A stretch of DNA of 64,000 bases. Source: an uncultured delta proteobacterium. GTDB lineage: Bacteria > Desulfobacterota > Syntrophorhabdia > Syntrophorhabdales > WCHB1-27. This document shows, one piece after another, positions 1 to 64,000 of this stretch. The stretch is from assembly GCA_963810935.1 (NCBI GenBank), contig CAWEPK010000012.1, forward strand, positions 224,001-288,000, read 5' to 3'. Below the pieces are notes generated by a model, which saw nothing but the letters and a program-made list of their open reading frames with translations, made no database searches and was not told where the DNA came from. Position numbers and translations under genes: made by a program. Positions within the stretch are counted from its first letter, which is position 1. Every line of letters starts with the position of its first letter.

Positions 1-653
1 GGCGAACCGCATGCCGAGGACGCCCCCGACCGGGCTGTCCGTCATTATCGAGCGGGACCATCCTGTGGCCGGCCCGTTCGCGGGGACCGTCTGCGCCTCT
101 ATCCGCGATGCGCCGTAGTAGAGCTTCGGCCCGCCGTAAAGCACGAGTGGCACGGCAGGCGTCCATTCCCCCAGGAGCGCGAAAGAGACCGACCAGGGCT
201 CTTTGACCTTCGTCGTGGTCGTGGGCCCGCCCGGCGTGCAGCTCACCTGCCTGAAGTCGCCCCAAGCGCGGTCCGCGTAAAGGTTGCCGCCGATATCGAA
301 CCGGGGTCGGGCCGCCAGAAGACCGCCCTGCCCCCGATGCCGCTGTAAAGATTATAATTATCCTTGAAGCCCAGTTCCTGAATCTTAAGGTCCGTCCCGC
401 CGAGCCGCGCAAAAATTTCCGTATCGCGGGTAGGCCGCCACGCGCCTTCTCCGAAGGTCTGCGACTGCTGGAACTTCATCCCTCCCCCGTCCTTCCAGTA
501 GTCGTCATAGAAGAAATAGCCGGCGCCAACGGAGAACGCGCCCGCCTTCTGCTCCCCCATGCCGCCCGCCGGACCCAGCAGGCTCGCTGCATGGATATCC
601 CCGGCAAAAACAACCATAACCATGACCACGATCAGCCCAGGCAGCCGTCTCAT
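1..653 (-). CDS. Exported outer-membrane beta-barrel-like protein; frameshifted near 250-300, runs off window start
   Basis: Signal peptide and alternating aromatic beta-strands (AFSVGAGYFFY, EIFARLGG); another frame continues as ...LVLYGGPKLYY...GGVLGMRFA to position 1. Confidence 0.5.
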
Positions 654-787
654 GGAAATGTCCCGATTAGACTATTTTACACCATACGGCAGGCAAAGAC
701 ACTTCCGCGTATAGACCTTTTCGGTCGTCTGGCAGTCCGGACAATATAACTCCACCCGCCGAAGAAAAATTATTCTGACATGCTTTT

Positions 788-852
788 TGTCACCCCTGGT
801 TGTCACCCCTCCATGTCACCTCTGATTGTCACCCCTGGTTGTCACTTTGACA
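788..852. repeat. Five tandem 13-bp units, consensus TGTCACCCCTGGT
   Basis: TGTCACCCCTGGT, TGTCACCCCTCCA, TGTCACCTCTGAT, TGTCACCCCTGGT, TGTCACTTTGACA read directly. Confidence 0.9.
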
Positions 853-1062
853 GGCAAATACGATCGGTATATGGTGTCATGACGGCGGGGCAGAAGAATG
901 TGGCGGTGTGAACTTTTGGCCCGGTTAGAGCGACGAAAGAGAAAGGAGTAGCAGGACGTGGCGCCCGCAGTCAAGATAGAAGTGAAGGCAACAGATAACG
1001 TGACTCGCCCACTGCGATAAGGTAAGATAACATGAAGGAGTAGACACTGAGGGAGGGTAAAA

Positions 1063-3235
1063 ATGAAAAAGCTAAAGATAGATATAGAAAATTGTTACGG
1101 GATCAAGAAACTCAAGGCCAACCTGGATTTTGATAAAAAGAAAGCTAATGCTATTTACGCCCCAAATGGGGCAATGAAGACCTCCCTTGCCCAGACTTTT
1201 AAGGATATACAGATGGGGGTACCCTCGAAGGATCGGATATTCATAAATCGCGTGCCCAAAAGGAATATTACGGACGAAACCGGCCTTGATTTGGCTACGG
1301 AGAATGTCTTGGTTATATGGCCTTACCAAGATCGTGATGATATTCAGCAAACGGAAAAGACCGCAACTCTACTCGTGAATGCTCAACTTCGTCAGGAATA
1401 CACGAACCTCCACAAAGATATCGAAAAATCCAAAGAAACGTTCCTCAAGACCATGAAGAAGCAGTCGGGGTCAAAGAAGGACTTAGAAAATGAGATCATT
1501 CTCGCGTTTACGGCAGACGACCTCCGTACTGCACTTAATCGCGTACGGTATGAAATGGCGGAATTGAATGATGCTCCATTTGCTGAGATTAAATATGACA
1601 TCGTTTTTGACGATAAGAGTGTTAGAGGTTCTTGGCACGGGGGACGTTAAAACAGCCATCGAAGCGTATATAAAGAATACAACGAATTGCTGGCCAATTC
1701 GACATACTTCAAGAAAGGCGTATTTAACTATTATAACGCTCAGGCCATCGCTAGGGAATCTAGCTGACAACGGTTTTTTCACCGCCAAGCACTCGGTAAA
1801 CTTGAATGCAGACATGGAGAAGATAGAGATCAAGAGCCGAAAGCAGCTTGAAGAGATAATACAAAAGGAAAAAGACGGCATAACAAACGATCAAGAACTC
1901 CGAAGGAAATTCGACGACATTGAAAGTCTCATTCATGCAACCAAACAGCTTCGGGGATTTGAGGATTACCTGGGCGATCATCAGGACATTCTCGCAGAGT
2001 TGGCGGATGTCGATAGATTCAGGCAGAGGATTTGGAAGTCTTATTTTAAGGCACACTACGATCTTTACAATGACTTGGTTGAAAAGTATCAAAAGGCTGA
2101 GAAAAGAGAAGCTGAGATCGTCAACGAAGCTAAAAAAGAACGTACGCAATGGGAGGATGTTATTGATATCTTTAACAGCCGCTTTCTTGTCCCTTTTAGG
2201 TTAGAAGTGAAGAACAGAACGTCCGTAATGCTAGGTTTTGAGAAGATACCAACCTTGACGTTCACTTTCGTTGAAGGAGCAGAACAGGCACCTATGGAAC
2301 GTGAATCGTTATTGGCGGCTCTAAGCACAGGGGAGCAAAGGGCGTTCTATTTACTGAATATCATTTTTGAAGTGGAAGCTCGAAAGAAGTTACAGCAGGA
2401 TACGGTATTGATTATTGATGACATAGCCGATTCGTTTGATTACAAGAACAAGTATGCCATTATTCAATATTTGAAAGATATTTCCGAGGAACAATACTTT
2501 CACGAAATCATTTTGACGCATAATTTTGATTTTTTTCGCACGGTGAATAGCAGGTTCGTTGATTATCCGCATTCTTTTATGGCCGTAAAAAACAAAGATG
2601 GCGTTTCATTAGAACTGGCGACGGGCGTACATAAGCCTTTTTCTAAGGACTGGAGGCTGTGTTTCTTCGACGATCCGAAGAAGAAAATTGCCTCAATTCC
2701 TTTTGTCCGAAACTTGATTGAATATACAAAAGGTGAGGGCGCCCCTGAGTTTGTTAAACTCACCTCTTTGTTACACTGGAAGAAAGACTCTAAGAATATC
2801 ACCATACAGGAATTAGATGACATGTTTGCCGGGCTATGTTGTATGGCCCTTCCAGCGCAACATGATGGCAACGGTATAGTAGTTGATCTAATCGAGACTG
2901 AAGCTAAGAAATGCCTTACGGCCGACGAAGGCATCAATTTGGAAAACAAGATTGTCCTGTCAATCGCTATACGGATAGCAGCCGAGAAATTTATGGTGGA
3001 CAAGATCAAGGATCCTAAGTTTGTTGACAGTATAAAATCGAATCAGACAACCGATTTATTGGCGAAATTCAAGCAACTGTTCCCGAAAGATACGGTTACT
3101 ATCAAGGCACTTGATCTGGTGGCGCTTATGACACCAGAAAACATACACCTGAATTCATTCATGTATGAGCCAATCTTAGATATGTCCGATGAACACTTGA
3201 GGAAGCTGTATAAAGATGTTTTAGCCTTAAAATGA
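1063..3235 (+). CDS. ABC/Rad50-like (AAA_13-type) ATPase with coiled coil and helical C-terminal domain, putative defence protein; frameshifts at about 1620-1750
   Basis: Variant Walker A YAPNGAMKTS, signature LSTGEQR, Walker B IIDD, D-loop SFD, H-loop THN; RBS GGAGGG; AT-richer than flanks; ORFs 1063-1650 and 1568-3235 join through an alternative frame (EYNELLANSTYFKKGVFNYYNA). Confidence 0.75.
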
Positions 3236-3307
3236 GAGGGTGCACTTGAGTAATCCCCGCGTTATCAAGAGTGTTTAATGTCCCGTCGCACGTGTCCTTG
3301 GAGCCTC

Positions 3308-3431
3308 GGCCTGAGTTATTTTTGATGGAATTCGCGTTGCTTTTCGAAGGCGCGCGGTAGAGTGTACGGTTCGCTACGTGAGCACGCCGCGCACTATAAA
3401 ACGACGCGAAGGCCGCCGAAAGAGCCAGGCC
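3308..3431. repeat. Dispersed palindromic repeat family B, copy 1
   Basis: GGCCTG...CAGGCC ends; strongly similar to 54387-54507; core GTAC-loop-TACGTGAG. Confidence 0.85.
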
Positions 3432-3433
3432 CC

Positions 3434-3898
3434 TTATAACAACCCTGCCAGCTCTTCCACGAAACTCAACTGCCCCGGCTGTATCTTTTCTCTGGCTGCA
3501 TCAAGGGAGAACCACCCTGCCCTGTCCACTTCCGGAAACTCCCTCTCCATGCCTGAGCGCGGGGGCCACTCCATTATGAACGTGCTGCTTGTCAGCCGTT
3601 CCGGGTCGAAATCACCTTCGAACGCCCATGCGTAGACGGTCTTTCTGCTCTTGAGCACGACAGACCGCAGGGGCCGGTATTCCCCCGGCTTCGCCGCCGG
3701 CCGCATCCCCGTCTCCTCCTCGAACTCGCGCATCGCCGCGGCAAGCGTCTCTTCCCCTTCCTCGATCTCGCCCTTGGGGATCGACCACGCCCCCCTGTCC
3801 TTCGCTGCCCAGAAAGGGCCGCCGGGGTGGATGAGTAGCACCTGCGGGCCTTCCGGCCGCAGCCTGTACATCAATAAGCCCGCGCTTCGCTTCGGCAT
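3434..3898 (-). CDS. NUDIX hydrolase
   Basis: Nudix box GEIEEGEETLAAAMREFEEETG; HPGGPFW motif. Confidence 0.9.
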   Translation of the reverse strand: MPKRSAGLLMYRLRPEGPQVLLIHPGGPFWAAKDRGAWSIPKGEIEEGEETLAAAMREFEEETGMRPAAKPGEYRPLRSVVLKSRKTVYAWAFEGDFDPERLTSSTFIMEWPPRSGMEREFPEVDRAGWFSLDAAREKIQPGQLSFVEELAGLL

Positions 3899-3957
3899 AT
3901 GCACCCGCGAGTAAGACCGGCGCGGATGCCCCGGCCTGAGAACATGATAAGTTTTCC

Positions 3958-4979
3958 CTACCTTGAAGCCGGGCGGACAGAGACCCTGATGTTTGCGGTC
4001 TTCACGGGAGAATGGGGTTTCTCCCAGGGGCGGACGTATTCCATCGTTATCTCCGTGTTCCCCTTGCCGACTGCCAGGAAAGTGAAGACGTCCTCGCCCC
4101 CGCTGCCTACACGCCCGCCTTCAAAGGCCGCATAATCCGATTTACGAGCTTTACGATTTTGTCGTCAGGGGGAGCGGCCGGCCGCCACATGTAGCCCGTG
4201 GTCCTGTTCGAGCCGAGCCTGACTGTGAATTCCTTCCCCTCTTCGGCCATCACGACGACGCTGATCTGCTCGTTCTCCTTGCGCGTCTCCTTCTTCTTCT
4301 GGGGAAGGTCCACCCGCAGGAAACGGATGCCCATGAGCTTGCCCGCCCTGTCGAAATCGAACGAGTAAAAGACCGTGCCAAGCACCTCGCAGGCGTGGCA
4401 GAAATTGCGCAGCGTATACGCCACGATGAAGCCCTGGCCGCCGTTCGGCAGCGTCTCGATCTGTATTGGCTGCCTGGGCGGCCTGTCGCCCGGCCACATG
4501 GTGACCCTCGGGTAGCTCTTCTTTATCGACGCGTAAGTCTTGTCCTGCTCCATGCCTTCTTTGGGGAGCAGCGTTATGTCGTCAACGTCCACTATCGGGG
4601 GGTCGCCGTTGACGAGGAGCAATCCATAGTTCTCGTTGGCCCTGAAGGGATAGACGACCTGGGCGATATCGACGCGCCCCGTCTCCCGGAACTTGCGCAC
4701 AAACGCCCCGCCGCCAAAGGAGCGCGTGAAGGCAGCGGCCTCAGGAGAGGCCCCCAGCTCGCGCATCGCGTCCGCGAAGCACTCTTCCAGCTCCCGCCCC
4801 CCGATATCGACGCATTTCTGCCGCGCGAGCAGCACGGTCTGCCTGTCGGCGTTCCATACGGCCTCCGCACTGACGGCCCTCACCGGCTGCTTTTCGGGCG
4901 TAAAATCAATGGCCTGCGCAGACGATAAAAAGAGAAAAGCAGACACGATGAATAATGAAAGTATTGCCGCTACGCGCAC
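3958..4979 (-). CDS. Exported protein with C-terminal chagasin/I42 protease-inhibitor domain; frameshift near 4135
   Basis: Signal peptide; SNRTTGYMW motif; shifted frame gives GRVGSGG...FTF...YVRPWE, the typical I42 C-terminus. Confidence 0.8.
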
Positions 4980-5095
4980 GATGCCTCCCACGGGCGCAAA
5001 AAAACTCCCCCTGGCACTACAAGGGGGATCAGGACAAGCGCCCGGCCATCTATTATGTGCCATAAAATACGGGTTTATTCAAGCAAAAGTTGATC

Positions 5096-5174
5096 ATTGG
5101 GGCTCAGCACCCCCTCCACCGGCATCAGCCGGATGGAGCCTCCCTGCTCGGCGCTTCGCATGCGCTCGCTTTAT
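5096..5174 (+). repeat. Dispersed REP-like repeat family A, copy 1
   Basis: ATTGGGGCTCAGCACCCCCTCCACCGGCATCAGCCG...GGAGCCTCCC, shared with 6001, 10109, 46933, 52882 and 57885. Confidence 0.85.
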
Positions 5175-5176
5175 AC

Positions 5177-5980
5177 TCATGCCCCCTGCGCTTCCGCCGA
5201 GGGCCTTTTCCTGCTGCGTAGGTATTTGTAGCCCATCCAGACGCCGACGCCCACGAAGACGACCTTGAGGTACCGCTCGGGAAGCAGGTTGGCCGCCTCC
5301 CCGCCGAGGTACCCGCCGATCAGCGCGCCGGCTACGAGCCCGGCCACGACGTGCGTAGCCACGTTGCCGAGCTTGTAGTGCGTGTAGGCGCCGCTCGACC
5401 CTATGAATACCATTGCCAGCAGGGATGTCCCCTGGGCGAGGTGCTGCCCCATGCCAGCGAAGATCACCATAGGCGGCACCATGATGCCCCCGCCCCCTAC
5501 GCCCATCATGCCCGATACGAAGCCCGCGAAGACTCCCGTCACGGCAAGGACCAGCGTCTTCGGCCAGAAAGAGAGGGCAAGGCTCGTGTGGATAAGGTAT
5601 CCCTTGAGAAGGAGCGAGAGGGAGATAAACATGAGGAAGGCCCCGAAGGCCCGCTTGAGCTTCAGCTCCGGCAGGGAATGGGCATAGAGGGCGCCTACGC
5701 GGGCAGTAAGGATGGCGCAGACGGCCAAAAGGAGCGCCATCTTCCAATCGACGGCGCTGTGCAGCGAATAAGACAGCGCGCCGACCGCGCCGGTGAATAC
5801 GACGGCGACGAGGCTCGTCCCGTGGGCCTTGTGCTGGCTCACGCCGGCGAGCAGCGTCATCAGCGGCACCATAATGGCGCCGCCTCCCACGCCGACGAGC
5901 CCACCGAAAAATCCGCCTCCGAGACCTGCGGCCAGCCCCACGAGCAGACGGAGGCGGGCCGATTTTTCACCTTGCATCAT
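5177..5980 (-). CDS. Sulfite exporter TauE/SafE family permease
   Basis: Two GxxGVGGG-IMVP repeats, A(H/Q)GTSL motifs, multiple TM helices. Confidence 0.9.
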   Translation of the reverse strand: MMQGEKSARLRLLVGLAAGLGGGFFGGLVGVGGGAIMVPLMTLLAGVSQHKAHGTSLVAVVFTGAVGALSYSLHSAVDWKMALLLAVCAILTARVGALYAHSLPELKLKRAFGAFLMFISLSLLLKGYLIHTSLALSFWPKTLVLAVTGVFAGFVSGMMGVGGGGIMVPPMVIFAGMGQHLAQGTSLLAMVFIGSSGAYTHYKLGNVATHVVAGLVAGALIGGYLGGEAANLLPERYLKVVFVGVGVWMGYKYLRSRKRPSAEAQGA

Positions 5981-6000
5981 GAGACGCCATTATAGCAATT

Positions 6001-6054
6001 ATTGGGGCTCGCGTCGCCCCCTCCAGCGGCATCAGCCGCATGGAGCCTCCCCTT
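6001..6054 (+). repeat. Repeat family A, copy 2
   Basis: ATTGGGGCTCGCGTCGCCCCCTCCAGCGGCATCAGCCGCATGGAGCCTCCCC. Confidence 0.85.
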
Positions 6055-6085
6055 CATGAAAAGGAAGAGGATTTGGGGGTTCTTA

Positions 6086-7381
6086 TTACCCGGCCGGAGA
6101 CACGGGCGCCGCCTCGGGGACAACGGCCTGTCCCGGCCTGGCCATCTTTTTCAGCGCCAGCGCGCCAAAGCCTGATATTATCGCGGCCACTCCAATAACC
6201 GAGCAGCCGATGGTCCACCCAACCTCGAAACCCTGCGCTTTCGCATACGCCAGGGCAAGGGCCGTGATGAAGGTCGGCCCTATCATGCCGCCCACGCCCT
6301 TCGCCGTATAGACGATGCCGTAGTTCGTCGAGAGGTATTTCTCGCCGAAACGGTCGTCCGTGATGGGCGGGAAGAAGGCGAACATCGGCCCCGTGCAGAA
6401 GAAGGCCGCAGTCACCACGATCATGAAATAGTAAGGGTCGTGCGAAACGAACGGCAGGAGTATATAGAGAAGCCCGCACGCGATGAAGTCGATAAACATC
6501 GCGTTTTCCCTGCCGATCTTATCCGAGATCATGCCCCAGACAATCCTGCCTATGCCGTTTGCCGCTGCAAAAGCGGTAAAAGTGATGGTGAATATCGCGG
6601 CCGGGACCTTATAGTCGTTGGCCATCAGCTTGATGTTGGGCGTGAGGAACATGTATCCGACCGCCATAAAAACGAACATGAAGTACATAAGCCAGAACTG
6701 CCCGGTCCCCAGCATTTGCAACGGTGTGAGGCTCCTGGCCCCGGCCGCCTTCGCCTTGGCCGGACCGGCCGCCCGGCCGCCCGTGGTCTCGGGGAACCTG
6801 AGCACCTGGGCCACCAGGAGCAATATCACCGCAAACCCGATGCCCGTATAGAGGAATGCCGTCTTGCAGCCGTAATTTTTGACGAGGATCGTTATAAGCC
6901 ATCCGAAAAGGGCGGCCCCCGAGCCGAAGCCGCACGCCATGATGCCTGACGCCGTGCCCCTCTTGTTCGGGAACCATTTCAGCGAGGCCGCTATGCCGCC
7001 CGTATATATGAAGCTCGAGCCAATGCCCGCAACGCCGTAGGAGATGCACATCGGCAGGACCGTAGTGTGCGAGCCGATGCTCCCCCACCCGCCTGCCACC
7101 AGAATTGCCGCCAGAGAGAAAAAGATTTTCGTGCCGAACTTGTCCATCAGGTAGCCGGTAAGCGGACCCGCAAAGGTCATGCACGCGACGAACGTCGCAA
7201 ACGCGGCCTGGATTTCCACCTTCGAGAATTTCGGGTTCGACTTCAGGATGTCGGGGACAAAAAGAGCCCAGGCATATTGCAGGCTGGATATCATTACCAT
7301 GCCCAGGACGCCGGCTGTCAACATGACCCAGGGATTGTTCATGAAGCCTCTGTTTACGTTTTCAGCGGCTGGCTTTCCCAT
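6086..7381 (-). CDS. oxlT: OFA family MFS transporter (OxlT-like oxalate/formate antiporter)
   Basis: SLQYAW, KWFPNKRGTASG, NGIGRIVWG..SDKIGRE and NYGIVYTAK motifs; follows oxalate oxidoreductase genes. Confidence 0.8.
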   Translation of the reverse strand: MGKPAAENVNRGFMNNPWVMLTAGVLGMVMISSLQYAWALFVPDILKSNPKFSKVEIQAAFATFVACMTFAGPLTGYLMDKFGTKIFFSLAAILVAGGWGSIGSHTTVLPMCISYGVAGIGSSFIYTGGIAASLKWFPNKRGTASGIMACGFGSGAALFGWLITILVKNYGCKTAFLYTGIGFAVILLLVAQVLRFPETTGGRAAGPAKAKAAGARSLTPLQMLGTGQFWLMYFMFVFMAVGYMFLTPNIKLMANDYKVPAAIFTITFTAFAAANGIGRIVWGMISDKIGRENAMFIDFIACGLLYILLPFVSHDPYYFMIVVTAAFFCTGPMFAFFPPITDDRFGEKYLSTNYGIVYTAKGVGGMIGPTFITALALAYAKAQGFEVGWTIGCSVIGVAAIISGFGALALKKMARPGQAVVPEAAPVSPAG

Positions 7382-7478
7382 TTGTTTCCTCCGTGATCGA
7401 TTCACCTCAAGGCGCCCCCGCAGGCCGGCTGCCCTCAGGCGGCCGGCCTGCGAAGGTAAGGATATGGCGATGCCCGCC

Positions 7479-8492
<1,014 letters not shown>

Positions 8493-9686
8493 TTAAGCCT
8501 CATCCTCGAAGCCTACCCAGTAGACGTGCTGTTTGACTTTCTTGTCCTTCACCGTCTGCTTCAGGATCTTTGCCATGTAGTAGAAGTCTTCGAGTAGGAT
8601 CACGTCGCCGCCCAACCCCGCCATAAACGACGTTACGAGCGGTCTCTTGTCGAGGTCGTACAGGGAGGCCCTTACCTCGTGGATAAGGTTGCCGCCCCTC
8701 ATGGCGCCGCCGTAAGACGTGCTCGTCTCTACGCAGGCTACCGCCTTGACGTGGGCCAGCGTTTCCGCAATCTGCTTCGTCGGCCACGGCCGTACCCAGC
8801 GGGGCCTGACCATGCCGGCTTTGAGCCCCTGCGCCCTCAGGTGTCGCACCGCGTTCTTGCACGTGTTCGCGTGGGCGCCCTGGATAAAGAAGGCGATCTC
8901 AGCGTCATCGATCATATATTTTTCGAGCCACGGGTCCATCTTGCGCTTGAAGATCGCGTTGTAATCGGCCACGGCCTTCTCGATCACGGGGGGCAGGTCG
9001 AAGAACGTCGCCGCCCGCTGTGCGTCCATGGGTGCGCCCTGGTCGGGCCTTATCTGCGGGCCGTGCGAGACGGGGCAGACCGGGCTCAATGGATGGGGCG
9101 CGGCATAAGGCGGAAGGAACTCCCTCACCTGTGCAATGTCGGGCAGCACCACCTTGTCCGGTATGTGGGAGAGGAAGTAGCCGTCCTGGCATACGAACTG
9201 GGGCAGCATGATCTTCGGGTCTTCGCCCACCCTGAAGTTGATAAGGGTGTTGTCGAAGACTTCCTGCGGCGTTGACGCCCAGCCCATGAGCCATCCCTGG
9301 TCCCTGGCGGACATCGCGTCCGTGTGCTCCGAGCCGAAGTCGCCGGGCGGGTCGAGTGTCCTGTCGGCTATCGCCATCTGCAGGGGATAACGGCCGCCCG
9401 CAGCCGGGCTGTAAACCTCGAACGCGTATGTGACGCCGACGCCGGAGCTGCCCGTGTATGCGCGGGCGCCGCAGGCGGACGCGCCAAGCACCACCGAGAC
9501 CTGCGCGTGCTCGCCTTCGCCGTGCAGGAACTCGGCGTCTATCTCGCCGTTGGCGACCATCTTCGAAAGCTCCATCATGATCGCGGTATAAGGCCGGATC
9601 GGGAAGGAGCAGATAACCTCTACTTCCGCAAATTTAGCCCCTTGTGCAGCCGCTGCGCAGCCGCTGAGCATTTTTTCTTGGGCCAT
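8493..9686 (-). CDS. oorA: Oxalate oxidoreductase alpha subunit
   Basis: FPIRPY (Arg replaces the PFOR YPITP Thr) and DRTLDPPGDF motifs typical of OOR; RBS GAGGA. Confidence 0.88.
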   Translation of the reverse strand: MAQEKMLSGCAAAAQGAKFAEVEVICSFPIRPYTAIMMELSKMVANGEIDAEFLHGEGEHAQVSVVLGASACGARAYTGSSGVGVTYAFEVYSPAAGGRYPLQMAIADRTLDPPGDFGSEHTDAMSARDQGWLMGWASTPQEVFDNTLINFRVGEDPKIMLPQFVCQDGYFLSHIPDKVVLPDIAQVREFLPPYAAPHPLSPVCPVSHGPQIRPDQGAPMDAQRAATFFDLPPVIEKAVADYNAIFKRKMDPWLEKYMIDDAEIAFFIQGAHANTCKNAVRHLRAQGLKAGMVRPRWVRPWPTKQIAETLAHVKAVACVETSTSYGGAMRGGNLIHEVRASLYDLDKRPLVTSFMAGLGGDVILLEDFYYMAKILKQTVKDKKVKQHVYWVGFEDEA

Positions 9687-9697
9687 AATATTCCTCC

Positions 9698-10027
9698 TTA
9701 AAAGGGTTTTTCCAGGCGCACCACCCCATCTGGGAAATCGAGCTCGGGGGCGGCTGACAGGGCGTCCGACGGGCATTCATGTATGCATATCCGGCAACCT
9801 TTACAGAACTTCCAGTTCCATTCCATCCTGTCCTTCTTCTCGTTGAAGGACCAGCAGGCATCCGGGCACGCCGCGTAGCACGTAAGGCATCGCGTGCATT
9901 TCTTGTTGTCCAGGATGGGCCGGACGGCACGCCAGTTGGACGTCATGAACAGGTCCTGCTCCTTTACCGGAGCCGGCGTGATCGCCCCGAAGGGGACTTC
10001 TCTATCCTTGGGTACCTTTATAGCCAT
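9698..10027 (-). CDS. Oxidoreductase delta subunit, 2x[4Fe-4S] ferredoxin
   Basis: CTRCLTCYAACP and CKGCRICIHECP; NWRAVRP motif; own RBS AAGGAG. Confidence 0.88.
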   Translation of the reverse strand: MAIKVPKDREVPFGAITPAPVKEQDLFMTSNWRAVRPILDNKKCTRCLTCYAACPDACWSFNEKKDRMEWNWKFCKGCRICIHECPSDALSAAPELDFPDGVVRLEKPF

Positions 10028-10053
10028 GTGTCTCTCCTTTTCTTTAAGAATAG

Positions 10054-10165
10054 ATGACCCTGCTGCAGGCAGCAGGGTATCCAGGGCACGAGCGAAAGCA
10101 AGTCTTTGAGGGGGAGGCTCCATGCGGCTTTGCCGCTGGAGGGGGCGACGCTAGCCCCAATAATT
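10054..10165 (-). repeat. Repeat family A, copy 3, with extra hairpin GACCCTGCTGC..GCAGCAGGGT
   Basis: Reverse complement of the 6001 copy; the extra hairpin is also present at 47041-47066. Confidence 0.85.
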
Positions 10166-10193
10166 GAAGGCTCCATGCCTGAGCGTCCCATCA

Positions 10194-10832
10194 TCAGCCG
10201 CCCCACGAGTAGAGCGACCTTTCTTTGCGGAACTTCTGGAGCTTCACCTCGTTGTAGCCGCGGTTCATAGCCGCCACGTCGCTGACGATCTTGGCCAGGC
10301 TCTCCTTCTTCACCATGCCCGTCACGCGCGCCATTGCACCGAGTAGGGGGGCCGCGATGCCTGCGCCCATGCCCGACGTATCCACGCCGCCTTCCGTCCC
10401 CGAAAAGTCGATCGTGCGGATCCCGGATATACCGTCCGCGTCGACCGTCGCTATCGCGCCCAGCACGTCCAGGTTCGGGATGAACTGGAGCATGTAATCG
10501 ATGGGCCGGGCGGTATTGATGATGAGGAGCCCTCCCTGCGGCATACCCTTAAGCACGTTGATGCCTTTCACGATGGTCGGCTCTACGATGACGACCACAT
10601 CGGGATTGGCGTTCATGTAAAGGTACTTCATCTCGATTTCCTCGTCGCTGATCCGCGCGTACTTCCTGGTCGTAACCATCACGCGGTCGGGGAGGTCCTC
10701 GTAGTTGTCGAAGGACTGCACGAACTTGCCTTCGGCCTCCGCTGCCTGGGCGAAGGCGTTGGCGACGTCGCGGGCTTCCTTGTCCATCACCACACCCCTT
10801 GTCCAGACCGTTATCTCGGTCACTTTAGCCAT
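10194..10832 (-). CDS. Oxalate oxidoreductase gamma-type subunit (N-terminal part of OorD)
   Basis: ITVWTRGVVMDKEARD, NYEDLPDR, YARIS motifs as in the OOR gamma domain. Confidence 0.85.
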   Translation of the reverse strand: MAKVTEITVWTRGVVMDKEARDVANAFAQAAEAEGKFVQSFDNYEDLPDRVMVTTRKYARISDEEIEMKYLYMNANPDVVVIVEPTIVKGINVLKGMPQGGLLIINTARPIDYMLQFIPNLDVLGAIATVDADGISGIRTIDFSGTEGGVDTSGMGAGIAAPLLGAMARVTGMVKKESLAKIVSDVAAMNRGYNEVKLQKFRKERSLYSWGG

Positions 10833-11601
10833 ACCTCTTACCTCCTTTGATAAGGTTGTCGGAAACTCCGGATCGCACCGACTTCACGTTGTTCGCTTTC
10901 TTATTTCCGCTTGCCTCCCTTGCCTTCTTGAACAGGACGTCTTGCACGCCCGACAAGTGCCGGCGCATCGCCTGCCCCGCCGCCTCCTGGCTGCCTTCCT
11001 GTATCGCCGCCAGGACCTGCCTGTGCCCCTGCAAAGATTTCTGTCTCCGCTCTTCCGTCTGCGAATACCTCTCGCCGGCCTCCGCCAGGATACCTAAAAG
11101 CGCGAAGAGGAGCCTCTCCATGACCCTGTTGCGCGACATCTTGGCCAGCACCCGGTGGAACCTGGTGTTGGACATGTTGCTCCCTTTCGCCAGCTCCCTC
11201 TCCTGAGCCTCGACGATGCGCAGCAGGTCCGCGACCTGCTCCGGCCTCGCGTTCTTTGCCGCAAGCCGCGCGATCTCGGGCTCGATGATCTCGCGCACCG
11301 CAAAGACGTCGAGCAGGCTGTCTTTTTCCTGCACCAGGACGGCGGCGAGCGGCCCGACAAGCGCCTCTTCGCTCGACGCGATAACGTAGGTGCCGTTTCC
11401 CTGTCGCCTGTCCACAAGGTTCATCGTCTCCAGGGAAAGGATGGCCTCCCGGACGGTAAGCCTCGACACCTTGAACGTCTCGGAAAGCTCCTTCTCCACG
11501 GGCAACTGGTCGCCTTGCCTCAACCTGCCTTTCTCGATGAGCTTCCGTATCTGGTCTACGATGTCCTCGTAGGCACGCCTCTTCCTTACGGCCTTCAACA
11601 T
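10825..11601 (-). CDS. FadR/GntR family transcriptional regulator
   Basis: LRQGDQLPVEKELSETFKVSRLTVREA wHTH plus FCD domain. Confidence 0.93.
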   Translation of the reverse strand: MLKAVRKRRAYEDIVDQIRKLIEKGRLRQGDQLPVEKELSETFKVSRLTVREAILSLETMNLVDRRQGNGTYVIASSEEALVGPLAAVLVQEKDSLLDVFAVREIIEPEIARLAAKNARPEQVADLLRIVEAQERELAKGSNMSNTRFHRVLAKMSRNRVMERLLFALLGILAEAGERYSQTEERRQKSLQGHRQVLAAIQEGSQEAAGQAMRRHLSGVQDVLFKKAREASGNKKANNVKSVRSGVSDNLIKGGKRYG

Positions 11602-13758
11602 GACCTGCCTCCCCCGAATTGACGGCCGTTGCCGGACTTCTTTGCAGCCGCTCTCTTTATAGCCTCTTCAAAAATCTCCTGCGTGATAAGCACCTCTTCC
11701 GGCCCTTTGGGGTCGCAGCCGTCGCCGATGCATGCAGTTATCGCCATCATGGCTGCGCTCCTGCACGCCGCCGCTATATCGGAGCCGGAGAGCCCATCCG
11801 TGAGCCCGGCCAGGTAAGCGGGGTCGACCCCCCGGCCTACGGGCCTGCCTCTCGTGTGGACGCGGAAGATATCCGCCCGGTCCGCCTCCGGCGGCATGGG
11901 GAACTCGAGGATGTAGTCTAGCCTGCCGGAGCCTGTAAGCCCCGGATCGAGCAAGTCGGGCCTGTTCGTTGCGCCGATGACGATCACCTGGGACAGACTC
12001 GCTTAAGTTATCGAGCTCGGTGAAAAGCTGGCTCGCCATGCGCTCCGCCACCGCCTCCCCCTCGGAGGAGACCGTGCGCGTCATTGCAAGGCTGTCTATA
12101 TCATCGAAAAAGAGTATGCATGGGGCCGACTGTTTCGCTTTCTTGAATATCTGGTGGAGGCCCTTCTCCGACTCGCCGAGCCACTTGGAGAAAAGCATGG
12201 AAACGCTGATGGAGATGAAATTGAGGCCCGTCTCGCCCGCGAGGGCCTTGGCCGTGAGCGTCTTGCCCGTACCCGTTGGCCCGGTAAAGAGTATGCCCCT
12301 CGGGGGCATCACCCGCGCGGAGGTGAAAAGCCCGGGATACTTGACCGGCCAGTCGATTATGGCTGCGAGCGCTTTCTTTATCTCCTTCAGGCCGCCTATG
12401 TCCTGCCAGGTGACATTTGAGCGCTCCGTCGATATCTCCCTGGTGGCGGTTGGCTCGACTGCCCTTAACCCTTTCAGGAAATCGTCCATGGTGATACGCA
12501 TTCCGTCGGCCGCCAGCTTCGCATCTACGGCGCCCCTTCCGTTTTCGAGCGACAGGTAACGGCGCACGGCCACCATGCCCGCCTCCTTGCAGAGTGCCTC
12601 GACGTCGGCGCCGACGAAGGCGTGGGTGATCGCTGCAAGGCGGCCCAGGTCAACGTCTTGCGCCAGCGGCATCCTCCGGCTGTGGATGCGCAGGATAGCC
12701 AGGCGGCCCTCTACGTTGGGGACGGGGATGACCACTTCGCGGTCGAAGCGGCCGGGCCTGCGAAGCGCGGGGTCGATAGTCTCCGGTATGTTCGTCGCGC
12801 CGATGACGACTACCTGCCCCCTGCGGACCATGCCGTCCATCAGGGCGAGCAACTGGGCCACTACCCGTTTTTCGACGTCCCCGAGCACTTCCGCCCGCTT
12901 CGGCGCTATGGCGTCGATCTCGTCGATAAAGACGACGCTAGGCGCGTTCTGCGCGGCCTCTTCGAAGATCTCCCGCAGCCTGGCCTCGCTCTCGCCGTAA
13001 AATTTGTGGATGATCTCCGGCCCGTTGATCCTTATGAAGTGCAGCCCGCTCTCCCCCGCGATGGCGCGGGCGATAAGGGTCTTGCCCGTGCCGGGCGGGC
13101 CGTAGAGAAGGACGCCTTTGGGGGCCTCGACACCCAGCTTTTCGAAGACGTCCCCGTACCTCAAGGGCAGCTCGACCAGCTCCCTGACCAGGCGCAGCTC
13201 CTTCTCCAGCCCGCCGATGTCGTCGTAAGTGACGCGCGTGGCCGCATCGGGCGCGAAGTCCACCTTCTTCAGCACGAACCTGGTCTTCTGGTTTATGATG
13301 ACGCCGCCGGCCGGGGATGTGCCTTCCACTGTGAAGAGGCGCGGCTTCCCCCCGAGGAGCGGTATGTTGACCTTGTCTCCGGTTATGGCTGCTACGCCCT
13401 GGAGGAGAAGGGCGAAATGGTGCAGGTCCTGCTCTTCGGGCAGGCCGGTCGAAGGATCGACGGGGGTAATAACGACGGTCTCCGCCGTTCTCCTGCGGAC
13501 CTTGTGGACGGTGACGCTGCTTCCCAGGTGGACGCCGGCGTTCTCGCGCGTAAGGCCGTCTATGCCGATCGTCTTCGCGCCGGAAGGCGGGAGCGTACCT
13601 GCTACGCGGGTGACGGTAGTGCGGGCGCCTGCGATCTCGACCACGTCGCCCAGGACTGCGCCGAGCAGCTTCATGTCGCCTGCCGTGAGGCGGGCTATCC
13701 CTTTTGCCACGTCGTCGGCTATCGCTTCCACTACCTTGAACTTCGCGCTGGGCTCCAT
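11595..13758 (-). CDS. CDC48/VAT family AAA+ ATPase; frameshift near 11990
   Basis: CDC48 N domain; D1 GPPGTGKT/IDEID/RPGRFDRE; D2 GPTGTGKT/FFDDID; C-terminus continues in ORF 11595-11987 (IGATNRPDLLD). Confidence 0.9.
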
Positions 13759-13792
13759 AATCTTCTTATCAGGAAAGGACTTACCCCTCAAA

Positions 13793-13839
13793 CATCAGAT
13801 GATATGTTTATCTTACGTTAACGATTTTACCATTGTCAA
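13793..13839 (-). promoter_or_regulatory. Sigma70 promoter and candidate GntR operator for the oxalate operon
   Basis: Minus strand TTGACA-18-TAAGAT followed by palindrome CATCAGATG (13793-13801). Confidence 0.55.
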
Positions 13840-13941
13840 TAAAAAGTTTAAAGGGGGATAAGGGGGTGGTCGGAAAGTGGGGGCGGAAAGAGATAAATGG
13901 CATGAGATTGAGCGAACGGTATGCTGAAAACACTTTACCCG

Positions 13942-14592
13942 CTAAAAGAAGTACTCCTGTTTGACCTCTGCTCCATCGGTCATGACGACGAAGTCTCCTC
14001 CGTCGTAAGGGCCCGACACCAGCTTTTCGAAATACCCGAGACCGCCCTCTATCTCCCGGTATTCCTTCCCGAAGGCCGCACAGTTCTCCCGCGTCCGGCG
14101 CCTGAGGGCCTCGACGTCACCGACGCCGTTGTTTATGAGGGCGATGTGCTTGTAATGATTCAGCTCCTCTTCCATCACCCAAAGGGCAGTCTCGATCCCG
14201 TGCTTCGGCGCGTAATCGTCATGGACGATGCCGAGGGGATCCTTCTTTGCTGCGACCCATCCGGGCGTAAGGTAGTAGGTGCCGGGAGCGGAAGCAAAGG
14301 CCTCCCGGTACGCCTCCATTGAGCCGAGAAAAAGACCTATACAGTCGTGACATTTCGGGATTACCAGATCGCCCCGGCTAAAGCGTATTCCTTTTATGCC
14401 GCCCGAGCAGAGACCGTATCCGATGACGATGCGGTCAGCAGCACCGGCCCGGTCGATCCGCTCCTGAATCAGGCCGGCCATCTTTTGGGGGGTCCTGTGA
14501 AGTCCCTGGTCGAGGAAGCTCAAAGTGACGGGGCGGCCCGCCGCTACCTTCTCCAGCTCGCTCCTCATGACCTCGCAGGCAATTACAATCAT
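13942..14592 (-). CDS. DUF1638 domain protein
   Basis: IACEV, GLHRTP, YGLCSGG, HDCI, GTYYLTPGW motifs. Confidence 0.85.
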   Translation of the reverse strand: MIVIACEVMRSELEKVAAGRPVTLSFLDQGLHRTPQKMAGLIQERIDRAGAADRIVIGYGLCSGGIKGIRFSRGDLVIPKCHDCIGLFLGSMEAYREAFASAPGTYYLTPGWVAAKKDPLGIVHDDYAPKHGIETALWVMEEELNHYKHIALINNGVGDVEALRRRTRENCAAFGKEYREIEGGLGYFEKLVSGPYDGGDFVVMTDGAEVKQEYFF

Positions 14593-14677
14593 CCGGTTAT
14601 CTTGCGGGGCCCGGGCTGCGCCTTTGCCGCCGGATGGCGGCGTTGCCGCCCAGCCCGGGCCCCCCCAACTTTGTTAT

Positions 14678-16054
14678 CTATCCGCTCACCTCTTCGAGGA
14701 CGCGCCCCTTGGTCTCAGGACCCAGCAAGAGCACGTTGAGCGCTGCAATGGCAAAAGAGATCGCGCCCAGCGTGAAAACCGCCTCGACCCCATAGGAGCT
14801 GATGACAATGGGAACGACGGACGGGCCGATCAGCGCGCCCACCCTGCCCCAGCCGGAGGCCGTGCCGCAGCCGGTCGCGCGCGCCCTCGTCGGGAAAAGC
14901 TCGGGAGAGTATACGTAAAGGACCGACCACATGCCGAAGAAGAAAAACTGCATGAAGGCCCCCGCAACGACGAGCTGCGATTGCGATACGGCATGACCGT
15001 AGAAATAAGCGGCGACGCCGCTCAGTGTTACGTAGCCGACAACAGCCGCCTTCCGTCCCAGCTTTTCAACGAGATACGCGGCAGAGAAGAAGCCGGGTAC
15101 TCCGAAGAGGGTCATGAACAGGACGAACTGGATCGATTTCGTTACGGCGAAGCCCTTGTCAACGAGCAGCTTGCCCATCCACGTGGTTATGCCGTAGTAG
15201 CCGAGCAGGGCGAAGAACCACAGGACCCAAACCATGATCGTCCGTCTCTTGTATTTATCGGTAAAGAGCTCCCACAATGAGAAACCCCCCGTCGCCGTCT
15301 CGTCGGCAACGCCTTGAAGGGTCGGCTCAGGCAGAGGCTTACCGTATGCATTCTCGACCTTGCCCTCGACGAAGCGCATCGTAGTCTCGGCCTCTTCCAT
15401 CCTACCCCTCGCTTCGTACCAGCGGGGAGGCTCGGGGACCTTGCGGCGGATCACCAGGACGTAGATGGCCGGAATGCCCGTGGCCAGAAAGACCACACGC
15501 CAGCCCGCCGTGGAGACCAGAAGGAGGGAGACGATGCCGGCGAGGATGAAGCCGAGGGGAAAAAAGCCTTCCAAAAGAGCTATGTACTTGCCTCGCTCCT
15601 TAGCGGGTATGAACTCGGAGAGCATCGCTTGAGCTACCGGGAACTCCGCTCCCATGCCGAACCCGAGGATAAAACGCATAACGAGCATGAACCCGTACGT
15701 AGGGGCGATCGCGCAAAGGAAGGCCGCGATACCCCACATAATCATGCTGTATTGAAAAACGGCCTTGCGCCCTATACGGTCGGCCACCATCCCTGCGATG
15801 GATGCGCCCAGGGCCATGCCGGCCAGGCTCGCGCTGCCCATGAAGCCCGTTTGCGCCGGAGACAGCGAAAAAGTCTTGCTGATGGGCGCGAGGATGAATG
15901 TCATCATCCCCAGGTCCATGGAGTCGAACAGCCAGGCCGTCGCGATGATGAAAAAGATCGAGCGTTGATAGCGCGTCATAGGAAGGCGCTCCATTCTCCG
16001 AGGCAGGTTCAGCGCATTTCTATTCGCTGCAACGTCACTTTTATTCACAGTCAT
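14678..16054 (-). CDS. MFS transporter (aromatic acid/sugar porter-like)
   Basis: ADRIGRK, GFGMGAE, PELFPTRARATG, PETKGR motifs; 12 TM. Confidence 0.92.
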   Translation of the reverse strand: MTVNKSDVAANRNALNLPRRMERLPMTRYQRSIFFIIATAWLFDSMDLGMMTFILAPISKTFSLSPAQTGFMGSASLAGMALGASIAGMVADRIGRKAVFQYSMIMWGIAAFLCAIAPTYGFMLVMRFILGFGMGAEFPVAQAMLSEFIPAKERGKYIALLEGFFPLGFILAGIVSLLLVSTAGWRVVFLATGIPAIYVLVIRRKVPEPPRWYEARGRMEEAETTMRFVEGKVENAYGKPLPEPTLQGVADETATGGFSLWELFTDKYKRRTIMVWVLWFFALLGYYGITTWMGKLLVDKGFAVTKSIQFVLFMTLFGVPGFFSAAYLVEKLGRKAAVVGYVTLSGVAAYFYGHAVSQSQLVVAGAFMQFFFFGMWSVLYVYSPELFPTRARATGCGTASGWGRVGALIGPSVVPIVISSYGVEAVFTLGAISFAIAALNVLLLGPETKGRVLEEVSG

Positions 16055-16072
16055 ATCCGTTCTCCTTTAGCA

Positions 16073-17179
16073 TTACGCAAGCGGGAGCTTGCCGTGCTTC
16101 TCTATGACGTTGACGACCCTGCTCACCCGGTTGATATCAGCCTGGACGGGCAGGTTGTCGCCCATGCCGATGATGAAGCGCGTACCCGGCCTCATCTCCT
16201 CGATAAGCGCCTTCACGTAGCTGTCGAACTCGCTGTCGCTTACGGACGGCTCGAAGAGGATCGACGGTATCCCTCCCCAGATCGTCACGTTTTCCCCCAG
16301 GGCCTTGAAATCGGTCATGGTGCACTTCGTCTGCGGCGCCGGCGTGACGGCCTCCCCGATGTCAAGCATCGTCTCGGCATAAAGAGGGATGAGCCTCTTC
16401 ATCTCGCCGTCGATATGGGCCATGGAAAACTTGCCTACCCTGTGGACCTTCTCGTTGCACTCCCTGAACCACGGCGTGAAGTACTGTTTGAAGACTGGCG
16501 TGTGGATATCGTCGCTCCAGTTGGCGCACAGGTTTATGATCTCGTTGTCCGAAGCGAGACAGATATCGAGCTTCTTCCTTTCGAGGTTGTACATCGCCTC
16601 CATGAGGGCGTCGACCTCTTCGGGGTTGTCCATGTACTCCTCGTAGAACAGCTCGTATCCCATGATCTCGCGCATAACCCTCTGCGACGCACCCCACAGG
16701 CCCGTACCCGTCATCACGATGCCCCGCTCGCCCATATCTGCGTACTCTTTGGCGAACTCCTCATTGAAGACGGGGACCGTGTGGTCAAGGATGTATTTGA
16801 TCACCGGATAATCCTTCTTGCTCTTGAACAGCTTCTCATGCTCGTAGGCGAGCCACGGGCCCTCGTTGACCGACCAGATGAGCTTGATCGAGCAGGTGCC
16901 TATGGGGGTAATGTACTCGGTTACCTCATAGGGCGGCTCCTGCCTCTTCACTACTTCCATGTCGCGGTACTCCTCCCTGCAGATGGAGAAGAACCTCTTC
17001 TGCGCGGCTGCGCCTTGATCGGCTATGATGTCCGTCGATGACCATCCCTTGTATTTTTCGGGCAGGGAGTTATGGGCGAGATGGTAGTTATACCAGACGT
17101 CGATGCGCGCGCCGAAAGGTATCTTGTCCACCTGCTTGCCTGCCACTACGTCGAGTATTCTTTGTTTTTGGGTAAGCAT
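16073..17179 (-). CDS. UroD/MtaA-superfamily protein, probable corrinoid methyltransferase
   Basis: HIDG metal-ligand motif, TIWGGIP, FIIGMGD; directly downstream of corrinoid protein. Confidence 0.75.
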   Translation of the reverse strand: MLTQKQRILDVVAGKQVDKIPFGARIDVWYNYHLAHNSLPEKYKGWSSTDIIADQGAAAQKRFFSICREEYRDMEVVKRQEPPYEVTEYITPIGTCSIKLIWSVNEGPWLAYEHEKLFKSKKDYPVIKYILDHTVPVFNEEFAKEYADMGERGIVMTGTGLWGASQRVMREIMGYELFYEEYMDNPEEVDALMEAMYNLERKKLDICLASDNEIINLCANWSDDIHTPVFKQYFTPWFRECNEKVHRVGKFSMAHIDGEMKRLIPLYAETMLDIGEAVTPAPQTKCTMTDFKALGENVTIWGGIPSILFEPSVSDSEFDSYVKALIEEMRPGTRFIIGMGDNLPVQADINRVSRVVNVIEKHGKLPLA

Positions 17180-17206
17180 ATTGAAAAAACCTCCTCCCCC
17201 GGTTTC

Positions 17207-17839
17207 TTAGCCTTCCAAGAGGCCCTTACAGACCTTTATGGCTTGTCCGCCGTCGGCCGCGTATGCGTCGGCCCCCATCCGCAGGGCAAACTCCTCCGTC
17301 ACCGGGGCGCCCCCTGCCACTACTTTAACCTTGGAGCGCAGGCCCTTGCTCTCCAGCGCCTTAATGACCGCGCCGATTTCGTGCATGGTCGTCGTGAGCA
17401 GTGTTGAAAGCCCGAGTATCTGCGGCTTCTCCTTCTCGACGACCTCGCAGAACTTTTCATCGGACACGTCCGTTCCGATGTCGATTACCTCAAAACCAAC
17501 GCCTTTCAGAAAGTTGACAACGATGTTCTTCCCTATGTCGTGCATGTCGTTCTTTACCGTGCCGATGACGATCTTCCCCAGGCTGGCAGCCTCGCTTCCT
17601 TTCATCGCCGATTTCAGGACCTCGAAGGCAAAGTTCATGCACCTTGCCGACTTCATCATGTCGGGCAGAAAATACTCTCCTGTAGTATATTTCTCGCCGA
17701 CTACCTCCATCCCCGCCTGGAGCCGCTGGATGACATCAGCCGCCTTCGCCCCGGAATCGAGGACCTCCTGGGTCATTGCGGCTATCTCTTTCCAGTCGCC
17801 CCTGATAACTTTGTCGACTAGCTCCTCAAGCTGCGCCAT
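17207..17839 (-). CDS. Corrinoid (B12-binding) methyltransferase protein
   Basis: Cap domain plus DMHDIGKNIV (DxHxxG), SxL and GG motifs. Confidence 0.95.
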   Translation of the reverse strand: MAQLEELVDKVIRGDWKEIAAMTQEVLDSGAKAADVIQRLQAGMEVVGEKYTTGEYFLPDMMKSARCMNFAFEVLKSAMKGSEAASLGKIVIGTVKNDMHDIGKNIVVNFLKGVGFEVIDIGTDVSDEKFCEVVEKEKPQILGLSTLLTTTMHEIGAVIKALESKGLRSKVKVVAGGAPVTEEFALRMGADAYAADGGQAIKVCKGLLEG

Positions 17840-17887
17840 TACCTAACCTCCCTGTTTTGAACATGACAATGCGATTTAACGATAAAA

Positions 17888-17902
17888 GCAATAACTGTGC
17901 CG
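17888..17902 (-). promoter_or_regulatory. Sigma54 (-24/-12) promoter
   Basis: CGGCAC-AGTTA-TTGC upstream of the corrinoid gene. Confidence 0.75.
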
Positions 17903-18125
17903 CATAGCTGCCATCCCGGCGCTCAGGCCGGTGGCTTACGACGGACCTTCTCTTTTCGGGCCAAAACAGGGCAAAGCCGGGACGACACGCGTCCGCGATC
18001 AAAAAGCGGGCGACCTTTTTCGGCCGTTTTTTGGCGCTTGGGTCGTTGAATGTGATTCGAAGCGTAATCGCCCGAAAGAAGGCAGGGCAACACTGTCGGC
18101 GGCGGCAACGCCTTTTTCCGCTCCT

Positions 18126-19982
18126 TTACGTATTAACGGACGTGATTCTTTCGTGAATCGCCTCTCCGCTGTCGATGGGGCTCGCTGTCCGGATGCCGTA
18201 CTTCCGCATTTTCTTGACTACCGTTGACTGGCTGATGGCCAGCAACACCGCGGTCTTCCTCGTGCTCCCCGTCTGGCGGTATGCGTCCAGGAGCGCCTGC
18301 CTTTCTTCACGCTCGTACAACTCCCTCAGTGAGGAGAGCGACGGGCAGCCATTTAACTTAAAGCCGAGGCCGTGAAGGGCCTCCATGCCCACGCAGTCGC
18401 CCCTGCACGTGACGACGGCGCGTTCTATAGTGTTCTCCAACTGACGGACGTTGCCCGGCCAGTCATGGTTGCAAAGGCAGGCGATTGCCTCGGGGTGTAT
18501 CCATTTCCGGTACCCGTGCTGCGAGTTGAACCTCTGGAGGAACTCGTTGATGAGGGGGCCTATATCGCCTTTGCGCTCCCGAAGCGGTGGAAGGACGATC
18601 GGAATCACGTTCAGGCGGTAATAGAGGTCCTGCCGGAAGGTCTTCTCCCGGACCATCGTTTCTATGTCCTTATTGGTCGCGGCGATGATCCGGACGTCCA
18701 GGTCTATCACCTTGGTCCCGCCTATCCTCGTGATCCGCTTGTTCTGGACCGCGCTCAATATCTTCACCTGGAGGTCGAGGGGAAGCTCGCCCACCTCGTC
18801 AAGGAACAGCGTCCCGCCCTCGGCAAGCTCGAAACGGCCGGGCTTGCCTGCCTTGAGCGCGCCAGTGAAGGCGCCGGGCTCGTAGCCGAAGAACTCGGAC
18901 TCGAGGAGACTCCCCGGCACGGCGGCGCAGTTGATTTCGACGAAGGGCTTCAGCGCGCGCTTGCTCGCCCTATGGATGAGCCTGGCGAAGAGGTCCTTGC
19001 CCACGCCCGATTCGCCGAGGATCAGCACGCTCGAATCGACCTGCGCGATGTGGACGGCCAGCTCGACCCTCTGCTTCATGGCAGGGTCGTTCGTGATAAT
19101 TCTCCTGTCCGTCCTGACCTGTTGGCGCAGCTTCTCCAGCTCTTTATAGTAGCTCTTCCTGGCGGCCTCGCTTTCCTCGAGCCTCTCCTTCAGGTCGTTC
19201 AACTGCGTGGTGTCCCTGGTGGATGTCACGACGCGTATTATGTCGCCGTTTTCGTTGTACACGGGGTTGGCGGTCAGGAGCAGCTCCTTGCCGTTTCGCA
19301 CGTCAACCGTCGAGTAGGGCGCCTTCCTCTGGACCACGATATCGGAGAGCGACTTGCCGATGTATCCTTCCCTGATAAGCTCGTGGACGTGCTTGCCGCT
19401 GTATTCCTCGTCCGCTATGCCCACCATCGTTTTGTAAGCCTGGTTTACCCTGAGCACTATGCCCTTCTCGTCCACGATGACGAGTCCGTCGTCGACGGAC
19501 TCGAAGATGCCGTCAAGCTCGCGGTTCAGGGCCTTGACGCTCTCGATTTCCTGGGACAATTTCTCGATCTCCGATATGTCCTGGAAGACGCCGACGGCCC
19601 CGACAATCATGCCGCCCTGCTTTATGACCATCCTGTTGGAAAAAACCGTGTGGCCGTTGATGACCATGCGCCGGCTCGTCTCCGACGCGCCCTTCTTAAT
19701 GGCGTCCAGAAGGCCCGTGTTCGGGATGAGCTTGTCGACCCGCTTTCCAACGGCGTGGGCCTCGTCCGTCCCTATGGTCCTGGCTGCCGTCTTGTTAAGG
19801 AAAACGACCACCCCCTTAACGTCGACCGCGATGAGGCCGTTCCGGGAGAAATCGATTATACCCAGCCATTCTTCGGTCTCAAGGCCGAACCGGCCCTGCC
19901 ACTTCCTCCGGATTGCGGCCTCTTCCGGCCCCCAGCACGATCCATGCATATGTGAACCCCTTTTCCTTTCGCGGATTGTCAT
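18126..19982 (-). CDS. PAS-PAS sigma54-dependent enhancer-binding regulator
   Basis: [33 protein letters not shown]-terminal HTH. Confidence 0.95.
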
Positions 19983-20152
19983 GCCGGAAGACCGGCAGGA
20001 CGAACGTTCCGGTCCGATTCCAAATGGAATCGGAAACGCTTAATCGTAACATTGCGCTTAAGGTATGTCAACGGGCCTTCAGCCCCCGCGTTTCCTTACG
20101 TATCTTTGCTTAAAAGTCCTTGCGGCCGCCGCCCGACGGCAGGTCAAATCTG

Positions 20153-20167
20153 CGGCATGCAATTTGA
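20153..20167 (+). promoter_or_regulatory. Probable sigma54 promoter
   Basis: CGGCAT-GCAAT-TTGA upstream of the methyltransferase gene. Confidence 0.55.
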
Positions 20168-20221
20168 AAGTGAGTTAAGCGGAGAACGTCGGGGGAATAA
20201 GGAAAGCTTCAGGGAGACATC

Positions 20222-21016
20222 ATGCTCATAGTAGGCGAAAGGATCAACTCGTCGCGCAAGGCAATAAGGGAAGCCATTTTAGCGCTGGACAGGGAAACAA
20301 TCCAGGCCGAGGCGAAGCGGCAGGCCGAGGCAGGCGCCGATTACATAGACGTCAACGCCGGGACGTTCTCGGGGGAAGAATCGAAGCGGCTTAAATGGCT
20401 GATCGAAGCCGTGCAGGAAGTTTGCGACCTTCCGCTCACAGTCGACAGCCCGGACCCGGAAGTCATAAGGGCGGCGCTGCCGGGCGTGCGCGGGAAGCCC
20501 ATGATCAATTCAGTGACCCTCGAAAGGAAGCGCATCGACGGGATACTACCCCTCGTGAAAGAATACGGCGCCAAAGTGATCGGCCTGTGCCAATCCGAAG
20601 GCGCGATGGCCGACACCGCCGGCGCCAAGATCGAGATGGCGCGCCGCCTCGCCGACGAGCTCGACCGTGCGGGCATCCCCCTCGACGACTGCTACATCGA
20701 CCCTCTCGTTTACCCTTTAGGGACTAATCATGGCTCGGCGCACGAGACGATAGAAGCCTTCGCGCGCATCGCCCGCGAGCTGCCGGACGTGCATACGATA
20801 TGCGGCCTCACGAACGTCTCCTACGGCCTGCCGAACCGCAGCCTGATCAACCGCTCCTTCCTGATCGCCTCTGTGACGCACGGCCTCGATTCCGCCATAC
20901 TCGACCCCACAGACAAACAGCTATGGTCCGCCCTGAAGGCAGCCTTGCTAATCGACGGAAGGGACGACTTCTCCGCGGATTACATCGACGCGTTCCGCGC
21001 GGGCAGGCTGGAATAA
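20222..21016 (+). CDS. Methyltetrahydrofolate:corrinoid methyltransferase (AcsE-like pterin-binding)
   Basis: IVGERINSSRK, YIDVN, VDSP, MINS, IDPL, GLTNVSYGLP motifs. Confidence 0.92.
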   Translation: MLIVGERINSSRKAIREAILALDRETIQAEAKRQAEAGADYIDVNAGTFSGEESKRLKWLIEAVQEVCDLPLTVDSPDPEVIRAALPGVRGKPMINSVTLERKRIDGILPLVKEYGAKVIGLCQSEGAMADTAGAKIEMARRLADELDRAGIPLDDCYIDPLVYPLGTNHGSAHETIEAFARIARELPDVHTICGLTNVSYGLPNRSLINRSFLIASVTHGLDSAILDPTDKQLWSALKAALLIDGRDDFSADYIDAFRAGRLE

Positions 21017-21123
21017 GAGGTTGGGGCGGAGAAATCAGGCTCCCATCAAACCCTCCAATTACCAGCACCTTTCCTTCGGAAGCAGGGTAGCAGTGTGGTA
21101 CGTGCGGGCCGTCCTAAATTTTT

Positions 21124-21152
21124 TTGACAAAGGGACTGGCGGTGTATACATT
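21124..21152 (+). promoter_or_regulatory. Sigma70 promoter
   Basis: TTGACA-17-TACATT. Confidence 0.6.
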
Positions 21153-21193
21153 GCTATCAATTATGTCACCTGTGCTGTTCTGGAGGATTGGGC

Positions 21194-22012
21194 ATGACGA
21201 GAGCGTGCGCACTGCTTACAGTTGCTATGATCGTTTTCCTTGCTTGGGCGGCTCCTGCGCCCTGCGCAGACCAGGATAAAAAAACCCCGGCACCCGTGCA
21301 GACTTATAAATGGACGGGTTTCTACGTAGGCGTCAACGCGGGATATGGCTTCGGGAGTAATTCCGTTGACTTAGGCGCACCCGACTCCTCCCCCTCGGGA
21401 TTCAGCCAGGTGCTTGCGGCGGGGGGAGCGCCCTGGCCCGGCAATCTGAGCGCCGGCGGGTTTGTTGGCGGCGCGCAGGCCGGCTACAATTACCAGTTCG
21501 ATAATTATTGGGTCGCCGGGTTCGAGGCCGACCTCCAGTACGCCTCAATCCGGGACAGCAGCACTGTCACCGCGCCCCCGCCTCCGGGGTTCGTGCCCGG
21601 CATAACGACCGTCCGTCAGAACATATCGTGGCTCGACACGATCCGGCCGAGGATAGGGCGCCTTGTCACGGACCGGGTGCTGCTCTACGGCACGGGAGGC
21701 ATTGCCTTTGCCGGCGTTGACAGGTCGGCGACGCTCGAATACCCCCAGGGCGGTAACTTCAACCCGGGCGTCCTCGGGCAGAAATACTACGGCTCGTCGG
21801 GCGGCACCAAGACCGGTTGGACCGTCGGGGGCGGCGTGGAATGGGCGTTCGCGAAAAAACTCAGCCTAAAAGCCGAGTACCTTTACTACGACCTCGGCAA
21901 TGAGACCGTCGGCCTTGTCCCCGATTATCCGGGTAGCCCTCCCGGAACTTTATTGGCGCGTTTTCACACGACAGGCCAGATCGTGCGCACCGGGCTGAAC
22001 TACAAGTTCTGA
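21194..22012 (+). CDS. Omp25/Omp31-like outer-membrane beta-barrel
   Basis: WTGFYVGVNAGY, GGAQAGYNYQ, LLYGTGG, KAEYLYYDLG, terminal GLNYKF. Confidence 0.9.
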   Translation: MTRACALLTVAMIVFLAWAAPAPCADQDKKTPAPVQTYKWTGFYVGVNAGYGFGSNSVDLGAPDSSPSGFSQVLAAGGAPWPGNLSAGGFVGGAQAGYNYQFDNYWVAGFEADLQYASIRDSSTVTAPPPPGFVPGITTVRQNISWLDTIRPRIGRLVTDRVLLYGTGGIAFAGVDRSATLEYPQGGNFNPGVLGQKYYGSSGGTKTGWTVGGGVEWAFAKKLSLKAEYLYYDLGNETVGLVPDYPGSPPGTLLARFHTTGQIVRTGLNYKF

Positions 22013-22100
22013 CGCGGGGAACGGGATGCCACGGAAGCGGCAGGGGCCTTGTTGGTAAGAATGGAACAGGGTAACAGACCCTCCGAATTGCCGGCTTCCC

Positions 22101-22134
22101 GCAATGGGGAAGGTCGATCGGCCTTCCCCATTGC
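22101..22134. terminator. Strong hairpin between convergent genes
   Basis: GCAATGGGGAAGG-8nt-CCTTCCCCATTGC perfect 13-bp stem. Confidence 0.65.
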
Positions 22135-22149
22135 CGCAGAAACGGCCGA

Positions 22150-23172
22150 CTACGGGTGGGTCTTGATATAGTCGAGGCAGAACTGAAGAGCCTCCCCGCC
22201 GGGCAAGCCCTTACCCTTCATCTCCTGGACATACTTATCGAGTACGCCTTTCATTTTGTCGGAGGTCCTCGACTCTTCTTCTTTCGTGACTTTCACCCAC
22301 TTAACGCCCTTCGCGACCGTATATGCCCTTGCTTCTTCATCCAGGGTTACCCACAATCTTGCGTGTTTCTCTATCCATTGCGCGTTGATGTTTTCGATTA
22401 TGGCCTGGTCGGTCCTGGATAGCGCATTCCATTTGTCTTTATTCATCACGACAAACATCGAGGTCATGTAGGAGACAGCGTAATTTTCCAGGCACACCTT
22501 AACGAGTTCACCGAACTTCCAGCCCTTCAACGCCTCGATGGGACCAAGCACGCCGTCTACGAGACCCCTTTGAAGCGAGTCGTAGGTCTCTGTGATAGGC
22601 TGGGTTACCGGAGCACCGCCAACGGCCCTCACGATGTCCGCGCTCTCGGAGCTTGCCTTTATCCTCATTCCCTTTATGTCATCGATGGACGATATGGGTT
22701 TCTTGACGTAAAAAATGCCCGGAGCTGCTCCGTGAATAAACATGAGCTTCACGTCGTCGAACTCTTTAGGCTTGAATTTCTGGTAGTACGCATTGCCCAG
22801 CTTTGTTGCCTGGTATCCGTTCTTGTAGCCGAGTGGGAGTTGCAGCACCTCGCTCAATGGAAGACGCCCCGGCGCATAGGCAAGGAGGGCCTGACCGAAA
22901 TCTGCTATTCCTTTCGCAACGTTATCATACGTCTGCATAGGCGGTGACAGTGTAGCCGAAGGAAACTGGGTGATCTTTACCCGGCCCTCTGTCCTCTTTT
23001 CGATTTCCCTGCACCATTCTTCGGTGAGCTTGGTTATCGCGTGGGTGGCCGGGAAGAAATTGGCGTAACGCAGCTTCATGACTTTGTCGTTAGCCTGAAG
23101 AGGTCGTGCGCCGTCGAGGGCGACAATCAAAAAAAGCGCTGCGAAGCAGATTAGATAAAGCTTCGTTTTCAT
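22150..23172 (-). CDS. TRAP transporter substrate-binding protein (DctP-like), no membrane subunits nearby
   Basis: Signal peptide, IEKRTEGRV, DIKGMRIK, YDSLQRGLVDG, MNKDKWNALS. Confidence 0.9.
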   Translation of the reverse strand: MKTKLYLICFAALFLIVALDGARPLQANDKVMKLRYANFFPATHAITKLTEEWCREIEKRTEGRVKITQFPSATLSPPMQTYDNVAKGIADFGQALLAYAPGRLPLSEVLQLPLGYKNGYQATKLGNAYYQKFKPKEFDDVKLMFIHGAAPGIFYVKKPISSIDDIKGMRIKASSESADIVRAVGGAPVTQPITETYDSLQRGLVDGVLGPIEALKGWKFGELVKVCLENYAVSYMTSMFVVMNKDKWNALSRTDQAIIENINAQWIEKHARLWVTLDEEARAYTVAKGVKWVKVTKEEESRTSDKMKGVLDKYVQEMKGKGLPGGEALQFCLDYIKTHP

Positions 23173-23199
23173 AAAGACTCTCCTTGTTCCTGAGTTATT

Positions 23200-24318
23200 C
23201 TACGATTTTCTTACAGCTTGCAACATAGCCTCGACGTTCTCCGGTTTTGCGTTTATGGGTACCGTACAACCCGAACCGAGGATAAAACCACCGCCCTCGC
23301 CTATAACGTTCACTAGCCTGCGGCAATAGACCTTCACATCCTCGACGTTTCCGATGGTAAGCCGCGTGCAGGGGACGTCCCCAAGGAGACAGATGTGTCC
23401 GTCGAGCACTTCTTTTGCCTTGAATATGTCGGTTGCTCCGTCCAGCTCAAGCACGACGCTATGAGGAGGCAATTCCTTAAAGGATTCGAGGTGAAGGGTC
23501 CAGTTGGAATCTGCATGCAGAAAGAGCACAATCCCTTCGGAATACAGGGCATCGACCATTCTCTTGAGGTAAGGCAGACAGAACCTGCGGTGCATCTTGG
23601 GCGACATGAAAGTCGCCGACCCCCTCGTGAAGCCGGTGAATATTCGCCGTACGCCGGTTGCTGCAACAGCCTTTTTAGCAAGATCGATGGCGGCGCCGGT
23701 CGCAATATCAAGAGCCTTATCGACCAATTCGGGCACTCGGAAAGTATCGAGCATAAAGGGTTTCATTGAACGGCTTAAGGACAAAAAGTCTGTCGGAAAC
23801 GGAACGAAACCGCCATATAAAGGGACCATGCCCTTCGCCGCCGCTCTTTCGTTGCACCTTACCTCGAGTTCTGATTGGAGACGGAAGGCGTCGACAATTT
23901 GCGTGCTGTTCGCGCCATGCGCCCTCCGGCAAAACTCGGCGCTGTATTCTGAGAAACCCTTGTCGAAAAGCATTTGATAATCCTGGACGGTCATAATTTC
24001 TTCTTCAACAGCCTGATAGGGTGAATCAGGCGGCAACTCCCTCCCGGGAAGCCTCGACCTGGTAATGCCGATTGTCTTCTGAAGCGGCCCATGCATCTTG
24101 ATATAAACAGCTCGATACATGTCCCAACCACCGAGCATATCAAATGACTTGTCGAGACTGTCGAGCGCGCGTTCTTCGTTCCAGAGGAAGTCTTCGTTGG
24201 AGATACCTGCCAGTCTGCCCGCGAACTCTTCTATTTTCGGAGCTACGGGAATTTGATCGACCGGCTCGCACCGGATAGCCGCCTCAAGGCGCTCATCAGG
24301 GGTCATCGTAATCGTCAC
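23200..24318 (-). CDS. UroD/MtaA-superfamily protein
   Basis: EPVDQIP, FMSPK, LHAD, CLLGDVP, GGGFILGSGC, ENVEAM. Confidence 0.85.
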   Translation of the reverse strand: MTITMTPDERLEAAIRCEPVDQIPVAPKIEEFAGRLAGISNEDFLWNEERALDSLDKSFDMLGGWDMYRAVYIKMHGPLQKTIGITRSRLPGRELPPDSPYQAVEEEIMTVQDYQMLFDKGFSEYSAEFCRRAHGANSTQIVDAFRLQSELEVRCNERAAAKGMVPLYGGFVPFPTDFLSLSRSMKPFMLDTFRVPELVDKALDIATGAAIDLAKKAVAATGVRRIFTGFTRGSATFMSPKMHRRFCLPYLKRMVDALYSEGIVLFLHADSNWTLHLESFKELPPHSVVLELDGATDIFKAKEVLDGHICLLGDVPCTRLTIGNVEDVKVYCRRLVNVIGEGGGFILGSGCTVPINAKPENVEAMLQAVRKS

Positions 24319-24372
24319 GCTTCCTCCTTACCATAACTGAGCCTGCTGATCCGGTACTCAGATATATGGAAA

Positions 24373-24387
24373 GCACCAAACGTGCCT
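24373..24387 (-). promoter_or_regulatory. Probable sigma54 promoter
   Basis: AGGCAC-GTTTG-GTGC upstream of the 24318 start. Confidence 0.55.
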
Positions 24388-24502
24388 GAGCAGAGAATTA
24401 TTACAACATGGCGTTTTTTATTAAGAAAGTAAAATGTAAGACAGAATAGGATAGAGGGTAAACTGCGACATATCGTAGAAACAGCGAAATATAGATGACG
24501 TC

Positions 24503-26063
24503 TTACCGGATGCCGAGCTTTTGCATTCGCGACCGGAGGGTGCTCGGATGAAGCCCAAGCACCGCCGCAGCTCCTTTCCTGCCCTCTATTCTCCAACGGG
24601 TCTCCGAGAGGACGCGTAGTATGTGTTCTCTCTACGTCTTGAAGCGTATCCGTCCGGTCTTCGGCGGGTCGCATATGGGCGGCGAGGTTATCGGCGAGAT
24701 GAAAGACGGGGCCGGAGGAAAGTATCAGGCTGCCCTCGATAACACTCTCCAGTTCGCGGATATTGCCCGGCCATGGATATTCCTTGAGCAGTCTCATAAC
24801 TTCTTTGGGAATTGCAGTAATCTTCTTCCCCAGTTTTCTTCCGTATCGTGCGACAAAGGCTTCTACCAGAAGCGGTATATCTTCCTTGCGGTCCCTCAGG
24901 GGCGGGATTATGATGGGGAATACATTCAGTCGATAAAAAAGGTCTTGTCTGAACCTTCCATTGCGGACTTCCTTCTCAAGGTCTCTATTGGTCGATGCTA
25001 TGATTCTTACGTCGATCTTTCTCGTTTGGGAGGAGCCAAGTCGCTCAAAGGACCCGTCCTGGATTACTCTTAAGAGCTTACCCTGCAGCTCCGTGGGTAG
25101 TTCACCAATCTCGTCCAGGCAGAGGGTTGAGCCGTGGGCAAGCTCAAACCTGCCTATCTGACTCGTGTGAGCACCCGTATAGGCTCCCTTTTCACGTCCA
25201 AACAGTTCGCTTTCGATCAGGCTGGACGGTAGAGCAGCACAATTCACCATAATCAGAGGGCGGTTTTTGCGCCGGCTCATATCGTGGATAGCCCGGGCGA
25301 TCAACTCCTTTCCGGTTCCGGTCTCACCGAGTATGAGCACCGTCGTATCCGTACCGGCCACCTGTTCTGTCTGTAGAAGCACCCATTTTAACGCGGGACT
25401 ATCGCCGATGATGTTGTCAAAGTCACGGTTTGCTCTAACCTCTTTGCGGAGATAGACGTTCTCTGCCTCCAGTTGTTCCTTCAGTTTAGTGATCTCTTCC
25501 AGGGCCCTGCGTAGTGATTCCTCCGTCATCTTTCTTGTCAGTGCATTGGCGAAGATGACCCCTATGACTTCAAGCCGGTCCATCAACTGATGGGGCCACG
25601 CGATTTCGCCCTTCGTCGTGCTTACAGCCACGGAGCCGATGACGGTCCCGCCTGCCACCATAGGTATCATGGTAGCCGATTTTATGTTGTACTTCCGGAT
25701 AGCCTCCTTATCGAGCCAAGCGTCATCAGGCAAGTCGCTGACTCTATCGAAGATTATTGATTCCCGCTCAAGCAGCTTAGAGACCGTCCAGGGCATCACT
25801 TCAGTGTCGAACCGGTCCGGAGAAGGAGAAATGCCATGCTCCGTCCAGGAATACACGCGTTCGAGCCGCGACCGGTCTTGAGCAAAGAGAAAGACGGTTC
25901 CTCTGTCTACGCCCAGGAAGTTTACAAAAGCCCCAAGACCTTTCTGCAATTCTCCATCAATCTCCGCAACCGGAATATCGATCAGCGTTGTTGCTATCAA
26001 CGACAGGAGTTTCTCAAAGCGAAGATGATCATCGAGGGATCTAATGATCCTTTTAGAAGCCAT
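24503..26063 (-). CDS. GAF-domain sigma54 activator (FhlA-like); frameshift near 24610
   Basis: GETGTGKE, GAYTGA; shifted frame restores the HTH (GAAAVLGLHPSTLRSRMQKLGIR*). Confidence 0.9.
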
Positions 26064-26189
26064 TTGTGAGAAGATATATTAGCAGAACCAATGATGTCAA
26101 CACTTTACGTCAATACGCGCCCAAAACGTGACTACGATCGTCGGATACCTTTAAAGATATGAGAGATAGCTCCCGGGGAGGCAAGTATT

Positions 26190-28935
26190 CTACTTCGATG
26201 CGGCAGAACCTCCGCCCCTGCTGTCCAGCGTCCGCCGCACCGTCTCTGCCAGCTCCCTCTTCACGAGAGGTTTCATGACGAACCCGCTGATGCCTGCCGA
26301 TTTTGCCTTCTCCGGCGAAACGGCCTCGCTGTAACCCGTTATGAGGACTATGGGCAGGTCTTTCCTTACCTCCAGCATGTTCCTGGCGAGATCGACACCC
26401 GTGAGCTCCGGCATGGCCTGATCAGTGATGACAAGGTCGAAGCGCTCGGGGTGGTTTATGAAGGTATTCAACGCCTTGCGGCTATTTGTATTGCCGACCA
26501 CTTTATAACCGAGGCGTCGGAGGGTCTGCGAGACCGTGGCGACGACCTGCGGCTCGTCGTCCACGAGGAGTATCCTTTCGCTTCCGTGCGGGACCTCGGA
26601 AATCGTCTCGGGCTCTTCTTCTATTACCGCGTCGAAAAAGGGAAGGAAAATGGTGAAGACGGCTCCTTCCCCAGGATTGCTCACTAAGGTTACAGCACCT
26701 CCGTGATTTTTTACGATCCCATAGACGACCGCCAGGCCCATGCCCGTTCCCAGGCCGGCTCCTTTTGTCGTGAAGAAGGGCTCGAACACCCTTTTTTGGA
26801 CCTCTTCCGTCATGCCATCGCCCGTGTCCTTTACGGAGAGCTTCACGTACCTGCCCGGCTTCATATCGGCATCAGGCATCGTGTCCTGACGTAAAAAAGC
26901 GAGATCGGAAAGAGCGATCGTAAGAGTCCCTCCCCGTTCCCGCATTTCATAGACAGCGTTTGTGGCAAGGTTCATCAACACCTGCTGAATCTGGGCAGGG
27001 TCGCCAAGGATCGTATCGTTCCTGGCGTGAAAGTCGAGTTCCATTTTGATCGTAGTAGGCACCGTGCTGCGGAGTAACTTGCATGTCTCCTTGATAAGGG
27101 GGGTAAGCATCAAGGTGTTCTTGCCGGCCGCTGTCTTTCGGCTGAATGCAAGGATCTGCTTCACAAGATCGCTCGCGCGTTTGGAGGCCTTCACGATCTG
27201 CTCGACGTTCCTTCGCGGCTCGGGGCTGTTTTCCAAATCATCCATAGTCAGCCTCCGCGTTGCCCATTATAATGGCCAGCATGTTGTTGAAGTCGTGCGC
27301 TATGCCTCCGGCAAGGGTCCCTATGGCCTCCATCTTCTGTGCCTGGCGGAGCTGTTCTTCAAGGCGGGACCTCTCTTCCTCCGCTTTTTTCTCGGCGGTG
27401 ATATCCTGGACAATGGCGATGCGGCCTTCAAGGTGGTTCTTACGGTTGAATATCGGGCTTACCGAGAGCCGCCTGTAGAAGGGCTCTCCTGTCTTTATGT
27501 TACGGACCATTATTTCAAGGCCGTGAAGGGCTTCATTCCGGGATGCACTGATGAGAGATTCCATATCCAGGGGCTTTCCATCGACGGCGGCCATCTTAAA
27601 AGACATGTTGCGGACGTTCCTGAGATCGTTTTCGTCAAGCCCTACCTGGGCGGCCTGAGACCTTGCGACTGCGTTGGCCAGTACCACGCGGCCTTCGACA
27701 TCCGACACCCACACGGCCTGCGCCATGCCGTCGATGAGAGTCATCAGGCGGTCGCGCTCGTGTTCGGCTACCATAACCTCCCACCGGACCTGCTCCGTCC
27801 TTTCCTGGACCAGCCGCTCGAGATTATCACGGGAACCGCGGAGCTCCTCCTCCAACCGCTTGGCCTCCGTGACGTCCGTGGCCGTACCGAACCATTGGAT
27901 AACCCTTCCCGATGCGTCCTTCAGGGGCATCACGCGGGTCAGGAACAATCGGAACCGCCCCTCGTCCCCTCTAATAGGCAAGGTCATCTCAAAAGGCACG
28001 CCGGTGTCGATGCAGGACTGCCATTGCGTAAGGGCCTGCTCCATGGCTTCGGGGTCGTGTACGCTTCGCCAATCCCGCCCTTCCATCTCTTCCGGGGTGG
28101 TGCCGGTATAGTCATACCAGCGCTGGTTATACCAGAATACGTGTCCGTCGCCGTCAGCAATCCAGGCCAGTTGAGGGATAGCGTCGGCCATTGTCCTGAA
28201 GCGGTCTTCGCTGTCCAGCAGGGCCGTTTGCGCTCGTTTGCGTTCGCTGGCATCCAGGACAAACGCTATGCCGCTGACGCGTGATTCATCCGTCATTGCA
28301 GCCGCCATCAGCACGGAGACGCGTGTTCCATCCTTGCGCACGAAGTCCCTCTCGAAGGGCCTGCTGCTTACCCCTGTTTCCTTAAGCTCTTTAATAGCCC
28401 TCAACCCCTGTTGCCGATACTGGGGAGGGGTCATGTCTACGAGGTCAATCCGGCCGGCTGCCAAATCTGCCCTCGAATAACCTGTCATCTCCAGGAATTT
28501 GTCGTTAGCGTCAAAGACCTTTCCATCCATATCCCAGTAGACGACACCAAGCAGGCCGGTCTCATAGAACCGGTGAAGGCGGACATCGGTTTCCCGCCGG
28601 ACCTGCTCCACCCTTGCTCTTTCGAGGCGATGGGCGATAATGGCGAAGAGAATACCGCTGATGCAAAACCCGGCCACCCGGACGAGCAGCCCACCCAGAC
28701 ATATGGATTGCGGGGCAAGCAGTGCGGCAGTCACGGCGCTAAGCACCATAGCGAAAAGGGCCGGACCTAATCCGCCGAACAGGACTACGAATATGACAAC
28801 GGGGTAAAAGGTAACGAAGGGTATATGCATTTCGAAGGCGGACTTAAGGACCAGATATACACTTGCGGCAATAGCCACAAGGATAACGGCAAAGAGGTAC
28901 TTTCTGAGGTCGGGAAATCTTCGATTATTGAACAT
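26190..28935 (-). CDS. Membrane PAS hybrid histidine kinase with receiver domain; frameshift near 27245
   Basis: TM region, three PAS domains, [11 protein letters not shown]-box, FFTTK..GTGMGL, receiver VDDE/TDQAMP. Confidence 0.9.
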
Positions 28936-28965
28936 TGCTGAATACGATGGAACAGTCTGACAGAT

Positions 28966-29630
28966 TTAAAGAAGCGTGTAAATGGGGGTACGAAGGGGCG
29001 TAATGTGCCCGGTAGACGGGGCCGCGCGGCCGTCCGGTTCTCTATGGACGGTTACTGATTGGCAGGGAAGTAATACCGTGAAGGTAGAGCCTTTGCCGAC
29101 ATTGCTCCGGACGGTAATGGTGCCTCCATGACTCTTCACGATCCCGAAGACGACCGCGAGGCCCATGCCCGTACCCTGGCCCGCCTCCTTTGTCGTTAAG
29201 ATAGAACTGTAAAAGCTCTCCGGTTGCCTATTGTTCTTAATAAATACGTATACATGCTGCCCGGTGAGGTCCTGTTTCCGGTAACCCGTCATCCGCAGGC
29301 CGCCCCCGTTGACGTGGACGATTTCCCCTTTCGTCGACAATATCAGGACGCCTTCGGCGACCCCTTCTAGTGCTATTGCAAGCCGCCTTATCCCCCCCCG
29401 GGGGGCCTTCCGGGACTCGGTCAAATCTATAACAACGCCTCCGAAACCGATTATGCCGCCCTGTCTCTCAAGTACAACCGCCCTCAAGAAGATCGGGGAT
29501 TCACTCCCATCCTTCCGCCTCCCCGTATACTCGGCGCCCGCGCGCCTCTCACATCGAAGAATCCTGGCGCCGTTCTCCAGTAGCCGTGCATGGTCCTTCG
29601 GCGCTATGTCTTGTCCCCATTGTCCTTGGT
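28966..29630 (-). pseudogene. Internally deleted PAS histidine-kinase remnant
   Basis: PAS fragments fused directly to [25 protein letters not shown], with no H-box and no evident start. Confidence 0.7.
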
Positions 29631-29685
29631 CACTAAATGTACATCACGTGTTGCATATCTGTAATGAAAGTGTATAATAAATGCA

Positions 29686-29830
29686 ATGCGATTCGAGTGG
29701 GATAACCGAACAAGTTCGGTTAATGCAGAAAAGCATATATACCGTTCGCCGTGAGAGAATAAGACTGATATCCGTCAGGCGAGCAAGACGCAAGGAGGTA
29801 AAGCTATATGAAAAAGAAACAACCGGCTAA
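29686..29830 (+). pseudogene. brnT: BrnT toxin with internal deletion
   Basis: MRFEWD...NAEKH jumps out of frame to YTVR.ERIRLISVRRARRKEVKLYE; promoter TTGCAT-16-TATAAT at 29651-29678. Confidence 0.8.
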
Positions 29831-30062
29831 GACGGCTGCTGAATTTGACAGGCGCTTCGACGAAGGCGAAGACATTCACGATATAGCCGATCTATCAAAG
29901 GCCAAAATAACGTATCCCGGCAAAAAAGTCCGTATTACCCTCGACGTCCCGCAAGTCCTTGTTAATGAGATCGACAACCTACGCCAACGAATAGGAGTGG
30001 ACCGGGGCGCCCTTATCAAAGTCTGGCTTCATGAAAGAGTCGAGCAGGAGAAAGGACGGTAA
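29808..30062 (+). CDS. brnA: BrnA/CopG-type antitoxin
   Basis: AEFDRRFDEGEDI; RHH C-terminus RITLDVP...ALIKVWLHER. Confidence 0.85.
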   Translation: MKKKQPAKTAAEFDRRFDEGEDIHDIADLSKAKITYPGKKVRITLDVPQVLVNEIDNLRQRIGVDRGALIKVWLHERVEQEKGR

Positions 30063-30172
30063 GGCTAACGGCTGGCACGTTCCTTCCACCGCCGGGCGGC
30101 CCCTGCCGGCGTTTGCAGGCATCGTGCCTGTTTTGCTATAATCAAGCGACATATCACTCAAGGGGGTAATCC

Positions 30173-30628
30173 ATGTCACGCAATCATATAGCCGTTCGCT
30201 GCGCGGTTGCCGCACTCTTCATGTGCCTGGCGGCGATGCCCGCTCTTGCGGCCGACGCGCCTACCGTTTCGCAGGTACTGACCGATGTGGACAAGCTGCT
30301 CAAGGAAAACCCGATGCCGGCCGGGGCGACCTCCCAGTTGATAAAGATCGCGGAGGACCCGACGGCGAGCATCTACCTGACAATCACGCTACCAGGAGCA
30401 AGCCTCGCGCCGCACGTGCACAAAACCCACGACGAGACCGAGTACGTGATCAGGGGGACGGGCAGGCTGTTCGTCAACAATGAGTGGGTAGACATAGGGC
30501 CGGGAAACGTGCACTTCAACCCGATGGGCAAGGTCCACGGAGCAATCAACAACGGCAAAGAATCGCTGGTAGTGCTAATCATGTTCACCCCGGCAATGAC
30601 GCAAACGGACAGGCATTTTGTGAAGTAG
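30173..30628 (+). CDS. Exported cupin domain protein
   Basis: Signal peptide; PHVHKTHDE and GKVHG cupin metal motifs. Confidence 0.88.
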   Translation: MSRNHIAVRCAVAALFMCLAAMPALAADAPTVSQVLTDVDKLLKENPMPAGATSQLIKIAEDPTASIYLTITLPGASLAPHVHKTHDETEYVIRGTGRLFVNNEWVDIGPGNVHFNPMGKVHGAINNGKESLVVLIMFTPAMTQTDRHFVK

Positions 30629-30865
30629 GAAGTACCGGTGTCGGGAAGGCCTGACTCTCTATGCACGGCTCGCTGAGCTGCTCGGGGAGGTAACTAGTAC
30701 ACCTGCCAGTTCACACATTGTTTGGACATATTGACTTTCAAGATTACCGCTTGCAAACGAGAGAGGCCCAAAAAATTCCGAAATAAAGCGATTTATCGCT
30801 ATTCGTTGCTCTTATTTTCTGAGTTGCAATTTGTTGAGAGGACGTGCGAATAATCTTCAGCGTCG

Positions 30866-32306
30866 TCAATAAGAAACGCTATTCGGGATTCCACAAATAT
30901 CCCGGATAACACCGACGTTGGACTTATAATCGTCAATACTGCATCTCAGATAGCCCGCCGCGCTCTCCGCAGTCACTAACTTAGCGTCCGCAGCCTCGGC
31001 TACAAGACATGCGAACTTCCCCCTCCTGGAATTCGGAACTGACCTAGGCTCGAAAAAGCCGGTTGCATAATCTTCCGCGGCGGTCCACTCATCGGTTGGC
31101 TTGTGATCCTCTACGACTAAAGCACTTAACGGGATCTCACGGTTAGACGCATTCCTAACGTGATACTTAGCGCTCGTGTAACTGAGACCGAAGGTGTCCA
31201 TTACTAATCTCAAACCACTAGAGTAATTTTCCGCCGTCTTGAAAAGTCTTTCCACTGCTCTTTGCGGAGCAAGAAATTCTACCGCAAATGCATTCGCCCT
31301 TTGTTCGATATAGTTTTTTACAGCACGAGGGTCTTTTTGAAGATCGGAGTATTGATCCACTTGAAGCTTCTCCAATCTTTCATTGGAATCATAAAGAAGA
31401 TGCCCCAGTTCATGGGCCAATGTCATTCTACGCACCCACACGTTCCTGTTGTCCCCTTTTGTGTTGACGGCGATGCCCCTTACCGGACCGTTAGCAATGG
31501 TGGCTCCAGCCACGCTGTCCTGAAACTCTGTCTGAATCAAAGGTATTTCAAGTGTGTCTTCGATTAATTTTCGCATGCATTGTATGGGTGTATCTGGGGC
31601 AATCCGAAGAATTCGTCTCGCTTCTCCAGCCAGCCAATAACCATGCTTCCATGCTGGGTAATCAGGACCGCTGCCGTAGTTATCTGTGGGGGTGAATCCA
31701 ATTTCAGTAACAGAAGCTGACAGTCGAGAATTTACCCACGAAAAAAGATCGTATTGTTTTCTAGCGACCCATGCGGCCTCGCACAATTGAGACACTAATG
31801 CAGAACTGAACTGAGTTGTTCCCATATCTTTCAGTCTTGCAGTGTAGCCTTGGATCTCCATTTGCTCCCGGGACAAAAGACACTGCACGCTCGTCCAGCG
31901 CTAAGGTCTGAGCTATTTTCTCAATAATATGAATCGACGTTAAAGTCTTAGGATTCTCAGCATCTTCTACTTCTTTTTCGCTAAGGCCTGCGGCAGAGGC
32001 AACTTTCTTCACAGGTAAACCAAGACTTTCTCTTCTATTGCGCAGTGTTCGGGCGGGTTCATCAACAGCGCTGGACAAAATAGCACTACCGTGCTCGAAA
32101 ACTTCGAGGAGTTTGGGCAGACCAAAGGTCTGTAGTGCTTCCCACGCAGACAATCGATGGCCCTTAGCTTCCGGAGAGTCCTCCGCCAGTTGGACCTGGC
32201 TTCGAACAAAAAGTCTGGTAGAAGTTTGCGCCCTTTCTCTGGCAGTTTTACCCGCACTTTCCGGGCCAAACACTAAATCGAGGTCGCGTACGTTTTCTAA
32301 AGCCAT
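30866..32306 (-). CDS. XRE HTH plus ImmA/IrrE (peptidase M78) protein; frameshift near 31855
   Basis: LRNRRESLGLPVKKVASAAGLS HTH; RRMTLAHELGH (HExxH); EQRANAFA. Confidence 0.85.
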
Positions 32307-32869
32307 GTCAAATTTTCCGTTTGAGATCTATGTGCTCTATTACTTTCTTCATCCCAGCCTAAATTGGCCACCTTATAGCCGGCAGTTTTAAAGGCCTCAG
32401 CGACACTTTGCAGCTCTTTTGCGTTTCGTGGCTTATAACGTGAGGAACTGCCGTTGAGCATGATAGTCATTGGATCGCGAAACCATAATTCACCGGCGGT
32501 GTGGGCATCGGCACCGCCCGTAAGGTTGGTATGTGCCAGCCTACCCCGTTTTAAGGCTGTTGCCGTTGCATGATGCTCGAGTGCTCCTGGAAGTGTTTCT
32601 AAAGCTACCACCCAAAGGTATTTGCAAGCCTCACTTTGAGGCACGTCAGCATCTGAACAGGGGGGCACTCCGAAAATGATCCCGGCTGCTGGGGGATAAA
32701 CTAATTCAAAGAGCCCATCTTGTGCGCCAATTTGATCTACCTCATCTTGATATTGCTTCAAAGCTAAATTCGGTGAGCGTGCGGGATAGTTTCTGCGATG
32801 GGCTTCACAGTTGTCAGAAACGCGAGTGTTCCCAGTACGGTTCATGACCTTTCCTGCATCCAAGTGCAT
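32297..32869 (-). CDS. Hypothetical protein, candidate toxin
   Basis: AT-rich; overlaps the start of the XRE-IrrE gene; H(TNL)TGG...AGELWF...NGSSSRYKP motif. Confidence 0.65.
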   Translation of the reverse strand: MHLDAGKVMNRTGNTRVSDNCEAHRRNYPARSPNLALKQYQDEVDQIGAQDGLFELVYPPAAGIIFGVPPCSDADVPQSEACKYLWVVALETLPGALEHHATATALKRGRLAHTNLTGGADAHTAGELWFRDPMTIMLNGSSSRYKPRNAKELQSVAEAFKTAGYKVANLGWDEESNRAHRSQTENLTWL

Positions 32870-33279
32870 CCAATAGCCTTAGAAGACGGTTTCAGGATCT
32901 CTTGTGCTCTCCGTCTTAGAATCTCTATTTTATCACAAACACTCCGAGCAGAGGTAACTTTTTATGAAGGGTCCTGGGGCAAGGTCTTGAATTATCAGGT
33001 TTGTTGCTGTGGGGTTCGCCAAAGCGCCTCATCAAAAGCAATCAGCGGCCCCAATCAGAGCAACGTCGGGAGCCCATAGGACCGTGAACGAATACATAAC
33101 TCCAACCTCTGGAAAGACGAAGGGATAGATTACGTTTTGGGTCCGCGCCCGCCTTCTCCGGCCCCACCACATGAGTCAATTATAACCACTAGTAATGGTG
33201 TATTGCAAGAAAAACAATTGAGCGGCACACTTTCAGGAAGACTATAACTTCGTCACGCTTATTATCCAGTCCAAACGGC

Positions 33280-33451
33280 GGCCTCCGGCTATTTTGGACG
33301 GGGCGCCCGCCCGACGTGAGGAGGGGAGGGTCGAGCACCGTGATCGAGGAGCCGCCGCCCGGAGCGTACTCTTTGTGTACGTGAGGACGTGCGGCCCGGA
33401 GAGACAGGCCGGGGAGAGGCGCGCGGTCGGACGCCAAAAGAGCCGGAGGCC
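33280..33451. repeat. Repeat family B, copy 2 (longer variant)
   Basis: Perfect terminal IR GGCCTCCGGCT/AGCCGGAGGCC; core GGAGCGTAC-loop-GTACGTGAG. Confidence 0.75.
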
Positions 33452-33458
33452 ACCCCCC

Positions 33459-34914
33459 CTACCGTAACACTACCTGTACCGTCCCTGCATTGCCGCTCTT
33501 CCGGTCCACCGCCAGTAGCGTGACCCGCTGGTGCGGCTTCAGCGGTGCTGTCGAGCTCTACAAACGACTCTATGCCTGTGATGGCCCGGCCGTCTATCTC
33601 AAGGATCAAATCGCCTACCTCGAAGCCGACCGCGCCGAGCGGGCCTTTCGGCTCCACTGACGCCACCGCGACCCCCTGCCTTCTGCCCAGCCCGAGCTGC
33701 TCCGCCTCTTTGGGCGTTACCGCCCTCACCTCTACGCCGAACCGTTCCTTGATGACGCCGACCGTGTACTTTACGGCCTCCTGGAGGCTCGCGATCTTGA
33801 TGACTATGTCGAGCTTCTTGCCCTGGCGCATGACCGTTAGTTTTGCGTCCTGGCCTACGGGCGTCACTCCGGCCATCGCCCGCGCCCCAGCCGCGTCGTT
33901 CACCTCGCTCCCCTCGTATGCGACGATCACGTCGTTTTTCTGGAGGCCCGCGCGCTCCGCAGGCCCACCCTTCGCCACCTCTGCGACCAGCGCGCCCCGC
34001 GTGGCGTTTATGCCCAGCGACCTTGCAATATCCGGCGTCAGGTCGCGCAGGCCCACGCCCATCCAGCCGCGCTCGACCTTACCGTGGGCGATCAGCGTCC
34101 TGACTACGTGGACCGCCATGTTGCTCGGTATCGCGAAGCCTATCCCTTCAGAGCCGCCCGACTGCGACGCAATGGCCGTATTGACGCCGATCACCTCTCC
34201 GTACAGGTTAAGGAGCGGCCCGCCGCTGTTGCCTGGGTTGATCGCAGCATCCGTCTGTAGGAAGTCCTGGTAACCCGTGGGGTCCGTGACCCCGCGCCTG
34301 TGCTTTGCGCTGATGATGCCCTGGGTGACCGTCTGGTCGAGGCCCCTGGGGTGGCCTATCGCGATGACCCACTCGCCGACCTCCATCCTGTCCGAGTCGC
34401 CGAAGGTAATGTACGGCAGGGGCTCCTTCGTCTGGATGCGAACTACGGCAAGGTCCGTCTTGGGGTCGCCGCCCACGAGCTTCGCCGGAAGCTTACGGCC
34501 GTCCGCAAGCAACACCTCTATTTTTGTGGCGCCCCCCGCCACGTGATAATTCGTCAATATGTTGCCTTTCGTATCGATTATCATGCCGCTGCCCAGCCCT
34601 CTCAATACCTGGAACTTCTTGGGCTGTCTGGAATTGCCGAAGAACTGGCGGAAAAAGGGATCGTTCTCGAAGGGGAAGAAAGACGGGACTTCCACCTCTT
34701 TGCGCTCGATCACGTCCAGATGCACTACGGCAGGAATATTCTGCTTTGCGACCTGCACGATGGCGCTGCTAAGGTCGGCGGGCTTCTTCCTGCCCGCCGT
34801 CTCGCCCTGCACGGGAAGGCAAAGGACGAGCAGGGCGCAAGCGGCCGCTGCGGCCGCAATAGCTGCCGCGCAAGCGCCGCTCTTCAGGCTCGGTAAGTAA
34901 CCGGATCGAAACAT
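33459..34914 (-). CDS. degP: Do/DegP (HtrA) serine endoprotease; frameshift near 33545
   Basis: TNYHV, DLAV, AINPGNSGG catalytic triad; two PDZ domains. Confidence 0.93.
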
Positions 34915-34999
34915 ATCTTAGAAGACCTCCTTGATCGTCGCTGTCGATAAATGTCTGTATACGATGCTCGTAAGCGGCCGTTCGCCGCTGCCGCGACCG

Positions 35000-35884
35000 C
35001 TACTGCTTACGGAATTCCAGTGCAGCCGGGTCCCATTCGTATCTGATCATGCCTTTTTCCAGGCGCTCCGCCCCTTTCGTCGCTGTAAAGGGCGCAAGTA
35101 TCCCCACAATGTTGCCCTTCATGTCTTTCTTAAGAATGACAGCCGCGCTGTAGACAGTCTTCTCCCCGCCCGCTCCCCCGGCGTATTCTTCCCGGCTCTT
35201 CAGCACCGTGCCCGCGCGCTTCGCGCCGCCCGCATAGAACGAATAAAAGTTTACCTGCTCCTGCCTGGCCGGGTCCACCTGGCAGCACGGGTTGTCGCCC
35301 GTTTTGAGGAAGGTGAGGCCCACCACCGCGCGCCCGTGGATGCGGGCCGTTTTTTCCCGGCGGATGCGGGTCATGGTAGCGCAGTCGTCGCAATCTTTAT
35401 CGTCGGGCATCATCACGAGGCGCGATGTAGCACGGCCTATGACGAGCGAAGCAAGCCTCTCGTCGCGGAATTTACTCTCGTAACCACGGACAGTGGAGAA
35501 ACACCCGTAGGAGAGAAGCGCCCCGACAGGCGCATCCTCGCCCGCGCTGTCCACGTGGAGCACGCTCACCGACATGGCCGCAGTCCCCGCGGCAGCCTCC
35601 CCCCATCGGCTCACCATCTCCTTGCAGCCATTGCTGTAGACCTCGGGCAGTGCGCCAAGCAATATCCGCCGCACAATCCCCTCGGGAAGCTCGCGGCCCT
35701 CGCCCTTGCCGGTGCGCAGGAAGAATTCCCTCAGAGTATTGTGGTCCTGCCCCTCGATAGCAGTCGTCCCTTCCACCTCCGGCAGGTTCAACCGGCAGAA
35801 TGCGGGCGAAGGTAACCCGACGCAAAGCACCGCCAGCGCCACGACCGCCGGAAAGACATAAACGTTCCATCTCGTCATCGCCAC
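35000..35884 (-). CDS. Hypothetical exported protein
   Basis: Signal peptide, several Cys, backbone-like codon usage. Confidence 0.65.
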   Translation of the reverse strand: MAMTRWNVYVFPAVVALAVLCVGLPSPAFCRLNLPEVEGTTAIEGQDHNTLREFFLRTGKGEGRELPEGIVRRILLGALPEVYSNGCKEMVSRWGEAAAGTAAMSVSVLHVDSAGEDAPVGALLSYGCFSTVRGYESKFRDERLASLVIGRATSRLVMMPDDKDCDDCATMTRIRREKTARIHGRAVVGLTFLKTGDNPCCQVDPARQEQVNFYSFYAGGAKRAGTVLKSREEYAGGAGGEKTVYSAAVILKKDMKGNIVGILAPFTATKGAERLEKGMIRYEWDPAALEFRKQ

Positions 35885-35976
35885 TGATTATGCCATAAAT
35901 TTTTTGCAGGCGGCAAGCCCAATCAACTAAATCCGGGAGTGATGGTTTCGGGAGAGTGAGAAAGAAATGTTTCCGT

Positions 35977-36480
35977 CTATTTATGCCCGCCGGGTATGCC
36001 GACCCTGACGAGCTGTGGTTTCAGGACTCGTATCAATTCCTGCGGGTCGAGGCCGACCAGCAGCCCGCGCCTGCCACCGTTTATGTATAGCTTCGGCAGG
36101 GCCGCTATCGTCTCTTCCATGTAGACGGGCATGGTCTTGCGCGTGCCGAAAGGCGATATGCCGCCCACCATGTAGCCCGTGTTCTTTTGCGCAGTCTCCG
36201 GGCTGCATGTCACGACCCGCTTCACACCGAGAAGACGGGCCAGCTCTTTCGTCGAGACCTCTTCGTCCCCGTGCATCAGCACGACTACCGGCCGCTTCTC
36301 CTCGTCTTCCATGAGCAGTGTCTTTATGACACTGTGCTCGTCCACGTGAAGCTCGCGGGCGCAGACTGCCGTGCCTCCCCTGTCCTCATACTTGTAGGGG
36401 TGCTCGCTGAAGGCAACACCGTTGTCGCGCAACGCGCGGATGGCAGGTGTTGAAGGCAATTTGTCTTTACTCATGACCAA
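35977..36480 (-). CDS. ybaK: Cys-tRNA(Pro) deacylase
   Basis: TPAIRAL, VIKTL, GYMVGGISPFG, NGGRRG. Confidence 0.93.
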   Translation of the reverse strand: MVMSKDKLPSTPAIRALRDNGVAFSEHPYKYEDRGGTAVCARELHVDEHSVIKTLLMEDEEKRPVVVLMHGDEEVSTKELARLLGVKRVVTCSPETAQKNTGYMVGGISPFGTRKTMPVYMEETIAALPKLYINGGRRGLLVGLDPQELIRVLKPQLVRVGIPGGHK

Positions 36481-36498
36481 CCACCGTCGCCTCTCCGA

Positions 36499-37305
36499 TC
36501 ATATTTTTAGGAGTTCTTTGACTTTTTTGACGATCGACCGTTTTACTTCGATCTTAAGGTACAGGTCGCCTCCGCCCTGCCCCATGCCGCGCAGCCTTAC
36601 CGATTGGCCGTCTTTTATGCCCGCCGGTATGGTGATCGCAAGCCGCCTGCCCATTTTGTCGAGGTACTCCACGCGCCCGCCCCGATCGGCCTCCCCCTCG
36701 TCGAGGGTCAGCCTGTCGTGCATGTCGCCCCCCTGCCCTACGCCCATGAGCCTATTCATGGCGTACCTGCCGAGTGCGCCCACCGCCCTGGCCAGTATGC
36801 CCGGCTGCCCAGCGAGCTCTCTCCCTGCCTGGCCGCCACCCTCCACCTCGCGCCTTGCGCCCTTGCCGCCCCATCTCATGCCGGGGCCGAAAATAATCAC
36901 CCTGCCGAACATGCCCGGCCCCCGGAACTCCCTCGTCCTGTAAACGCCGTGCTCGCGGAAGACCTCCTCGAAGCCCCGGACGCCGAAGGTCCGCGCCATC
37001 TCCTCGAAGATCTGGCCGATATCGGAATTTTTGAAGATGTCCTGCTCGGAGTATGTCTGCCTGAAGCGGTCGTGGGCCGAAGGGCCGTACTGCTCGGCCA
37101 GCATGTCGTACCTGGCCCGTTTTTCGGTGTCGGAGAGCACGGCATACGCCTCGTTTATCTCCTTCATCTTCTCGACGGCCGCCGGGTCGCCCTCGTTCCT
37201 GTCCGGATGGTACTGCAAGGCCAGCTTCCGGTAAGCCTCTTTGATCTCCTGAGGGCCCGCGTGCTTCTCGATCTCGAGCACCAGGTAATAATCTTTAGTG
37301 TTCAC
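36499..37305 (-). CDS. DnaJ-domain chaperone (CbpA-like, no zinc finger)
   Basis: DYYLVL, HPD motif, partial DnaJ C-terminal domain. Confidence 0.9.
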
Positions 37306-37425
37306 GCTTGCCGCTCCATTGCCTTCACCGCCCTTAAAATAAGGTCATAAATCAACGCCATGTCAAACAGTCCGGCCGCCTGGCAGGCCAAACGGTGCAC
37401 TATTGTACCATGCAAACGGGCAGGC

Positions 37426-37455
37426 TTGACATTTCGATACTACATGTAGTATCAT
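37426..37455 (+). promoter_or_regulatory. hicAB promoter with overlapping palindromic operator
   Basis: TTGACA-18-TATCAT; perfect palindrome GATACTACATGTAGTATC at 37436-37453. Confidence 0.75.
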
Positions 37456-37460
37456 CATCT

Positions 37461-37724
37461 ATGGTCGCCACCCGCAAGAAACTCGCCGCAATGCGCAATA
37501 ACCCGCGAGGCAACTGGAAAATTGAGGACTTACACACGGTGGCCGCGGATTGGGGCATCGAGATAAGGAATGCGGGAGGGAGCCATCATATTTTCTCCCA
37601 CCCCGATATCGATTTTCACCTGACCGTCCCGGCCCGCAGGCCCATTAAATCTGTATATATAAGGAAGTTTATCGATATGATCGATGAGATCAACGATAAA
37701 ACAGCAAAAGGGGTGACTAAATGA
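37461..37724 (+). CDS. hicA: HicA toxin
   Basis: RNNPRGNW, GGSHHIFSHP, TVPARRPIK. Confidence 0.9.
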   Translation: MVATRKKLAAMRNNPRGNWKIEDLHTVAADWGIEIRNAGGSHHIFSHPDIDFHLTVPARRPIKSVYIRKFIDMIDEINDKTAKGVTK

Positions 37725-38155
37725 AGCGTGTAAAGAACATCGAGCGCGTGGAGCCTCCGTATCCGTTCGAGGCGTATGCACACGTTGCTACCCCCCTGGG
37801 TAAGGAGGACGGGGGAGGCTACCTGATTACTTTTCCCGATCTTCCGGGCTGTATGTCCGACGGCGACACGCTGGAGGAAGCCGTGGAGAACGCCCGAGAC
37901 GCCTTCGCCGGTTGGGTCTCGGCGCAAATCGACGTGGGACGAAAAGTACCTCAACCCCAGTGGCAGCCGGAGACCGCTGCCGATGTCTCGGGTAAATTTG
38001 TTCAGCGCGTCCCGAAAACCGTCCACGCAAGACTAGTCCGACGGGCAAAGGCGGAGGGAGTGAGCCTCAACAGCCTGGTGCTGACCTTTATCGCGGAAGG
38101 GTTGGGGAAACGGGAAGAAAAAAACCCGAAGACCGGCCACAGACAGGCCGGCTGA
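37721..38155 (+). CDS. hicB: HicB antitoxin
   Basis: GGYLITFPDLPGCMSDGDTLEEA; SGKFVQRVP...EGVSLN. Confidence 0.92.
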   Translation: MKRVKNIERVEPPYPFEAYAHVATPLGKEDGGGYLITFPDLPGCMSDGDTLEEAVENARDAFAGWVSAQIDVGRKVPQPQWQPETAADVSGKFVQRVPKTVHARLVRRAKAEGVSLNSLVLTFIAEGLGKREEKNPKTGHRQAG

Positions 38156-38175
38156 TTACGGCCACTTGCCTTGGC

Positions 38176-38313
38176 GACGAGCCGAGGTTCATGGTGATGG
38201 GCAGGATCGGTGAAAAGCATTGGTCGGCCGTCATCACTTATCGGGCCGGGAGGATCAGAATAATCTCGGTGCGCAGGTCGCGGAAAGAGGAGGTCGATCT
38301 TTATGAAGGCTGA
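38176..38313 (+). pseudogene. brnT: 5'-truncated BrnT toxin
   Basis: EPRFMVMGRIGEKHWSAVITYR.GRIRIISVRRSRKEEVDLYEG*; N-terminus absent. Confidence 0.8.
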
Positions 38314-38527
38314 AGAATTCGACAAAAAATTCGATGCGGGGGAAGACGTAACGAAATACCTCGACGCCTCGAAGGCCAGAAGGCCCGGCCAGGAGCAGAA
38401 GAGGGTGAACGTCGATTTCCCCGCGTGGATGGTCCGCCTCCTCGACAAGGAGGCAAGACGCCTCGCCGTGCCCCGGCAGGCCATCATCAAGGTATGGATA
38501 GGCGAGCGCCTGGAAAAAACAGGCTGA
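38303..38527 (+). CDS. brnA: BrnA/CopG-type antitoxin
   Basis: MKAEEFDKKFDAGED...KRVNVDFPAWM. Confidence 0.92.
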   Translation: MKAEEFDKKFDAGEDVTKYLDASKARRPGQEQKRVNVDFPAWMVRLLDKEARRLAVPRQAIIKVWIGERLEKTG

Positions 38528-38654
38528 TTGCGCGCCTGGCGGCCTTTCCCTCCGGCCGCCCCACCCTCCCTCGCTCGCTTCATCCGGTCTCCCCGCCCGT
38601 CACCCATTTTGCCGTTGACATAGACCGCCCGCGCCGTGTTATCATATGGCATAC

Positions 38655-38800
38655 TGGTACTCAGGGCGGGGTGGAAGTCCCCACCGGCGGTATCCCGGTT
38701 TTGAGCCGGGGAGCCCGCGAGCGCCCCTTCTTCCAGGAAGGGGGTCAGCAGACCTGGTGAAAAGCCAGGGCCGACGGTTACAGTCCGGACGGAAGAGCAT
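38655..38800 (+). promoter_or_regulatory. FMN riboswitch (RFN element)
   Basis: CAGGGCGGGGTGGAAGTCCCCACCGGCGGT...AGCCCGCGAGC...CCGACGGTTACAGTCCGGACGGAAGA upstream of ribB. Confidence 0.95.
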
Positions 38801-38911
38801 CGGGCGAATATCTGCAACACCCGCAAGCGGGCCTGTCGCCCGCGCGGACCTCGTGCCTTTTCTTCCCATATCCCTCTGAACCGGCAAAATTCAGCGTTGA
38901 GGAGGAACACC

Positions 38912-39559
38912 ATGAGAGAACAGGTCCTCGCCGGTTTCGGCGGCCCGCTCGAACGGGTCGAGAATGCCCTCGCTGCCATAGCCGCAGGCCGTGGCGTCCT
39001 CGTAACCGATGACGAAAAACGGGAGAACGAGGGAGACATCATCTTTGCTGCAGAGAGCATCACCGAAGCGCAGATGGCAATGCTCATCAGAGAGGGCAGC
39101 GGGATCGTCTGCCTCTGCCTCACCCCGGAAAAGGTGCAGGAGCTCGGCCTGCCGATGATGGTAGAGAGGAATTCCAGCCGCTTCGGCACTGCCTTCACGG
39201 TGACCATCGAGGCAGCAGAGGGCGTAACGACGGGTGTCTCCGCCCATGACAGGGTCGCCACAATAAAGGCTGCCGTCGCGGACGGCGCGGTGCCGGAGCA
39301 CCTCCACCGCCCCGGCCATGTCTTCCCACTGAGGGCGCGGGCGGGCGGCGTCCTTGAAAGGCAGGGCCACACGGAGGCAGCCGTCGATCTCGCCCGGCTG
39401 GCCGGGTTAAGGCCCTGCGGCGTGCTCTGCGAGCTTATGAACGCGGACGGCACCATGGCCCATTTGCCTGAGATAACGGCCTTCGCCCGCGCCCACGCGA
39501 TGCCCGTGGTTACTGTCGGTGACCTGGTGAGATACAGAAACAACGGGCAAACGCACTGA
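38912..39559 (+). CDS. ribB: 3,4-dihydroxy-2-butanone-4-phosphate synthase
   Basis: [40 protein letters not shown]. Confidence 0.97.
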
Positions 39560-39609
39560 AAGGCGGGCCAACGGAAAGCGAGATATAGCGGCCCGCGCCT
39601 AACGTCGCC

Positions 39610-41175
39610 CTATCTCCCCCCGTCTACGTACGTGAAGGCGCCTATGTCCCACGCACCCGGCTGCCTTGCCCTCCCCTGCATGTCTGCCGACGATACGCCG
39701 GCGGGCCACTCGCCGGTCAGGTCTTGACCTGTGCCCCTTGCGCCGGAGGTGGGCATCAGGGTGTAGTCGTCTTTGTCCGGGTCCGCGAAGCCCGCGAACC
39801 TCCCGCCGCCGGAGTCGAGGCTGTGGGCATCCTTCCCCCAATATGCCTGCCAGTCGGCAAGGTTGGGCCTGCCGCCGAACGCATATTCCCTGAACCGCTT
39901 CTCGCCGCCCGGCGCGTCGTACCATCTTATGAGCTTCCCTTCATCGCTGCCCGAATCATACAAGTTGTAGTCCGCGTTGTAGCGTATCGTCCCACAGTCG
40001 TGCGCCCATACTGCATGGGCCGTGCTGCCGTAAATAATCGTGTTTTTCACGGTCACTATCGTCGGCCTCGAGAAGGCGAGGGTGTCGAGATAAAGCCCGT
40101 AGACGTTCTTTGCCGAAACACAGTTGTACAGGTAAGCTGTCGGCCCCTTGCAGACGGACCACCCAGACCCGTTTTTGCGGCTCACGCAGTTGAGGTACCA
40201 GACCCTCGACTGGCCGGGCACGTCGTCGAGGGCGCACCTGAAGCCCACCCCGTTGCCGTACGCCTCGCAGTCGAGATAGACGATGCGGTCCGTGACGGTC
40301 GATATGGGCCATCCGGCGCTGGCCGCATCGAAGCCCCTGCCTCCATTGTCACGGGCTGTGCACTTCTCGAATTTTATATTCGTGCTGTTCATGCACCTGA
40401 AGCCCGCGCCTGCCTGCAAGTCTATGGAATCGGGGCCTTTAGCCCCGTAGCCATGCGCGACGCAATCGCGGACAGCGCCGTTGGAGCAGCCGAGCGTCTG
40501 GCCGCCTATGGAAAACCCTGCGCCGAGCGGCACGCCGCCGCCGTCCGCCTCGACGTCCTCCACAAGAAAGCCGTCCTGGTTGCGCAGTACCACGCCGGGG
40601 CCGTCGTTGCCTGTTAAAAGCAGATTGCGGATAACGAGCCCCTGCATCTTCTGCCCTTCCGACAGGCCGATTGCCCGCAATGCAGCGCCGCTGCTGTTCC
40701 GCACTACGATGCCGCCGGGGCCGCCGCCGTCGATCTGCACGTTGTCGATGCCGACGACGGAGAACGCAGCGTCGTGATGGCCGACCGTCCGGCCCGCGCA
40801 GTCTACAACCACCGCGCCCGACCCCCATGACGGGTCGCACTTGATCGTGATGGGCTCGGCCTTCGTGCCGCTCTCGTACCACTGGCCGTCGATGACGACC
40901 TTTGCATAGAGCGTCGAGCCTGCTTTCAGGACGATCGTATCTCCCGCCCTGATCTTCTCCCACCCCGCCCCCGGCGCACCGCCTGACGCAGCCGCGTAAG
41001 AACCCGGTATGTTCTGCCAAGCCGCAGACTGGCTTATGCCCGGGTTAGCGTCGTTCCCCGCCGCAGAATCGACATAGTAGACCGACGCCCCCGCGCACAA
41101 AGGCGCAACCAGGCAGAAGAGCAAGACCAAAAGCAGGACAGCCGCAGGCCGAGTATGTAACATTCCCGACATCAT
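39610..41175 (-). CDS. Secreted right-handed parallel beta-helix protein (start uncertain)
   Basis: YYVDSAAGNDANPG N-terminus, beta-helix repeats, C-terminal WDIGAF. Confidence 0.8.
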   Translation of the reverse strand: MMSGMLHTRPAAVLLLVLLFCLVAPLCAGASVYYVDSAAGNDANPGISQSAAWQNIPGSYAAASGGAPGAGWEKIRAGDTIVLKAGSTLYAKVVIDGQWYESGTKAEPITIKCDPSWGSGAVVVDCAGRTVGHHDAAFSVVGIDNVQIDGGGPGGIVVRNSSGAALRAIGLSEGQKMQGLVIRNLLLTGNDGPGVVLRNQDGFLVEDVEADGGGVPLGAGFSIGGQTLGCSNGAVRDCVAHGYGAKGPDSIDLQAGAGFRCMNSTNIKFEKCTARDNGGRGFDAASAGWPISTVTDRIVYLDCEAYGNGVGFRCALDDVPGQSRVWYLNCVSRKNGSGWSVCKGPTAYLYNCVSAKNVYGLYLDTLAFSRPTIVTVKNTIIYGSTAHAVWAHDCGTIRYNADYNLYDSGSDEGKLIRWYDAPGGEKRFREYAFGGRPNLADWQAYWGKDAHSLDSGGGRFAGFADPDKDDYTLMPTSGARGTGQDLTGEWPAGVSSADMQGRARQPGAWDIGAFTYVDGGR

Positions 41176-41228
41176 AGCATGTAGTTTTAGTAAATTGGTT
41201 CTAATTCTGTCAAGCGTTTTCAGAGTAT

Positions 41229-43312
41229 TGCACTTCACGTACCCAACATTTTATAGACGAACCCAAGGGAGGGGTGTAGAATGAAATGCACTGTAAATAG
41301 TAACAGTTTAAGGGAGGATATGATTATGACTGAGGATTCTCGATATCTCCTCAAGACCCTTCTTGACCAGACTAGAGTAGCCAATTACCCCTCTCTGGCA
41401 CCAGATAAATATTTTGAGATATTTAGTGCTCATCAAGCCTTAAAGGCTAGGCACTTTAACCCTGACCCAACGGAGATCGAATCAGGAATCGTAGGTGGTG
41501 ATGGTGATGGGGGCGTGGACGGCTTTTATTTGTTTGTTAACAAGAAATTTATTCGTGAGGACACCGATCCAGCTATCTTTAAAGATCAACAGATCAACAT
41601 TGAAGTAGTGATTGTGCAAGGAAAGAATAAGGCATCATTTGAAGAGTCGGTCCCTATGAAATTGAGCGATTTTATAGAGCACTGTCTCCGCCTAAGCGCC
41701 GATATCACATCATCTCAATTGTATAGTGATAGTCTTCTGACTCTTGTTAAGAAATTTCACGCGATTTACAAACCAGCTATATCGTTCCGTCCGGCTCTGA
41801 GTATTAATTTTTTCCACGTGACTTTAGGAGAACAAATTGACGATAAGGTAAAAGCTCGCGCCGAGTTATTGGAACAAAAAACTAAAGAGTCCTTTCCCAC
41901 TTCCGACTGTCACTATAATTTTATCGGCGGGAGAGCTTTGATTGATCTGTACTACCAACAGCCCGAGAGTACGTTATTGCTACCTATCCGGAAGTACTTT
42001 GATTATCAATCTTTCGGTAAAACCGCTTTTGTCTGTGTCGTTTCACTCCCAGATTATTATGACTTCATCAGGGATGGTCTTTCTCTGCGAGAATACATGT
42101 TTGAGGCTAATGTTCGAGACCACGCGCCAGATGCGACAGTAAATAAAGCTATTCATACTACGCTTGCTGTGCCTGACAATGATGACTTCTGGTGGCTAAA
42201 CAACGGCATTACTATTCTTGCATCTGACGTTTCTTATACCGGCAACGCGCTCAGGCTTACCGACCCTCAAATTGTCAACGGATTGCAAACCTCACACGAA
42301 GTATTCAACCATTTTGCGGAAGCAGTTTTGTTTAGGCCCCAGGATAATCGTTCCGTGATGGTGAAAGTAATCAGGAACATTGACGCAGATACATCGGATC
42401 GAATTATAAGAGCGACGAATAGCCAGACAAAAATAGAGTCTATTAATCTTCACGCCTCGGAACAGATTCACAGGGACATTGAAACGGCCCTGAAGAACGT
42501 TGATTTATTCTATGACAGAAGGAAGAATTTCTATCTGAACAAGGGCGCGTCCGCCTCGAAGATCATCACAATCGGATACATGGCCCAAGCTATAACGGCT
42601 ATTGTGTTGCAGCAACCGAACGACGCGAGAGCGCGACCAACGACTGTAGCTGATAAGAACTATAAGAAATTATTCTCGGATATATACCCGATTCAGCTAT
42701 ACCCGAAGTGTGCTCAAATTATGAAGCGGGTTGATTTGTATCTGGATGAAAAAGGCCTTACCCAAGGGACAAAGCTAAATCTCGTATTCTATCTTGGCAT
42801 GTATGCCACTTCTGCCGCATTCAAGATAGTTAAGCCAAATACGGCTAAAATAGCGTCTTGCGACATGTCTTTGTTGGCGGAATCTCTTTTGGATGGGTGT
42901 TATGCTTGGCTTTTGGAGACATTTGCGAAACTTGGCGGTAGTGACACAACCGCGAAAGGTCCGACCTTAGTGGCGGCTTTGAAAGAGCACATTAACGGGG
43001 AATATGGACGCCGCCCTGCTTTTTAAGATAACGAATAGGTAACAGGGCTGAGATGTGCGCCGTTTCTTCAGAATCTTCCCGCTTGCCTTCTCAACCCTTT
43101 CCCCTGCATCCTCGGCTTGGACAGCTTTTGCAGTCTCTAAAAAGCGACAGACTGCTTCTTGTCGTCTGGCTCGGGGTTCTTTTTCCTTGGCATTTTGTCT
43201 CTCCCTTTTCTCTTTAATTGGTCGTTTGATAGGTCAGACGCTTGCCAACGATACCACGCAGGAGCGCGCCTACACGAGCCACATCGGTATATCGTCTGCC
43301 CACTCTCTTGTT
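41229..43312 (-). mobile_element. Decayed IS1595-like element carrying AIPR
   Basis: Transposase C-terminal stub ...DVARVGALLRGIVGKRLTYQTTN* (43214-43312); small downstream ORF from 43193; candidate end GGGTACGTGAAGTGCA near 41229-41244. Confidence 0.6.
41326..43026 (+). CDS. AIPR family protein
   Basis: GDGGVDG, FEANVRD, FWWLNNGIT, QIVNGLQTS, ATNSQT, YDRRKN; AT-rich. Confidence 0.93.
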   Translation: MTEDSRYLLKTLLDQTRVANYPSLAPDKYFEIFSAHQALKARHFNPDPTEIESGIVGGDGDGGVDGFYLFVNKKFIREDTDPAIFKDQQINIEVVIVQGKNKASFEESVPMKLSDFIEHCLRLSADITSSQLYSDSLLTLVKKFHAIYKPAISFRPALSINFFHVTLGEQIDDKVKARAELLEQKTKESFPTSDCHYNFIGGRALIDLYYQQPESTLLLPIRKYFDYQSFGKTAFVCVVSLPDYYDFIRDGLSLREYMFEANVRDHAPDATVNKAIHTTLAVPDNDDFWWLNNGITILASDVSYTGNALRLTDPQIVNGLQTSHEVFNHFAEAVLFRPQDNRSVMVKVIRNIDADTSDRIIRATNSQTKIESINLHASEQIHRDIETALKNVDLFYDRRKNFYLNKGASASKIITIGYMAQAITAIVLQQPNDARARPTTVADKNYKKLFSDIYPIQLYPKCAQIMKRVDLYLDEKGLTQGTKLNLVFYLGMYATSAAFKIVKPNTAKIASCDMSLLAESLLDGCYAWLLETFAKLGGSDTTAKGPTLVAALKEHINGEYGRRPAF

Positions 43313-43361
43313 ACGCAGTGAGATTCTTTAGCTGTGCCCAGACTTGAGCCGAGTAAGCCAT
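43311..43361 (-). pseudogene. Stub of a probable HicA-type toxin
   Basis: MAYSAQVWAQLKNLTA* with RBS GGAG directly after hicB; ends where the transposase stub begins. Confidence 0.5.
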
Positions 43362-43368
43362 TCTCCAC

Positions 43369-43764
43369 TCAAATGGCTACGCGGATGTCTTCTGTGTGCC
43401 TTTGCCGGGAGGAACATGCGGTGCATGATGGTTGATAAGCGGGGCCTTCCACGATCCTTAAGGGGATAGCATCACCATGCTTTAAGAGAGATTCAATATA
43501 GAGCTTAATGGCGACTTTTGTATTTTTAAGGGCCTTTTTTTCGGTGCTGCCGTCTATGTGGATACCCTTTAAGGCCGGGCAATAGGCATAAAAGGAATCT
43601 CCATCCTCTTCAATGCATATATCGACGCTAAACGTGATGGAGTTGCCTTTAGTTAAGCCGGTCACCTGTTTGTCTCCTCCTTCGTGCCTCTTGGGCCTAT
43701 ACGGCGCCTGCATATAGTAACAATAATTGAGAGATTGTCTTCCGACCACCGATCTTCGCCGCAA
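43369..43764 (-). CDS. hicB: HicB family antitoxin (start uncertain)
   Basis: IEEDGDSFYAYCPALKGIHIDGSTEKKAL...YIESLLKHGDAIP. Confidence 0.8.
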   Translation of the reverse strand: MRRRSVVGRQSLNYCYYMQAPYRPKRHEGGDKQVTGLTKGNSITFSVDICIEEDGDSFYAYCPALKGIHIDGSTEKKALKNTKVAIKLYIESLLKHGDAIPLRIVEGPAYQPSCTACSSRQRHTEDIRVAI

Positions 43765-43873
43765 TTGGCCGCACTGAAGGCCAATTGCGGCACGGTAGAT
43801 ACCTCAACTCCAATGAGCGCTTTTTTCCGGCAAAGCCGGGCGGCAGAGGCTTGCTGATGCCGACCACCCCTAA

Positions 43874-44042
43874 CAGCAATTGTCCGTCCAGGCGGACAAT
43901 TGCTGTCGTGAACGGAGGAGCCGCATGGAGGATGCTTCATATGCGGATGCAATGGGAGCCGTGGCGGCCGGAGATCGTACATTCGTACATCGGAGGCCCC
44001 ACGGCGAGCAGGGCGCCGCAGAGGGAGCATCCTTCATGCGGC
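43874..44042. repeat. Perfect hairpin (43874-43905) plus divergent family-B-like palindrome (43920-44042)
   Basis: CAGCAATTGTCCG/CGGACAATTGCTG; GCCGCATGGAGGATGCT/AGCATCCTTCATGCGGC flanking a CGTAC-ATTC-GTAC core. Confidence 0.7.
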
Positions 44043-44099
44043 GAGTCCAGACCTGGCCACCACATCCCGCCTTTGCCATTATCATGACCACCGCGGGTG

Positions 44100-46640
44100 C
44101 TACCGCGCTGCCCTCCCTTTCCTCTCTTCGATCACGCGCCTGATCGTCTCCGCCATCTCGTTCCTGACGATCGGCTTCATTACGAACTCTCTTATCCCCA
44201 CTCCTTCGCCGACTCCGGCGATATTACCTCGCTGAAACCGGTGCACAATATCACCGGTATATCCTTCTTGATCGACATCAGCTTTTTCGCCAGCTCTATC
44301 CCCGTCATGTTCGGCATCGTCTGGTCCGTTATCACCAGGTCGAACCGCGCCGGGTCCCTCTGGAACCGCTTCAACGCCTGCACGCTGTCATGCTCGGCGA
44401 TCACCTCGTACCCCATGCGCTCCAGCATCTCTTTCGCCATCTCCACGAGCGCCTCTTCATCATCGACGAAGAGTATGCAGCGTTTCGCCGACGGCCTTCC
44501 GACGTGCGCCGCTGCCTGCACCGCCTTGCGCGCCGCCTCGTGCCTGACCTTTTTCAAATAGACCGCGAACGTCGAGCCGGCGCCCTGTGCGCTCTCCATT
44601 GTCATCGCGCCGCCGTGCCCCTTTACGATCCCGTAAACCACCGACAGCCCCAGCCCCTTGCCCGGCTCGTTCGTCGTGAAATAGGGCTCGTAGATGCGGT
44701 CCTTTATCGACTCGTCAACGCCGGGCCCCGTGTCGCTGACGGAGAGCCTGACGTACGCGCCCGGCACCATGTCGGGATACGGAGCGTCTTTCTGGTCGGT
44801 AAACGAGAAATCGGAAAGTCGCACGTCGAGGGCCCCTTTCGTCGCCTTCATGGCCTGCCCCGCGTTCATGCAGAGGTTTATGAGCAACTGGTGTATCTGC
44901 ACCGGGTCGGCCAGCACGATGGCCTCGTGCGTATCGATGGACGTTTTGATCTCTATGGTCGAAGGCAGCGACGCGCGCATCAGCTTCACTACCTCGTGCA
45001 CGATGGGCGCCACCTGTACCGCCTTCTTCTCCTGCTCCCCCTGCCGGCTGAAGGCGAGCATCTGCTTGACCAGGTCGCGGCCCCGGTAGCCCGCCTTGCG
45101 CACCTGCGAGAGGTGGCCCTGGGCCCTGGCGTTATCTCCCACGTCGTCCGTCGCAAGCTCGGTGAAGCCGATGACTGCCGCGAGGATGTTGTTGAAGTCG
45201 TGGGCTATGCCGCCCGCGAGGGTGCCTATGGCCTGCATCTTCTGCGCCTGGCGCAGCTCTGCCTCCAGACCGACCTGGCGGGTCATGTCACGCTCGACGG
45301 AGACGTAGTTGGTTACTGCCCCGTCCTTGTCCCTTATGGGTGACATCGTCCGCTCTACCTCGTAGGCGCTGCCGTCCTTCTTGCGGTTGGCGGCGCGCCC
45401 CGTCCAGACACGCCCCTCGCCGAGGGCGGCCCACATCTCCTCCCAGGTATTGTCTTCGCCGCCTTTCAGGACGTCGAACGTCAGCCCCGTGACCTCTTCC
45501 CTGCGGTAGAGGCTCACCTTCTCGGAGGCCGGGTTCATATACTGGATGATGCCCTTTTTATCCATGATAATGACGCAGTCGCCGCCCTGCTCGATGGCTA
45601 AGGCCAGCCGCGCCCGTTCTTCTTCCGCCTTCCTGTGCTCCCTGATCTCCACTTCCAGCCGCTCGTAGGCGCTCCGCAGCTCCGCGGTCCGCTCCTGCAC
45701 GCGCGCCTCAAGCTCTCCGCGCAGCCGCAGAAGCTTCGCCTCCGCCTGCTTTCGCTCCGTGATGTCGCGCCCGTTGACGACTATGCCCGCCATCTTCCGG
45801 TCGTGGAGCAGGTTCCGGCAGATCATCTCGATGGTGCGCCAGCCGCCGTCCTTGCTCTTCAGCTCCGCCTCCATCGACAGCGTGAAGCTCGGTATCCTCC
45901 CCGCCTCTATGATGCGCGCCCGCACTGCCTCCCTGCCAGACGGCTGGACGAACTCGAGGAAGTTTTTGCCGATGAGCGCCTTGGCCCCGTAGCCGAGCAC
46001 GCGCTTGACGGACGGCCCCGCGTAGCCTATCGTGCCGTCTTCCTGGAGCACCATAATGATGTCGAGGGCGTTCTCTATCAGCCGCCTGAAATGCTCCTCG
46101 CGCTCCCGCAGGCCCGCCTGCGCCTCCTCGCGCTCCCGCATCTCGCGAGTGAGCCGCTCGTTGGCTGCGGTAAGGTCCTTCGTCCGCTCCTCAACGCGCC
46201 TTTCCAGACTCTCCGTGGGAGTTCCTGAGCACCTCCTCGGCCCTCTTGCGCACGGTGAAGTCCGTCATGACGAGGCAGACGCCCCCGCGCCCGGCCGCAT
46301 CCGCTTTGCCGCTGGATATGCGCATTGCCGCGTTTCCGTTATCCCGGCAGAGTATCGTGAACTCGCCCCTGCCGCAGTCTGCCCCTTTGCAGAAGGTCGC
46401 TTCGAAGCGCTCCCGCTCGTCCTCCGGGAGGAAATCATAGATGCTTATCCCCATGACGCCCTCCGCGACGCGGCCGACCAGCTCGGCAAACCTTTCGTTC
46501 CCGTAAAGGATCCTCCCGTCGCTCTTCCGGACCACTACCGCCGCTTCCCCCATGCTCTCCACGATAGCGCGATACAACCGGTCGTCCGCCATTTCTTTTT
46601 CAACCATGCTTTGCTTCTCCCTCGTTTTGTATTGACTCAT
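44100..46640 (-). CDS. Multi-PAS hybrid histidine kinase; frameshifts near 44195 and 46220
   Basis: Three PAS domains, [10 protein letters not shown], HATPase, receiver; shifted frame ends IREFVMKPIVRNEMAETIRRV. Confidence 0.9.
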
Positions 46641-46932
46641 GATGAACTTTCGCCCCTTCGGGGCCGCCCCTTGGTAATCATCAGAATACACCTGTCCTCC
46701 CCGATCAGTGCCGAAAAGAGACAACCCGGGCGAGCAGGGTGAAACGCCTACAGTATTCATCTATCGAACGGCCTGTGTTAGTTGATGATTACTCGACTGT
46801 CACGGCAGCGTCTTTCCGCTGTGTCACACTACTCGAGGCTGCAAAACAACACGGCCCTTATGTATCGTTTTCTCGAAGCCACATTATAATTAATCACCCG
46901 GGGTTTGTAAAGGATAATAAATAGTGACAATC

Positions 46933-47070
46933 ATTGGGGCTCAGCGCCCCCTCCAGCGGCATCAGGCGCGACCCTTCCCTCCTTACGTCGGGCGGGTGCC
47001 CCGGCCTCCCCACTCGGCGCTTCGCATACGCTCGCTTTATGACCCTGCTGCTTGCAGCAGGGTCATAAAT
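46933..47070 (+). repeat. Repeat family A, copy 4 (longest)
   Basis: ATTGGGGCTCAGCGCCCCCTCCAGCGGCATCAG...CTCGGCGCTTCGCATACGCTCGCTTTAT plus GACCCTGCTGC hairpin. Confidence 0.85.
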
Positions 47071-48295
47071 GGGGGCCAAGACGGTCCACGCGGGCAAGCT
47101 GCGGGAACAATTTCATCCACGCCAGGGCGGTCACTATGGTGCCTACGCCGCCGATAATCACTGCGGGCACCACCCCGAACCAGGCCGCGGTAACGCCCGA
47201 CTCGAACTCCCCGAGCTGGTTTGACGTCCCGATGAACATCGAGTTTATGGCGCTCACTCTCCCGCGCATGGCGTCCGGCGTCTCCAACTGGACGAGGGAT
47301 TGGCGTATCACCACGCTGATTACGTCCGCCCCGCCGAGCACGACGAGGGCGGCAAGGGAGAGGAAGAACGACCTCGATACGCCGAAAACGACCGTAGCCG
47401 CGCCGAAAACGATCACTGCCGTGAACATTTTGCGGCCCGCAGCGCGGTGCAGCGGATAGCGACCGAGCAGCAGCGACATGAGCAGGGCGCCGCCGGAAGG
47501 CGCGCCGCGAAGGAGCCCCAGCCCCGCCGGACCCACAGCCAGGATATTTTTTGCATAAACAGGCAGCAGGGCCGTTGCCCCGCCGAGGAGCACAGCAAAC
47601 AGGTCGAGGGAGATGGCCCCGAGGATCGCGGGCTTGCTCTTTACGTAGGTGATGCCTGCGAAAATCGAGCGTAGATCGACGGCCTCGACTTTGCGCACCT
47701 TCCGCGTTGCTTCGATAAGGCTGATGAAGACGCACCCGCATACGTAGAGGGCCGTGACCGTTACGTAGGCGTGGAGCGGCCCTGCCGCATAAACGAAGCC
47801 GCCGATGGCGGGGCCGAGTATGTTGGCCGTCTGCGTCGAGGAAGCGGCGCGGGCGACTGCCCGCGGGAAGACTTGCGGCGTCACCAGGTTCGGGAGGAAG
47901 GCGTTCATGGTAGGGTGCTCGAACGCGCGGGCGCCGCCTATGACGAAGGCGACGGCGAGGAGGACGCGGGCGTCGAGCCGGCCGGTAAGGCACCCGGCGG
48001 TAAGCGCGGCGGCCGCAAGGGCCGCAATGAGCTGGCACACCCGGATGACCGAGCGGCGCTCGCAGCGGTCTGCCACGTGGCCGACGACGAGGGTAAGAAG
48101 GAAGGCAGGCGCGAATTGGGCAAGCCCGACGAAGCCGAGGTAAAGGACGCTGCCGGTGAGGGCATACATCTGCCAGCCGACCGCAACGGCGAGCATCTGG
48201 TAGGCCAGTGTGGACGAGACACGGCTGAACCAGAAGCAGACGAAACTTCTGTTCTGTGAGAGTGCGCGCGCGTCGTCAGAGTCGGAAGAAGTCAT
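47063..48295 (-). CDS. MFS transporter (DHA3-like efflux)
   Basis: VAVGWQMY, GHVADR, LDLFAVLLGGATALLP, TPDAMRGRVSA, SNQLGEFESG. Confidence 0.92.
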   Translation of the reverse strand: MTSSDSDDARALSQNRSFVCFWFSRVSSTLAYQMLAVAVGWQMYALTGSVLYLGFVGLAQFAPAFLLTLVVGHVADRCERRSVIRVCQLIAALAAAALTAGCLTGRLDARVLLAVAFVIGGARAFEHPTMNAFLPNLVTPQVFPRAVARAASSTQTANILGPAIGGFVYAAGPLHAYVTVTALYVCGCVFISLIEATRKVRKVEAVDLRSIFAGITYVKSKPAILGAISLDLFAVLLGGATALLPVYAKNILAVGPAGLGLLRGAPSGGALLMSLLLGRYPLHRAAGRKMFTAVIVFGAATVVFGVSRSFFLSLAALVVLGGADVISVVIRQSLVQLETPDAMRGRVSAINSMFIGTSNQLGEFESGVTAAWFGVVPAVIIGGVGTIVTALAWMKLFPQLARVDRLGPHL

Positions 48296-48414
48296 GGCGC
48301 TCCGTGTCTGTGAAGTTTTCGTAGTCTACTACAGTGTGTGGGTGAAGTTAAAGGGTCAGTGGGTAGGCCGGGGAGGATTGGTAGTGGGTCAGTTTGAAAG
48401 AGGAATTATTAGAT

Positions 48415-48593
48415 AAGCAAAGAGGAGTCTTGTAGTTAGTACAAAGCTCCTCTTCTGACTACACATTGATTAACATCCCGGGAGGATTCGTAATTCACAC
48501 GAACCCCCCCGCTTCACCATACGGGATTGCAATCTCCACTATATGGCGGCCTCCGAGGAGGACTTAAGCCCGATGCCGAAGCAGAGCGGGTAC
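48415..48593 (-). ncRNA. Candidate structured ncRNA downstream of pemK (putative RNA antitoxin)
   Basis: Own promoter; consecutive stems (UUCG-capped, CUCG-capped, long CGGGGGGGUUCGU/ACGAAUCCUCCCG); terminator hairpin AGAGGAG..CUCCUCU followed by UUUGCUU. Confidence 0.6.
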
Positions 48594-48599
48594 TTAACT

Positions 48600-48628
48600 A
48601 GAGTACTACGTCAAAGGTAACATGTCAA
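48600..48628 (-). promoter_or_regulatory. Sigma70 promoter embedded in the pemK 3' end
   Basis: TTGACA (48628-48623) -17- TACTCT (48605-48600). Confidence 0.7.
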
Positions 48629-49030
48629 GTGCGAAAGCGCAAGGGTGTTTAACACGCACTTTCTTATGTCCTTTAGTTGTGTTTCGGTAATGATTTTCTC
48701 AACATACTCACGTCTTCCAGCACGATCTTTGCCGATATAGGGCAAAGAAAGCCTACTCAGCGACACGGTAGCCAACATATCCCCCTTTACCCAGTGAAAA
48801 CGAGAATCGAAGGGCGGGGGTAACGGGTCATCAAGAAGTAATTTACAATGATATGGCATAACAGGGACGGGCGTCGTAGTGCTCAACGGTAATACCGTAC
48901 ATAGACCACCTCTCCCTCTGAATCTGGGAGAGATAACAACTGCAGGCCGCTTTTTTACCATTTCTGGCGGAATTCCATCAAAATTACAAATGACAATGGT
49001 TCCTACTTGGGGATGATAAGGAAGAGGCAT
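48611..49030 (-). CDS. PemK/MazF family endoribonuclease toxin with no protein antitoxin
   Basis: GTIVICNF, PEMVKKRPAVVIS, TVLPLSTT, WVKGDMLATVS..RL; RBS GGAG; promoter TTGTTA-17-TATAAT at 49076-49048. Confidence 0.88.
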   Translation of the reverse strand: MPLPYHPQVGTIVICNFDGIPPEMVKKRPAVVISPRFRGRGGLCTVLPLSTTTPVPVMPYHCKLLLDDPLPPPFDSRFHWVKGDMLATVSLSRLSLPYIGKDRAGRREYVEKIITETQLKDIRKCVLNTLALSHLTCYL

Positions 49031-49294
49031 CGTATTCTCCAAGGCTTATTATACGGTATGGCCGTTATTATAACAAGGGAATGATATCCTTCATCACTGA
49101 TCGGGCGCGTAGGTTCATGTCGTTCGGTCGCTTCTTCTTTGCCATGCTAAATGTAGCACGAGCGGTTAAACATGGTAAGCATCAGGATAAGAAAAGAAGA
49201 CCAAACTGACCCACTACCGGGGGGACTATGTACCTTGTGTGGGTGCATATAGTATGTTAGACTAACTCACCTACTCGTTTCAGGGGAGATCAAG

Positions 49295-50236
49295 ATGAAA
49301 AACAATTGCTTTAAGATAGGCCTTATACTGGCCGCCTTCGTGGTCTTGTTCGCCTTCGTCCTCCAGATTGACTCTTACGCTCGGATCGGCGGCGGCGGCT
49401 CAATGGGATCGCGCGGCTCGCGCAGCTTCAGCCCTCCGGGCGGGTCTTCGCCTTACAGACCGGTTACGCCGTCGCAGTCCTACGCACCCAGCCCGTATCA
49501 ATCGGGAGGCGGCAGCTTTTTCAGGAGCATGATGGGCGGCATGGCGGGCGGCTTCCTGGGCGGCATGCTCTTTCGCAGCCTCGGCTTCGGGGGCGGATGG
49601 GGCATGGGCGGCGGCGGGGGCGGCATCGGCCTCTTCGAGATTATCCTCGTCGTCGTCATACTTTACGGCCTCTACCGCTTCATGAAGAAGCGGAGGGCGG
49701 CGAGCGAGACGTATTACGAGTCCAACACATATGCGCCACCCGTCTACGAGCAGCAGCCGGCATACGGCGCGCCGGACCAGCAGTCGGACGTGGAGATGGG
49801 GCTTCGCTACATAAGGCAGATGGACGCATACTTCCAGGAAGGCGCCTTCCGCGACATGTGCCTGGATACGTTCTTCAAGATCCAGGGCGCCTGGGGCATG
49901 CGCGATATGGCGCCCGTCAGGGGCCTCCTTACGGATGAGATGTACAGCGCCATAGAGAGCGACGCAGCGAAGCTCCGGGCGGACCACAGGGTCAATAAGC
50001 TCGACAACATCGCCGTGCGGTCCACGGACATCGTCGAGGCGTGGCAGGAATCGGGCAGGGACTATATCACGGTGCGCTTCTACGCCAATCTGGTCGACTA
50101 TACGGTAGACGATAAGACGGGCGACGTAGTGTCGGGCAGCAAGACGGACCCGGTCAAGTTTGAGGAATACTGGACGTACACGCGGCAGGTCGGCAGCAAC
50201 CCGTGGCAGTTGTCGGCCATAACGCAGCCGCAATAA
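49295..50236 (+). CDS. Tim44 domain protein
   Basis: [16 protein letters not shown], Gly-rich TM region, FEEYWTY...WQLSAI. Confidence 0.92.
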
Positions 50237-50243
50237 AGGGTTA

Positions 50244-50817
50244 ATGCAGGCAAGGGCTTCCATTGAGATCGTTGCCGAGGCGTCGGCCGGTGGCGCGCGG
50301 GTGCGCGTCATAAGGGGAGACCTTACGGAAGCTCCCGTAGACGCAATCGTCAACGCGGCCAACTCTCACCTCCAGCACGGTGGCGGCGTAGCAGGCGCCA
50401 TCGTCCGCAAAGGCGGGCAGGTAATCCAGGAAGAGAGCGACCGGATAGGGTTCGTCCCCGCCGGCAAGGCAGCGCTCACCTCCGCAGGCAGGCTGCCCGC
50501 GCGTTTCGTTATCCATACTGTAGGCCCCCGCTGGGGCGAAGGGGACGAAGAGGCCGAAACTGGCCTCGGCGGTCGCGAGCGCCCTTGACCTCGCGGAAGA
50601 AAAGGGGCTCGCCACCGTGGCCATGCCGGCAGTCAGCGGCGGCATCTTCGGCTTCCCTAAAGAGAGCTGCGCGCACATCATCGTGCGCGAGATCGCGGCC
50701 TTCGGGCGCAAGGCAAAAACGGTAAAAACCATCGATATATACCTCATGGACGCAGAAATAATCGAGTTCTTCGCCAAAGAGGTTGAAGGGCTCGGGAAAG
50801 GTATGGAAGGCGTTTAA
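50244..50817 (+). CDS. Macro domain protein; frameshift near 50555
   Basis: [26 protein letters not shown], then [12 protein letters not shown]. Confidence 0.9.
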
Positions 50818-52211
50818 TGTGCGGGATATTCGGTATCTTCGGCCATCCGGAAGCATCAAACATGACCTATCTCGGGCTGCACGCCCTGCAGCACAGGGGG
50901 CAGGAGAGCGCGGGCATCGTTAGCACCGACGGCTCTTCGATGTACATGCGCCGGGAGATGGGCCTTGTCTCCGATATATTCAATGAGGAGACCCTCCGTG
51001 AGATCCCCGGGCACGCGGCGATAGGCCACGTGCGCTATTCGACGGCCGGGTCGAGCACGATAAAGAACGCCCAGCCCTTCGCCGTGGAATACTCGAAGGG
51101 GTCGCTGGCCATAGCCCACAACGGCAACCTGACCAACGCAAAGATCATCCGCGACGAGCTTCAGAATTACGGCTCCATCTTCCAGTCCACGATCGACACG
51201 GAAGTCATCGTCCACCTCATCGCCCTCTCCCATGAAAACCTTACGGTAGACAGGCTCATAAGCGGGCTGCGGAGGGTGGAAGGCTCCTATTCTCTTCTCG
51301 TTCTGACGGACAAGGAGATGATCGCGGTGCGCGACCCTCACGGCTTCAGGCCCCTCGTCCTCGGCCGCCTGCGCGATTCCTATGCAGTGTCCAGCGAGAC
51401 GTGCTCTTTCGACCTCATAGAGGCGGAGTACACGCGCGAGATCGAGCCGGGCGAGGTCGTCCGCTTCTCGAAAGACGGCGTCGAATCCTATTTCCCCTTC
51501 AAGAAGGCCGAGCCGCGCCGCTGCATCTTCGAGTACATCTATTTCGCCAGGCCCGACAGCAGCATATTCGGCCGCACCGTCTACAACGTGCGAAAGGCCT
51601 TCGGCAGGGAGCTGGCCCGCGAGAGCGGCGTAGATGCCGACATGGTCATCCCTATACCCGACTCCGGCATAAGCGCGGCGATAGGCTATTCCCAGGAGTC
51701 GGGCATCCCCTTCGAGATGGGCCTGATAAGGAACCACTATGTCGGCAGGACGTTCATCGAGCCGAAAGAATCGATCCGCCATTTCGGCGTAAGGCTGAAG
51801 CTGAACGCGGACCACGACACGGTGAGGGGCAAGAAGATCGTTGTAATCGACGACTCCATCGTAAGGGCCACGACGGGCAGGAAAATCATCACCATGCTGC
51901 GCCAGCAGGGCGCGAAAGAGATACACTTCCGGGTGACGTCCCCCCCTACCCGCTTCCCGTGCTTTTACGGCATCGACACGCCTTCGAGGTCGGAGCTGAT
52001 CGCCTCCTCGCACAGCGTGGATGACATCAATGAATATATGACGTCCGACACGCTCCGGTACCTCTCCATCGACGGGATGAAGAGGGCCATCGGGAACGGG
52101 TCGAACGAGTTCCAGTATTCGTTCTGCGACGCATGCTTTTCCGGTAAATATCCGACACGCTTTCCGTGGGGGATGGAGCTGGAGCAGATGGAGTTGTTCG
52201 TAAAAAGGTAA
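50817..52211 (+). CDS. purF: Amidophosphoribosyltransferase
   Basis: MCGIFG, LQHRGQESAG, GHVRYST, IDDSIVRATT. Confidence 0.98.
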   Translation: MCGIFGIFGHPEASNMTYLGLHALQHRGQESAGIVSTDGSSMYMRREMGLVSDIFNEETLREIPGHAAIGHVRYSTAGSSTIKNAQPFAVEYSKGSLAIAHNGNLTNAKIIRDELQNYGSIFQSTIDTEVIVHLIALSHENLTVDRLISGLRRVEGSYSLLVLTDKEMIAVRDPHGFRPLVLGRLRDSYAVSSETCSFDLIEAEYTREIEPGEVVRFSKDGVESYFPFKKAEPRRCIFEYIYFARPDSSIFGRTVYNVRKAFGRELARESGVDADMVIPIPDSGISAAIGYSQESGIPFEMGLIRNHYVGRTFIEPKESIRHFGVRLKLNADHDTVRGKKIVVIDDSIVRATTGRKIITMLRQQGAKEIHFRVTSPPTRFPCFYGIDTPSRSELIASSHSVDDINEYMTSDTLRYLSIDGMKRAIGNGSNEFQYSFCDACFSGKYPTRFPWGMELEQMELFVKR

Positions 52212-52245
52212 GGGAAACCGACCGGCCGATTATGGAGATGAAACG

Positions 52246-52866
52246 ATGGAAGAGCACAGAAGACTTCTAAGGCTGTTGAAAGACCTATCCTACGAAGAAG
52301 GCGATTTCCTGCTGGCCTCCGGCAAGCGCAGCACGTTCTTCATCGACTGCAAGGAGACGACGCTGAACGCCGAGGGGATGTACCTGGTCGGCCACTGCAT
52401 GTACCAGGAGGTGCTGCGGGTGCCCGGCATAGAGGCGGTCGGGGGCGTGAGCGTCGGCGGCGACCCGCTCGTCTGCTCGACTGTGCTCGCTTCCTATGCG
52501 CTCCGCGATCCCATCCCCGGCTTCTTCATCAGGAAGGAGCTTAAGGGCCACGGCACAAACCGATGGATCGAGGGCGGGAAGAACCTGCACAAAGGGATGA
52601 AAGCGCTGATCCTGGAAGACGTCGTGACAACGGGTGGCTCGTCGTTAAGGGCGATAAACGCGGCCGAGTCGGACGGCCTGGTGGTCAAGGGCGTCATAGC
52701 CCTCCTCGACAGGCTTGAGGGCGGCAGGGAGGCAATAGAGGAAAAGGGCTATCTCTTCAAGGCGATATTTACTCTCAACGATATAGGCACTAGTGATAAC
52801 TTATATTTAGGTTTCAAGGAGCGAGCGAAGCGCGAGAGGAATAAAGCAACTGGCATAACTTATTGA
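52246..52866 (+). CDS. pyrE: Orotate phosphoribosyltransferase
   Basis: FLLASGKRS, RKELKGHG, LEDVVTTGGS. Confidence 0.96.
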   Translation: MEEHRRLLRLLKDLSYEEGDFLLASGKRSTFFIDCKETTLNAEGMYLVGHCMYQEVLRVPGIEAVGGVSVGGDPLVCSTVLASYALRDPIPGFFIRKELKGHGTNRWIEGGKNLHKGMKALILEDVVTTGGSSLRAINAAESDGLVVKGVIALLDRLEGGREAIEEKGYLFKAIFTLNDIGTSDNLYLGFKERAKRERNKATGITY

Positions 52867-52881
52867 TGATTTAGGTTTCCT

Positions 52882-52959
52882 AAGCGAGCGCATGCGAAGC
52901 GCTTAAGCGGGGAGCCTCCTAGGTTTTACCCGACGGAGGGGGCGCTGAACCCCATTATT
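52882..52959 (-). repeat. Repeat family A, copy 5
   Basis: AAGCGAGCGCATGCGAAGCGC...GGAGGGGGCGCTGAACCCCATT is the reverse complement of the copy 1/4 motifs. Confidence 0.75.
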
Positions 52960-53223
52960 TGCGGCGTTCCTTCCCCAGCGTCTTGCCTCTGAACCAGTCG
53001 AGGGACTGCAAAGAAGAAACGACCAGGGCCGTGGAGTAGTGCAGCAGGTGGTCTACATGGAGTTTTACGGTACCCTGGTCCGGCGAGCGCGGGTCGGGAA
53101 CTGCCTTCTTCGGCCACAGCCTGCCTTTCGGGCTCATCGACGAAAGCCATCCTTTCATTTTTAAACCTGCTTGTGGTTGACAGGACGTGCTTACCGGCCG
53201 GCCGCTCTTTCGCGGCGAGACCG

Positions 53224-53496
53224 CTATTGCGCCATAATGAGGTCGATCTCGAACTGCGGGCAGTTTTCGAACCCTACCAGGTTGGCTCTGCCGGTGAGGG
53301 GGCAGCACTTGCCGCAGTGCGCCCATTTTGTGCACGTCACCGGCCCCTGGCATAGCTCAGTGGAGGAGGCGTCGAACCAGCCGCATTCGCCGCACGTCGG
53401 CCCGTCTTTCCGGCACGCGGGCCTGCCCGCGAAGAGGACTTCCAGGTCCTCCAGAGTGTACGGCACGCCGGTTCCGTAATCGAAAACCTCTTCCAT
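53224..53496 (-). CDS. Small Cys-rich hypothetical protein
   Basis: 90 aa with CGEC, HCGKCCP and CPQF; RBS GAGG. Confidence 0.6.
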   Translation of the reverse strand: MEEVFDYGTGVPYTLEDLEVLFAGRPACRKDGPTCGECGWFDASSTELCQGPVTCTKWAHCGKCCPLTGRANLVGFENCPQFEIDLIMAQ

Positions 53497-53787
53497 CAGA
53501 CCGCCTCGCTTGATAGTTTTCGTTCGGTAACGGGGGTCGCCCGGAGGTTCCGCGGCCCACAATCCGTATCCTACAAGAATCATGCCTCTTATCGTCCGTT
53601 TACGAAAATCCCTTAAGGACAGCCGGAAAACAGCCTGTACCGGCCAGCTTTCGGACGGGCAAATCCGTCTTGCACAGTGAGACTATGTCTTGTGCAGCAA
53701 GACAGACTATCTCGTCGCGCAAGACAAAAACACCGCTTGAACAGGATCGAGAGGTCGCGTCGGGGAAGCGATATTAAAGCGGAATGG

Positions 53788-54231
53788 CTAAGGGCAGGGA
53801 CCGACCTTGACGGTCATAGCCGAGCCGCCGGGCACGAGGCCCTTGAGGCGCAGCGGCCTGCCTGCCACGGTCAGCACGTGGTTTGAGTAATCGGCGCTCC
53901 TTATCCTGATCTCGCGGGCCTTGTGGCGCACAGATGCGACGCCCGTCCCGTCCGTTTGCAGGCCGTAATACTCGAAGACGCCGGCAGACGGGCTCTCCAC
54001 CCGGACAGTCGATATCCCCTCCACCGGATCGTACACATAGGTCTCCTCCACCGGCGCCAGGTATATCGAGTTGATGAACTTCAGGCTGAACTCTCTCCCC
54101 GCCTCCAACGGCATAGCAGCCAGCACTTTTTCCGGCTCGCTGCCGGCGACGATGACGCAAAGGCCCGCCGCGCGGGCGGATAGCGGACAAAACATCATGA
54201 GCATAATCAATAACAAAACGCGGACAGGCAT
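53788..54231 (-). CDS. DUF1850-like exported protein
   Basis: FSLKFINSIYLAPVEETY motif; signal peptide. Confidence 0.7.
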   Translation of the reverse strand: MPVRVLLLIMLMMFCPLSARAAGLCVIVAGSEPEKVLAAMPLEAGREFSLKFINSIYLAPVEETYVYDPVEGISTVRVESPSAGVFEYYGLQTDGTGVASVRHKAREIRIRSADYSNHVLTVAGRPLRLKGLVPGGSAMTVKVGPCP

Positions 54232-54296
54232 AACGAAAACACTTACTCTTTTTCCGAAGCCTCTGTCAAGCCGGTCGCGAACCCATCGCTATCTCA

Positions 54297-54331
54297 CCCT
54301 CACCCCGCCCTCTCCCCTCAAGGGAGAGGGA
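54297..54331. repeat. REP-type palindrome
   Basis: CCCTCACCCCGCCCTCTCCC-CTCAA-GGGAGAGGG. Confidence 0.7.
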
Positions 54332-54375
54332 GAGCCGTGCAATCAACGGGTGGTTTAGTCGTGGGGAGGCACGCC

Positions 54376-54518
54376 GGGGTTCGGGTGGCCTGAGCTATTT
54401 TCGATGGGATTCGCGTTGCTTTTCGAAGGCGCGCGGCGGAGCGTACTACTGTACGTGAGCACGCCGCGCCGAGAAAACGACGCGAAGACCGCGAAAAGAG
54501 CCAGGCCACCCGGACCCC
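54376..54518. repeat. Repeat family B, copy 3
   Basis: Terminal IR GGGGTTCGGGTGGCCTG/CAGGCCACCCGGACCCC; interior similar to 3308-3431. Confidence 0.85.
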
Positions 54519-54585
54519 TATACCGGCAGCTCATTATTCGCTATACTATAGCGAATAATGAGCCCAACTTCATACAGCATGCAAG

Positions 54586-55584
54586 ATGGAGCAGCCTGAT
54601 TGTACCCCTGTCTGGCTCATGCGCCAGGCCGGGCGCTACATGGCTGAATACCGCGCCCTGCGTCAAAAGCACTCGTTCATCGAGATGTGCAAGACGCCGG
54701 ATCTCGCTACAGAAGTCACGCTCCAGCCGGTCCTTAGGTTCGACCTCGACGCAGCCATCATTTTTTCGGACATACTCCTGCCCCTGGAAGCCATGGGCGC
54801 GGGCCTCCATTACGACGACGATATCGGCCCCGTCGTCGAAAGGCCTGTCCGCTCGATTGCAGACGTCGAGGCGCTGCGCGTGTTCGACCCTGTGCGCGAC
54901 TTGCCGTATCTTTTCGACGCCATACGCGCGGTCCGCTCGGCCCTGGCAGGCCGCATACCGCTTATCGGCTTCGCCGGAGCGCCTTTCACGCTCGCCGCAT
55001 ATCTTATCGAAGGCGGGGCCTCCAGGCACTACCAGGCGACCAAAGCGTTCATGTACAGGGAGCCTGCCGCCTTCCGCCTCCTCATGGAGAAGCTGACTGA
55101 CGTCTGCGCTTCCGTCCTGAACGCGCAGATCGCATCAGGCGCGCAGGCCGTCCAGGTCTTCGACAGTTGGGTAGGCACGCTTGGCGCGGCAGATTACGCG
55201 GGGCAGGTCATGGACCACTCCGTCCGCCTTTTCGACGCCCTGGACAAATCGGTGCCGAGCATCCATTTCGGCGTCGATACCTTCCACCTTCTGCCCCTCA
55301 TGAAGCGCGCAGGAGGAGACGTGACCGGCGTAGACTGGCGCGTCCCCATCGACATGGCCTGGGACGTGCTGGGGCACGACCGGCCCATCCAGGGCAACCT
55401 CGACCCCGCCGTGCTCCTGGGGCCCGAAGCCTACATCGAAGAGCAGGTGAAAGAGATCGTGAGGCGGGCAGGGACGGCCGGGGGCCACATATTCAACCTC
55501 GGCCACGGCGTCCTGCCGGAGACGCCGGTGGAGGCCGTCGATCTCCTCGTGCACAAGGTGCACCAGTACGGGCGTGCGACATGA
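54586..55584 (+). CDS. hemE: Uroporphyrinogen decarboxylase
   Basis: TPVWLMRQAGRY, DAAIIFSDIL, IGFAGAPFT, HIFNLGHG. Confidence 0.97.
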   Translation: MEQPDCTPVWLMRQAGRYMAEYRALRQKHSFIEMCKTPDLATEVTLQPVLRFDLDAAIIFSDILLPLEAMGAGLHYDDDIGPVVERPVRSIADVEALRVFDPVRDLPYLFDAIRAVRSALAGRIPLIGFAGAPFTLAAYLIEGGASRHYQATKAFMYREPAAFRLLMEKLTDVCASVLNAQIASGAQAVQVFDSWVGTLGAADYAGQVMDHSVRLFDALDKSVPSIHFGVDTFHLLPLMKRAGGDVTGVDWRVPIDMAWDVLGHDRPIQGNLDPAVLLGPEAYIEEQVKEIVRRAGTAGGHIFNLGHGVLPETPVEAVDLLVHKVHQYGRAT

Positions 55585-56480
55585 AGACACAGGTATTACT
55601 AGTCAATTTCGGAGCGCCGGGGACCGCCGCCGAGGTGGCGCCTTTTTTAAGGGGGCTTACGGGCCGCGACGCCCCGCCCGAGGCAATCGAAGCCTTGCAG
55701 GAGAGGTACCGGGCCATCGGCGGCTCACCCCTCACCACTATCACGCAGGAGCAGGCCGCGGCCCTCGCTGCGGATACGGGCCTTCCAGTCTCTTGCGCCT
55801 TCAGGTACACCTCGCCTACCCTCGAAGAGGCGATCAACGGCTGCTACATGTCGGGCATGGAGCGCATCGTTTTTTTCGTCATGTCCCCTTTTTACAACTC
55901 CCGGACCGTCGGCGCATACGTGAGGACGGCCGGGACGTATATCCCGCTTTTGCCTTTTAACCCGGACGTCGTCTTCGTCCATAGCTGGTACGCGTCCGAC
56001 GCGTTCAGGCAGGCATGGGCGCAAAGGATCCGCGAGCACGCAGCCGCAGGCCAGGCGGAGGCAGGCAGCGCCTTTTACCTGTTTTCCGCGCACAGCCTGC
56101 CCCTCTCATGCAAAGGCGAGCCTTACTTCGCCCAGGTGGAGGAGACGGCTTCCGACATCGCGTCGCGCCTCGGCCTTCCCGCCTCCCGCTGGGGCCTCGC
56201 GTGGCAGAGCGCGCCCGCGTCGCCCGAAGAGCCGTGGATGGGGCCGTACGTTGAAGAGACGATGGACGGAGCAGCCAAAAATGCGTCGGCCGTGATCGAG
56301 GCGCCGGTGGGCTTCGTCAGCGACCACCTGGAGACGCTCTACGATATCGATATCGTCCACGCGCGCTATGCGGCATCGCTGGGGCTCGCATTTTCGCGCG
56401 TGCCATCCCTTAACACGTACCCGCCTTTCATGGCAGCCTGCAAAGCCGTCCTCCTGGAGCGGCTCGCACAGGGGCAATAA
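55581..56480 (+). CDS. hemH: Ferrochelatase
   Basis: LLVNFGAP, IGGSPL, FSAHSLP, GFVSDHLETLYDID. Confidence 0.95.
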   Translation: MKTQVLLVNFGAPGTAAEVAPFLRGLTGRDAPPEAIEALQERYRAIGGSPLTTITQEQAAALAADTGLPVSCAFRYTSPTLEEAINGCYMSGMERIVFFVMSPFYNSRTVGAYVRTAGTYIPLLPFNPDVVFVHSWYASDAFRQAWAQRIREHAAAGQAEAGSAFYLFSAHSLPLSCKGEPYFAQVEETASDIASRLGLPASRWGLAWQSAPASPEEPWMGPYVEETMDGAAKNASAVIEAPVGFVSDHLETLYDIDIVHARYAASLGLAFSRVPSLNTYPPFMAACKAVLLERLAQGQ

Positions 56481-57887
56481 TGCGGGTCGCAATCGTCGGC
56501 AGCGGAGTCTCCGCCCTCGCCTGCGCAGTAGCGCTCAAAGAGAAAGGCATAGAGTTCACCGTCTTTGAGAGCGCGCCCGTCCCCGGCGGCAAGCTCCGCA
56601 CGGAGGAGATAGACGGCTTCACCGTTGAGGCGGGGCCGGACAGCTTCCTCCCCGAAAAATACTGGACGGTCGATCTCATACGGCGCGTGGGCCTCGCGGC
56701 CGATCTTCTCCCTACGAACGACGAGCACAAGGGGACATATATCTATTCCGGCGGACGCCTCCACAGGCTGCCCGACGGCGTGATGCTTATGGTCCCGACG
56801 ATGATCATGCCCCTTGCCCGCTCGCGCCTCATATCCTGGCCGGGGAAGCTGCGCATGGGAATGGAGACCTTCGTCCCCGCCAAAAAAGACGGCTCCGACG
56901 AGAGCCTGGCGAGCTTCGTCACCAGAAGGCTCGGCAGGGAGTGCCTGGAGAAGATCGCGGAACCTCTCGTCGCGGGGATCCATACATCCGACCCTCAGGA
57001 CATGAGCGTGAATGCCGTCTTCCCCAGATTTACGGAGATGGAGCGGACGAAGGGAAGCCTCATCAGGGCGATGGCGGCAGCTTCAAAGAAAAGGCCGGGG
57101 CGGGGCGCGGGCAAGGCAGGCGGCGCAAGCGCTGCCCCCATGACATATTTCATGTCCCTTAAACACGGCATGGGGCAGTTAGGCGAGGCGTGCGTGGCTT
57201 TCGCCGGCAGCGGCGCTTTTCGCACTTCCTGCGAGGTCACCCGCATAACAAAGGCGGCGGCAGGGTTCAATATAGAGGCGGGGTGCGAAAAAGCAGCCTT
57301 CGACGCAGTCGTCATCTCTACCCCGTCTTACGTGACAAGCAGGATCGTAGCGGACATGGCCCCGGACCTGGCCCGCCTGCTCGACGCCATCCAGTGGTCT
57401 TCGACTGCGACCGTTTCGCTCGCCTTTAATGAAAAAGACGCGCCGCGACTGCCGGGCTTCGGCTTCATCGTGCCCAGGACGGAAAAAAGGCGGATCAACG
57501 CTGCGACGTGGAGACTCGGTAAAGTGGCGCTACAGGGCCCCCGCCGGGAGCCTCCTCGTGAGGGCGTTCGTGGGCGGCGCGGGGCGGGCGGACCTCGCTT
57601 CGGCGGGCGACGCAGAGATCGTGCGCATAGTCGCCGAAGAGCTGCGCGAGATCGCCGGTATCGGCGCAAACGCGCTTTTTGCACGCGTTTACCGCTGGCC
57701 CCGGTCGATGCCCCGCTACACGGTCGGCCACCTCGACCGCGTCGATGCCATCGACAGGTGCGCAGCCGCGTTCCCCGGACTGCATCTTATAGGAGCGTCG
57801 CTGCGCGGCATAGGCATAGGGGACTGCGTAAGGAGCGGGTTCAACGCTGCAGAAGGAATAGCCAAAGCTTTTTCTTCCTCTTTATGA
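56480..57887 (+). CDS. hemG: HemY/HemG (copro/protoporphyrinogen oxidase); frameshift near 57515
   Basis: GSGVSAL, EAGPDSF, GFGFIVP, then RWPRSMPRYTVGH, GIGIGDCV. Confidence 0.92.
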
Positions 57888-58049
57888 GGGGGTGGCTCCG
57901 CGAGCTTTGCTCGTGGAGGGGGCGACGATAGCCCCGATAATTGCCAGGTGCGCAGCCGCGTTCCCCGGACTGTATCTCATAGGAGCGTCGCTGCGCGGCA
58001 TAGGCATAGGGGACTGCGTAAGGAGCGGCTTCAACGCGGCAGAAGGAAT
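57755..58049 (+). repeat. 105-bp direct duplication of the hemG 3' end (57755-57859 and 57945-58049)
   Basis: Four mismatches between copies; a family A repeat lies between them. Confidence 0.95.
57885..57942 (-). repeat. Repeat family A, copy 6
   Basis: GGCTCCGCGAGCTTTGCTCGTGGAGGGGGCGACGATAGCCCCGATAATT, parallel to copy 3. Confidence 0.8.
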
Positions 58050-58148
58050 TACACAGTCTGCGATAGAGGGAATTTGACCCGGAAGCGCGGTTGGCGTACC
58101 GCGCCTTCGGGTCACTTGAGAATCGCGAATAGCAGGGAAAACAAGACG

Positions 58149-58601
58149 TTAATCCGCGGCGGGGTTGCTGGCGGATTCTTCTTCACTGTCCCCGAAATCA
58201 GCGTTGTTGCTGCCGCCCGACGACCCCATCTGGCTTCCGGTGCCGTACGAGCCTGCGCCCGGGGAACCCATCTGGCTTCCCGTGCTGCCCGGCGTCCCGC
58301 CATAGGTGCCGGGGGATGCGCCGTTCGGTCCCATTTGGCTGCCGCCCGGTCCCATCTGGCTGCCTGTGCCCATTTGGCTACCTGTGCCGCCGTACGCGCC
58401 TGTGCCTCCGGCAACTCCACTGCCTGTGCCTCCGGCAACACCGGGGCCGGTGCCTCCGGCCATGCCTCCGCCCGTGCCTCCTGCTGCTCCACCCATACCT
58501 CCACCTGCGCCACCCGCGCCCTGCGCGGACGCCATGTCAGGCCCTATAAAGGGCAGGCAAATCATGAGCCCTGCGAGTCCGATCAGTAAAACCAACTTCA
58601 T
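58149..58601 (-). CDS. Secreted Gly-rich low-complexity protein
   Basis: Signal peptide, RBS GGAGG, repeated GSQMG and AGGTG units. Confidence 0.7.
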   Translation of the reverse strand: MKLVLLIGLAGLMICLPFIGPDMASAQGAGGAGGGMGGAAGGTGGGMAGGTGPGVAGGTGSGVAGGTGAYGGTGSQMGTGSQMGPGGSQMGPNGASPGTYGGTPGSTGSQMGSPGAGSYGTGSQMGSSGGSNNADFGDSEEESASNPAAD

Positions 58602-58697
58602 TCCATACCTCCTTCTCTTTCAGGCGTTTTAAATTGCCCGAAGCGTTGCTGCGCCCCGGTGCACGCCCTCTTCCGGATCGTGCCGTCAAAACAGGCG

Positions 58698-59099
58698 CTA
58701 CGGCCTTGGGCCGGCTGCTTCAGGGCTTCCCTGCCCTGCCCCGGCGCCCGGCCCCCCGCCTGTGCCTCCGGGACTGGCTGGAGGCGTCAGGACCGGACCG
58801 GGCGCCGGCGTATACGACTCACCGAAGGGCACCGGGCCCGTCGCCGGATCGACATCGGGGGTCTGGCTGGCAAACGACTCCCCCTCATATCCTCCGGGCG
58901 CGGCGCTCATGGTCCCTTCGGCGCTGCCTCTGGTGCCCACGTCACTCGGGCTGAGACCGGGTGGAATACCCGGCGGCGTCTCCGTTGTGTCACCGAACTC
59001 CTGGCCATAGGCCAAGGCGGCAGGAATCGCCAGAAGGCCCAGCAACGCGACCATGCACCGGAGCACCTGTTTTGCGGCTCCTTTCCGTTTCCGTTCCAT
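58698..59099 (-). CDS. Secreted Pro/Gly-rich low-complexity protein
   Basis: Signal peptide (ALA-Y), acidic P/G/T-rich body. Confidence 0.55.
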   Translation of the reverse strand: MERKRKGAAKQVLRCMVALLGLLAIPAALAYGQEFGDTTETPPGIPPGLSPSDVGTRGSAEGTMSAAPGGYEGESFASQTPDVDPATGPVPFGESYTPAPGPVLTPPASPGGTGGGPGAGAGQGSPEAAGPRP

Positions 59100-59264
59100 A
59101 GAGTGTGAACATAAACACCATTTCCACCATGTCAACGTCAGCAGAATATCTCTTAAAGCACATGCTTTGGGCCGCGTAAATCCCGGCCCTCGCAAATTGC
59201 TTGCGAAAGGGCATCCCGCCCCTTATGTTTCATTTGCAGCCACTTTTTTTAATGAGAGGAGGAG

Positions 59265-59819
59265 ATGATGAAAATTCTTGGTTTTGCAGGAAGTCTGCGG
59301 GCGGCTTCCTTTAACAGGTCGCTCCTGAAGGCGGCCGTCGAGCTGGCACCTGTCGGCATGGACATAGAGACGTTCGACCTCTCCGGCATACCGCCCTTCA
59401 ATCAGGAACTGGAGGCGCAGCCGCCGGAGGCGGTAAAGAATTTCAAGACAGCCATCAGGGCGGCCGACGCTATCCTTATCGCCACGCCCGAATATAATTA
59501 TTCGATCCCCGGCGTTCTCAAGAACGCCATCGATTCCGCGTCGCGCCCTTACGGCGACAACGCCTTCGACGGAAAGCCGGTCGCCATCATGGGCGCCTCC
59601 ATCGGCGCGTTCGGCTCGGCAAGGGCCAAGTACCAACTGCGGCAGAGCTTCGTCTTCCTCAACATGTACCCGCTTAACCGGCCTGAAGTGATGGTCGCAT
59701 CGGCGCAAGACAAGTTCGATGGGTCGGGCAGGCTGACGGATGAGCCGACGCGGCAGCGCGTTAAAGAGACTGTTAGAGGCCCTGGCCGTGTGGACGAAGA
59801 GAATGTCGCGGTGAAATAG
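59265..59819 (+). CDS. NADPH-dependent FMN reductase (ChrR-like); probable frameshift in the last codons
   Basis: GSLRAASFN, ATPEYNYSIPGVLKNAID. Confidence 0.93.
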   Translation: MMKILGFAGSLRAASFNRSLLKAAVELAPVGMDIETFDLSGIPPFNQELEAQPPEAVKNFKTAIRAADAILIATPEYNYSIPGVLKNAIDSASRPYGDNAFDGKPVAIMGASIGAFGSARAKYQLRQSFVFLNMYPLNRPEVMVASAQDKFDGSGRLTDEPTRQRVKETVRGPGRVDEENVAVK

Positions 59820-60001
59820 CGCGGGATTACCGCAAGAAAAAGACCGTTATTTACATAACAAAGCGGGGACTTTTAAGCCTGCTCTACTCCCGTATCTCTT
59901 TTCCGCAACGCCTGCATCTTTCCGCGTTCCCCTCAATCCATCCCTTGCAGTGCGGGCACCGCTTCATGGGGAATTCGCCCGACTCATATTTGGCTCTAAC
60001 T

Positions 60002-60241
60002 TCAATGAGGAAACCCAGCCTTTTTATGCTCATCAAGTGGCAATATAGCGCATCTGCATTCATTGTGGAAAGGAGGGAAATCATCCGTTGTGGCTGTCGC
60101 TATCCTTATTTTCTTGTTAGCCTTGGATTCGCACATAGGGCAGCAATCTGGAGGCGGGCTTATCTCAAAGTATTCAATCCCGCCTTGAGCCCATTCTTTC
60201 AACCGTTTTTTAAAAAATAACTTGCCTGCGTATGCTCCCAT
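60002..60241 (-). pseudogene. Fragment resembling a phage Mu gpF/SPP1 gp7 minor head domain
   Basis: DCCPMC...PPFHNECRCAILP motif in an AT-rich islet. Confidence 0.5.
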
Positions 60242-60249
60242 GCAGGTTT

Positions 60250-60582
60250 TTATTCCTTCTGACTTTTTGGAGGCTTACCAGGTTTAAATTTTTCAGCGCG
60301 CTCCCGTATCTCGCTGAAAAACTTCGCAAGGTTTATCCGTTTATTTTCCTGATTCTGCTCAACAAGAAATGTGATCCTGTCATTGAGCGCCGTGTTTGCC
60401 GCTTGAAGTTTACCAACTTTTCTTGCACACCTCCGATTTTCCGTCTCCAGCGCGGCAACATAATGCTGAATCTCAGCGTCACACAGCTTGAGTTTTGCTC
60501 TCAAAGACGCCATGGGGTCAGTATCTTCAATAGCTTGAGGTACTCTTTTAGGAACTTGTTTCTTGCTTTTAGGGCTGTGCAT
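60250..60582 (-). CDS. Hypothetical coiled-coil protein
   Basis: 110-aa ORF in AT-rich islet. Confidence 0.45.
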   Translation of the reverse strand: MHSPKSKKQVPKRVPQAIEDTDPMASLRAKLKLCDAEIQHYVAALETENRRCARKVGKLQAANTALNDRITFLVEQNQENKRINLAKFFSEIRERAEKFKPGKPPKSQKE

Positions 60583-60650
60583 TAATGTTCACCGTCAGCC
60601 TTTGCCGGTCTGTCACGTTCTTACCCATCTTTAAAACGAGTGCCCCATGT

Positions 60651-60923
60651 CTAAGAACCCCCACTGCCCTTTGTTCCTTCGTGCCATTCTGTATCTTGAG
60701 TCAAAATTGTATAAGTATAGGACAAATTATCAATGGTGTATAGAACATCATAGAGAGCCGTCAATCCCTCATTTAGCGGAATCAGCAGTGTGTTTTCTCC
60801 GAGGATTTGAACAGTTGGGGTACGGCTTGCTAGGGCCTCCAATCGCGAGGCACATCCAGTGTATGTGTTTGTATCGGCTTTTTTCACGACCAGCAGAATC
60901 GAGTAGGTCTTTGGGTTAGTCAT
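60651..60923 (-). CDS. Hypothetical protein
   Basis: 90-aa ORF with RBS AGGGGA. Confidence 0.5.
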   Translation of the reverse strand: MTNPKTYSILLVVKKADTNTYTGCASRLEALASRTPTVQILGENTLLIPLNEGLTALYDVLYTIDNLSYTYTILTQDTEWHEGTKGSGGS

Positions 60924-61108
60924 GATAAGTCCCCTTTTTTCGATGATTTAGTCATCCACGAATTTCGATTCTTTCACAGAGGCGACGGGAATGTCAAAGG
61001 AAATTATGACTCTTAGAAAGGCCCGGCTTGATATATATTAGAGGCTACGTATATTTTTGATATTGTTTCATAAAAAATAATAAACGAGATGCGCGGACTT
61101 AGGCCTCT

Positions 61109-62485
61109 TTATACCGCCTCGGCGGTCGCCCGGTCGAGGATGTTCCATATCCTCTCCAGCCAGTCGAGGTGCTCCGGCTTCATCAGTACGGACCGCAGGC
61201 ACGTGACGGTCTCTCTGTCCCGCTCGATCCCCGCCCGCGCTACATCGAAGAAACCGACAGGCAGCTCGGCAAGCGCCAGGTGAAGGTTGTGCGCCGCGGC
61301 CTTCTCGAAGATCGCCCGCGCAGTCTCCGACGACGCGCTCACGGAAGATGCCCTTGCCATCCAGACGACGATATCGATCTCGGGCGCAAAGGCCGTCAGG
61401 AACCTTTTGTCGCTGCGAAGCCTTTTGTACAGGGCCAGCGCCGCCTTCCTTGATTTTTCGAGACCCTTCGCGAACGAACCGCCTTTTTTAAGCGGGAGGA
61501 GCTGCTGCGTTGCCCATAGGGCGCAGGCGGCAGCGCCGGGGCGCGAGCACTCAAGGCTGATCTCGCCTAAGTGAAGCTCTTTGGAGCTGAAATATGTGTA
61601 GGGAGAGTCGTGCTTGTAGAGGCTGCCGACGGACCGGTCGCGGAAAAGCACGCAGCCGCACCCATAAGGCTGAAGGCCGTGCTTGTGGGGGTCGATGACG
61701 ATGGAATCGGCCTCGCCAAGCCTGTCGAAGCTGCGGCGGGCGGTAGGGTTAAGGTTGCCCGCAAGGCGGAAGTAGCCGCCGTAGGCTGCGTCCACGTGAA
61801 GGCGGAAGCCGTACCGGGCGCGCAGGTCGAGTATCTCGGGCAGCGGGTCGACGGCGCCCGTTGCCGTTGTGCCGGCCGTTGCGACGACCGTCCCTATCCC
61901 GCCATTTGCCAGGCGCCGTTCGAGGGCTTTCATGTCCATCCTGCCGCGCCTGTCCGCGCCGACCGGCTCGAAGGGCAGCTTCAGCACTCCGCTGATGCGC
62001 TGGTGCGTATAATGGGCCTGCTGCGATGCCACGATGGTCTCGCCGGGGCGCAACTGCCCCGCGACCCAGAGGGCCTCCAGGTTGGCCATGGTCCCGCCGC
62101 TGGACAGGTGGCCGAGGTGCGCCTTCCAGCCGACCATGCGGGCAAGCGCGGCTACGGCTTCTTTTTCCATCGCGGAGCTTGCCCGTCCGCCGTCGAGGGC
62201 GTGGTTGTTCGGGTTGATCCACATGGCGAGGGCGTAGGCAGCGCGCGCAACGGGATGGGGGGCTTTTAACATCTGGCCCGCGTACAGGGGATGAAAGTAA
62301 GGGTAGTTGTCGCGCATCCGCCCGGCGACCTTGAGGAGCACGTCCTCGACGGCACCCGCGCCGGGTTCCGGGAAATCGAGCGGCGGCAGGTCCGCAAACC
62401 CTGCCTCAAGCGCCTCAAGCGCTTTCGCAAGGCTCGCAAGGGTGCGCTTCTCGAAAAGGGACGGGCGTTGCCGTTTCTCACGCAT
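61109..62485 (-). CDS. Group II PLP-dependent decarboxylase
   Basis: SGGTMANL, AGTTATGAVD, HVDAAYGG, DPHK (PLP lysine). Confidence 0.92.
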   Translation of the reverse strand: MREKRQRPSLFEKRTLASLAKALEALEAGFADLPPLDFPEPGAGAVEDVLLKVAGRMRDNYPYFHPLYAGQMLKAPHPVARAAYALAMWINPNNHALDGGRASSAMEKEAVAALARMVGWKAHLGHLSSGGTMANLEALWVAGQLRPGETIVASQQAHYTHQRISGVLKLPFEPVGADRRGRMDMKALERRLANGGIGTVVATAGTTATGAVDPLPEILDLRARYGFRLHVDAAYGGYFRLAGNLNPTARRSFDRLGEADSIVIDPHKHGLQPYGCGCVLFRDRSVGSLYKHDSPYTYFSSKELHLGEISLECSRPGAAACALWATQQLLPLKKGGSFAKGLEKSRKAALALYKRLRSDKRFLTAFAPEIDIVVWMARASSVSASSETARAIFEKAAAHNLHLALAELPVGFFDVARAGIERDRETVTCLRSVLMKPEHLDWLERIWNILDRATAEAV

Positions 62486-62624
62486 AATAGTTTATATCGT
62501 GATCCGGTGTGATTCGCAAGTAGGGGACGTCGGCGGCCGGGGGCGATTCTTCGCTTGGAATCGCGTTTCATTCGTGCAATAGTATAAATATCGACACAAT
62601 TGCGTACTCAACCGGGACAGCGCA

Positions 62625-63833
62625 ATGAATATGGATGACAAAGAAAAAAAGAGCCGCAACCGTGGCGCCGGGCCGAAGCTCCGGCCGGAAGAGATAGAAG
62701 GGAGCGCATCGGGCCACGACATAGGGGCGGCCCTTTTCGGAAACGAGGAGCTTTACCGCGCCGTTGTGGAGAGCGTAGCGGACGGCATCGCTATCACGGT
62801 GCAGGCGGGAAGGGTCTTTGTCAATAAGGCCTTCCTCGCGATCCACGGCCTGCGCGACGCATCGGACGTGGTGGGCCACCCCATGGACCAGTTCGTCATC
62901 CCGGAAGACCGGGAGGTCATGAGGCAGCGCACGCTCGCGAGGATGCGCGGCGAGTCGCATAAAAGCATCGTCGAGTACAGGGTAGCAAGGCCCGACGGAG
63001 AGATCAGGACCATTCAGGCGTCCGTAGCCAACACGACTTACAACGGCGAGCCCGCCGTGCTCGCGGTCCTGCGCGACATCACGGCGGTGAAAGAGGCGGA
63101 AATGGAGATCGTGCGCCTCAACCGGGAGCTGGAGCAAAGGCTGCTCGACCTCAAGAACGCCAATGACACGCTCGAGACGTTCAACGCCACCGTCTCCCAC
63201 GACCTCCGCACACCCCTCATGGCCATAAGCGGCTTTTCCGAGCTGGTCGCAAAGAAATACGGCGCGGGGCTCGACGAGAAGTTCACCGAGCAGATGGGCA
63301 TGATACGCACGGGCGCCGCCAAGATGGAGCAGCTTATCGAGGACCTGCTGGCCTATTCGAGGCTCGGGAAACGGGCGCTGCAGCGTTTGCCGATACGGAT
63401 GGACGCGCTCGTTAACTCCGTCGTCTCCGAGCTGAGGACTATCTATCCCGGCGGAGAAGTGCGCATCTCCCCCGTCGCCCCCTGCACCGGCGACGAAGTC
63501 ATGATACGCCAGGTATTCACGAACCTACTTGCGAACGCCTTCAAGTTCACCAGCCACCGGGACAACAGGATAATAGAGATAGGCTGCAAGGAGGAGGCGA
63601 ACGAGAACGTCTACTTCGTCAAAGACAACGGCGCAGGCTTCGACATGCGCCACAAAGACCGCTTGTTCCAGGCGTTCCAGAGGCTGCACGCCCAGGAAGA
63701 GTTCAAAGGCACCGGCATGGGCCTGACCATAGTAAAAAGGATAGTCGGCCTACACGGCGGCCGCGTATGGGCCGAAGGCGAGCCCGACAAAGGCGCGACG
63801 TTCTACGTGGCATTGCCGAAACAGGCAGGGTAG
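62625..63833 (+). CDS. PAS sensor histidine kinase
   Basis: VSHDLRTPL, NAFKF, DNGAGF, GTGMGL. Confidence 0.94.
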   Translation: MNMDDKEKKSRNRGAGPKLRPEEIEGSASGHDIGAALFGNEELYRAVVESVADGIAITVQAGRVFVNKAFLAIHGLRDASDVVGHPMDQFVIPEDREVMRQRTLARMRGESHKSIVEYRVARPDGEIRTIQASVANTTYNGEPAVLAVLRDITAVKEAEMEIVRLNRELEQRLLDLKNANDTLETFNATVSHDLRTPLMAISGFSELVAKKYGAGLDEKFTEQMGMIRTGAAKMEQLIEDLLAYSRLGKRALQRLPIRMDALVNSVVSELRTIYPGGEVRISPVAPCTGDEVMIRQVFTNLLANAFKFTSHRDNRIIEIGCKEEANENVYFVKDNGAGFDMRHKDRLFQAFQRLHAQEEFKGTGMGLTIVKRIVGLHGGRVWAEGEPDKGATFYVALPKQAG

Positions 63834-64000
63834 GATAAAGAACGGCTGATCGGGAAGGAAAGAATAAGGTAAGGTATTCTTCCTGAAAGAAAGTGGTTTA
63901 ATGTTTTTCTTGCGGTACAACATTACTCGTGGATATAATTAACCTATGCGGTGGGAGCGGAGAATGCGAGCACATACCGAACAATAGGTTGTCCCCTTTT

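Follow-up and report, generated by a model that had tools for sequence, protein, structure and literature searches.

Many bacterial genes are annotated as PemK/MazF toxins although no MazE or PemI antitoxin lies beside them, and the question that such a locus raises is what, if anything, would keep the toxin in check. One case is found in the window, by which we mean the whole stretch of 64,000 nucleotides of DNA analysed here, where an orphan gene of this kind is followed by a region that the initial annotation had read as a structured RNA with a promoter of its own. We consider it probable that this region encodes an RNA antitoxin, present as a single copy downstream of the gene, which would bind and silence a type II-like MazF RNase of the YifN clade. 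In what follows we set out the comparative evidence for the gene, for the RNA and for their association, and then weigh the other readings that this evidence allows.

A YifN-type gene with a MazF fold

The open reading frame at 48611..49030 on the minus strand encodes 139 amino acids. It is intact, as had been claimed for it, and it matches Pfam PemK_toxin (PF02452) with an E-value of 2.8e-11 and 44 bits, against a cut-off of 23.1; this is the sole Pfam match of the protein. Several close homologues carry the JGI name 'YifN (PemK superfamily)', and the family as a whole comprises 727 clusters at 50% identity (E<=1e-10). PADLOC has no model that covers the family, and matched 0 of the 64 members submitted to it.

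The predicted structure is a MazF fold (pLDDT 93.5), which superimposes on MazF-mt1 with a Z-score of 14.2 and an rmsd of 2.2 over 111 aligned residues. Against this 14.2 for a type II MazF, the Z-score is 9.2 for CptN, 5.8 and 4.8 for ToxN and 5.5 for AbiQ. Because the fold is nearer to type II MazF than to CptN, ToxN or AbiQ, the model suggests an origin independent of the type III toxins. Residues R28 and S50 are invariant across the 64 sequences aligned, out of 121 at hand, and coincide in the alignment with R29 and T52 of E. coli MazF, which we take to have catalytic roles there; on these aligned active-site residues the 139-aa protein is predicted to be an endoribonuclease. Four basic residues, K26, K82, R93 and R107, are invariant as well. 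The protein has about 18 residues more than type II MazF/PemK, including a basic beta-hairpin at residues 98-109 (K101, R106, R107) that was added in the YifN-type clade.

The gene is preceded by a ribosome-binding site, GGAGA at 49040-49036 (minus strand), and by a sigma70-like promoter, TTGTTA-17-TATAAT, at 49048..49076 (minus strand). This promoter had also been pointed out in the initial annotation, and the promoter scan calls it with 10 of 12 matches. It is weakly common to the relatives, where a score of at least 9 is reached upstream of the gene in 17/132 cases compared with 3/132 at control positions. A 25-aa ORF at 49068..49145 (minus strand) ends on its -35 box.

A three-hairpin RNA accompanies the gene

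To follow the downstream region across the family we fetched 227 related loci; with the window included, the stop codon was in view in 227 of the 228. A DNA profile (HMM) for the RNA, seeded on 112 of the fetched loci, finds it downstream of the gene in 220/227. Six of the loci missed by the HMM were given to a covariance model, which recovered the RNA in all six with E-values from 1e-10 to 0.004, and the seventh miss, L109, has a downstream sequence identical to that of L108. Counting either method, the structured RNA is present at 226 of the 227 gene loci. It is there as a single copy downstream of the gene, in agreement with the non-repetitive RNA that had been proposed. The similarities of protein and RNA are correlated (Mantel r 0.68, 90 loci), which shows linkage only and not co-evolution by contact.

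After 13 loci had been dropped for length and the rest collapsed at 90% identity, 149 loci remained. From these, 141 RNA sequences entered a structure-blind MAFFT alignment; L007, L066, L110, L118, L126, L131, L133 and L142 were left out, being badly bounded or carrying insertions. RNAalifold and mutual information agree on three hairpins, P1, P2 and P3, in the 141 sequences. The 20 consensus pairs are formed in 92.2% of cells, compared with 75.6% after shuffling and at most 46% when the pairs are slid, and 18 of the 20 show compensatory double changes, with the caveat that the structure was derived from the same alignment and that relatives are not independent. The suggestion that the downstream structure would covary among PemK homologues was thereby borne out.

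In the window copy, all of it on the minus strand, the RNA probably starts at G48593, a position that follows from the promoter spacing and from analogy with a mapped E. coli RNA described below. Hairpin P1, which together with this 5' end occupies 48569..48593, consists of a CCCG/CGGG stem, a 3x1 internal loop, a UGC/GCA stem and a UUCG loop. It is followed by the single-stranded linker CUUAAGU (48562..48568), where A48564 is invariant and AAG nearly so, and which is a candidate for a toxin-binding or pseudo-substrate strand. Hairpin P2 (48550..48561), CCUC-CUCG-GAGG, has a variable loop and is supported by covariation: its pair 48559-48552 has changed on both sides in 87 of the 141 sequences. 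Covariation also supports hairpin P3 (48517..48546), in which an apical GGA/UCC stem presents the loop GAnnnCAA (48534-48527). The conserved unpaired parts are the P1 internal loop (C-n-C/U), the AAG linker and the P3 loop GAnnnCAA. What varies in the RNA is the length of loops and the paired stems, and there is no variable, guide-like segment.

The 187-nt downstream region has a minimum free energy fold with z -4.57, and 0 of 200 shuffles fold as well; the stems named in the initial annotation are all present in this fold. Taken by itself, the 82-nt core shows no unusual stability (z -1.3). As for size, the proposed RNA of about 175 nt holds up in its 5' 80 nt and in its terminator, which are conserved, but not in the remainder, which is not; the RNA measures about 110 nt in relatives and about 180 nt in the window copy.

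Part of the window copy is private to it. An insert at 48454..48512 (minus strand), which includes a long helix at 48511-48479, matches nothing in the other loci or in the rest of the genome, and P3 is separated from the tail by a spacer longer than 60 nt in only 4/130 loci. The insert lowers the predicted probability of P1, which has an ensemble value of 0.17-0.35 in this copy; because the insert competes with P1 in the model, the window copy may fold less cleanly than others. The tail UUUGCUU is kept. The long helix had been put forward as part of the RNA, together with a multibranch junction closed by CCCGCU and AGCGGG. This closure has a pair probability of at most 0.02, and the complement that it needs is present in 1/149 loci, namely the window itself. 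Both were rejected as conserved features, being copy-specific.

No known family accounts for the RNA. The search of Rfam that had been recommended, with pemK, abiF and ToxI in mind, gave no match at E<=10 across 48300-49300, and on 20 related loci a tRNA was all that reached the gathering score. The Rfam pemK model, RF02913, has no match at E<=1 in the window or in its genome, the one genome searched. Assignment to a known ribozyme, to the C4 motif or to the DUF3800 motif was dropped, since no Rfam model matched. By blastn the RNA has no match in annotated phages and matches three plasmids.

Promoter, terminator and a loop-tail match

The promoter of the RNA, TTGACA-17-TACTCT, lies at 48600..48628 on the minus strand, across the last codons and the stop of the gene: its -35 box (48628-48623) falls in Leu-Thr codons of pemK, and its -10 box is at 48605-48600. 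It escaped a consensus promoter scan, since its -10 box agrees at just three of six positions. The embedded promoter of the initial annotation is nevertheless both present and conserved, as a sigma70-like promoter scoring at least 9 of 12 occurs just before the RNA in 121/149 loci, compared with at most 8/149 at any of eight control offsets. The sequence TTGAC is found in 132/149 loci, of which 117 have it in coding sequence (115 in frame), seven across the stop codon and eight after the stop. Since it is retained where the stop precedes or overlaps it, TTGAC is conserved at the DNA level, also in loci whose protein stops sooner.

The RNA ends in a terminator-like hairpin with the tail UUUGCUU (48415..48453, minus strand). 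The terminator claimed at this place is found in the minimum free energy fold and is kept in relatives, but it is not called by a terminator scan and its tail is interrupted. Such a hairpin is present in 130/149 loci, typically 25 nt past P3, and the tail in relatives often reads UUUGC instead of plain U. The UUGC of the tail is complementary to the GCAA of the P3 loop. A loop-tail match of at least four pairs is seen in 80/130 loci, compared with 60.5+-3.0 after shuffling (maximum 71 in 2000), and one of at least five pairs in 14, compared with 7.6+-2.0 (maximum 14), in a shuffle test that is inflated by the relatedness of the loci. The base after the tail UUG is C in 72 of the 78 loci with a G in the loop, and U in 8 of the 12 with an A, while the tail lacks UUG in 35/130. 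In control terminators UUGC occurs in 2/36, and two loci obtained later, L338 and L387, also fit the loop-tail rule. A non-universal pseudoknot between P3 loop and tail is likely on this complementarity.

Orientation and mobility

The association of gene and RNA does not depend on their relative orientation. At L108 the RNA lies on the opposite strand (3430-3529) and converges on pemK; it has a promoter of its own, and the two share a terminator. At L401, a YifN-clade locus, the RNA is likewise inverted. Because the RNA is inverted in these two lineages, it appears to act in trans, as a separate molecule. An RNA hit is retained at every one of the 10 loci where a stop or frame change had been flagged; some of these flags are no more than early natural stops. 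Full RNAs are also found without the gene, at L289 (after a gene remnant), L229, L238, L263, L269 and L319. A second RNA copy is present in the same locus in three cases (L113:3-324, L055:895-987 and L117:2424-2510), one of them behind a second YifN-type gene and two without a gene.

The 126 neighbouring proteins identified at 43 loci include integrases, IS1 and IS1595 transposases, prophage repressors and unrelated housekeeping genes, and gene and RNA together occupy prophage and plasmid cargo positions. Among 60 relatives of the window genome, two have the RNA, one with the gene and the other as a phage-like copy without it. A second family has the RNA in 1/64 genomes, that one carrying the gene. 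Judged by this distribution, gene and RNA form a module that appears to be mobile and sporadic, inserting alone in unrelated contexts.

Some individual placements may be mentioned here. At L085:3001-3536 the module has inserted into a type II CRISPR locus, with cas9 on one side and cas1 on the other. Eleven Vibrio tailless phage records (L003, hits H10-H20) carry the gene at their end; in L003, the record that was fetched, it stands behind a repressor gene and has a divergent RNA copy. In L081, L083, L084, L190, L222 and L227 the gene-linked RNA copies run into tRNA-like halves, with no terminator.

The corresponding locus of E. coli

E. coli YifN is a distant homologue of the window protein (hhalign probability 99.1%, E 1.9e-18), and the K-12 gene is followed by the same succession of elements. 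Specifically, between yifN and ppiC there is a TTGACA across the stop codon, a 17-nt spacer, GATAAT, an RNA (L386:2403-2482), and a terminator whose tail is UUUUGC. All four plasmid-borne loci of the YifN clade that were fetched have the combination of promoter, RNA and terminator, and 3985/5426 complete genomes contain the E. coli yifN region. Unlike the window RNA, the E. coli RNA is short (79 nt) and lacks the GAnnnCAA hairpin, and the covariance model has no match to it; the two are linked by layout and by protein homology, not by RNA homology. A three-hairpin copy is found in a prophage of E. coli SE11, between Q and the holins.

An E. coli small RNA, ecr3777, has ends that coincide with the predicted start and tail of the yifN RNA, given what we take to be a +1977 offset between E. 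coli genome versions. The expression of this analogue is published: Romero et al. (2014; PMC4681348) saw ecr3777(d+), of 79 nt and located between ppiC and yifO, in RNA-seq data and on a northern blot, and Conway et al. detected it too. In the part of that paper covered here, it is given no function and is not tied to the YifN protein. By eye, the probe labelled ecr2775 matches the yifN RNA region, and in the same part of the paper the ecr2775 and ecr3777 probe labels look swapped, both RNAs being marked as detected.

The outcome of a published screen speaks against a role in defence. According to the sections of the DefensePredictor study covered (PMC13092281), a 450-nt PemK/MazF gene, WP_000996695.1, was non-defensive against 24 phages when cloned in MG1655. 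From its length and accession only, this gene is probably yifN, and the MG1655 host makes the cognate RNA from its own chromosome. Relatives of YifN were not found in viral contigs.

Copies of the RNA core in phages

Viral contigs were scanned starting from the RNA, with a pattern made of P1 and the linker. The 50 distinct phage matches have the gene upstream in 10 cases and lack it in 40, and for a second core pattern the gene is present in 3/12 matches and absent in 9/12. Patterns built on the P3 loop give a different picture: one of them has 61 matches in total, of which the 18 loci supported by the covariance model all have the gene upstream, the rest being chance, and another has the gene in 4/6. 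Because the gene is upstream in 18/18 and 4/6 of these loop-pattern matches, the GAnnnCAA loop appears to mark the gene-linked form, and the core, P1-linker-P2, to be more widely distributed.

In the phages, core-only copies sit after promoters, cro-like genes, NusG-like genes and tRNAs. At 4 of the 20 core-only phage loci scanned, an Rfam abiF motif that exceeds its gathering score comes immediately after the core; these four are in related viral contigs (L251:1493-1602, L258:1425-1537, L262 and L252) and are not independent. In L251, and likewise in L234, the core lies behind a gene that by eye resembles that for the ribonucleotide reductase small subunit. Searches for Abi_2 and YifN-type genes in 5 and 10 core-only phage contigs, those with the abiF motif among them, were negative, but the contigs are just 15-67% complete. 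Pseudo-ToxI is a phage mimic of an antitoxin, and by analogy with it the core-abiF phage transcript suggests a stack of antitoxin mimics. The joint transcript also lends indirect support to the core being an antitoxin. Alternatively, it is possible that the core has an independent function in phages.

Among the other core-only copies, L234 is similar to L251 and by eye has the same loop, but was not listed by the scan. The fragment of a large phage in L237 has two near-identical core copies 635 nt apart (1457-1536 and 2092-2171), both behind the same promoter-like sequence. In L233, L241 and L272 the core starts a few bases past a phage tRNA gene.

How the module might work, and what else it might be

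In our preferred reading, the module would be a mobile pair made up of a type II-like, YifN-clade MazF/PemK endoribonuclease and a small RNA made separately. The RNA would be transcribed from the promoter hidden in the last codons of the toxin gene and would fold into three hairpins, its 3' tail probably pairing with the P3 loop to form a pseudoknot. This RNA would then silence the RNase by binding it directly, in the manner of type III antitoxins. Were transcription to stop or the module to be lost, the RNA would decay and the RNase, once freed, would cut cellular RNA, leading to addiction and possibly to abortive infection. The pairing of an orphan PemK with a self-promoted structured RNA, as first proposed from this locus, has passed the comparative tests of linkage, covariation, promoter conservation and lack of a partner; the antitoxin step is what we infer from that pairing. 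An anti-phage role of the module is weakly supported, and we put it at somewhat under an even chance. It seems to us rather unlikely that the more far-reaching version of this idea is correct, according to which the YifN-clade MazF proteins form a large, independently evolved, RNA-neutralised anti-phage family that phages counter with decoy RNAs, gene-free copies of the antitoxin core behind phage promoters, which some phages join to an abiF motif and tRNA-like pieces in one transcript mimicking several antitoxins.

With a fold whose nearest match is type II MazF, one might expect an ordinary protein antitoxin, whether the 25-aa ORF, a downstream peptide or a distant MazE. However, 186 of the 191 protein clusters neighbouring the 149 loci are singletons and no neighbour of the MazE/PemI kind is conserved, so that the lack of such a partner, already remarked upon in the window, extends to the family. 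A Pfam search of the neighbours at 43 loci likewise shows no MazE/PemI, barring one opposite-strand HI1420-type gene. The 25-aa ORF was rejected as an antitoxin, since none of the other loci holds a homologue of it (best tblastn E 1.1). So was a peptide from the RNA region, for which there is no conserved reading frame: core lengths modulo 3 are distributed 55/48/45, without frame bias, and each frame is open in at most 70 of 148 loci. With a module that moreover inserts alone in unrelated contexts, a protein antitoxin is barely credible. The position of the RNA, usually on the same strand and directly 3' of the gene, where the pemK mRNA probably includes it, would also fit control in cis, in which the RNA either pairs with that mRNA in a type I-like manner or serves as its 3' UTR. 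Pairing finds no counterpart in the sequences, as the longest antisense match between RNA and mRNA does not exceed 12 nt, much as in the control, and the duplex of the RNA with its own start region (-36.0 kcal/mol) compares with -34.3 kcal/mol for the start regions of others and is the better one in 85/148 loci. Antisense control was rejected on these figures, and given also the inverted copies at L108 and L401, we regard either form of cis control as very improbable.

The linkage and covariation would be the same if the RNA bound the protein not as an inhibitor but as a cofactor, sensor, guide or dedicated substrate, with the protein alone being non-toxic. Such a role would agree with the cloning of the probable YifN orthologue in MG1655 and with the retention of the yifN region in most of the E. 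coli genomes counted above. However, the MG1655 chromosome supplies the cognate RNA and could rescue the clone in trans, the RNA has no segment that varies as a guide would, and broken genes retain the RNA while no intact gene is found without it, an asymmetry of the kind that addiction produces. We therefore think a cofactor role unlikely. Finally, the core-only phage copies, placed right after promoters, cro-like and NusG-like genes and tRNA genes, are what one would see if the core were a leader element of phage transcripts (a stabiliser, antiterminator or processing signal) on which pemK hitch-hikes. This does not sit well with the pemK loci, where the RNA stops at a terminator and is the leader of no gene, nor with the way in which the GAnnnCAA loop tracks the gene, nor with the family of 64 genomes in which the RNA occurs only in the gene-bearing one, and we give it a low probability.

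Relation to known systems

The antitoxin reading places the module closest to type III systems. In ToxIN, CptIN and TenpIN, the antitoxin RNA lies upstream of the toxin as tandem repeats; one promoter serves both, and a terminator separates them (PMC13682666, in the part covered). The window module is like these in having a MazF-fold toxin beside a non-coding RNA with no protein antitoxin, and possibly in the pseudoknot suggested by loop-tail complementarity in 80 of the 130 loci. It is unlike them in that its RNA is a single copy, downstream, with its own promoter, and the tandem upstream repeats under one promoter that characterise canonical type III systems are absent from it. The abiF ncRNA (RCd22) neutralises an RNase toxin by direct binding, in cis as well as in trans, as reported in the sections of PMC12373285 covered. 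The module can be likened to AbiF/Abi_2 and its ncRNA (Rfam RF03085) as a structured RNA with an RNase toxin, inhibition being only predicted here, but both the protein family (Abi_2/AbiD/F) and the RNA are different, and the window has no abiF motif. With type II MazEF/PemIK the module shares the MazF fold and the aligned active-site residues, but not the MazE/PemI partner, and its protein has the extra residues described above. The Rfam pemK motif RF02913, found in Bacillota upstream of pemK, is an RNA named after such genes, but it does not match here. The module is thus not type II, as there is no protein partner, not type I, as there is no antisense match, and neither of the Rfam motifs pemK and abiF; most likely the RNA works like those of type III systems, outside the canonical ones.

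The literature covered, mostly open-access papers, holds no description of the motif or of a pairing between YifN and an RNA. The motif is absent from the parts covered of PMC5737381, PMC2701414 and 10.64898/2026.09.22.753630, and catalogues of candidate RNAs, e.g., PMC8040213, may hold it unnamed.

If the antitoxin reading is true, the RNA would belong to a new family of RNA antitoxins with a new layout, within the type II MazF family, where it would replace the protein antitoxin on an ordinary MazF fold. It would account for thousands of genes described as type II PemK/MazF toxins that have no MazE, and it would provide a testable role for E. coli yifN and for its unexplained sRNA, a region present in about 4,000 complete genomes out of 5,426. 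The phage copies that lack the gene and lie beside abiF motifs would point to RNA decoys as a means of counter-defence, and phage arrays containing antitoxin motifs would be a route to further RNA antitoxins.

Other features of the window

The initial annotation also spoke of three decayed toxins in the window. Two are recognisable in the 57 selected frames that were searched with Pfam, and the third was not found among them: a BrnT toxin fragment with an RHH/CopG antitoxin-like ORF behind it (29681-30059, plus strand), and a HicB-like gene without HicA. The latter lies with a lone AIPR gene in a low-GC island (41281-43764) in which HicA was not detected. Also of low GC content is an AAA_13 ATPase gene, presumably RloC-like, which is apparently split over two overlapping frames (1051-3232, plus strand). 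An FMN riboswitch (Rfam RF00050, 103.9 bits) is located at 38653-38804 on the plus strand, and a gene that by eye resembles protoporphyrinogen oxidase, at 56480-58077 on the plus strand, appears to be frameshifted near 57430 and has its 3' end duplicated.
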